Positions 1 to 37,562 of a stretch of 37,562 bases of DNA are shown piece after piece. The position numbers were made by a program, and so were the translations under genes. How positions within the stretch are numbered: position 1 is the stretch's first letter; each line of letters opens with the position of its first letter. The notes under the pieces were generated by a model. It was not told where the DNA came from. It did no database searches and was given only the letters and a program-made list of their open reading frames with translations. Location of the stretch: contig JAMOMT010000106.1 in assembly GCA_027066965.1 (NCBI GenBank), positions 1 through 37,562 on the forward strand. Reading direction: 5' to 3'. The DNA is from Archaeoglobaceae archaeon. GTDB taxonomy: Archaea > Halobacteriota > Archaeoglobi > Archaeoglobales > Archaeoglobaceae.

Positions 1-1047
1 CAAAATCTATTTGTAGTTTTAAACAATGTCAGCAAGGCGATTGAAGTATATAAGAAGTTGGAAAAAGAACACCATAATGTGTTTTTACTCCACTCGAGAT
101 TAATTGAAAAAGAAAAATCCGAAAGAATTCGTAAGATCAAAGAGTTAATGAAAAAAGATCAAGTTATAGTCGTTTCCACACAGATAATCGAAGCTTCCGT
201 AGATTTAGATTTTGACGCCATGCTTACCGAGGTTTCTCCAATAGACAGCCAAGTGCAGAGGTGGGGTAGAGTCCACAGAAACAGAAACTATGATTATAGC
301 AAGGATCGGCCAAACATAGTTGTGTTTATAGGCCAGAAAGGCGAAAATGGAGAACCAAAGATAGATATAGGCACTTCAAAGATTTACGATAAAAGGGTTG
401 TTGAAGCAACTATAGAAATTTTAGAAAAGCACAAAGGTGAACTTTTAGGATATGAAGAAGAACAGCATATGATTGAAGAAGTGTTCAATCAGCCTGCAAA
501 GACAGTAGACCCCGAAATCAGTAAAATCCTTACGAAAATGAGTGTGAAAAATCCTACTCTCAAAGATTTATACATAGCTGAAATTAAACGAAATCTAGAT
601 TTCCTTAAGTATTTTTCAGTTGAAAAGAAAAACCAAGCTCAAAGATTGTTTAGAAGAATTGTCGGAGTTCAGGTTGTGGTTCCAGAAATTATGAAAATAG
701 ATGGCGATGAAGTCGATAAAGTCCTCGCTAAAATAATAGAAGATCCTAGTAGCAACAAAATGACCTGGAAGGAGATAATAGACAAAATTAAAGAAAATGG
801 ACTTAATTTGGATGGTGATGAAAATAAGGAGAAATGGAAGCTAAAGAAAAGCCTACATGAGTACTCTATCAATGTTCCAGTATTCTACTGGGAAGACCTT
901 GAACGGGTTGCTACACACGAATTTAAAGGATTTTATGTGTTAAAGGTTTCTGGAGATACTGCTGAAAAATTACAGAAGTACGGCTTGGAAAAGAATGCAG
1001 TCGATGAAATAGCTAAAAAATTAGAGGAGGAAACAGAGATCCTGTAA
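1..1047 (+). CDS. cas3: Cas3-type SF2 helicase (Cas3' helicase), C-terminal ~348 aa; 5' end lies left of the window
   Basis: Frame 1 is open from nt 1 (QNLFVVLNNVSKAIEVYKKL precedes the listed TTG at 58). Motifs FLLHSRL (IV), VVSTQIIEASVDLDFD (V) and SPIDSQVQRWGRVHR (VI) fit the Cas3 helicase pattern. Stop TAA at 1045-1047. Markedly AT-rich compared with neighbours. Confidence 0.8.
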   Translation, partial: QNLFVVLNNVSKAIEVYKKLEKEHHNVFLLHSRLIEKEKSERIRKIKELMKKDQVIVVSTQIIEASVDLDFDAMLTEVSPIDSQVQRWGRVHRNRNYDYSKDRPNIVVFIGQKGENGEPKIDIGTSKIYDKRVVEATIEILEKHKGELLGYEEEQHMIEEVFNQPAKTVDPEISKILTKMSVKNPTLKDLYIAEIKRNLDFLKYFSVEKKNQAQRLFRRIVGVQVVVPEIMKIDGDEVDKVLAKIIEDPSSNKMTWKEIIDKIKENGLNLDGDENKEKWKLKKSLHEYSINVPVFYWEDLERVATHEFKGFYVLKVSGDTAEKLQKYGLEKNAVDEIAKKLEEETEIL

Positions 1048-1048
1048 C

Positions 1049-2056
1049 TTACCCAATTACTATATTCTGCCTGTACCCACACCTCGGACACCTATCCCCA
1101 TCCAGCCCGATCCGTCTGACGAAGAACCCTTCCCTCTCTATCAGCAGCTCCCCGCAGTTCGGGCAGTAAGTGTTCTCGAACTTGTGCCCCCAAATGTTTC
1201 CAGCGTAAACGTACTCTAAACCCACATCATACGCGATCTCCACGGCCATCTCTATCGTCTCCACGGGCGTTGGTGGCAAGTGAGTCATCTTGAAGTCGGG
1301 GTGGAAGCGGGAGAAGTGGACGGGAATCCTCTTATCAAGATTGTAAACCCACTCCGCGAAAGCAGCTATCTCCTCCCTGCTGTCGTTCATCGTCGGGATT
1401 ATTAAGTACGTCAGTTCCAGAAATATTCCCTTCGAGTGCATGTACTCCACTGAATCCAGAACCTCGCTCAGCTTCGCCTTGCAAACCTTCCTGTAAAACT
1501 CCTCGTTAAACGCCTTCACATCAACGTTCGCAGCGTCTAAAGCCTTCTCCTCGACGAACTGATCTAAAGCTTCTCTACTCATGTAGCCGTTCGTGACGTA
1601 AACGACGTAACCCCCCTCTTTCTTTATCCTGACGCTCGCATCCAATGCAAACTCGTGCCATATCGCGGGTTCGTTGTAAGTCCACGCAACACCATCAGCG
1701 TTCGTCTCCAGAAAAGTCTCCACAACCTCATCCACGCTCATCTCCCTGCAAGGATAGCTCAGGTCGGCAAAAGCGATCGTGTAGTTTTGGCAGTGCTGGC
1801 AGCGGAAGTTGCAGCTTATACTCCCGAACGATAGAGCCTTAGTTCCCGGTCTGAAGTTGTGGAAGGGCTTCTTCTCTATCGGATCCAAGGCCAAGGAAGA
1901 GACCAGACCATAGTTGTAAGCGTAAAGCTTACCCCCCTCATTCCTCCTGACCCTGCATATTCCCCACTTTCCCTCGTCAAGCCTGCACCTGTGCCTGCAG
2001 GTTAAGCATTCCACCTTACCGTTCAGTGAGCGGTAAAGGTACGACTCGACCTTCAT
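1049..2056 (-). CDS. Radical SAM enzyme, AmmeMemoRadiSam / PflA-activase-like family
   Basis: CNFRCQHCQN (CxxxCxxC) cluster; N-terminal Cys-rich segment CLTCRHRCRL..GICRVR; C-terminal CPNCG...CPRCG zinc-ribbon-like pair; full-length ORF with ATG. Confidence 0.8.
   Translation of the reverse strand: MKVESYLYRSLNGKVECLTCRHRCRLDEGKWGICRVRRNEGGKLYAYNYGLVSSLALDPIEKKPFHNFRPGTKALSFGSISCNFRCQHCQNYTIAFADLSYPCREMSVDEVVETFLETNADGVAWTYNEPAIWHEFALDASVRIKKEGGYVVYVTNGYMSREALDQFVEEKALDAANVDVKAFNEEFYRKVCKAKLSEVLDSVEYMHSKGIFLELTYLIIPTMNDSREEIAAFAEWVYNLDKRIPVHFSRFHPDFKMTHLPPTPVETIEMAVEIAYDVGLEYVYAGNIWGHKFENTYCPNCGELLIEREGFFVRRIGLDGDRCPRCGYRQNIVIG
1808..1831. repeat. Copy 1 of a 24-nt direct repeat (22/24 identical to 2418-2441), inside the radical SAM gene at codons SFGSISCN
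   Basis: gttgcagcttatActcccgaaCga versus gttgcagcttatTctcccgaaTga, read directly from the sequence. Confidence 0.6.
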
Positions 2057-2158
2057 GTTTAAACGTTCGTTTCGAAACTTTAAAGCTTTCAGATTTCCAG
2101 CTCTGGCACTTTGAGGGTAACTGAAATTATTAATTCAATAAGTTGCTAAACAGTTAAC

Positions 2159-2329
2159 ATGGCCGTAATCGTTCTGAACGATGAACTCCTGAAAAAGCTT
2201 AAAAAATAGGAAGAAACTCTTAACAACGTCGTAAAGAGAGTAGTAGACGTCCACGAAGAAGTCTTGGACTACATCGATGAAATGTGGAAAAAACTCCAAA
2301 AAGACAAAGAAAAGTTTATTGAACCTTAA
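2159..2329 (+). pseudogene. Small antitoxin-like ORF interrupted by an in-frame TAG (2207-2209)
   Basis: Translates as MAVIVLNDELLKKLKK*EETLNNVVKRVVDVHEEVLDYIDEMWKKLQKDKEKFIEP*. Size, charge pattern and position directly upstream of a RelE-like fragment suggest a decayed antitoxin. Confidence 0.35.
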
Positions 2330-2353
2330 AGATTATGTATCGGGTGTTATTAA

Positions 2354-2467
2354 ATGTTCCCAATCCTGTTACAAAACGTCGTTAAGTTTCTGGATAAACT
2401 GCCCGAAAAACGAACAGGTTGCAGCTTATTCTCCCGAATGACTGGATTTACGAGCATTCATCCATGA
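2354..2467 (+). pseudogene. Truncated RelE/ParE-like toxin N-terminus
   Basis: MFPILLQNVVKFLDKLPEKR resembles the N-terminal ..A.KFLKKLPKK.. signature of RelE/ParE toxins. The similarity ends where the 24-nt repeat copy starts (2418), and the reading frame then runs into the opposite-strand gene. Confidence 0.3.
2418..2441. repeat. Copy 2 of the 24-nt direct repeat, intergenic, 6 nt from the stop of the DUF6516-like gene
   Basis: See 1808-1831. On the minus strand it would read SFGRISCN, the first part of the radical SAM Cys motif. Confidence 0.6.
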
Positions 2468-2786
2468 TTTTCTTAACAACATCTATGATCGCGTTTAGAT
2501 CTTCCAGAGGGTCACCAATGAGGTTAGATGGTTTAATTGAGCCATCGCTGTCGTGGAAGTGATGAGGATGCGTTTCCACTTTAACGTGGTGAGGGGCATT
2601 ATCCCATCCAACTATCCTTTTGCCATCTTTTATCAAAGCATAGCTATATTTCCCAGTAGTTTGGCTATAATATACATCTAAAATATAATTTTTAGTTAAG
2701 TAAGCTCTAACTTTAGTTCCCAAGAACTCTACCTTTAGCACTATATCGCAGTCCAGCAGTTTCTTAGCGACCTTTTTGAGAATCAT
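2448..2786 (-). CDS. DUF6516 / TumE-like putative toxin component
   Basis: 112 aa. The His-rich core WDNAPHHVKVETHPHHFH matches my recollection of the DUF6516 (TumE family) signature. 4-nt ATGA overlap with the upstream small gene. AT-rich. Confidence 0.55.
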   Translation of the reverse strand: MILKKVAKKLLDCDIVLKVEFLGTKVRAYLTKNYILDVYYSQTTGKYSYALIKDGKRIVGWDNAPHHVKVETHPHHFHDSDGSIKPSNLIGDPLEDLNAIIDVVKKIMDECS

Positions 2787-3031
2787 TCAAGCTCTTCCAA
2801 AAGTTTCTTCAATTTTCCAAGCTCTTCAACTGCATTTCTCCACTCTATACTGTCCTCCCAAATTTCGTGGTTGTCGATTGGAACGCCTTCTTCCTCTATT
2901 TTCTTTTCCAGATCCCCCAGTGAACATCCATATTTCTTTTCGAATTTTTTGGCTATTGCCTCGTAATATTCGACCTCCTCACGGAGTTTTCTCACAATTT
3001 CCTCGTATACTCCCTTCCTTATCGAGATCAT
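2783..3031 (-). CDS. Small helical protein, putative cognate partner (antitoxin-like) of the DUF6516-like gene
   Basis: ORF 2783-3091. I prefer the ATG at 3031 (MISIRKGVYEEIVRKLREE...). Charged, coiled-coil-like. Its stop overlaps the downstream start by 4 nt (translational coupling). Confidence 0.45.
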   Translation of the reverse strand: MISIRKGVYEEIVRKLREEVEYYEAIAKKFEKKYGCSLGDLEKKIEEEGVPIDNHEIWEDSIEWRNAVEELGKLKKLLEELE

Positions 3032-3157
3032 AATAACCCCATTTCTCGTTGTTCCAACGAAGTTTATGTTTATTTCCCCACCCACCATCAACGAGCAATC
3101 AAACCTGTTAGCAATATAACAATTAACAATTAAATTAATAATTAAATCATTAAAAAA

Positions 3158-4015
3158 TCACCGATAAAGCAAAACCTTACTGCCAACATCAACTCCAACG
3201 TGCCTCGCTATAACTGGGCACTTGACCATGAGCATGTAGAAGATCCCCTCGAACTCGCTCAGCCCCTCGTAGTTCCCCTGTCCCTTCGAAATAACGACAT
3301 CGTGTTCATCAATCCAGCTCTTAACCTCGGGAGAGTTTCTCTCAACTCCCACTTCCCCGTTGGATATGAAGCGGTACTCGTCAACGACCTCGTCTATTCC
3401 AACCTGCTTTGCATCCTCTATGGTTGCATCGTTTATTATTGGTCCCGCCTTCACAACAAAGGTCACCTTCAACCTCCCGAACTGGGAGAATATCGTCTCT
3501 AAGAGTATCTTGTCAAAGACTATTTCCCCGGCATTGTCAGCAAAGTAAAGGATCGTCTTGGCAGCCTCCAGTTTCTCCCTGAAAAGGCTGTAGTCGTCTA
3601 TCGCCAGTTCCTCGCTCACAACCCCTTTCACGAAATCCAGCAGGTTGAAGTCTTCCACTTTATCTTTGTCAACAGCCCCAAAGTCTATTATGTTCCCAGC
3701 TATGGCAACCTTCACGGCAGTCTTAAGAGGATCTTCACTCTTCTCCACAAGGGACTTGACCTGGGGGTAAAGGGAGAGGGCGAGCTCGTTGCTCCTCCTC
3801 TTTATCTCCGCATAGGGGTCACCGCCATACTTCCTGACTATTGCGTGGACGACGTGAGCGAGCTCTGGAGGAGTCTTATCCCACCTCTCCTCCAATAGAG
3901 CCTCCATTACCTCCCTGAGCACTCTCTCCTGCTTTTCCTCGTCGAGCTTGCAGAACCTTGCAGCCTTCAAAGCCTGCCTCATAAAGCACGGTATGCACTC
4001 AAGGTTGAGTTTCAT
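3158..4015 (-). CDS. DUF89 / ARMT1-like damage-control phosphatase family protein
   Basis: FADNAGEIVFD and SKGQGNYEGL motifs. Start taken at MKLNLECIPCFMRQ (ATG 4015), not the upstream extension. Confidence 0.8.
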   Translation of the reverse strand: MKLNLECIPCFMRQALKAARFCKLDEEKQERVLREVMEALLEERWDKTPPELAHVVHAIVRKYGGDPYAEIKRRSNELALSLYPQVKSLVEKSEDPLKTAVKVAIAGNIIDFGAVDKDKVEDFNLLDFVKGVVSEELAIDDYSLFREKLEAAKTILYFADNAGEIVFDKILLETIFSQFGRLKVTFVVKAGPIINDATIEDAKQVGIDEVVDEYRFISNGEVGVERNSPEVKSWIDEHDVVISKGQGNYEGLSEFEGIFYMLMVKCPVIARHVGVDVGSKVLLYR

Positions 4016-4156
4016 GCCCAAACTTGCCAGGTGGATTATAATTCTCTTTCTGCTGAAGTTTGAATTAATCTGGAATTTATAAGGAGTGAAGGTCGAGAGG
4101 TCAGAGTTTCTCAACCGGTTTTAAGCCATGAGAATTGGCATTTCTCACGTCGTAAG

Positions 4157-5116
4157 TCAGTAGGTGTAAGTGTCCACGAGCCTGCCTCTGGAGTCGTACA
4201 GATAAGCCGTATCGCCGTTGTTGTTCCATATCGCTCCATCGCCCCAGTAGAGAACGTGGTCTCTATCAACGCCCTCCCCGGAGTGAACGGTAACAGTCTC
4301 GTTCGGATGTAAAGTGATGTTAGGAAACGTAAACGTGTGTCCAGCCTTATCTTCGAGCGTCCATCCGTTCATGTTGACCGTCGTGTTTCCACAGTTCCTG
4401 ATCACGACGTACTCTCCGTTCGGGTTCTTCCAGTCGTTCCCGGGAGCGTTGTAGTGAATGTAGGTTATCTTAACACGTGTCGTTCGCGTCGATTGCGTTA
4501 TTGCAGTACCAGTCGAGGTTGAGTAATTCCAAAGACCGATTCCGTGTTCTCTAGCGTAGTTTTCAAGCTTTATGTACTCCTGCTCTTTGCTGAAGTGATC
4601 TACGTAAACCCTCGCAAGTCCCTTTTTGAGGAGGAGTGCGTTGAAGTCCGTTCCATTGACGTAAACGTACGCGAGGTACCTCCCGAACTCTCCTCTAAAC
4701 CCGGCCATCTTGTCGAACTCTACATACACTGTTCTGTTGTAAAGCTCCGAGCGTGCGAACTCTTTAGCTCTCGCACCCCACTTCGCTAAGTAATTCAGGT
4801 CCGTTATGTCGTCGTATTCGTAGGGCTTGTTTCTGCTCGCAGACGTTTCCGGGCAATCCACGCCAAGAAGGCGGATTCTGTAAACTTTCCCACCAATTTC
4901 GACGTCTATCGTATCCCCATCTACGACTTTAACGACCCTCGCCCTGTATTTTTTGCTGAACTTGAATTGAGGGCTTGAAGTGCTGTTAACGTGAAAATTA
5001 GTATAATTACGCTCGTGATTTGGATGCGTGAAGTTCTGATTGTGTGAAACGGGATTTTGAACGCAACAGGTTAGGAGAACTGTTATCGCCAGCAGAAGGA
5101 CAAGTCGGACGTTCAT
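4157..5116 (-). CDS. Secreted thermonuclease (SNase-like) fused to a C-terminal lamin-tail domain (LTD)
   Basis: Signal-peptide-like start MNVRLVLLLAITVLLTCC. SNase core VVDGDTIDV...RIRLLGVDCPE...ARVYV...GLW. C-terminal NAPGNDWKNPNGEYVVIRNCG...WTLED..GHTFTFP...WNNNGDTAYLYD is typical of the LTD. Confidence 0.8.
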   Translation of the reverse strand: MNVRLVLLLAITVLLTCCVQNPVSHNQNFTHPNHERNYTNFHVNSTSSPQFKFSKKYRARVVKVVDGDTIDVEIGGKVYRIRLLGVDCPETSASRNKPYEYDDITDLNYLAKWGARAKEFARSELYNRTVYVEFDKMAGFRGEFGRYLAYVYVNGTDFNALLLKKGLARVYVDHFSKEQEYIKLENYAREHGIGLWNYSTSTGTAITQSTRTTRVKITYIHYNAPGNDWKNPNGEYVVIRNCGNTTVNMNGWTLEDKAGHTFTFPNITLHPNETVTVHSGEGVDRDHVLYWGDGAIWNNNGDTAYLYDSRGRLVDTYTY

Positions 5117-5219
5117 GAAAATTCCATCAATCAATGATATAAAAAACTAAGCATTTTTAATTTTCAAGTTTCAAATTCCAGCTGACATAAGTAACGTCGC
5201 CACTTGCAAGTTCTTACGA

Positions 5220-5927
5220 TCAGCCAATGCCGAAATCCGAAAGCGTTGGGTTCTTCTTTTTCTTCCTCAGCAGAGCTCCAATCTTCTTGAAGTCCTCCTC
5301 CAAAACCTCCTTGAGCTGAGGCTTGTAAAGAGCGGCAGCTGGATGGTAAACTGGAATTATAAACACGTCCTTGTCCCAAGCTCTAACCTTCTTTACTTCC
5401 CCCCTCTCCCTGCTTATGCCCCTAAAAGGTATGCCAAACAGGTCAAAGATGAAAGAAGCCGAGTATCTCCCCAAACATACTATCACGTCCGGTTTTATCA
5501 CGTTGAGCTGCCTTATCAGGTAAGGGCTGCAAGCTTCAACCTCCTCTGGCTTCGGATCCCTGTTGTTCGGTGGTCTGCACTTCAGAACGTTTCCAATGAA
5601 CACATCTTCTCTCCTCAACCCTATGCTCGAGAGTAGCTCGTTCAAAAGTTTTCCAGCATTTCCGACGAACGGTCTGCCCTGCCTGTCCTCCTCCCTTCCA
5701 GGTGCCTCTCCGACGAATACGACCTCAGCGTTCTCGCTCCCCTCTCCCGGCACGTAGTTCGTCTTCGCTTTCCAGAGGTCACACTTCCTGCAGTTCATGA
5801 TCTCTTTTGCTATGTCTTCAAGTGTCTCGTCAGTCTCGCTGAGGAAGACCTTCAACGTACCACCTCTGACTTCTCCAGTTTCCATTCGGCTGCGAATAAG
5901 TTTTACTGGACGATATTTACTGGACAT
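5220..5927 (-). CDS. udg: Family 4 uracil-DNA glycosylase
   Basis: CRKCDLW...VPGEGSENAEVVFVGEAPGREED..GRPFVGNAGKLL...CRPPNNRDP...HPAA. The start may instead be the ATG at 5885 (METGE..), which has a TATA-like taaatat about 27 nt upstream. Confidence 0.85.
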   Translation of the reverse strand: MSSKYRPVKLIRSRMETGEVRGGTLKVFLSETDETLEDIAKEIMNCRKCDLWKAKTNYVPGEGSENAEVVFVGEAPGREEDRQGRPFVGNAGKLLNELLSSIGLRREDVFIGNVLKCRPPNNRDPKPEEVEACSPYLIRQLNVIKPDVIVCLGRYSASFIFDLFGIPFRGISRERGEVKKVRAWDKDVFIIPVYHPAAALYKPQLKEVLEEDFKKIGALLRKKKKNPTLSDFGIG

Positions 5928-5954
5928 GCAGAGGTTACAGATTATCTGGTGATC

Positions 5955-6349
5955 TTAACGGTTTATCCACAGCACATCAGGATAAACTCCTTCAAATTCT
6001 TTGTCACCCATTACTATGGTCGCCTTTTTGTCAATAGCCGTTGCGACGCCGTTGCGACCACAAAAGCGTCTGCATAAGCTAGGCTGTGCATAGCCCTGAT
6101 TCTCCCAGCTGTTAATGCCAGACTCTCATCAACCTCCACGAATTCAATAGGTAATCTTTTTACTATCGCAATCGCTTCATTTGCCTTAACTGTTCCAAAT
6201 TCCCTCGCAGTTATGTAGTAAACTTCTCCAAGATTGACATAACACATAAACAATTTTATTTTACCTTTCTCAGCATTCTCAATTAACAATTCGACTTTAT
6301 CAGCTCCTTCCTCATCACTAAGGTATGCGAGAATGGCAAAACTGTCCAA
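5955..6349 (-). pseudogene. vapC: PIN-domain VapC toxin gene, frameshifted by an 11-bp tandem duplication
   Basis: The ORF track stops at 6014 after ..ADAFVVATASQRLLTKRRP*. Removing one copy of GTCGCAACGGC (plus-strand 6037-6047 = 6048-6058) restores ..ADAFVVATAIDKKATIVMGDKEFEGVYPDVLWINR* ending at 5955. Confidence 0.8.
6037..6058. repeat. Perfect 11-bp tandem duplication (gccgttgcgac x2) inside vapC
   Basis: Read directly from the sequence. Confidence 0.95.
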
Positions 6350-6358
6350 AAACGTAGT

Positions 6359-6595
6359 TCACTTTTTCAACTCCTTCTCCTTTTCCATCTTCTTGTAAGC
6401 TGCGATTACTTTTTCAAGCCCACCCCTGAACTTCAAAAACCCTCTACCCTTCGTTTTTGGAACGGGAACAATGACGATCTCCCCTCCAAAGTCCAGAATT
6501 TCCACGTTTTCTCCAGCTTCAATCCCGTACTTCTTCCTCAGCTCTGCTGGCAAGACTACCTGCCCCTTGGATGATACTTTAACTGGCATAGACAA
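6359..6595 (-). CDS. vapB: AbrB/SpoVT (MazE-fold) VapB antitoxin
   Basis: VKVSSKGQVVLPAELRKKYGIEAGENVEI is the SpoVT-AbrB swapped-hairpin signature. Located 9 nt upstream of vapC. Confidence 0.8.
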   Translation of the reverse strand: MSMPVKVSSKGQVVLPAELRKKYGIEAGENVEILDFGGEIVIVPVPKTKGRGFLKFRGGLEKVIAAYKKMEKEKELKK

Positions 6596-6692
6596 AGTAA
6601 TACTCTACCGAATATGTTTTACTAACTGGCAGAACTGTTGAACTTTAGAATCGGAATTGCAGAACGTGGATAATATCCAAAAACATCATCCC

Positions 6693-9482
6693 TCAAACAC
6701 TCCAGAACTTCCTCGTCCTTATGTACCTCTTCTCAGCTTCAAGCAGCTCCTTGAAGAATTCCTCCTCGTTCCTGTAATACTTCGCAAGAATTCTCGCAGC
6801 GGTGTCAGCTCCAACGCCATGAGTGTTCATCGCGTAAACAGCTCTTTTGCCATAGCACATCACGAGGTTCGCTATCCTCATCAACTCATCCTTTGAGTAT
6901 TCACTTACATCTCTCCTCGCGTTAACGCAAGCTACGAGCTTCGACTTGCACCTTATGCACTTCAGCTCTTTCACGTCTTTCACCTGCAACCTTATCTTGC
7001 ACCCGCAGTTCATGCAGTAGAGCCAGCAGAACTCCCTCTCAATTCTCTTTTTGAAAACGTGGAGGATTGCTGAGGTGGGCTTCGAAGGGACGAGCAGGTC
7101 GAACGCCTGTTGCCTTGCTGCCTGAGAAATTGAACTCAACCCGCTCATTTCTACAACTTCAATCTCGTCAAAAAGCTTCGAAACGACTTCGTACAGCCTT
7201 TCGACGTCAAATCTCTCCGTAAAAAGCTCTCTAACTGCTTCTCTGTAAACCGGCGTATCCTTAAGTTTCAAAACGAGTTTCTTCAAGTTCATCCTCGTTA
7301 CATCTGCGTTCTTGCTCATTATCCCGAACTTTCTTGCTGAGGAAACGACCTTCCACTGTAGGAGTTTCGTGTCGATTAAGCTCCTCTCTGCAAGCCACTC
7401 TACTCCCTCAACTCCCCTACTCTCGGCTATGTCCTTCAGGCTCCTCAAGACTTTCAGCACCTCATCTACTCTCGCAGGAAACAGCTTCACCCTGTACGGG
7501 TCTATCTCCACCGAAACGCTCGTGGCTCTTCTCGCGGAGAGCAGCATCGCGAGAATCCTGCCGAACACCTCGTTAACGGTGTGCCCAAAACAGGCGTTTA
7601 CGACGACGAAGCCCTCCCCCTGCTCTACAGTTACAACTCTATCGGATGGAATGATGCTGCACCTTTCCACAATGTCAACAACGACCTCGCAAGCTTCTCT
7701 CGTCGTGCTGAACTTCTTCATCAGCATCTCTATCGTCTTCTCCCTGCCAACCGCATCGACTGTCCTCTTTATGACCTCTCTGAGCTCTCCAACTTCCTGA
7801 GCGACCTCGAAGGGGACTGGAATTTCCTCCCCGACCCAGCTCGGCACCTCTCCTTCTCCGCTTACAGGTTCGACCTTAACGACCTCCCCGACATCAACTA
7901 TCCTCCACAGCTCTCCCTTCATCGCGAAGACTTCTCCCCTGAACGTCGTGACAAAGACCTCGTCGAGAGAGCCAATGCACCTACCGGATGTTACGTCAAC
8001 GACTTTGTACTTCTTCTCGTCCGGAATCATGGAGACGTTGTCGTAGAAGTACCTCCTCGTCTTCCTCTTTGGGAATATCCTCGGATTTTTCGAATTTTCA
8101 CTTACTCTAAAGCTTTCCTGATTTGAGGCTTCCAGATCCGGACTTAACTCTGAATCGAGCCCAACGACCCCTTTCTCGTCAAGAAACGAGCAGAGTTTAA
8201 GAAACTCCTCGTAACCCAACTCTCTGTAGGGGTAAGCTCTCCTCACAATCTCGTACGCTTTTCTCGCCTCTATACCACCATACTCCATCGCCATGGCCGA
8301 AATCTGATTGGCGAGAGTGTCCAAGCTCTTCTCGTGGCACCTCTCCCTCTCTATTTCGCCCCTTAAAGCCCTGTCAGCTATGACCCATGACTCCAATATC
8401 TCGTCGAATCCCGAAGCAATGATGTATCCTCTCGAAACCTCTCCTGCCTTGTGCCCGCTCCTGCCAACTCTCTGCAGGAGTCTCGAGACCTGTCTCGGGC
8501 TGTTAAACTGAATAACGCAATCGACGTGCCCGACATCTATTCCGAGTTCCATCGAGGAAGTACATATCAGAGCCTTTATCTCCCCGTTCAGAAGCTTTTT
8601 CTCAGCCTCCAGCCTTGCTTCCTTAGATAGGGATCCGTGGTGAACCTCCACCTTCACGAGCTTCTTCAGCTTTAAAGCCAGAGCCTCAGCCGTTTGACGA
8701 GTGTTGACGAATATAAGAGTAGATTTGTGTCTTTTCACGACTTCCGCTATGTACCTGAGTTGAGAAGCAACCTCGCTGTCAACGAACAACTCCTCGGCCA
8801 CCTTCTCGTCTTCACTCCTCTTCTCAGGCTTAACGACTCTGAAAGAGTAAGGTTTGTTCTGGTAACCTTCAACTATTTCGCACTTTCTTGAAGTGAAGAA
8901 CTTGGAGACAGCCTTCTTCTCCCTAACCGTTGCCGAGAGACAGATTGTCTGAAAGTCAGCTATCTCCCTAAGCCTCTCAACAGCAACAGATAACTGCGCA
9001 CCCCTCTCACTTTGAAAGAGCTCGTGAACCTCGTCTATGATTAGGTACTTCACGTTCCTTAGCCACTCCCTCAACTTCTTGCCAAGAAACAGAATCTGAA
9101 AAGTTTCGGGAGTCGTTACGAGGACGTGAGGTGCGAGCTTCGATTGCTTTACTCTCTCAGCTTTCGAGGTGTCTCCATGTCTGACTGCTATTCTCAGACC
9201 AAGCTTGCTCGTTAAAGCTTCTAATCTCCTAAGCATGTCCCTGTTAAGAGCCCTTAGAGGGGTGACGTAGATTAAAGCAATTGGATCACTGTTCCTTCTG
9301 ACTATCTCGCTCAGAGCAGGTACTACTGCAGCTTCGGTCTTCCCACTACCCGTGGGAGCTACTATGAGGCAGTCCTTACCACTCAGAATAACTTCAGCAC
9401 TTCTAAGCTGGAGTTCGTTCAGCTCTTTTATACCGCAATGCCTGAGTGCCTTTATTACCTGTTCGAGTATCATCGCTTCCAT
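6693..9482 (-). CDS. Lhr-type (large helicase-related) DEAD/DEAH-box ATP-dependent helicase
   Basis: APTGSGKTEAA (motif I), IIDEVHEL (II), SATV (III), HHGSLS, TSSMELGIDVG, QRVGRSGH (VI). Long C-terminal region with a CMNCGC..CIRCKS zinc ribbon. Start taken at MEAMILEQ (ATG 9482), with a TATA-like ttttaaaag about 24 nt upstream. Confidence 0.85.
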   Translation of the reverse strand: MEAMILEQVIKALRHCGIKELNELQLRSAEVILSGKDCLIVAPTGSGKTEAAVVPALSEIVRRNSDPIALIYVTPLRALNRDMLRRLEALTSKLGLRIAVRHGDTSKAERVKQSKLAPHVLVTTPETFQILFLGKKLREWLRNVKYLIIDEVHELFQSERGAQLSVAVERLREIADFQTICLSATVREKKAVSKFFTSRKCEIVEGYQNKPYSFRVVKPEKRSEDEKVAEELFVDSEVASQLRYIAEVVKRHKSTLIFVNTRQTAEALALKLKKLVKVEVHHGSLSKEARLEAEKKLLNGEIKALICTSSMELGIDVGHVDCVIQFNSPRQVSRLLQRVGRSGHKAGEVSRGYIIASGFDEILESWVIADRALRGEIERERCHEKSLDTLANQISAMAMEYGGIEARKAYEIVRRAYPYRELGYEEFLKLCSFLDEKGVVGLDSELSPDLEASNQESFRVSENSKNPRIFPKRKTRRYFYDNVSMIPDEKKYKVVDVTSGRCIGSLDEVFVTTFRGEVFAMKGELWRIVDVGEVVKVEPVSGEGEVPSWVGEEIPVPFEVAQEVGELREVIKRTVDAVGREKTIEMLMKKFSTTREACEVVVDIVERCSIIPSDRVVTVEQGEGFVVVNACFGHTVNEVFGRILAMLLSARRATSVSVEIDPYRVKLFPARVDEVLKVLRSLKDIAESRGVEGVEWLAERSLIDTKLLQWKVVSSARKFGIMSKNADVTRMNLKKLVLKLKDTPVYREAVRELFTERFDVERLYEVVSKLFDEIEVVEMSGLSSISQAARQQAFDLLVPSKPTSAILHVFKKRIEREFCWLYCMNCGCKIRLQVKDVKELKCIRCKSKLVACVNARRDVSEYSKDELMRIANLVMCYGKRAVYAMNTHGVGADTAARILAKYYRNEEEFFKELLEAEKRYIRTRKFWSV

Positions 9483-9613
9483 TGACCTAAGTTTTACACC
9501 TTTTAAAAGCTTCCGCGACCTATTTCTACATTCTACTTTGCATGTCGCACTTTTACAACCAAATATGAAAACGGCCACAGAAACTTTATTCTGTCCTTTC
9601 TCATACTTCTCTC

Positions 9614-11518
9614 ATGGCCGGACGTTCAGAGCTTCCAGAACACTCAGAGCACTCAAAACTCTCAACACGTTCAGCACGCTCAGCCTTGTCAGTACTGCTC
9701 ATAGCTGTTCTGTTCCTGTCCACAGTGCACACGGCATCAGCCCAGTTTTTGCACGAGAGAAAGGTGGAGATTCAAGCGGTTGCCGTCAAAACTGGAGAGA
9801 AGCCGGAAGGTGCAGTGATAAACATAACAGTGATAGTAACTCCGGGAAACGGGAAAGTGTTCGTCTCCACATCTCCTTACACGGAGATAGACATGCAGGG
9901 TAGTGCTCAACTCGCAGCCCTCACAGCGTGCGATTTGCTTGGAGTTGACTACATGAAGCACGACTTCTTCTACATAATTCAAGCTAATGCACCGATAGTC
10001 GGAGGTCCATCAGCTGGAGGAGTTATGTGCGTCGCAACTATAGCCGCTCTGAAGAACCTCACGATAAGAAGAGACGTCTTCATGACCGGGATGATCTACC
10101 CGGACGGCTTTATAGGGCCAGTTGGAGGGATTCCATACAAGCTCGAAGCAGCTGCGAGCCATGGAGCGAAGTACTTCCTTATTCCTGCTGGGCAGAGAAT
10201 AGTTTATGTCAGAGAGGTAAAGGTTGTGAAGAACGGCCCGTTCGTCTTCGAGTCCACAGTGGTAAAGCCCGTTGACGTCGTAAAGCTCGGACAGAAACTT
10301 GGAGTCAAAGTCATAGAGGTCGAAACTGTAAATCAGGCTCTCGAGTACTACACCGGCTACGAGATAAAACAGAAGAACGCGAGCGTTAACCTGACGAGGT
10401 ACTCGAACATACTCAAAAAGCTCGCGGACAGGATGAAGAGCGAAGCTGAAGACCTCTACTCAATTGTCAGCCAGATTGCCACGAGCGATGAGCTCAGCAG
10501 CGTGAAGAACATAATGAAAAAGGCTCAGGAGGAGTACGATCAGGGCAAGTACTACACTGCAACGAGCGACTGGTTCACGGCCATGATAAACATGAGGTAC
10601 ATACAGTACAAGCACACGATTACGACCGATGAGGCTCTCGAGAACGAGTTCAAGAGAGTTCAGAGCGACATAGACAACTTAATGAAGTACCTCAACTCCT
10701 CGAGCAGAAAGGTGGGCTTAGAGAGCTTCCAACTCTACGGAGCCGCTGAGGAGAGGCTAACGATAGCTCAGGATTACCTGAACAAAGCCGAAAGCTCCTC
10801 TGACCTCTACACAGCTCTCGGTTACCTCGCTTACGCGAGGGAGAGAGTCGAGAGTGCGAGGCTCTGGCTCTCTCTACTGCCGGGTATAAAGGAGGACATA
10901 CCTCTTGGAAAGAACGAAATAAAGAGGAGGGCTCAGCTCTACTTAAGCCAAGCAGAATCGCTTGTTATTTACGCCGGATCGATATACGGGCAGAAGGATT
11001 TGCTCGAACAGGCACAGCAAGACATAGACTATGGTAGAGCTCAGCTCGACGAAGGTTTGTACTGTGGAGCAGCTCTTTCAGCCATAAACGCGATAACCAA
11101 AGCAAGCCTGAGCATAGAGCTGATAGGAATAACGAACTCTCCAACAGGTCAGCAGCTACTGCAGGAGAAGGTAAACGCCTCAAAGAAGGATGCTCAGATA
11201 GCAATAGCTCAGCTCGAGAAGCACGTAACTCCAATACTGCCAGTTGCATACTACGAATTTGCGGAGACAAGTTCGAACTCCATTGCTAAGCTCGCGTACT
11301 TCAAGCTCTCAGAGAGGATAGCGAAGCTGATAGGAGTTCTCGCGAAGATGCACCAGCACAGCCAGCTAGTAAAGGTGGAGCACATGCCGGCTCCAAGTTT
11401 TGAAGAGTCGGCAAACCTGAACGCTGGAGTTAACACGAGGATTCCAGGGTTTAGTGCGATTGCAGCAATCTCTGCAATTCTCGTGTTACTGGTAATTACC
11501 TGGCGTCGCAGGCTGTGA
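9614..11518 (+). CDS. Extracellular S16 (Lon-like) serine protease with signal peptide, long helical region and PGF-CTERM-like anchor
   Basis: Signal-like SALSVLLIAVLFLSTVHTASA. Lon proteolytic-domain motifs GGPSAGG (Ser) and GGIPYKLEAA (Lys). The C-terminus IPGFSAIAAISAILVLLVITWRRRL is PGF + TM + basic tail. Confidence 0.8.
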   Translation: MAGRSELPEHSEHSKLSTRSARSALSVLLIAVLFLSTVHTASAQFLHERKVEIQAVAVKTGEKPEGAVINITVIVTPGNGKVFVSTSPYTEIDMQGSAQLAALTACDLLGVDYMKHDFFYIIQANAPIVGGPSAGGVMCVATIAALKNLTIRRDVFMTGMIYPDGFIGPVGGIPYKLEAAASHGAKYFLIPAGQRIVYVREVKVVKNGPFVFESTVVKPVDVVKLGQKLGVKVIEVETVNQALEYYTGYEIKQKNASVNLTRYSNILKKLADRMKSEAEDLYSIVSQIATSDELSSVKNIMKKAQEEYDQGKYYTATSDWFTAMINMRYIQYKHTITTDEALENEFKRVQSDIDNLMKYLNSSSRKVGLESFQLYGAAEERLTIAQDYLNKAESSSDLYTALGYLAYARERVESARLWLSLLPGIKEDIPLGKNEIKRRAQLYLSQAESLVIYAGSIYGQKDLLEQAQQDIDYGRAQLDEGLYCGAALSAINAITKASLSIELIGITNSPTGQQLLQEKVNASKKDAQIAIAQLEKHVTPILPVAYYEFAETSSNSIAKLAYFKLSERIAKLIGVLAKMHQHSQLVKVEHMPAPSFEESANLNAGVNTRIPGFSAIAAISAILVLLVITWRRRL

Positions 11519-11550
11519 TTTTTTTCAGATTTTATCTTTATTTTATTATT
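11519..11550 (+). terminator. Oligo-T tract cluster after the protease gene (archaeal-type terminator)
   Basis: tttttttcagattttatctttattttatt begins immediately after the TGA stop. Confidence 0.4.
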
Positions 11551-11563
11551 GTGATCACAATAA
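11546..11563. repeat. Perfect 18-bp palindrome ttattgtgatcacaataa
   Basis: 9+9 nt with no spacer, read directly. Intergenic between the protease and BtpA-like genes. Confidence 0.7.
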
Positions 11564-11750
11564 CTCAAAAATCTAAAATGTTTTACTTAGCCAGACTAGG
11601 CGAGAGAAGTTACGAACCTGTTATCATCACTCAATAGCTATTAAACACCGCAATGCCACTTCTGCCGTTTAAACTTAAATATTGGTTCGGAAAATTCAGA
11701 ACACAAAGTGCAAAAAAGAGAAAGAGAAGTAAAATCCTAAAGGAGAGACG

Positions 11751-12497
11751 ATGAAGGTCATATGCGTAATTCACCTGCCACCCCTTCCGGGCTCGCCCCT
11801 CTACCAGAACGAGAGCTTGGAAGAGATAGTTGAAAGAGTTGTTGAGGACGCAAGAGCGATAGAGGAAGGAGGGGCAGACGGCGTAATCGTGGAGAACTTC
11901 GAAGACAAGCCCTTCAGGGTGAAAGTTGGGCCAGAGACTGTTGCGAGCATGAGTGTTATAGCGAGAGAGGTAAGAAAGGAGATCTCGCTCTCCCTTGGAA
12001 TAAATGTCCTCAGAAACGACGGAATTTCGGCACTGGCAATCGCCAAGGCGGTAAAGGCAGATTTTGTTAGAGTTAATCAACTCTTCTTCCCGTCAGTTTC
12101 TCCAGAGGGGACATTAGAGCCGATAGCTGCCGATCTCATGAGGTATAAGAAATTTATCGACTGTAAGGCAAAAGTCTTCGCAGACGTTAACGTTAAGCAC
12201 GCTAAGCACTTTGCAGATATGGAGGACTACGCAGAGAACTTTGAGAGGAGCCTCGCAGACGCAGCTATTGTGACTGGAAGTGCGACTGGTAAGAGCGTGA
12301 GGCTGGAGGAGCTTGAGCTATTCAGAAAAAGGCTGGATTGCGAGGTGTACGCTGGCAGTGGAGTTACACCAGAGCTCGCATCGAAAATAGCGAGAAAAGG
12401 CCTAGCTGACGGGGTGATAGTCGGGACGTACATCAAAAGGCGTGGAAGGATCGACTCCGGCAGGGTTAGAGAGGTCGTCGAGGCTGTAAAGAAGTAA
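11751..12497 (+). CDS. BtpA/SgcQ family TIM-barrel protein
   Basis: MKVICVIHLPPLPGSP...GADGVIVENF.D.PF... is the family signature. SD-like aaaggagag upstream. Confidence 0.8.
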   Translation: MKVICVIHLPPLPGSPLYQNESLEEIVERVVEDARAIEEGGADGVIVENFEDKPFRVKVGPETVASMSVIAREVRKEISLSLGINVLRNDGISALAIAKAVKADFVRVNQLFFPSVSPEGTLEPIAADLMRYKKFIDCKAKVFADVNVKHAKHFADMEDYAENFERSLADAAIVTGSATGKSVRLEELELFRKRLDCEVYAGSGVTPELASKIARKGLADGVIVGTYIKRRGRIDSGRVREVVEAVKK

Positions 12498-12519
12498 CTG
12501 AAACTTTAAACCTTCTTTT

Positions 12520-13122
12520 TCAAAGCCATTCCTCCCCTCCCTCAAAAACCTCCTTTTTCCACACAGGCAGCTCCTTTTTCATCCCTTCTACCGCATCAAC
12601 TATTGCCTTCCACACATCCTTTCTTCCCCTGCCCATGACTGCCACGTAAACGATGTCCTCTCCAGCTCCCACCTTCCCGATTCTGTGAAAGATTTCCACG
12701 CCCTCCACTCCTGGGTAGGACTCTACCCTCTTCTTCAGTTCCTCAAGCTTTTTCTTGTAGAGCTCGTCGTTCCTCTCGTACTCGAGCCGTATAACCCTCC
12801 TCCCCTCGTTGAGCTCTCTGACGAAACCGACGAACATCGCTATTGCCCCGCACTTCTTACTTCTCCCAGACCTCTTCAGCTTCTCGATTACAGAACGGGG
12901 GGTCTCCCACTCCACGACCTCAAAGAGTTCTTCCCTTGCTCCATCTGAGTAAACGAGAACTTCTTCAAAGCCGAGCTCACACATGATGTCGAGCACTTTT
13001 TCGAGCGGAAGGTTGACCCTACCAAAAGGTGTTTCAATATAATCGTCTTTCACCACGACTACGCCTGCATGTGCCCTGTCTTCAGCCTCACCCGCTCCTC
13101 TCAAAAATCTCACTATCAACAA
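12520..13122 (-). CDS. moaE: Molybdopterin synthase catalytic subunit MoaE (maximal ORF; true start uncertain)
   Basis: GAIAMFVGFVR...LEYE...IFHRIGKVGAGEDIVYVAVMGRGRKD...LPVWKKE aligns with the MoaE core. The maximal ORF overlaps the upstream gene by 35 nt. Alternative starts are GTG 13056 and ATG 12984 (MCELGF.., canonical MoaE length). Confidence 0.75.
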   Translation of the reverse strand: MLIVRFLRGAGEAEDRAHAGVVVVKDDYIETPFGRVNLPLEKVLDIMCELGFEEVLVYSDGAREELFEVVEWETPRSVIEKLKRSGRSKKCGAIAMFVGFVRELNEGRRVIRLEYERNDELYKKKLEELKKRVESYPGVEGVEIFHRIGKVGAGEDIVYVAVMGRGRKDVWKAIVDAVEGMKKELPVWKKEVFEGGEEWL

Positions 13123-13606
13123 CTTCCCCTCCCTTAAAGAACTTCAGAACGAAATTCGAAGGTGTAACTTCGAGCAGAGCGAACTGGTCATTTTTCACAG
13201 CTCCGGGACAAAAGACAAGCGGATTTTCGCTGACAAGAGCAAACCTGTGGATGTGGCCAAAAATGAGTACATTCACCTCAAGCTCCCTTGCCAAGTAGTA
13301 GAGGTCAGAAAAGTCGTCCATTAGCGGCTCGTGCTTTGCAGCCACCTTTATTCCGTATATTTCGGCTGTTCCAACTTCTGGAAGGTCAAATTTATCGCAG
13401 TTTCCCTTTACGGCAAGCAGCTCTACTCCTCTCTCCTTGCATAATTCCCTCAGCAGCTCGTAGCTCTCTCTACTTGTAAAGTCCCCCGCGTGAACGAGCA
13501 AGTCGAACTCCAAGCTCTCCAAAACACGGCAGAAGTTGAGCGTCTCCCTGCCTAAGAAATGAGTGTCAGAGATAGCAAGTATCCTCGCCTTTCGCACGCC
13601 ACTCAC
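13088..13606 (-). CDS. YfcE/MJ0936-type metallophosphoesterase
   Basis: ISDTH, HAGD, GNCD and GHIH motifs in order. GTG start 8 nt after the upstream stop. Confidence 0.8.
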   Translation of the reverse strand: MSGVRKARILAISDTHFLGRETLNFCRVLESLEFDLLVHAGDFTSRESYELLRELCKERGVELLAVKGNCDKFDLPEVGTAEIYGIKVAAKHEPLMDDFSDLYYLARELEVNVLIFGHIHRFALVSENPLVFCPGAVKNDQFALLEVTPSNFVLKFFKGGEVVDSEIFERSG

Positions 13607-13614
13607 CCTGCAAA

Positions 13615-14799
13615 TTAAAGACTCGAATAAATTTTCTCTAAGTACTCTTTAACGCTCATCCCTTCCTTTTTGGCTATTTTCTCGAGAATTGTGGATGTCT
13701 TAGTCGAGTACTGGACTGCCTTCTTCTGCCTGTAAGCTATGCTCTCCGGCAAGTACTTCTCGGCTATCTTCCTGAGAGCGTACTTCCTGATTATCTCTCC
13801 GCCCACTTCTCTAACCTTGTACTCCCCTGGTATCTTCATAACAGCCTCTACTATATCCCACTGGAGGTATGGCGTAAGGATTCTAACGCCAGCCCTATAA
13901 GAGAGCTTCACGTCTCTCTCGAGGTTGTTAACTCCAAGCATCTCCACATCTTTCTTCAAAACCCAAAATAGCTCCTCTCCCCTGTAGTTCTCGTACTTTT
14001 TGTAGCCTCCAAACAGCTCGTCTGCTCCCTGCCCGAAAATCACACTTTCGAAGCCAAGCTCTTTGGCCTTCACCATCGACAGGTATACGGGAATACCTAT
14101 TGACACGTGGAAGGGGTTTGGCTCTTCTACCGCTCTAAGCACCTCAGGAATCACTTCCCTAACGTCCTCCTCTCCAAACCTGAAGATATAAATCTCTCTT
14201 CCGATCTCCTTCGCAGCTCTCTTAACGTGTTCCTCCTCTTTCTCGCTCGCGGTTACGCTTACGAGAGGTAAGTCGTACATTGCAGCAAGCAGAGAACTGT
14301 CAACCCCGCCAGAAAAAGATATGCAGTCCCCCTGCCCAAAGTCCTTCAGCTTTCTCTCAACGACTTCAAGCAAGACTTCAACTTCTCCCTCGTCTTTTGG
14401 AGAGGGGTCAGGTTTAAAGACTTCATCGAAGCTGTAGCTTAGTTTCTCAATTCTCCCGTCGTAATAAACCTTAACGACTTCTCCTGGGTTCACTCTGTTT
14501 ACACTCTCACCTGACTCAACCGGATTAATCATGCGGGAGAATGATGAGAACTCCGTTCGAGAGTAATACAGAGGATAACCGCCTATAACGTCCCTCGAGA
14601 GGAGGACATGCTCCGCTTTAAACCCGACGACGGCGTAAAATCCCCTGACTTTAAGGGGCATATCCTCTCTCAGGTCAGAGAAACGCAAATCGCTCTCGCT
14701 TGAGTCGTATATCAAGCCATCCCCCTGCTTTGAAGGGTACGTGGCGTTTGCGAGAATTCTCGTGCCGTCACCCTTACTCTGAAGGCAGGCATAGAGCAT
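13615..14799 (-). CDS. Asparagine-synthase-like PP-loop ATPase (AsnB-related, apparently without the N-terminal Cys nucleophile)
   Basis: SFSGGVDSSLLAA PP-loop and GQGADELFGGY. Start taken at ATG 14799 (MLYACLQ..) because the longer ORF would overlap the divergent gene starting at 14878. Confidence 0.7.
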   Translation of the reverse strand: MLYACLQSKGDGTRILANATYPSKQGDGLIYDSSESDLRFSDLREDMPLKVRGFYAVVGFKAEHVLLSRDVIGGYPLYYSRTEFSSFSRMINPVESGESVNRVNPGEVVKVYYDGRIEKLSYSFDEVFKPDPSPKDEGEVEVLLEVVERKLKDFGQGDCISFSGGVDSSLLAAMYDLPLVSVTASEKEEEHVKRAAKEIGREIYIFRFGEEDVREVIPEVLRAVEEPNPFHVSIGIPVYLSMVKAKELGFESVIFGQGADELFGGYKKYENYRGEELFWVLKKDVEMLGVNNLERDVKLSYRAGVRILTPYLQWDIVEAVMKIPGEYKVREVGGEIIRKYALRKIAEKYLPESIAYRQKKAVQYSTKTSTILEKIAKKEGMSVKEYLEKIYSSL

Positions 14800-14877
14800 G
14801 ACAAGTTTGAGAAAAATCGTTAGAAGTAAGTTTCGGAGGCGGCAATTATTTAACTTCGCCCATTCTAACCCAAGGTT

Positions 14878-15702
14878 ATGAAGATAGTCGTGGCACACAC
14901 GCCGGATGCAGATGATGCGTTCATGTTCTACGCGATGACGGCTGGAAAGATTGAGACGCCGTTCGAGGTTGAGCACGTAATAAAGGACATAGAAACTCTC
15001 AACAGATTGGCCTTCGAAAACCAGCTTGACGTTACAGCAATATCCGTTCACGCGTACGCGTACCTGAGCAAAAGCTACAGGATTCTCTCTGCTGGAGCGA
15101 GCGTTGGAGACGGCTACGGGCCTGTTGTTGTGGCGAGAGAGGAGCTCGACGAGCTTGGTAGAGTCGCAGTTCCCGGGAAGCTCACGACCGCTTTCCTCCT
15201 GCTGACCCTCGCGTGCGACGATCTCAACATCGATTTCGAACCTGTAGAGATGAGGTTCGACGAGATAATTCCCGCAGTAAAGGAGGGGAGAGTCGACTCA
15301 GGTCTGCTGATACACGAGGGACAGATGACTTACAAAGACCACGGACTCGTTAAGCTGATAGATCTGTGGGAGTGGTGGAACGACAAGACATCTCTCCCCC
15401 TGCCCCTCGGCGTGAACGCGATAAACAGGAAGTTTGATGAGGAGACTCAGAAGGCGTTTCTCAAGGCTATGAAGGAGAGCATAAAGTACGCAATGGAGCG
15501 CCCAGAGGAGGCTGTAAGCTACGCGATGAAATACTCTAGGGGGCTAAGCAAGGAGCTCACAGAAAAGTTCGCGAGGATGTATGTGAACGACTACACCTAC
15601 GAGATGCCCGAGAGTGTAGTGGAGGCTATGGACGTTCTTTTCAGCATGGCGGAGGGAAAGGGTCTGCTCAAGAAGCCCAAGCTCGACGTGCTGTTTGAGT
15701 GA
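14878..15702 (+). CDS. MqnA/MqnD family (PF02621-type) menaquinone/futalosine-pathway protein
   Basis: N-terminal KIVVAHTPDADDAFMFYAM and periplasmic-binding-like fold signature. The MqnA versus MqnD subfamily cannot be resolved by eye. Confidence 0.65.
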   Translation: MKIVVAHTPDADDAFMFYAMTAGKIETPFEVEHVIKDIETLNRLAFENQLDVTAISVHAYAYLSKSYRILSAGASVGDGYGPVVVAREELDELGRVAVPGKLTTAFLLLTLACDDLNIDFEPVEMRFDEIIPAVKEGRVDSGLLIHEGQMTYKDHGLVKLIDLWEWWNDKTSLPLPLGVNAINRKFDEETQKAFLKAMKESIKYAMERPEEAVSYAMKYSRGLSKELTEKFARMYVNDYTYEMPESVVEAMDVLFSMAEGKGLLKKPKLDVLFE

Positions 15703-15850
15703 CTTGATTGACGATTAACATCGGTAATTAGCAATTAGCGACTTAGAGTTGGTGGAGTAGCAAAAAGCTGCAAACATGTTCGAACAGCGAAACACATAAT
15801 CTGAAGAATTTGGAAAGTGTTATAAGTTTTGTTTTGAAAAGTTCGGGCGC

Positions 15851-17479
15851 ATGAAGTTAAAGCCGGGATTCTTTTTTCCCCTGCTGAAAGAGTACGCTGG
15901 AGACGTAAGCGAAAAAGAAATACTCGGAGACTGGAAAGCCGGAATAAACGAGAAGATAATAAGGGAGTACTGGATATACAGACCTTTTCTCAAAGTCGTT
16001 ATAACGTTCAACAAGTCAACTTCCGAGAAAACTTACGTTGCTGTAGAGCCCATGCTTGTGAAGGAGGAAGTTCAGCTCCTCGACGAGATATATAAGGACC
16101 TAGAGGATGTTCTCATGCTGAAGGACGTTTCCATAAGCCCAGAGGCGAAGGCGGAGATACTCGTTAAGACTTACAGGGACATAGTCAGAGAGTATGGAGT
16201 CGTTATATCCGACGTTTTGAACGCGAAGTACCTCTACTACCTCTTCAGGGATTTCCTCGGCATAGGTGTGATAGAGCCAATAATGGACGACCCGTACATA
16301 GAGGACATTCACTGCGACGGATACGAGATACCGGTCTACGTTTACCACAAGGAGTTCGGAAACCTCAGGACTTACCTGAAGTTTAGTCAGGAAGCGCTAG
16401 ACAGGTACGTTCAAGCACTCGTGCAGATATGCAACAAGCACATCAGTCATGGGAACCCGATAATAGATGCAACTCTCCCAGATGGCAGCAGGTTGCAGGC
16501 AACTTACGGAATGGATGTTACGCCGAGGGGCTCTTCTTTCACGATAAGGAAGTTCAGTGAAGATCCTCTAACACCCATAGACCTGCTGAGGCTCGGAACT
16601 TACACAGCAGAGCAGCTCGCTTACTTCTGGATGGCTGTCGAGAACAAGCTCAACGTCATGATCATAGGAGAAACTGCGAGTGGCAAGACAACGACACTCA
16701 ACGCTCTGTTGATGTTCGTTCCGCCGGAAGCAAAGATAGTCTCCATAGAGGACACGAGGGAGATAGCACTCATGCACGAGAATTGGGTGGCAGAGGTGAC
16801 GAGGCAGGCTATAGGTGATCAGGAGAAGGAGATAGATATGTACGACCTCCTCAAAACATCTCTCAGGCAAAGACCAGACTACATAGTGGTCGGAGAGGTT
16901 AGAGGAAGAGAAGCTCAAACGCTGTTTCAGGCGATGAGCACAGGACACGCTGCCTACGCCACTCTGCACGCTGGAGATATTCAACAAGCTATATACAGGC
17001 TCGAAAACGAGCCTTTGAATGTCCCGAGGAGCATGATACAGTTCCTCGACATAATAATCGTGCAGATACAGTGGACTAAGGGAGGAGTAAAGAAGAGGAG
17101 AGCTAGAGGAGTTTACGAGGTCCTCGGAATAGATCCATCTGATAAGAACCTGCTGATAAACGAGGTTTACGTCTGGGACCCGTACAGCGATACCTACATA
17201 CTGAGTGGAATCATGAAGAAGCTTGAAAAGATTGCAATGGTGACTGGAGATGATCTCGACGCCACTTACGGCGAGCTAAGGAGGAGAGAGACCTTCCTCA
17301 GGAAACTGCACGAGCTCGGAGTGAGAAACTACAGAGACGTGACTAGCCTGATCCACGCATACTACAGAAACCCGGATCAGGAAATAGAGAAGATAATAAA
17401 GGACACTCTAGAGTACAGGAGGGCGGAGGAAGAGAAGCTGAAGGAGAAGGGCATAGGCGTTTACAGCTCTTACGCCTAA
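15851..17479 (+). CDS. Archaeal type IV pilus/archaellum-class secretion ATPase (FlaI/PilB/VirB11 superfamily)
   Basis: GETASGKTTTLNAL (Walker A), IVSIEDTREI, RPDYIVVGEVRGREA (Walker B / Asp box), MSTGHAAYATLHA (His box). TATA-like ttataa about 25 nt upstream of the ATG. Confidence 0.85.
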   Translation: MKLKPGFFFPLLKEYAGDVSEKEILGDWKAGINEKIIREYWIYRPFLKVVITFNKSTSEKTYVAVEPMLVKEEVQLLDEIYKDLEDVLMLKDVSISPEAKAEILVKTYRDIVREYGVVISDVLNAKYLYYLFRDFLGIGVIEPIMDDPYIEDIHCDGYEIPVYVYHKEFGNLRTYLKFSQEALDRYVQALVQICNKHISHGNPIIDATLPDGSRLQATYGMDVTPRGSSFTIRKFSEDPLTPIDLLRLGTYTAEQLAYFWMAVENKLNVMIIGETASGKTTTLNALLMFVPPEAKIVSIEDTREIALMHENWVAEVTRQAIGDQEKEIDMYDLLKTSLRQRPDYIVVGEVRGREAQTLFQAMSTGHAAYATLHAGDIQQAIYRLENEPLNVPRSMIQFLDIIIVQIQWTKGGVKKRRARGVYEVLGIDPSDKNLLINEVYVWDPYSDTYILSGIMKKLEKIAMVTGDDLDATYGELRRRETFLRKLHELGVRNYRDVTSLIHAYYRNPDQEIEKIIKDTLEYRRAEEEKLKEKGIGVYSSYA

Positions 17480-17583
17480 AGCTTTGAACTCATATTTAAA
17501 GCACATTAGTAAATCTTTAGTATTCTATTATAATATTTCTGTAAGCAAAATTAATCGTCCCGATTGCCATCACCATGCAAAGG

Positions 17584-17602
17584 TATTTATATATTTTATA
17601 AA
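17584..17602 (+). promoter_or_regulatory. TATA-box region of the tbp promoter
   Basis: tatttatatattttataaa sits 22-40 nt upstream of ATG 17624, and a G-rich SD-like ggggggt lies directly before the start. Confidence 0.5.
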
Positions 17603-17623
17603 CCCTTAAATACGGGGGGTAGA

Positions 17624-18175
17624 ATGAAGGATTACAAGATAAAGATCGAGAATGTCGTCGCCTCCACCCAGATAGGCGAGGACATAGACCTGAACAAAAT
17701 AGCGAAAGAGGTGCCGGATGCTGAGTACAAGCCCAAGCAGTTTCCGGGACTCGTTCTTAGAACCAAGGAACCAAAAGCGGCTGCTCTTATTTTCAGGAGC
17801 GGAAAGGTCGTGTGTACGGGCTCTAAGTCTGTTGAAGATGCAAACAGGGCAGTGAGACAGGTGGTGAAGATAATAAAAAGGCTCGGAATACCTGTCATAG
17901 ACGAACCTGAGGTAAAGGTCCAGAACATCGTTGCTTCAGCAGACCTCGGCGTCGATTTGAACCTCAACGCGATAGCAATAGGTCTCGGGCTGGAGAACAT
18001 AGAGTACGAGCCGGAACAGTTTCCGGGACTCGTTTATAGGCTCGACGACCCTAGAGTCGTCGTCCTGATTTTCGGGTCTGGAAAGATGGTCGTAACCGGG
18101 GGGAAAAACCCAGAGGACGCTGTAAAAGCCGTGGAAAGAATAGCGGAGGAGTTAACAGCTCTTGGTCTGATGTAA
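17624..18175 (+). CDS. tbp: TATA-box binding protein
   Basis: Two direct repeats [33 protein letters not shown] / [33 protein letters not shown]. Start at [10 protein letters not shown]. Confidence 0.95.
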
Positions 18176-18257
18176 CTTTAAAGTTTTTAATAAAGTTTTC
18201 TCTTAATTGAAGGGGGTGCAAGCATGCACGACTTTCAGCAGGTTGAAAGGTTACCGC

Positions 18258-18282
18258 GGTTTTTACCAGTTTTGTAAAAACC
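18258..18282. promoter_or_regulatory. Inverted repeat GGTTTTTAC-N7-GTAAAAACC just upstream of the trx promoter (candidate operator)
   Basis: Perfect 9-bp arms read directly. A TATA-like gttaaatat follows at about 18290, and the trx ATG is at 18320. Confidence 0.35.
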
Positions 18283-18319
18283 AGTAAAAGTTAAATATCT
18301 CTCCTCCCACCTCGAGAGC

Positions 18320-18637
18320 ATGATGGAACTCAACGCGAGGACATTTGAAGAGGCGATAAACAGAGACGAGCTCGTAGTGATAGACTTCTATGCGGATTGG
18401 TGCGGACCTTGTAGATTTCTGTCACCCGTGCTTGAGAAACTGGAGAAGGAGTACGAAGGAAAGGTGAAGTTCTACAAGGTAAACGTTGATAAAAGTCCTG
18501 AGCTTGCGAACTACTTTGGAATCTCGAGCATTCCGGCAGTTCTGATGTTCAAAAGAGGAAAGGTCGTCAACGCCTTTATTGGAGCTCTGCCCGAATCCGC
18601 TGTGAGGGCTGAAATAGAGAAGGCTCTGAACGCATGA
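18320..18637 (+). CDS. trxA: Thioredoxin
   Basis: DFYADWCGPCR active site; 105 aa; canonical thioredoxin layout. Confidence 0.9.
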   Translation: MMELNARTFEEAINRDELVVIDFYADWCGPCRFLSPVLEKLEKEYEGKVKFYKVNVDKSPELANYFGISSIPAVLMFKRGKVVNAFIGALPESAVRAEIEKALNA

Positions 18638-18993
18638 AGTCGCTCGTAGAGGCAATATCGTTGCTTAGGTGCGACAACGTTCTGGAGTGTTTTTTCGGAC
18701 TCAACGAGCTCGATGTCTCGATATACAGAGCCTTGCTCGGCGATCCTATGAAGAGCCAAGATATCGCAAAGATCGTGGGTAGAGGAGAAAACGCCGTTTA
18801 CAAGTCCCTACAGAAGCTCCTAATATGCGGACTCGTTGTCAGAGAGAAGAGGTGCTCGGATGGGGGAGGATACTACTACGTCTACTCAGCCGTTAAGCCA
18901 AAGGACGTGGCCGAAAAAATGAGGAGGAGTGTGGAAGAGCTTAGAAAGAAGTTACTGAGAGCTGTAGACGAGTTTGAGCAGTCATTCCGGTGA
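18634..18993 (+). CDS. Winged-helix (TrmB/ArsR-like) transcriptional regulator
   Basis: LNELDVSIYRALLGDPMKSQDIAKIVGRGENAVYKSLQKLLICGLVVRE is a wHTH pattern. ATGA overlap with the trx stop. Four Cys residues (CDNVLEC, C65, C74). Confidence 0.7.
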   Translation: MKSLVEAISLLRCDNVLECFFGLNELDVSIYRALLGDPMKSQDIAKIVGRGENAVYKSLQKLLICGLVVREKRCSDGGGYYYVYSAVKPKDVAEKMRRSVEELRKKLLRAVDEFEQSFR

Positions 18994-19033
18994 CTTCTAT
19001 TTCCAACTGAGAACTCAAAGGTCGCACGAAATA

Positions 19034-20134
19034 TCAGAAATTATACTCCCCGTACTTTGCCCATATACTGCAAGTTCCTTCAAAACTAACCATACAAGGG
19101 CCAACTGGATCTCTCGGAGTGCAGCTTTTCATGAACAGCGGGCAATCCTTGGGAGTTATCAGTCCCCTTAGCACCTCACCACACCTACACGCTCTTTTCT
19201 TCGGATCCTCTGAGGGCGTGAAATCTTCAAATACATCTTCAAAAGCAAAACAGGCGTCGTGCTCTGAATATTTCTTGGAAATCGGAGCTCCCGAGTTGGG
19301 AACGACTCCAAGCCCCCTCCACTCCCAGTCCTCCCTGCCAAACACTTCCTCCATAACCTTCTGAGCCTTGACGTTTCCCTCGTAGCTAACGGCCCTCGTA
19401 TACTCGTTCATGAGCAAACTCTCAGGTTTTTCACCAGCTCTAAGCTTTTTCACAGTCTTTACGAGCATGAAAACTGCAAGCAATACGTCGTTAGCCTCGA
19501 AACCGGCTATAACTTGTGGAACTCTATACTTTTCCGTTATTTCGTTGTAAGCCTTAACTCCGACAATCGTTGAGACATGACCAGGATTTATGAATGCATC
19601 TATCCTCGCCTCTCCGAGGGAGAGCAGGTAGTCCATAGCTGGAATGAAGTAGCGGTGAGACGAAAACACGTAAAAGTTTTCAACGTCATCCAGTACCGCA
19701 AGAGCCGTTGATGGCATCGTCGTCTCGAACCCTATGCCAAAGTGAACTACCGGCTTGCTCTCCTTTTTCGCTATTTCAACGGCGTCGAAAACGCTGTAAA
19801 CGATTCTGACATCTCTCTCTCCGCGAAAACTGAAGAGAGTTTTTCCCATACACGGCACTCTCGCCATATCTCCGAAAGTGGTCAGAATTACGTCTTTTTT
19901 CTCGAGCAGGTGAAAGACTTTCTGCAAATCCGAATCGGGAGTTATGCAAACGGGGCAGCCTGGACCGCTCAGTAGCTTCACGTTTTTGGGCAGGAGAGAC
20001 CTTATACCATATCTTGTTATCGTGTCCTCGTGCGTCCCGCAGAGGTGCATTATTCTTATCTCTTCCTCTCCCTTCGCTTCCTCTCTAATCATCTCCGCTA
20101 TCTTTTTCCCGAGGCTCAAGATTTCACCTTCCAC
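19034..20134 (-). CDS. hypD: Hydrogenase maturation protein HypD
   Basis: MHLCGTHEDTI, GPGCPVCITP, C-terminal PCMVSFEGTCSIW. The listed start is GTG. A TTG at 20119 preceded by gaaggtga (SD-like) is an alternative. Confidence 0.9.
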   Translation of the reverse strand: MEGEILSLGKKIAEMIREEAKGEEEIRIMHLCGTHEDTITRYGIRSLLPKNVKLLSGPGCPVCITPDSDLQKVFHLLEKKDVILTTFGDMARVPCMGKTLFSFRGERDVRIVYSVFDAVEIAKKESKPVVHFGIGFETTMPSTALAVLDDVENFYVFSSHRYFIPAMDYLLSLGEARIDAFINPGHVSTIVGVKAYNEITEKYRVPQVIAGFEANDVLLAVFMLVKTVKKLRAGEKPESLLMNEYTRAVSYEGNVKAQKVMEEVFGREDWEWRGLGVVPNSGAPISKKYSEHDACFAFEDVFEDFTPSEDPKKRACRCGEVLRGLITPKDCPLFMKSCTPRDPVGPCMVSFEGTCSIWAKYGEYNF

Positions 20135-20183
20135 GCTTACTAAGTTCTCTGATTTTAAGCGAACTCAACGAACAAAACACACA

Positions 20184-20396
20184 TCAGCAAGCGAGTTGTT
20201 CGAGAAAGCTCTCTATTTCTTCCGCCTCACTCTTCTCGACCTTCTGTATGGCAAAGCCCACGTGCACAAGGACGTAGTCCCCTGCTTTCACGTCGTCAAG
20301 AAGGTCTATTCTCACTTTTCTTCTTGCACCTTTGAAGTCAACGACCGCAAATGGATAATCAACCTCGACAACTTTTCCTGGAACTGCAAGGCACAA
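20184..20396 (-). CDS. hypC: Hydrogenase maturation protein HypC
   Basis: CLAVPGKVVEV. The family requires Cys directly after the initiator Met, which is met only by starting at TTG 20396 (reads M-CLAVPG), 5 nt after the hypB stop. Confidence 0.85.
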   Translation of the reverse strand: MCLAVPGKVVEVDYPFAVVDFKGARRKVRIDLLDDVKAGDYVLVHVGFAIQKVEKSEAEEIESFLEQLAC

Positions 20397-20401
20397 CCAA
20401 A

Positions 20402-21076
20402 TCACCCCTTGAGCTTTCTTGCCCTCTCATACGTGTCCATCAACCACTCCAGCCACTCTTCAAACCCCTCGCCAGTCTTGAGGTCCATCTTTATCACAGG
20501 AGCTTTCGCATTTAGTCTTCTCGCGTCTCTCACCATCGTTTCTACGTCAGAGCCCACAGCTTCAGCGAGAGAGACTTTGTTTATTATTATAGCATCCGCC
20601 AGTCTGAATATTTCTGGATGTTTCCTCACAACATCGTCTCCTTCGGTCACGCTCACAATAACGATCCTGTAGTCCTCTCCAAGGTCGAAGTCAACTGGAC
20701 AGACAAGGTTACCTACGTTCTCCATGAAGAGCAGGTCGACATCTCCAAACTCCTCTATCGCGTGGTGTATAAGGTGAGCGTCGAGATGACATTCCTTACC
20801 TGTGTTCACCATCTTAGCTTTCACACCATGCTTTGTGACCCTCCTGTAGTCGTCGTCTCCCGCAACGTCTCCAAGTATTGCACCTATTTTCAACCTATCC
20901 CCAAGAGAGTCAGCCGTTCTCTCTATTAGGAGAGTCTTTCCACTCCCGGTAGCACCCATCAGGTTGAAAGCAACAACCCCATGTTTGGCAAGAAACTCCC
21001 TGTTCTCTCCCGCAAACTTCCTGTTCTCCTCAAGCAGGCTAATCTCCGCATCAACCTCAATTCTGTGCAACCTCAC
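20402..21076 (-). CDS. hypB: Hydrogenase nickel-incorporation GTPase HypB
   Basis: GATGSGKT P-loop, ENVGNLVCP, IINKV. Start placed at GTG 21076, overlapping the hypA stop (GTGTGA). The longer ORF would overlap hypA by 70 nt. Confidence 0.85.
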   Translation of the reverse strand: MRLHRIEVDAEISLLEENRKFAGENREFLAKHGVVAFNLMGATGSGKTLLIERTADSLGDRLKIGAILGDVAGDDDYRRVTKHGVKAKMVNTGKECHLDAHLIHHAIEEFGDVDLLFMENVGNLVCPVDFDLGEDYRIVIVSVTEGDDVVRKHPEIFRLADAIIINKVSLAEAVGSDVETMVRDARRLNAKAPVIKMDLKTGEGFEEWLEWLMDTYERARKLKG

Positions 21077-21405
21077 ACCTCCATCTCGACCTTTTTTATG
21101 ATCGCATCTTTTCCGCCCTCCACGCTTACAACTCCGCCACAATCGCAGAGAGCAAAGGGCGTGTCAAACTCCCTTCCGCAGAGAGTGCACCTTATAACAG
21201 GTTTTACAATGTTCAGCTCAAGTTCAGAGCCTTCCGCTATCGTCCCCTTCGTTATGACATCATAACAGAACCTGAGCTGTTCAGGGTTAAGCATGAGTAA
21301 CTCTCCAACGTCAACAACAACCCTCGTAATCCTCTTCGCCTTCTTCTCCTCCGCTATTCTGAGCACGCTTTCGAGCAAAGACTGGGCGAAACTCATCTCG
21401 TGCAC
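21073..21405 (-). CDS. hypA: Hydrogenase nickel-insertion protein HypA
   Basis: The N-terminal MHE Ni-binding motif (MHEMSFAQS) is obtained only with the GTG start at 21405. Zn site CTLCG...CDCGG. Confidence 0.9.
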   Translation of the reverse strand: MHEMSFAQSLLESVLRIAEEKKAKRITRVVVDVGELLMLNPEQLRFCYDVITKGTIAEGSELELNIVKPVIRCTLCGREFDTPFALCDCGGVVSVEGGKDAIIKKVEMEV

Positions 21406-21705
21406 GACAGAAGTCGTGCGGGAAGGTATATATCTTCATCGCCAATTGACTGATGAAGTTAAAGATCAGCTGCCTCTTTGGTGCTACTCAACTAAAAATT
21501 AATATAACTTAATCATACTAAAAACAGTATTAGTAACACCAAAAGTTCAGCGAACGCCGAAGCACATTTGGCTGTGGAAAATAGATTATCAGATTTGCTG
21601 ATTGCTATTTTCAGTGCCAAACTGCAGGCTTGACAGGCCTATCGAGCTCGTGAGAGAAGCAACTAATATATGTATTCAATATCTTACTCTAATATAATAA
21701 AAAAT

Positions 21706-22944
21706 TTAAACAAACATAACTCCTTTCAGCTCGAACGGCTTGGACTGCTTCTTCATTACCTTCTCCACTGCCTTCTCAAAGTCCTTCATCCGCACTTTCG
21801 TCCTGTCGTCCCTTATCGCCATCATTCCCGCCTCTGTAACTATAGCCCTTATGTCCGCCCCGCTCGCTCCCTCCGTCATGCTCGCAAGTTCCTTCAGATC
21901 CACATCGTTATCGAGCTTCATACCCCTCGTGTGTATGCGGAATATCGCAAGCCTGCCTTCAAAGTCTGGTAGGGGTGTTTCTATTATCCTGTCGAACCTC
22001 CCTGGCCTAAGTATAGCAGGATCAAGGATATCTATCCTGTTCGTGGCTCCAATTATCTTTATGTCTCCCCTCGGATCGAACCCATCCATTTCAGCGAGCA
22101 GCTGCATGAGAGTTCTCTGAACCTCTCTATCACCACTCGTGTCGCTGTTTGTCCTCCTCGCCGCTATGGCGTCGATCTCGTCGATGAATATTATCGAAGG
22201 TGCCTTCTCCTTGGCGAGCTGGAAAACTTCCCTTACGAGTCTCGCCCCCTCACCTATGTACTTCTGGACGAACTCGCTGCCAACGACCCTTATGAATGTT
22301 GCCTTCGTTTGATTGGCAACCGCCTTTGCAAGCAGAGTCTTACCTGTGCCGGGTGGCCCGTAGAGCAGAACTCCTTTCGGCGGTTCTATTCCGACTTCTT
22401 CGAAAAGCTTTGGCTTTAACAGTGGAAGCTCTATTGCTTCCCTTATCTCCTCAATCTGCTTCTCCAGCCCCCCTATGTCAGAGTATGTTACTTTTGGCCT
22501 TTCCTCCACCTCGAAGCCGTAAACTGCAGGATCTTTCGGAGGTGGAAGGACGCTGACGACTGCGAGAGTTTGCTGGTTCATTGCCACCCTTGCACCAGGC
22601 TTCAGCTCGTCGCTGCTTATGTGCTGGGACGCGTGAACGACAAACTTGGGGCCAGTTGAGGACTTGACGACTATTCTACCGTCGGAAAGGACATCGGATA
22701 TTACCCCCACGAGCAGAGGGGGGGTTCTCAGCCTCTCTATCTCGCTCCTGAGTCTCCTCACTTCTCTCTCGTACCTTATCCTCTCGGATTCCACAAACCT
22801 CTTTTCGTCCTCAAGCTTCCGGTAAAGCTCCTTTAGCCTGACGTACTCCTCCTCAAGTTGTCTGAGTCTATCAAGTAAGTATTCCGAAACGTTAACGTCC
22901 TTCGGATATTCCCTTACAACATCATCGTCACTCTCCACTTTCAT
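21706..22944 (-). CDS. pan: Proteasome-activating nucleotidase PAN (AAA+ ATPase)
   Basis: Coiled coil ([24 protein letters not shown]), OB region, [21 protein letters not shown], second region of homology. Start at ATG 22944 (MKVESDDD), preceded by ggtggaggtt as SD. Confidence 0.9.
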
Positions 22945-23165
22945 AACCTCCACCAAACTCTTTAATCGCATACCTTCGATTACTTTTAAACTTTCTCTTT
23001 TCTTAAACCTTTTCGAGGCCCCGATAGCTGTCAAGTGACTCCAAAAGTAATACTATCCCGCAGAAGTATATAAACATATCGATAAAAAATATGGGGAAGC
23101 AAACGAAAAGCAATAAAGTTGAGAGTGCCAACTTCCTCAAGCTGGCAGGAAGGGAAGTGAAGAAG

Positions 23166-23630
23166 ATGGAGTGCGAAATCTGCGGTAGAGAGATTAAGGG
23201 CAGGAGCTACAGAATAATAGTGGAAGGAAGCGAGATGACTGTGTGTGCAAGATGCAAGGAGTACGGCGTGGAGAAGCCGTTCAGAGAAGTCAAGAAGCTT
23301 ACACTCAGGAAGAAGAGCAAACCAAGAACTGAACCCATAGTTTTCGTGGAGGAACTAGTAGAGAACTTCAGCCAGATAATAAGAAGGGAAAGAGAAAAGA
23401 GGGGCTGGAGCCAGGCAGAACTCGCGAAGAGAATTCAGGAGAAGGAGTCCCTGATAAGGAAAATTGAGAACGGCGAGATAACTCCAGAGCCAGAGGTTGT
23501 GGAGAAGCTCGAAAAGCTGTTCGGGTTGAAGCTTAGGGAGAAGGTTCCGGAAGTAAAGGTAGAGACCAAGAAAAGTAACCTCACTCCAACCCTCGGAGAT
23601 GTAGTCGTTATAAAGAAGAAAAAGAAGTAG
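23166..23630 (+). CDS. mbf1: Archaeal multiprotein bridging factor 1 (Zn-ribbon + XRE HTH)
   Basis: MECEICGRE...CARCKEYG zinc ribbon, then IRREREKRGWSQAELAKRIQEKESLIRKIENG HTH. The ATG at 23091 is a possible alternative (leaderless) start. Confidence 0.8.
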   Translation: MECEICGREIKGRSYRIIVEGSEMTVCARCKEYGVEKPFREVKKLTLRKKSKPRTEPIVFVEELVENFSQIIRREREKRGWSQAELAKRIQEKESLIRKIENGEITPEPEVVEKLEKLFGLKLREKVPEVKVETKKSNLTPTLGDVVVIKKKKK

Positions 23631-23631
23631 C

Positions 23632-24813
23632 ATGAAAGAAGTAGTTGTGAAGGAAAGGGACTACAGGAGGGCTGACGAGGCCGTAAAGAGGGCTGAAGAA
23701 CTCATCAGGAGAGGGTATCAAGAAAAACAAGTGATCAGGTCAGTAAAAAAGTACCTTAAAGGTCTAAAAATCCCTTTTTCGGCGAGAGACGCTTACGTAG
23801 CGGCGAGGCTTAGGATAAGGGGAAAGGAGAAGTTCGGGAAGCTTTCGTCAAAGCTGTTCTTCGATGAGAGTGGTTACAGGTACTCAACTCCATCAGTCGT
23901 GGCGGAATACAGAGCTGAGAGGTTGAAGGACTACGAGGTGGCAGACGTTAGCTGTGGGGCTGGAATGCAGCTATGCTATTTCGGTTTTAGGAGGAGAGCA
24001 ATTGGCGTGGAAATAGAGGAGAAAAGAGCCTATCTCGCAGCCCTGAACATTCTCGCCACTGAAAGCGAGGCGACTGTTTATTGCGGGGATGCGTTCAACT
24101 TCAAAGGAGGTGCCGACGTTATATTCTCGGACCCCGCAAGACCTGAAAGCGAGGTAGTGAGGACTCTCAAATCTCTGCAACCTAACCCACTAAAGATAAT
24201 TGAGAGGTTCAACTCCATGTTCGTTTTCGAGCTTCCTCCACAGATGCCTCCCAAAAGAGTTGATTCCTCCTTTCCCGTAAAGGGAGAAAAGGAGTACACA
24301 TCTTTGGACTTCAGACTTAATAGACTCGCATTTTACACTGGAGAAATAGCCGAATGCGACACCTCAGCAGTTTCCCTACCCTCGAAGGAGAGGGTCACAT
24401 CCGAGGATGAAAAGGCGAGAATTGAAAAGGTAAAAGAGCTGGAACTGGACACTATAGCTGAAGTAGACAGAACGATTACGCACTCCGGACTCCTTGAGAA
24501 CCTTGCAGGAAAACTGGGGATAGAAGCCTACCTGCTTACTTTGGACACAAGGAGAACGTTACTTCAAGTGAAGGATATCGTTCCCTCTGCTTTCCTGAAG
24601 TACTACAATGTCCTCTTCTCTGAGAAGTGTGGAGAGGCGTGCAAGAAAAGGCTGAAAGAGGTAAACGTGGGGAAGGTGACGCTGAGGTTTAACGTTAGGC
24701 CAGAGGAGTACTGGAGGGTGAGGAGGAAGTTCGAGGAGGGACTGAAGGGAGACAGACACGTTTACATGTTTAAAATTGGTGAGAGTTATGTCGTGTGCGA
24801 GCCAGCACGGTGA
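23632..24813 (+). CDS. Class I SAM-dependent methyltransferase (TGS1/Methyltransf_15-like core with extra N- and C-terminal domains)
   Basis: VADVSCGAGMQLCYFG (motif I), VEIEE, YCGDAF, DVIFSDPARPE. The ATG lies 1 nt after the mbf1 stop. Confidence 0.7.
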   Translation: MKEVVVKERDYRRADEAVKRAEELIRRGYQEKQVIRSVKKYLKGLKIPFSARDAYVAARLRIRGKEKFGKLSSKLFFDESGYRYSTPSVVAEYRAERLKDYEVADVSCGAGMQLCYFGFRRRAIGVEIEEKRAYLAALNILATESEATVYCGDAFNFKGGADVIFSDPARPESEVVRTLKSLQPNPLKIIERFNSMFVFELPPQMPPKRVDSSFPVKGEKEYTSLDFRLNRLAFYTGEIAECDTSAVSLPSKERVTSEDEKARIEKVKELELDTIAEVDRTITHSGLLENLAGKLGIEAYLLTLDTRRTLLQVKDIVPSAFLKYYNVLFSEKCGEACKKRLKEVNVGKVTLRFNVRPEEYWRVRRKFEEGLKGDRHVYMFKIGESYVVCEPAR

Positions 24814-24868
24814 AGTGTAAAACTTGGAAGGTGGTATCGTGGATGAGAGCGGTGAGGTTCAGGGAGTA

Positions 24869-25954
24869 ATGGAAGACGAAATAGACAGGTCAAAACCAGT
24901 AGAGGTGCTGAAAGGTTACGACAGGGAAAACCTAACCATAGCAACTCTGGGAAGCCACTCGGCACTGAACATATTGAGAGGTGCGAAGGACGAGGGCTTC
25001 AAAACCGTTTGCATCTGCAGGGAGAGGGAAAAGATAATCTACGAGAGTTTTGGGGTTGCGGACGAGCTGATAGAGATAGAAGATTACGGCGACTTACTCA
25101 AGAAGGGTCTTCAGGACGAGCTAATTGAGAAAAATGCAATTATAGTGCCGCACGGAAGCTTTAACGCTTACATAGGGAGTTTAAACGACTTGTACGTTCC
25201 GGTTTTCGGGAACAGGAAGCTAATGCTGTGGGAAACCGTGAGAGAAAAGCAGAGAGAGTGGCTTTTGAGGGCTGGACTGAAACTTCCGAAAACTTTCGAA
25301 AGTCCAGAAGACATAGACCGACTCGTTATAGTAAAGTACCCTGGAGCGAGGGGTGGGATGGGTTACTTCCTCGCTTCTTCACCCCAAGATTTCTATGAAA
25401 AAGCAGAAAGAATGGTAAAGGAGGGGCTCATTGACGAAGAAGACGTGAAAAAAGCCCACATTCAGGAGTACATAGTTGGTGCGAACATTTACTTCACGTT
25501 TTTCTACTCTCCTGTTCTCGACAGGATAGAACTCATCGCCGCAGACAGGAGGTACGAGTCGAGTGTTGATGGCATAGGTAGAATTCCGGCGAGAGAACAA
25601 ATGAAAGCGGAAATAAGTCCGACATACACTGTAATAGGCAACTTTCCCGTAGTACTGAGGGAGAGCCTGCTCGCAAAAGCGTTAAAAGCTGCCAAGAGTG
25701 TGGTTGATGTTTCCAAAGAGATAGCCTACCCGGGAATGGTGGGGCCATTCTGCCTCGAAACTGTTTTCGACGAGAACGCAGAGATGTTCGTCTTCGAGAT
25801 ATCAGCAAGGATAGTTGCAGGGAGTAACGTTGGAGTTCCGTACTCAATATACAGTTACGTGCTGTTCGGAGAACCGATGTACGCTGGCAGGAGAATAGCA
25901 AGAGAAGTCAGACTCGCGGCCAAAAAGGACATGCTCGAGGAACTCATTTACTGA
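24869..25954 (+). CDS. purP: 5-formaminoimidazole-4-carboxamide ribonucleotide (FAICAR) synthetase PurP
   Basis: IATLGSHSALNILRGAKDEGF and ATP-grasp layout. ATG 24869 preceded by ggtgaggt gives 361 aa. Confidence 0.85.
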   Translation: MEDEIDRSKPVEVLKGYDRENLTIATLGSHSALNILRGAKDEGFKTVCICREREKIIYESFGVADELIEIEDYGDLLKKGLQDELIEKNAIIVPHGSFNAYIGSLNDLYVPVFGNRKLMLWETVREKQREWLLRAGLKLPKTFESPEDIDRLVIVKYPGARGGMGYFLASSPQDFYEKAERMVKEGLIDEEDVKKAHIQEYIVGANIYFTFFYSPVLDRIELIAADRRYESSVDGIGRIPAREQMKAEISPTYTVIGNFPVVLRESLLAKALKAAKSVVDVSKEIAYPGMVGPFCLETVFDENAEMFVFEISARIVAGSNVGVPYSIYSYVLFGEPMYAGRRIAREVRLAAKKDMLEELIY

Positions 25955-25975
25955 AAAAATTTGTGAAAATTTTTA

Positions 25976-26755
25976 TTACCTGAAATACCTTAAATCCTCC
26001 TCACCCCTCCACTGCTGAATTGCACTTTCCTGCATCTCTTTTATCTGAGCTATCAGCTTCTCCATTTCCTTCGCCCTCTCGTTGAGCGCCTCAACGCTAA
26101 CTTCCAGCTTTAGCATCTTCATAAGCACCTCAAGTACGGCCTTAGCACTTTTCGGATCGACCATGTAGCCGGAAGTTGCACCCATCAAACAGGCAGCCTC
26201 TATTCCCTCGAGCATCGCAACTCCAAGCAAAAGGCCAGAGGCTCCGATGATTCCTCCACCCGGCTCTCCATCTTCGAATTTCACCCCGTACTGCTTCAGC
26301 TCCTCGACGAGCTCCTTTGAGTTGGCAGCTCCGAGCACATAAGGTTCTTCGATTAGCCGACCTATCCCGTAACCACCAAGAGTGTATATTCTCTTCGCCC
26401 CGAACTTTTTCGCAACATCTATGTACGCATTTACGAGTTCGAAGTGTCCCTCGTTGCTTATGCTCTGAAAGTCTCCGACGAGTATCAGTAAGTCGGGACT
26501 CTCACCCTCAGATTTGTAAGCGTAAATCTCATTTTTCGGAATCGCTATGGTTCCGTCCTCCTTGACCATCACCTGCGGGGGAAAGTGGTGAGAGTAGATC
26601 TCAACAACCTTCTCCGTCTTGAGCTCCTTTACAAGGTGGTCGGCTACGAGTTTTCCCACGTGCCCTATTCCCGGTAAACCTTCTATGAACACCGGTTTTT
26701 CGAGCCCCATCTCCTCGGGAGTGCGGATGAACCTGACGTCAACTCTCTTGAGCAT
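25976..26755 (-). CDS. PAC2-family proteasome assembly chaperone-like protein
   Basis: PVFIEGLPGIGHVGKLVADHL... is the PAC2 signature. Strong SD aggaggtgg upstream. Confidence 0.75.
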   Translation of the reverse strand: MLKRVDVRFIRTPEEMGLEKPVFIEGLPGIGHVGKLVADHLVKELKTEKVVEIYSHHFPPQVMVKEDGTIAIPKNEIYAYKSEGESPDLLILVGDFQSISNEGHFELVNAYIDVAKKFGAKRIYTLGGYGIGRLIEEPYVLGAANSKELVEELKQYGVKFEDGEPGGGIIGASGLLLGVAMLEGIEAACLMGATSGYMVDPKSAKAVLEVLMKMLKLEVSVEALNERAKEMEKLIAQIKEMQESAIQQWRGEEDLRYFR

Positions 26756-26843
26756 GAAACCACCTCCTGTTCGACTTCTTTTTTATAGATTTCGCTATAT
26801 TCATCATTTCGCTTTTACTCAAACTGCAGACTAAAACCGAAGC

Positions 26844-27023
26844 TCAAACTCTCCTATAGAAGAAGCCAAGCTCCTTCCTCAGCTTCCTCCTGTAAACCCC
26901 GTAAGGGTCTTCGGGAGAAAAACGGGGTGGTAAGGGTGTGCACGTCTTCTCCCCGCACTTAGGACAGGTATCTTTGAGAGTGTACTCTCCGCACTTAGGA
27001 CACTTCCTCATCCTAACTTTCAT
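26844..27023 (-). CDS. nop10: H/ACA RNP protein Nop10 (59 aa; missing from the ORF track)
   Basis: My translation is [59 protein letters not shown]. Zinc ribbon plus the [14 protein letters not shown] signature. Its ATG overlaps the aIF2alpha TGA. Confidence 0.85.
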
Positions 27024-27838
27024 CAGATCGCCTCTCTGACGAAGTTGCCGGTCCCTCCAAGCTTCTTTATTGCTTTAAGCACAGCATTAGTTATCTTCTT
27101 TAACGCCTTCTCCGCCACCTTGTAGTCCTCTGCCTCCACTATTATCCTGTACTTCGGAGCTCCTACATACTCCAACTTCATCTCAACATCCTTCCCGTGC
27201 TTGTAAGCTTCCATGAGTGCCTTTTTAATCCTTTCAACCCCGTCGGGAGCGTTGCTCCTTAGCTCGAAGTATCCTCTGACTCTCACCTTAGGCGGCTTTA
27301 TGTTCTCCTGAGCTATCTCGGCCATTGCCTTGGCAAGCTCTTCTCCAGTCAAAGGCACGACTACTTCGTAGCCTTCGAAAGCTACCTCTTCAAAAGCTCC
27401 ATAGACTGTGTCGTACTTCTTTATGAGTTTCTTTCCGATCTTCAAAAGCTCATTCCTGTCAATTCCTGCTTTTTCTCCTGCTATCTCCAACCACTTGAAG
27501 GCCTTCATCTCGTTCTTCCACTGCTGTATCTTCTCCCTCTTCTGCCTGTCGTTAACGTCCTTTATCGAGAGATCTATGTGCCCCCTTTTCGGATTTACGT
27601 CAAGGACTTTGCACACAACCTTTTGTCCTTTTTTGACGTGATCCCTGATGTCCTTTATCCAGCCGGGGGCTACCTCGCTTATGTGAACGAGTCCCTCCCT
27701 TCCTTCGTACTCGTCGAGTGAAACGAAAGCTCCAAAGTCAAGAACCCTCGTTACCGTGCCTATGACTATTTCTCCCTTTGATGGATAACCGCTCCTCTTC
27801 ACGATAAACTTTTCAGACTTCTTATCCTTCTCAGCCAT
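27023..27838 (-). CDS. eif2a: Translation initiation factor aIF2 alpha subunit
   Basis: S1 domain [45 protein letters not shown]..., followed by helical and alpha-beta domains. Confidence 0.9.
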
Positions 27839-27982
27839 CCTTTCCCCGTCTGTAGAGATGATTTAAATTGGTTTCCATAATTTTTTGTTTCTGTCACTCA
27901 CTGCAAACACTCGCTTAATACTACAAAACAGAGTAAATACGGCAATCGAACAAAATAAAAAGTTTGCCAAGTAGTATAAACT

Positions 27983-29050
27983 ATGCTTGAAATAGAGTTT
28001 CACAATCGAGAAGAGGAGATTCAGGAGATCACGAACATTTTAACCGGCAGACCTGACCTCATCACTTTCGTTTACGGCCCTATAAACTCGGGAAAGACAG
28101 AACTGTTCAATCACGTAATCAATACACTCCCAGAAGATTTCGTAGTGTTTTACATTAATCTAAGGGAAAGGCTCGTCAGGGACTATAACGACTTCATAGA
28201 AGCGCTGTTTGAGATAAACGAGAACAGGAAAAAGAAGTTGGTAAAAGAGGTCGTTGCGGAAGTTACGAGGTTTGCCGGCATACCTATTTCCAGAGCTCTC
28301 CTTGACCAGTTCTTCAAGGAAGGGAAACCGAAGAACGCGTTCAGGTACATAGTAGAGGTCGTGAAGGAAGTTAAATCAAACGGCAAAATTTCTGTTCTCA
28401 TTCTGGATGAACTGCAGAAGATAGGAGATGTAAAGATCGATGATTATCTAATTTACGAGCTGTTCAACCTCTTCATAAGGCTGACGAAGGAGATGCACAG
28501 CTGCCACGTTTTTGCTGTTTCATCTGACAGCCTGTTCATAGAAAGGGTTTATAGTGAGGCGATGCTGCACGGAAGGTGCAGGTATTTGCTGGTTGATGAT
28601 TTCGATTACGACACGGCTAAGGCGTTTCTGGAGAATTATGGCTTTAGCGGGAGGGAGGTTGAGTTGGCTTTGAACTACTTTGGTGGAAAACCGATCTACC
28701 TGGTTGAGGCTGTGAAGAACAGGCATCGTCTGAGGGAGTTCTGCGGGGAGATGCTCAGTTCAAGGAGAAGCGAGATTGCACAAGCACTGAAACTTCTGAA
28801 AGAGCTTGGAGATGAAGTCGTGATTAGAGGAAAAATGTATGAGGTTGAGTACGAGAAGGTAATTTCAGCTTTAAAGGAGTTGGCTGTGAAGGAGCAGTTA
28901 CCAAACATAGTAGACGAAGTTACCAAGAGGTATCTGGTCAGGGAAAACATCGTGTTCGTCGACCCCGTCAGGGGGATTTTGAAGTTCCAGTCGAAACTCG
29001 ATTTGCTTGCCGTGAGAGAAGTTCTGGGTTTGATGTTTGATGGTGGTTGA
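27983..29050 (+). CDS. Archaeal-type AAA+ ATPase (Arch_ATPase/PF01637-like) with probable C-terminal winged helix
   Basis: FHNREEEIQEI...FVYGPINSGKTEL (Walker A) and VLILDELQ (Walker B). AT-rich singleton. Confidence 0.7.
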   Translation: MLEIEFHNREEEIQEITNILTGRPDLITFVYGPINSGKTELFNHVINTLPEDFVVFYINLRERLVRDYNDFIEALFEINENRKKKLVKEVVAEVTRFAGIPISRALLDQFFKEGKPKNAFRYIVEVVKEVKSNGKISVLILDELQKIGDVKIDDYLIYELFNLFIRLTKEMHSCHVFAVSSDSLFIERVYSEAMLHGRCRYLLVDDFDYDTAKAFLENYGFSGREVELALNYFGGKPIYLVEAVKNRHRLREFCGEMLSSRRSEIAQALKLLKELGDEVVIRGKMYEVEYEKVISALKELAVKEQLPNIVDEVTKRYLVRENIVFVDPVRGILKFQSKLDLLAVREVLGLMFDGG

Positions 29051-29131
29051 TTGGTGGTCAAGTATTGGTTATGTAAGCGTCAAAAGTTGGTTACTATTAG
29101 ATTGAGTGTTATCAATAAAATCAAAAAACAA

Positions 29132-31231
29132 TCACTTAACCGCAAGCCTGTAGTAACCATCCCTTGGGGAGTATATGTCTCCAACTTCCTTCATCTTCCT
29201 TAAAAGCTCCCTCGTCTTCGCCGGCTCTATCCCCTCCTCCTCTGCTGCTCTAAGGATTTCCTCCTCCGGAGCTCCCTTCTCATAGCTCGCTTCAAGCTCC
29301 TCTATTATCCTTTTGAGAATAAATATCCTATCTCTTTGAGACTTGGAAGTGCCAGTAAACGCGTAGTCTATGTCTATCTCACCCGTCTCCGGATCAACGG
29401 CTATCTGTTCGAGGCTGTGTCTTATTATCCCAATAACTCTTTCCACATCTTCTCTCTCTATGACGTCACTTAACCTCAGCCTCGCAGAAGCCTCTGCAAG
29501 TCTTATCAGAGCCTCAAGCTGCCTTGCAGTGACTGGTACTGCGGAGTTCTCCTTGGCCCTCGACCTCAGACTCAAATAGAAGTCCATTATCCTCTCCTTC
29601 GCCTCCTCGCTCAGTACTGGAAAGACTGTTCTCTTCGCGTACGCTATGTACTTCCTCAACAGCTCCGGCTCTATTGCGGGAACTATCTCCGCTATTTCGG
29701 ACTCCCTAGTCAGCTCCTCCTTCGTGTACTCAGCAGATGCAATGTTCCTGAGCTTCTCGAACTTCTCACCTATCTCGTGAGTCTTGAGTATGTGCTCCGC
29801 AAGTTTTCTATCCCTAACTTCATCCGGATCGTCAGTCAGCACGAATATCAGGTCGAAACGGGAGAGGAGAGTTGGAGACAAGTCTATCTGCTCTGCTATC
29901 GGAGTGTATCTGTCAAATCTACCGTATTTGGGGTTTGCGGCTCCCAAGAGAGCACACCTTGCCCTTAAAACTGCATTAATACCAGCTTTGGCAACGCTTA
30001 CCGTCTGCTGCTCCATAGCCTCGTGCAAAGCCGAGCGATCCTCGCTTCTCATCTTATCTATCTCGTCAACCAGAGCTATACCCTTGTCAGCTAAAACCAA
30101 AGCTCCAGCCTCGAGTGTCCACCTACCATCGAATTCGTCTCTCGTCGCTGTTGCTGTCAGACCGGCAGTCGTCGTTCCCTTTCCTGTTGTATAGACGCTC
30201 CTCGGAGCTATCCTGTGAACGTATCTGAGAATCTGAGACTTCGCAACTCCCGGATCTCCAACCAGCAAAACATGTATATCCCCTCTGATCTCCGTTCCAT
30301 CCGGCAACTTCTTGGGCACCCCTCCAAAGAGTTGGAGAGCTATTGCCAGCTTTATGTCCTCGTGCCCGTATATGGAGGGGGCTATTGAGGCAACTATCTT
30401 GTCGTATATTCTCTCATCCTCAGCAAGCTCGAGTATCCTCTTCTTATCCTCTTCGGTTATCTCAAACTCCTCGTACTCCTGCTCGAGAACTTCTATGGAG
30501 TTTCCCTCTATATGCAGATCCATGTGCTGGAGCTGCTTCGCTCCAGCCTTCCTCGGCTTAGCCCTGACTATCCCGTTTATTATCACCCTGTCTCCTGGAT
30601 TTACTTTACCAGTCAAGTCTCCTTCGAGCATCACATCTATTTGCTGGGGCTGCTCACCTCCCCTTAGGTTCTCGGGATACTCCTGAATCCTTATTCTCTG
30701 GCTGTCAACGGTCGTGCTCTCTTCTGGGAGGAATATGAAACGCTTGTTCTTGCAGGCAGGGCACTCGTATGGTTGTTTCAGCACATTCTCGTCTTCCTGT
30801 TGAACGTATACAACCTTTCCACACTTACTGCAAGCAAAAGCCGCAGTTACGACCCTTGGCCTTACTTCTGTCACCTTTCTAACTATTCCCTCTATAGCAA
30901 GAAATCTCGCAATGTGCTCACTCCTAAGGTCCCTTATCAGCACTCTCCTCGATGTAGGGAGGTTGAAGAACCTGACCTCGCAGCCTTCAAGGTTAACGTC
31001 ATGAATGTTCTCAGTTAATGCAAGACCGTCTCTCGCGTGAGATAGGACTCTATCCGGGAAGGAGAGCAACTCTTCTCCGAGCCTACCCTCCCTGTATATT
31101 GAGAGGTCCTTGAGAAAGTCAACGTAAAGGGATCTCTCTCCACCGTACTCAACAGCATCAGCTAATCTGTTTAGCTCATCTCTGTAGTACGTTTCAAAGA
31201 ACTCTTTCCACACTTGCGGGGAACTTAGCAT
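29132..31231 (-). CDS. mcm: Replicative helicase MCM
   Basis: Zn finger CSKCG...CPACKN, GDPGVAKSQ (Walker A), ALVDEIDKM (Walker B), SRFDLIF arginine finger, C-terminal wH. No intein-sized insertion. Confidence 0.95.
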   Translation of the reverse strand: MLSSPQVWKEFFETYYRDELNRLADAVEYGGERSLYVDFLKDLSIYREGRLGEELLSFPDRVLSHARDGLALTENIHDVNLEGCEVRFFNLPTSRRVLIRDLRSEHIARFLAIEGIVRKVTEVRPRVVTAAFACSKCGKVVYVQQEDENVLKQPYECPACKNKRFIFLPEESTTVDSQRIRIQEYPENLRGGEQPQQIDVMLEGDLTGKVNPGDRVIINGIVRAKPRKAGAKQLQHMDLHIEGNSIEVLEQEYEEFEITEEDKKRILELAEDERIYDKIVASIAPSIYGHEDIKLAIALQLFGGVPKKLPDGTEIRGDIHVLLVGDPGVAKSQILRYVHRIAPRSVYTTGKGTTTAGLTATATRDEFDGRWTLEAGALVLADKGIALVDEIDKMRSEDRSALHEAMEQQTVSVAKAGINAVLRARCALLGAANPKYGRFDRYTPIAEQIDLSPTLLSRFDLIFVLTDDPDEVRDRKLAEHILKTHEIGEKFEKLRNIASAEYTKEELTRESEIAEIVPAIEPELLRKYIAYAKRTVFPVLSEEAKERIMDFYLSLRSRAKENSAVPVTARQLEALIRLAEASARLRLSDVIEREDVERVIGIIRHSLEQIAVDPETGEIDIDYAFTGTSKSQRDRIFILKRIIEELEASYEKGAPEEEILRAAEEEGIEPAKTRELLRKMKEVGDIYSPRDGYYRLAVK

Positions 31232-31660
31232 CGTCCAAGAGTTGGAGGGCTGGTATAAACCTTGTTTGGTTCAACTTTATTGTATTTTGGTTGCATTTAA
31301 TTAATTGAAACTGTGGAAAACAATAAAAATTACAACATTTAGTGCAGTATATTAAAGTACGTTGTATAATTTGTAGAAGAATCGTAAAGAATAGAAAGAA
31401 TAAAGACGAACTAGTGGAGATTAAGAGACGATTATAAAAACTAAATAGGAAACTGGTAATAATATTCTTCGCTACATCGGAGCATCGGATTTAGAGAAAA
31501 CGGCAATAAATTTAGCAAGAGCAGCGTAAATCTTATATAGTACGTTATCTGGCAGTTTTGGTATTTATCTATAAGTAACAACAATTTATCATAACCATAG
31601 CTAAATCCCCAAAACACTACGAAAAACGCTATAAACAGGCGTGTTTTCCAACCCGAAGCC

Positions 31661-32677
31661 ATGCCCAGAAAGTTCATCGTCAAAACCCCACTCAACATGG
31701 AGTACATAGCGGCGTCTCACCTCATGGACAACGGCGTCAAAGTTGTAGAGGTAAGACCTTCAGGCTTCTTCGGTCTCCTGATAGCTGAAAGTGATGACGA
31801 AGAAAAATTGAATGTTCCGGAAGTAGAGAATATTATCCCAGTAGTGGAAGAGTGCGACGCCGAAATAGAGAGCATCTTATCCAAAGCTGACGCAGTTGCA
31901 GAAAAGATGAAAGGGATAGGGGCGAGAACTTTTGACGTAAAGGCGAGAGTCAGGGGTAGAAAATCGTTCAGAAACAGAGATGTTACCTCGACTCTCTCCA
32001 GCAGGCTTCTGGAGTTCGGCTTCACTCAGGATTGGATAGAACCAGACGTAACCGTATGCGTCGAGGTTATCGGAAATAGGGCTTACATCGGCATGATAAG
32101 AGGAGTTCTCGAACACAGGAAGTACCTTGGAAAGGAGGATTCCACGAAACTCTTCGGAAAGGTGAGTATCGTTCAAACTCCCTACCTCGAGAAAAAGGCT
32201 TACGAGTTTGGAGAGGCGATAGGAAGGGCAGCTCAGGCTTTTGAGGTCAAGGAGCTTGTAATCGCTCCGTGCGGTTATGTAAATGCGTTCGAGCTCGAGC
32301 AGTTTATAAAAGGCGTAAGGGTGGGGCAGAAGAGTAGACTTGAAGTGCAGAAGAGAGCTTACTCAAGGGACGTGAGAGAGACGGCCGTTTTGCTGCACGA
32401 CCTCTACCAGTGTGTCAGGGACAAGAGGAGAAAGAGGAACCTGATAATAGTAACGGATCCCGCCGGGGTTTCTGTGAGCGAGGTCCACAACGAACTTACT
32501 GGAAAGATAAAGAGGTGCGACGAGATAGTTATATTCGCGGGGAGCAGGCAGGGAATACCTAAGGGTGTTTTCAGGTTTGCTGACTACGTCATAGACCTCG
32601 CACCAAACGTCACTTTCGCAACTGAGCACACAATTCCGGCTATTCTCAGCGTTCTCGCTGAGATGTGGATTTCCTGA
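31661..32677 (+). CDS. THUMP-domain protein fused to a SPOUT-like (putative RNA methyltransferase) C-terminal domain
   Basis: FDVKARVRGRKSFRNRDVTSTLSSRLL...PDVTVCVEVIGNRAYIGMI is THUMP-like. The C-terminal IVIFAGSRQGIPKGVFRFADYVIDLAP..TFATEHTIPAILSVL resembles a SPOUT knot region. TATA-like ctataaac about 28 nt upstream. Confidence 0.55.
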   Translation: MPRKFIVKTPLNMEYIAASHLMDNGVKVVEVRPSGFFGLLIAESDDEEKLNVPEVENIIPVVEECDAEIESILSKADAVAEKMKGIGARTFDVKARVRGRKSFRNRDVTSTLSSRLLEFGFTQDWIEPDVTVCVEVIGNRAYIGMIRGVLEHRKYLGKEDSTKLFGKVSIVQTPYLEKKAYEFGEAIGRAAQAFEVKELVIAPCGYVNAFELEQFIKGVRVGQKSRLEVQKRAYSRDVRETAVLLHDLYQCVRDKRRKRNLIIVTDPAGVSVSEVHNELTGKIKRCDEIVIFAGSRQGIPKGVFRFADYVIDLAPNVTFATEHTIPAILSVLAEMWIS

Positions 32678-32698
32678 GCTCGCTTGGGTTTTAAAAGC

Positions 32699-33055
32699 TC
32701 ATTTAAGTAAACTTACCTTCTCCCCCGTCAAGCTGTCCAGAACGTAGCCATCTTCTATCCAGAAGACTTTGTACGCCTTAACCTTCCTAACAACTTCAAC
32801 TTTCGGATTCCACCAAGAGATGACCGTCAGGTTTCCCCAGCTTTTCGCAGCCTTCATCGCTATTTCCTCAGCCTCATCCTCGTCTATCAATTCTTTCATA
32901 ATCTGTCTGTCTTCGACCTCCCACTCCTCAACTGGGAGTATAGAGTTGCCTCTCTCAACCCCTGCCCTTATGCAATCGACGTAGGCAAAGTACTCCATGA
33001 GCTTGTCCCTCATCCCAAGCCTTCTAAACTTAAGTTTCAGGCTATAAGCGATCAT
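32699..33055 (-). CDS. Hypothetical protein (no recognisable motif)
   Basis: ORF 32699-33127 (TTG). Internal ATGs at 33055, 33013 and 32998. Acidic central segment. Lies directly downstream of nadC on the same strand. Confidence 0.4.
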   Translation of the reverse strand: MIAYSLKLKFRRLGMRDKLMEYFAYVDCIRAGVERGNSILPVEEWEVEDRQIMKELIDEDEAEEIAMKAAKSWGNLTVISWWNPKVEVVRKVKAYKVFWIEDGYVLDSLTGEKVSLLK

Positions 33056-33148
33056 AGGATATAAAACAAATTTTCTATTATCAGATTTAAAGTTTGGTCT
33101 AAAAACTCTGACCCACACTTTCGTCAAACTATCACCTACTTCTATCGC

Positions 33149-33988
33149 CTACTTTATAATCCTCATACTAACATCAACTGCTCTTGCCGAGTGAGTTATC
33201 CAGCCAGAGGATATGATGTCAACTCCTACCATGGCATAGCTCTCCGCATTCTCTGGGGTTATCCCTCCAGACGCTTCTACAAGCACATCCCCTACCTCTC
33301 TTATCTTTTTAACCGCCACTTCCACCTCCTTTAAACTCATGTTATCAAGCATGACTATATCAGCTCCTGCAAGGACGGCCTCAACCGCATCTTCCACGCT
33401 CGAAACTTCAACCTCAACCTTCTTCGTAAAAGATGCTTTCTTCGCTTCCTCTACAGCCCTCCTCACGCTTCCAGCTATGGCGATGTGGTTGTCCTTAACA
33501 AGCACGCAGTCGGAGAGACTCATCCTGTGAGTATCTCCACCACCATGAGTAACTGCCACCTTTTCGAAAAGCCTGAAACCAGGAGTAGTTTTTCTCGTGG
33601 CAGCCACTCTAATTCCATAAGGCTCAACTACAGAAACGAGCTTTCTTGTAGCTGTAGCGACCCCACTCATCCTCTGAATTATGTTGAGGGCCGTTCTCTC
33701 CGCAAGAAGTACATCTTTCGCGAGACCTTCAGCCGTCAAAATAATGTCTCCCTTCCCAACCCAGCTGCCGTCTCTTTTCAGGACCTTCGCCTTACACTCG
33801 CAGAGTTCAAAGGTCATTCTGGCGAACTCCACTCCAGAAAGTAGAAAACTCTCCTTTGCAACAACTTCGGCTTCGACAACTACCTCTGGAAAAACAACTG
33901 TACAGTCTCCGTAAAACGCATCCTCTTCTATGAATCTCTTGATGTATTCCTCCACAACGGGTTTTGGGAGAGTTATCGATGCTTTCAC
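33149..33988 (-). CDS. nadC: Nicotinate-nucleotide pyrophosphorylase (quinolinate phosphoribosyltransferase)
   Basis: ERTALNIIQRMSGVATATRK, ATRKTTPG, HR.SLSD..LVKDNH, MLDNM. GTG start with SD aagggggat. Confidence 0.9.
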   Translation of the reverse strand: MKASITLPKPVVEEYIKRFIEEDAFYGDCTVVFPEVVVEAEVVAKESFLLSGVEFARMTFELCECKAKVLKRDGSWVGKGDIILTAEGLAKDVLLAERTALNIIQRMSGVATATRKLVSVVEPYGIRVAATRKTTPGFRLFEKVAVTHGGGDTHRMSLSDCVLVKDNHIAIAGSVRRAVEEAKKASFTKKVEVEVSSVEDAVEAVLAGADIVMLDNMSLKEVEVAVKKIREVGDVLVEASGGITPENAESYAMVGVDIISSGWITHSARAVDVSMRIIK

Positions 33989-34015
33989 ATCAAATCCCCC
34001 TTCTAATATTAAAGC

Positions 34016-34840
34016 TCAAAGAGTCCCAACCTTAATACTCTCACCAAAAGATTTCAGAAGCCTGACGGCAGAAAGAGCCGCTAAATAGCTCGTCTTGGGG
34101 TTTTTCGGGTGCTTCCTGTTTTTGAAGATAAACTTCATCTCCCCAAACTCCCCCCTGACAAATACCTCGTGAATGTTCTCCTTCACATGGGGGTCAGCAA
34201 ATATCCTTACTTTTGTCTTCTCGAAACCGAGGCAGGCTAAGCTAACGGTCGCTGCTACGTTTACGTTTGCTGGGAATAGGGTCACAGCCTCCTTGGCCGA
34301 CCCTTCGAAGATTAGCGTTCTCTCTCCTATCTCATCAACCTCTACCTCTCTATGTTTTTCGAAGAACGGTGCACCTCTCAAGCTCTCTGGGCTCTTTATA
34401 GTAGTAAGCACAACCTCCTCAGCAACATCCCTCACAGCTTTGAGGGCGTCTATCCCTCCAACAGCTCCAGAAGGGACGAAAATTCTCTTTCCACTTCTCC
34501 CCGCAATTCTCTCCGCTATCTCGACCACCTCAGGATTAGCAAAGGCTCCGACGCTCATCACAAGAAGGTTCGTAAACTCAAGCACTGGAAGGAGTTCTCT
34601 CACAGCAGACTGAGACGCTGCCTCAACCACAACATCAACTCTCCTGCAAATCTCCACGAGTTCTTCAAAACTCTTAAGAGCTCTGGCTCCAGTCACTTTT
34701 GCCAGCTCCTCAGCTTTCTCTGGATTTCTGTCGAAGACAGCTGTTACCTCGTACCCGTCACTACTGAGAGCTATCGTCCTACCTATTGCCCCGCAACCAA
34801 CAATTGCAACTTTCGTTCTATTCATTCCATTCCCGCTCAT
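34016..34840 (-). CDS. nadX: L-aspartate dehydrogenase
   Basis: VAIVGCGAIG Rossmann motif, PSGAVGGIDALKA, FEGSAKEAVTLFPANVNVAATVSL, NPKTSYLAALS align with my recollection of TM1643-type AspDH. ATG 34840 preceded by aggtgggtgg. Confidence 0.85.
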   Translation of the reverse strand: MSGNGMNRTKVAIVGCGAIGRTIALSSDGYEVTAVFDRNPEKAEELAKVTGARALKSFEELVEICRRVDVVVEAASQSAVRELLPVLEFTNLLVMSVGAFANPEVVEIAERIAGRSGKRIFVPSGAVGGIDALKAVRDVAEEVVLTTIKSPESLRGAPFFEKHREVEVDEIGERTLIFEGSAKEAVTLFPANVNVAATVSLACLGFEKTKVRIFADPHVKENIHEVFVRGEFGEMKFIFKNRKHPKNPKTSYLAALSAVRLLKSFGESIKVGTL

Positions 34841-34978
34841 TACCACCCACCTAAATTCTTACACTCTCCACAGTCTTTTGCTTTCCGCTATTCAAAATCA
34901 ACGATCACCCAGACTAATAAACAGATTAACCAACTGACCAAATAAAGCTAAAATAGACATTCAGCGTAAACTCGCGAA

Positions 34979-35920
34979 TCACACTCCAAACATCACCTCT
35001 ATAGCCTTTCTTGCTCTCTCGGCTAAGCTCTCTTCAACTCTAACGACGTTTTTCTCCTCCTTGAGTGCAAGGTAAACTCTCTCGAGCGTGTTTAGTTTCA
35101 TCTCTATGCAGACAGCTTTTCTCAGAGGAACAAACGTCTTCCCCTCTATCTCTGCATTCATCCTTTCCACTAGTCCTACCTCAGTCCCTACTACGAACAG
35201 TTCCGAATCACTCTCAGCTGCATGTCTGTACATTTGGCTGGTTGAGCCGACGAAGTCAGCTTTGAGCTGGACTTCCACATCGCACTCGGGATGGACCATG
35301 ACTTCCGCCTCAGGATACGTTTTTCTCGCTCTCTCCACATCCTCCACCTGAAACATCTTGTGAACATAACAATAACCGTGACTCGGAACGGGTTCGACAT
35401 TTACGCCGCTCACCCTACTCGCAAATGCAGCGAGGTTAGCGTCGGGTCCGAGAAAGCACTTTCCTTTGGTGGCAAACTTCTTCGCTATCTTTGGTGCGTT
35501 TGCAGAGGTGCAGCAAACGTCAGCCTCTGCCTTCACGCTCGCGAGCGTGTTGACGTAGGCGACAAACGGATGGCCGGAGTTTTTCGCATCTCTCACCATC
35601 TCAGGCGTTAGCTGGGAGGCCATTGGACACCTCGCCTCCTTACATGGAATCAGAACTTTCTTGTCCGGATTTACGACTGCCGCAGTTTCCGCCATGAAGT
35701 CAACTCCGCAGAACACTATTATGTTCGCCTCAGTTTTAGAGGCAGCAACTGCGAGCTCCAGACTGTCTCCCTTAAAGTCGGCAACGCTCTGAACGTCAAG
35801 GCTCTGGTAGTTGTGAGCTAGAATTACGGCGTTTTTCTCCTCCTTCAGCCTTTCTATCTTTTTCTTGAGCTCCTCTATCTTTTTCTTATCGTTCAATCTA
35901 CCGGAGATCTCTGAAGACAT
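34979..35920 (-). CDS. nadA: Quinolinate synthase
   Basis: [19 protein letters not shown], Cys ligands, HPEC. Start at ATG 35920 (MSSEISGRL). Confidence 0.9.
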
Positions 35921-35943
35921 TGTCACTCTAAAGTACAATCGTC

Positions 35944-35955
35944 AAATTAAATTAT
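35944..35955. promoter_or_regulatory. Single AT-rich TATA-like box (aaattaaattat) shared by the divergent nadA and TS-like genes
   Basis: The intergenic region is only 55 bp (35921-35975). The box centre is about 26 nt from ATG 35976 and about 30 nt from ATG 35920. Confidence 0.35.
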
Positions 35956-35975
35956 CTGTGAGCTTAGCGAAATCG

Positions 35976-37316
35976 ATGATTCTAGAAGACTCACCAGAGG
36001 AAGCTTTGAGGAGGCTGGCTGCAAAGATCGTGGAGGAAGGCAAGCCCGTAATGTCGAGATACGGCACAGCGATTCACGCTCCCCCTTCTCTCCTGATAGT
36101 AAGGAAACCCGAATACTTCGGCTCGGACGTGGAGGAGTTCTGGCATACGGAGGGAGAGAGCTACGTTGACAGGACTGAGGAGCTCTTAAACGCTGTAGCT
36201 GCTAAGCTGAAGGCCAGCCCGTTCACGAGGAGGATGTCCGTTCCTCTATGGCTGCCCAGAGATCACCTCTCTAAAACTCCCCCGGCAGTGACAGAGGTCA
36301 GCTTCCTCTACTTCAACAGGAAACTTAACGCAACAGCTTACGTGAGAAGCCTTGACATTGCCGATTACTTCTCTCACGACTTCGACCTCGTAAATTACAT
36401 GCTGGAAAGGGTATGCGAGCTCTCAGGCTTTGAGAAGGGGAGTGTAGGAATGCTCGTCGGCTGCCCCCATGTTTACGAAAGAGACATCGAAAGGGTTGAG
36501 AAGGAGCTTGGTCACTTGAAGGCAAAAGAGGTGTACGGTTCGACAAAAGAGGGAACTCACATAGTTGAGGACTACATCTCCTCAGCTTGGCATTCTGCAG
36601 TCGAAGCGGTTTACAACGGAATGGAGAAGAAAACTGAGTGGGGAAGCGTTTTCAGCAGGCAGGAAAAGTGTCGCTACCTCCCCCGGCTCTTTGTGGAAGT
36701 AAAAAAACCTGGGGAGAACCAAATACACGACAAAGCTCCGTTTTCAAGAGATTACGGAATAAGTTACGCCCACAGCTACGTGATCCATGCAGAGTGCATA
36801 GATAAGCCTGTCTGCACACCCGTTAAAAAAGGGGAGGGAGAAGTTTACACCTACGCAGAGAGAGCGAGGTACTGTGAAGCTGACGACGTTAGAGTGGATC
36901 AGCTTTACGCGTGCATAGAGAAGCTGAGGAAGAACAGGTACGCGAGAGACTGCTACGTCTCGATCTCGAGGCCGTGGGATTTGTTCTGCGACGAGCCTCC
37001 ATGTCTAAGAGGTTACCAGTTCATAGGGCTTCCGAGTAGGAAAGATAGGCAAGAAAGGCAAAGAAGGCTCGCCGGAATATTTTACATGCGCTCGAACGAC
37101 ATCTTTGGTGCTATGCACGCAAACATGTTCGCCTTCGCGATTCTCACATCCTACGTTGCCGAGCTCACGAGCTTTGACAGCTACGTTTACTACCACTTTG
37201 CAAATGATGCACACATATACGCGGATTCGCTGAAAGCAGCTAAAGAAGTTCTGTTCCCGGAAACCCCCAAGCTCTTGGACTCTTTACTACCGGAACAAGA
37301 AAAGATGGAAACTTGA
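35976..37316 (+). CDS. Tandem (duplicated) thymidylate-synthase-like protein
   Basis: The N half has SPFTRRMSVPLWLPRD / PPAVTEVSFLYF / LNATAYVRSLDIADYF / GCPHVY. The C half has RYARDCYVSISRPWD / PPCLRGYQF / LAGIFYMRSNDIFGAMHANMFAFAIL / NDAHIY. Both sets align to ThyA motifs DSRRIIVSAWN / APCHAFFQFYV / [26 protein letters not shown] / GDTHLY. Start at ATG 35976 avoids overlap with nadA. Confidence 0.7.
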   Translation: MILEDSPEEALRRLAAKIVEEGKPVMSRYGTAIHAPPSLLIVRKPEYFGSDVEEFWHTEGESYVDRTEELLNAVAAKLKASPFTRRMSVPLWLPRDHLSKTPPAVTEVSFLYFNRKLNATAYVRSLDIADYFSHDFDLVNYMLERVCELSGFEKGSVGMLVGCPHVYERDIERVEKELGHLKAKEVYGSTKEGTHIVEDYISSAWHSAVEAVYNGMEKKTEWGSVFSRQEKCRYLPRLFVEVKKPGENQIHDKAPFSRDYGISYAHSYVIHAECIDKPVCTPVKKGEGEVYTYAERARYCEADDVRVDQLYACIEKLRKNRYARDCYVSISRPWDLFCDEPPCLRGYQFIGLPSRKDRQERQRRLAGIFYMRSNDIFGAMHANMFAFAILTSYVAELTSFDSYVYYHFANDAHIYADSLKAAKEVLFPETPKLLDSLLPEQEKMET

Positions 37317-37330
37317 TGCTACGTCCGACT

Positions 37331-37562
37331 TTAAAGCCCCTCCACGAACTCGACTATTCTTTCCACAGCCTCCTTCAGCTTTTCCATGCTAACGGCGTAA
37401 GCGCACCTAATGTATCCTTCTCCACACTCTCCAAATGCGTTTCCGGGAACGACAGCCACTTTTTTCTCGAAGAGTAGCCTCTTTGCAAACTCCTCGCTGC
37501 TCAATCCGGTTTCCTTCACCGAGGGAAAAGCGTAGAACGCTCCATCCGGCTTCTTGACGTCG
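37331..37562 (-). CDS. Class I/II (aspartate-type) aminotransferase, C-terminal end; 5' part lies right of the window
   Basis: The frame stays open to the window edge: DVKKPDGAFYAFPSVKETGLSSEEFAKRLLFEKKVAVVPGNAFGECGEGYIRCAYA is a typical AAT C-terminus. Confidence 0.8.
   Translation of the reverse strand, partial: DVKKPDGAFYAFPSVKETGLSSEEFAKRLLFEKKVAVVPGNAFGECGEGYIRCAYAVSMEKLKEAVERIVEFVEGL

Follow-up and report, generated by a model that had tools for sequence, protein, structure and literature searches.

A tandem thymidylate-synthase-family protein of Archaeoglobi that is probably a single-chain pseudo-dimer with one catalytic site

Thymidylate synthase (TS) is a standard example of an enzyme that works only as a homodimer. 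For decades, engineered heterodimers have been used to argue over its half-of-the-sites behaviour. In homodimeric ThyA, each subunit lends the two arginines of its DSRR motif to the partner site, where they bind the phosphate of dUMP. In E. coli ThyA, R21 is the phosphate-binding arginine of a subunit's own pocket, N177 is the asparagine that specifies uracil, and H207 and Y209 contact the 3'-OH of the deoxyribose; cytosine-specific relatives with the TS fold carry Asp at the N177 position. Subunit complementation is known from the L. casei enzyme (R178F with C198A). To our knowledge, no work on a purified enzyme has yet settled the thymidylate route in organisms that use methanopterin and not folate. 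In engineered heterodimers, such as E. coli wild type/R126E-R127E (PMC5981203) and, as cited in that paper, the R126E plus C146W pair of Maley et al. 1995, one subunit gives the Arg pair while its own site is disabled and the other gives the Cys while its Arg pair is disabled, resulting in one functional site per dimer (PMC5981203). Comparative genomics assigns ThyA, not ThyX, to methanogens and A. fulgidus (PMC5654409), and archaeal TSs are largely uncharacterised; for no short type has dTMP formation with a defined cofactor been demonstrated (PMC9931769). Searches of the literature on TS architecture and archaeal TS biochemistry turned up no account of a tandem or pseudo-dimeric TS, in agreement with a first-pass annotation of the DNA analysed here, which did not recognise the encoded architecture as a characterised enzyme.

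The DNA in question (the window) is a stretch of 37,562 nucleotides from an Archaeoglobaceae archaeon (GCA_027066965.1, contig JAMOMT010000106.1), and all features described here lie on its forward (+) strand. Translation of the open reading frame at 35976–37316 gives 446 residues and a stop codon without a break, constituting a complete coding sequence for a tandem TS-family protein. Homologues begin MIL... or MII..., in agreement with the ATG at 35976, and a longer TTG-initiated reading frame from 35865 was rejected because the ATG is the start seen in homologues and the added codons would overlap the divergent nadA gene. An A/T-rich stretch, AAATTAAATTAT (35944–35955), located by eye approximately 21–32 nt 5' of the ATG, is a possible archaeal TATA-like box. 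The protein consists of an N-terminal TS-fold domain (aa 1–180; 35976–36515), which is shortened, faster evolving, and Cys-less; an in-frame linker of approximately 13 residues, LKAKEVYGSTKEG (aa 181–193; 36516–36554); and a C-terminal TS-fold domain (aa 194–446; 36555–37313), which is predicted to be catalytic.

The whole protein matches the Pfam model PF00303 at 108.3 bits, above the gathering score of 24.3 bits, and each half submitted separately also exceeds this score, at 43.8 bits (E=2.3e-11, aa 56–179) for the N half and 68.1 bits (E=8.9e-19) for the C half, yielding the two domain matches that the first-pass annotation had predicted. The best-scoring model for both halves is TIGR03283, the NCBIfam model for methanogen-type TS (38.1 bits for the N half and 67.2 bits for the C half). 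The whole protein reaches 107 bits against a curated cut-off of 174.55 bits and is therefore not an equivalog member, and it lies under the trusted cut-off for every NCBIfam TS equivalog. Tandem proteins of this type are named just 'thymidylate synthase' in current annotation, under the equivalog cut-offs and with their architecture unflagged. On profile and alignment evidence, the polypeptide is shown to hold two anciently diverged copies of a short 'methanogen-type' TS fold. Single-domain proteins of that type (TIGR03283; approximately 200–235 aa, e.g., P0118, P0120, and P0133) are the nearest sequence family of both halves and have in common with the C half the short core and the YTYxER and C(L/M)R motifs, but each has both the Arg pair and the Cys in its one domain, as would suit a symmetric homodimer, whereas the window protein divides them. 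Canonical homodimeric ThyA (E. coli, L. casei, human) shares its fold with both halves and has its Arg pair on the homologous loop. It is, however, built from two identical subunits of at least 264 aa, each with a nucleophile, whereas the window protein is one chain with two unlike domains of approximately 180 and 250 aa (22% identity) and one nucleophile per domain pair.

Residue positions were assigned by HMMER alignment to solved ThyA structures and by MAFFT alignment to single-domain archaeal synthases and the E. coli enzyme, and residue counts were taken from a table of 113 full-length homologues. Both methods pair TRR (84–86) of the N half with SRR of E. coli ThyA, so that R85-R86 (AGG AGG, 36228–36233) corresponds to R126/R127, and this pair is present in the N half of all 113 sequences. 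PPAV of the N half and PPCL of the C half both align to PC146H, placing A104 (GCA, 36285–36287) and C343 (TGT, 37002–37004) at the nucleophile position. No N half has Cys there (A in 101, S in 10, and T in 2), and the Cys of the C half is invariant, as are the family-specific Leu and Arg that follow it (C343-L344-R345, 37002–37010; 113/113 each). The Arg pair of the C half is represented by R324-D325 (36945–36950), of which the first position is Arg in all 113 sequences and the second is D in 101, R in 5, Q in 4, N in 2, and T in 1. Given the PF00303 E-values and the invariance across the 113 full-length homologues, this pattern is beyond chance. The ordered ThyA motif set described for both halves by the first-pass annotation, including the N-half Arg pair and Ala and the C-half Cys, SND...HAN, and NDAHIY, was thus recovered in register, with the Arg pair and the Cys at homologous ThyA positions; only its statement that RYARD replaces the Arg pair needs amendment, as the second Arg is lost but A-R-D aligns to S-R-R and the first Arg is kept.

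The remaining canonical positions of the C half are equally constant. R372-S373-N374-D375 (37089–37100), equivalent to R166-S167-x-D169, N383 (37122–37124), equivalent to N177, and H413-I-Y415 (37212–37220), equivalent to H207/Y209, are conserved in 113/113 at each equivalent residue, and Y291-T-Y293 (36846–36854) lies by alignment in the E. coli Y94 region within an invariant YTYAERAR motif, so that the C half shares all of these residues with canonical ThyA. D252-K253-A254-P255-F256 (36729–36743) is near-invariant and opens a helix-B segment present only in the C half, which aligns to the region around K48-E58 on the cofactor side of the E. coli enzyme. Unlike canonical ThyA, the catalytic half has no R21 equivalent, the position being occupied by E221 (E in 105 and Q in 8 homologues). 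The R21 position is also variable in single-domain archaeal relatives. The aligned stretch of the W80/W83 segment contains no Trp, and the C half stops approximately 30 residues past Y415, whereas E. coli ThyA runs 55 past Y209; by alignment, the folate-contact elements of ThyA, namely the W80/W83 segment and the closing C-terminal tail, are absent from the window protein. A basic insertion, LPSRKDRQERQR (aa 352–363; 37029–37064), is lineage-specific and forms a low-confidence surface loop in the structure model.

AlphaFold models of the window protein (pLDDT 92, pTM 0.91) and of homologue P0109, which is 33% identical (pLDDT 90.7, pTM 0.91), are both compact. The two independent models, each with a pTM of 0.91, indicate that the halves pack in a fixed way, a confident prediction of packing that says nothing about whether the interface is ThyA-like or about the distance from R85/R86 to C343. 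Foldseek matches for both models are ThyA-family enzymes throughout, with single chains aligned, and the top TMq is 0.41 in PDB and 0.40 in BFVD, indicating that neither library contains a tandem TS. Taken with the two TS domains and the invariant split of the Arg pair and the Cys, these models support the intramolecular pseudo-dimer proposed by the first-pass annotation, and we consider it probable that the protein is a ThyA-type synthase folded as a single-chain pseudo-dimer with one catalytic site. The N and C copies would associate in the manner of ThyA subunits in a homodimer, and R85/R86 would extend across the interface into the C-half pocket and hold the phosphate of dUMP there. If R85/R86 do reach into that pocket, each chain would then have one catalytic site with C343 as the nucleophile, a genetically fixed one-site heterodimer. 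One chain probably does the work that normally needs two identical subunits. The division of labour is that of the engineered heterodimers, with the N half corresponding to 'Cys to Ala' and the C half to 'second Arg to Asp', but the window protein is natural, covalently linked, and fixed across a whole archaeal class; also unlike the engineered proteins, its C half retains the first Arg and its N half has lost a whole structural segment. If this reading is correct, one site per pair suffices in vivo and has been fixed through the history of an archaeal class, and the protein would offer a stable, covalently linked asymmetric system in which to follow inter-site communication.

The description of the two halves by the first-pass annotation as carrying complementary active-site remnants holds for the division of Cys and Arg pair but overstates the decay of the N half, in which most nucleotide-site residues are kept and R324 would be received in trans. 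The N-half pocket retains R28, Y63, R124/S125, and H165/Y167, the equivalents of R21, Y94, R166/S167, and H207/Y209. R28 (36057–36059) is R in 92 and K in 12 of the 113 sequences, and a distant clade of 8 sequences has its Arg one residue on, at 29; Y63 is invariant (113/113). RSLD (R124-S125-L126-D127, 36345–36356) aligns to R166-S167-x-D169, as does RSND in the C half, and has R and S in 113/113 and D in 96, E in 12, and N in 5. PHVY, like AHIY of the C half, aligns to H207-x-Y209 and supplies H165-V-Y167 (36468–36476; H and Y in 113/113). What is missing is the nucleophile and a segment of approximately 30 residues comprising helix B and the E58 region, as judged from alignment and predicted secondary structure; the apparent losses of the N half are confined to these and do not extend to nucleotide-binding residues generally. 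This retention occurs in a fast-evolving domain. Mean pairwise identity is 45% for the N half versus 64% for the C half, the N half is the less conserved in 100% of sequence pairs, and only 15 of its positions are conserved at 95% or more, the Arg pair among them, versus 52 in the C half. Pocket residues make up most of these few positions, and the pocket is, on alignment, better conserved than expected of a dead site. Conservation of R28, R124, S125, H165, Y167, and R324 in trans therefore means that 'one site' applies to catalysis and not necessarily to ligand binding; the N-half pocket would be non-catalytic, yet nucleotide binding may still occur there.

It is accordingly a real possibility, though short of probable, that the N half serves as a pseudo-enzyme domain with a regulatory role, its pocket working as a non-catalytic ligand site, for instance an allosteric or product-sensing site for dUMP/dTMP or one that holds part of the C1 carrier, which would refine the pseudo-dimer and is compatible with it. 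The kept residues and the trans-Arg R324, present in 113/113, favour such a site, as does the residue at N177-equivalent spacing in the N half, which is usually Asn (N in 95 and D in 14 of 113). In the window protein, however, the register of this position is ambiguous (D135 by spacing, D137 by HMMER alignment), the missing helix-B segment is part of the canonical site, and D325, which replaces the second trans-Arg in Archaeoglobi, could itself fill the phosphate site, in which case the conserved arginines of the N pocket might be structural. Also in favour, a Syntrophoarchaeum-type clade has a near-complete N-half pocket, with Ser in place of the nucleophile and either RR or RQ supplied in trans, whereas Archaeoglobi have Ala at the nucleophile position and R-D in the C half. 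These states look like the stepwise decay of one site and offer a case for studying pseudo-enzyme evolution.

The pseudo-dimer reading takes dUMP as the substrate, which we infer from the kept N177 equivalent. N383 is Asn in 113/113, whereas representatives resembling dCMP hydroxymethylases have Asp at the same column in an hmmalign-based motif table of 147 representative matches, which is off by one residue in a few entries (e.g., P0117 and P0184), and the Asp-for-Asn177 feature of dCMP/CMP hydroxymethylases (T4 gp42, MilA) is absent from the C half. This argues against the protein being another TS-fold enzyme that modifies pyrimidines at C5, such as a dUMP/dCMP hydroxymethylase or a flavin-dependent hydroxylase. 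Scores below all TS equivalog cut-offs and the missing folate-contact Trp segment and C-terminal tail would fit such chemistry, as would the Foldseek structures with top target coverage, which are short TS-fold enzymes: 9iqu (AfhB, a phage dCMP hydroxylase, TMt 0.71), 9iqc (a flavin-dependent monooxygenase with dCMP), MilA, and T4-type dCMP hydroxymethylases; dTMP formation with a defined cofactor is, moreover, shown for no short archaeal TS (PMC9931769). Retention of the catalytic Cys and of the H207/Y209 deoxyribose contacts, a single-copy gene in a housekeeping context conserved class-wide, and the assignment of ThyA as the TS of A. fulgidus and methanogens (PMC5654409) nevertheless make this alternative unlikely. 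A methanopterin-type carrier, not folate, is the probable C1 donor, and the window protein presents a defined target for the study of thymidylate synthesis in methanopterin-using organisms. A broader and more speculative proposal is that Archaeoglobi and Syntrophoarchaeia possess a built-in half-of-the-sites TS, in which the Cys-less N pocket would be an allosteric or product-sensing nucleotide site and methylene-tetrahydromethanopterin would take the place of folate in the catalytic half.

A short linker could also allow the halves to pair between chains, with the N half from one chain packed against the C half from another in a domain-swapped dimer or higher oligomer with at least two catalytic sites per particle. 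This arrangement is quite improbable, since both AlphaFold monomers set the two halves confidently together within one chain, and the logic of one site per N/C pair would be the same either way. That the fusion is an artefact of two adjacent genes joined by sequencing or assembly error can be dismissed almost entirely, as the same unbroken frame and conserved linker occur in 114 protein clusters and in 79 independent genomes, isolates included.

These full-length homologues are distributed among Archaeoglobi, Syntrophoarchaeum/Alkanophaga, and some 'Methanocellales' MAGs, and tblastn recovers the architecture unbroken across query residues 1–437 in 79 species-level genomes, including those of the isolates A. 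veneficus, A. sulfaticallidus, Geoglobus ahangari, and G. acetivorans. The fusion is genuine and old. The first-pass annotation had read the gene as coding for one polypeptide. A survey for split genes returned no split heterodimer, i.e., no adjacent stand-alone genes resembling a Cys-less N half and an RR-less C half, among the candidates P0124, P0187, P0161, and P0231. P0124 ('LRD', with Cys) and P0187 ('TNQ', with Cys) are encoded on small phage-like contigs, with no TS-like gene next to either, and the Cys-less P0161 and P0231 do not adjoin a Cys-bearing TS gene. Comparison of the window with A. veneficus and a Methanocellales MAG showed no conserved gene neighbourhood; the neighbours differ and so give no functional hint, which fits a housekeeping enzyme that stands alone.

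On a rough NJ tree, the N halves group together, as do the C halves, and the two clades branch in the same order, indicating a single origin of the fusion. At 22% identity between the halves, this tree favours neither internal duplication nor fusion of two paralogues, and in it the C halves nest among single-domain 'methanogen-type' proteins. A short archaeal-type TS core has likewise been extended by fusion in three-domain proteins of the type MtrA-like + TS + PterinBD-DUF4346 (P0173, P0140, and P0125), but there the added modules are pterin-related and no second TS domain is present. The TS domain of these three-domain proteins keeps its Cys, and the Arg pair reads SRR/TRR in P0140 and P0173 and TRQ in P0125.

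The tandem thymidylate synthase (TS) gene lies at 35976-37316 on the forward strand and is translated without interruption into 446 residues. A longer ORF beginning at a TTG at 35865 was rejected because homologues begin at the ATG position (MILEDSP..., MILESSA..., MIIASSV...) and because the extension would overlap the divergently transcribed nadA; the first-pass annotation had counted from this TTG, and its R122, R123 and C380 are R85, R86 and C343 here. An A/T-rich stretch is located at 35944-35955, 21-32 nt upstream of the ATG. In separate Pfam searches, the N half (aa 1-235) matched PF00303 with 43.8 bits (E=2.3e-11) and the C half (aa 236-446) with 68.1 bits (E=8.9e-19), both exceeding the gathering score of 24.3 bits, as the first-pass annotation had expected. 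Public domain annotations already show the duplication, which is therefore not hidden. Among NCBIfam models, TIGR03283 (methanogen-type synthase) fits both halves best; the whole tandem protein scores 107 bits against it, below the cut-off of 174.55. The two halves share 22% identity over 108 residues. These profile matches place the protein within the ThyA superfamily and outside every curated thymidylate synthase equivalog.

The motif positions of both halves were determined from HMMER alignments to solved ThyA chains and from a MAFFT alignment with E. coli ThyA and nine single-domain archaeal synthases, and the two methods agree, bearing out the earlier reading that both halves carry the ordered ThyA motifs. 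E. coli S-R126-R127 corresponds to T-R85-R86 in the N half (AGG AGG, 36228-36233) and A-R324-D325 in the C half; P-C146-H to P-A104-V (A104, GCA, 36285-36287) and P-C343-L (C343, TGT, 37002-37004); R166-S167-x-D169 to R124-S125-L-D127 and R372-S373-N-D375; and H207-x-Y209 to H165-V-Y167 and H413-I-Y415. N177 corresponds to N383 in the C half and to N or D at the same spacing in the N half (D135 in the window), where the register is uncertain because HMMER places a two-residue gap there. The codons first reported for the Arg pair, Ala and Cys are thus exact in position, and the retention of Arg-Arg with Ala for Cys in the N half, and of the Cys, SND and NDAHIY segments in the C half, holds at homologous positions. 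The reported replacement of the C-half Arg pair by RYARD stands for the second Arg, which is D325, but not for the first, which is retained as R324.

Across 113 full-length homologues, the N half has RR in 113/113 and never Cys at the nucleophile position (A101/S10/T2); the C half has Cys in 113/113 and the first Arg in 113/113, with the second being D101/R5/Q4/N2/T1. The equivalents of R166, S167, H207 and Y209 are present in 113/113 in both halves, and those of D169 and N177 are found in 113/113 in the C half and vary in the N half (D96/E12/N5 and N95/D14, respectively). Conservation is lower in the N half than in the C half in every pairwise comparison (mean identity 45% versus 64%), and only 15 N-half positions are conserved at ≥95%, R85 and R86 among them. 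About 30 residues of the C half have no counterpart in the N half; they form a helix (aa 258-270) that follows a nearly invariant DKAPF motif, and they align with the helix-B/E58 region of E. coli ThyA. At two positions that are otherwise conserved, the window protein has rare residues: S263 (36762-36764), where by alignment the family has E61/D42 at the E58 equivalent, and D135 (36378-36380), where it has N95/D14 at the N-half N177 equivalent. A strongly basic insertion between two strands of the catalytic half, LPSRKDRQERQR (aa 352-363; 37029-37064), occurs in the protein cluster of the window protein; the homologue P0003 has a shorter form, and the remaining aligned homologues have none.

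The recurrence of the tandem architecture in 114 clusters and 79 species-level loci, together with conservation of the inter-domain linker in the homologue alignment, excludes an assembly artefact. The clusters were recovered from 5.8 billion proteins, nearly all at 410-470 aa with query coverage of 97-100%, and those that are named come from Archaeoglobus, Geoglobus, Archaeoglobaceae, Methanocellales and Syntropharchaeia and are invariably annotated as plain 'thymidylate synthase'. The loci, from a scan of one genome per species, have matches spanning query residues 1-437 and belong to Archaeoglobi, Ferroglobus, Geoglobus, Ca. Syntrophoarchaeum, Ca. Alkanophaga and some 'Methanocellales' MAGs. 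Of the representative clusters matched in a 50%-identity library, only about four have the tandem form, and the next matches are single-domain proteins of ~200-240 aa. On a rough tree, N halves form one clade and C halves another with identical internal branching, so a single fusion event preceded the split of these lineages. The fusion is genuine and ancient, and its distribution is narrow.

In ThyA, R126 and R127 act on dUMP in the opposite protomer (PMC5981203), and the invariant RR of an N half without a nucleophile is explained if it serves the site of the other domain; R85 and R86 would then point into the C343 pocket of the same chain. A single-chain pseudo-dimer with one catalytic site is the likely arrangement. 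The one-site proposal of the first-pass annotation is supported by the invariant N-half RR without Cys and the invariant C-half Cys, but its description of the halves as complementary remnants overstates the decay, given how well the N pocket is preserved. This pocket keeps R28, the R21 equivalent (R92/K12, with an Arg one residue later in a distant clade), Y63, the Y94 equivalent (113/113), the R166/S167 and H207/Y209 equivalents, and the first trans-arginine of the C half. Each pocket has three of the four canonical phosphate-binding arginines, the N pocket lacking the second trans-Arg and the C pocket the R21 equivalent (E221; family E105/Q8), and the asymmetry that stands firm thus lies in the nucleophile and the helix-B segment. 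On residue content, the N-half pocket is not degenerate and is better preserved than 'remnant' implies. We infer that it may still bind a nucleotide non-catalytically or be held together by D325 in the phosphate site. In the Syntrophoarchaeum-type clade, Ser occupies the nucleophile position with RR or RQ in trans, and most Archaeoglobi have Ala with R-D, a difference that looks like stepwise decay of the N-half site.

An AlphaFold2 model of the window protein, built from a 33-sequence alignment, has a mean pLDDT of 92.0 and a pTM of 0.91, with low confidence limited to the basic insertion and the C-terminal tail; a model of the homologue P0109 (33% identity, Syntropharchaeia/Methanocellales type) has a pLDDT of 90.7 and a pTM of 0.91. 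The relative placement of the two halves is confidently predicted by the model, because the pTM is so high for a two-domain chain. Foldseek matched the model to TS-fold enzymes only, and no entry in the libraries searched (PDB and viral predicted structures, which gave the same picture) matched both halves together. The top matches by target coverage are short members released in the PDB in 2025: 9iqu, a phage dCMP hydroxylase (AfhB; TMt 0.71), and 9iqc, a riboflavin/FAD-dependent monooxygenase with dCMP bound (TMt 0.65). These are the closest solved structures by this measure, and they show that short TS-fold enzymes with non-folate chemistry exist.

The likeness in function would be greatest to engineered ThyA heterodimers that pair a Cys-less subunit with one lacking the Arg pair, and that have one working site with normal dUMP affinity (PMC5981203). 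A tandem or pseudo-dimeric thymidylate synthase did not come up in literature searches on the architecture and on archaeal thymidylate synthase biochemistry, in keeping with the initial impression that this is not a characterised enzyme.

The Asn at the N177 position, together with the H207/Y209 equivalents, makes a deoxyuridine nucleotide the probable substrate; representatives resembling dCMP hydroxymethylases have Asp at the N177 position. In the alignment, the tandem protein lacks two features of bacterial ThyA, the folate-contact segment with its Trp and the long C-terminal tail. Methanopterin-type carriers have been inferred for ThyA of folate-free archaea, and no purified archaeal enzyme has been demonstrated to use them (PMC9012536, PMC9931769, PMC5654409). 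Related short TS cores exist fused to MtrA-like and PterinBD-DUF4346 domains, which is only a hint that for the pterin the short core depends on additional modules. The representatives P0173, P0140 and P0125 (also P0213 and P0227) are ~460-490 aa long with a central short TS domain of archaeal type; the domains flanking it in the P0173/P0140/P0125 type are MtrA-like (PF04208) and C-terminal PterinBD-DUF4346 (PF14251), a three-domain architecture which suggests that the core may recruit separate pterin-binding modules.

The window is a complete metagenome-assembled contig of 37,562 bp, in which a de novo NAD biosynthesis cluster (33149-35938, reverse strand) is transcribed divergently from the TS gene and comprises nadA (34979-35938), aspartate dehydrogenase (34016-34846) and nadC (33149-33988). 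At 159 bits, the solved A. fulgidus enzyme 2DC1 is only a distant relative of this aspartate dehydrogenase, which rules out A. fulgidus VC-16 as the organism. Housekeeping neighbours are an archaeal MCM helicase (29132-31231, reverse), an AF2226-type THUMP-SPOUT RNA methyltransferase (31661-32677, forward) and, cut off by the contig edge, the C-terminal portion of a class I/II aminotransferase (37331-37519, reverse).

Two stand-alone TS-fold proteins of ~220-230 aa, P0161 (L084:92-778) and P0231 (L085:4589-5254, L086:2711-3376), have an intact RR with Ala and Gly, respectively, at the catalytic Cys position. No adjoining Cys-bearing TS gene was found at the loci examined, and P0161 clusters with the N halves on the rough tree. 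Short TS-like proteins that keep the Cys and lack one or both trans-arginines ('TNQ', 'LRD') are represented by P0187 (L004:259-912), P0124 (L003:1615-2328) and about ten more representatives, and lie on small phage-like contigs packed with short same-strand ORFs.
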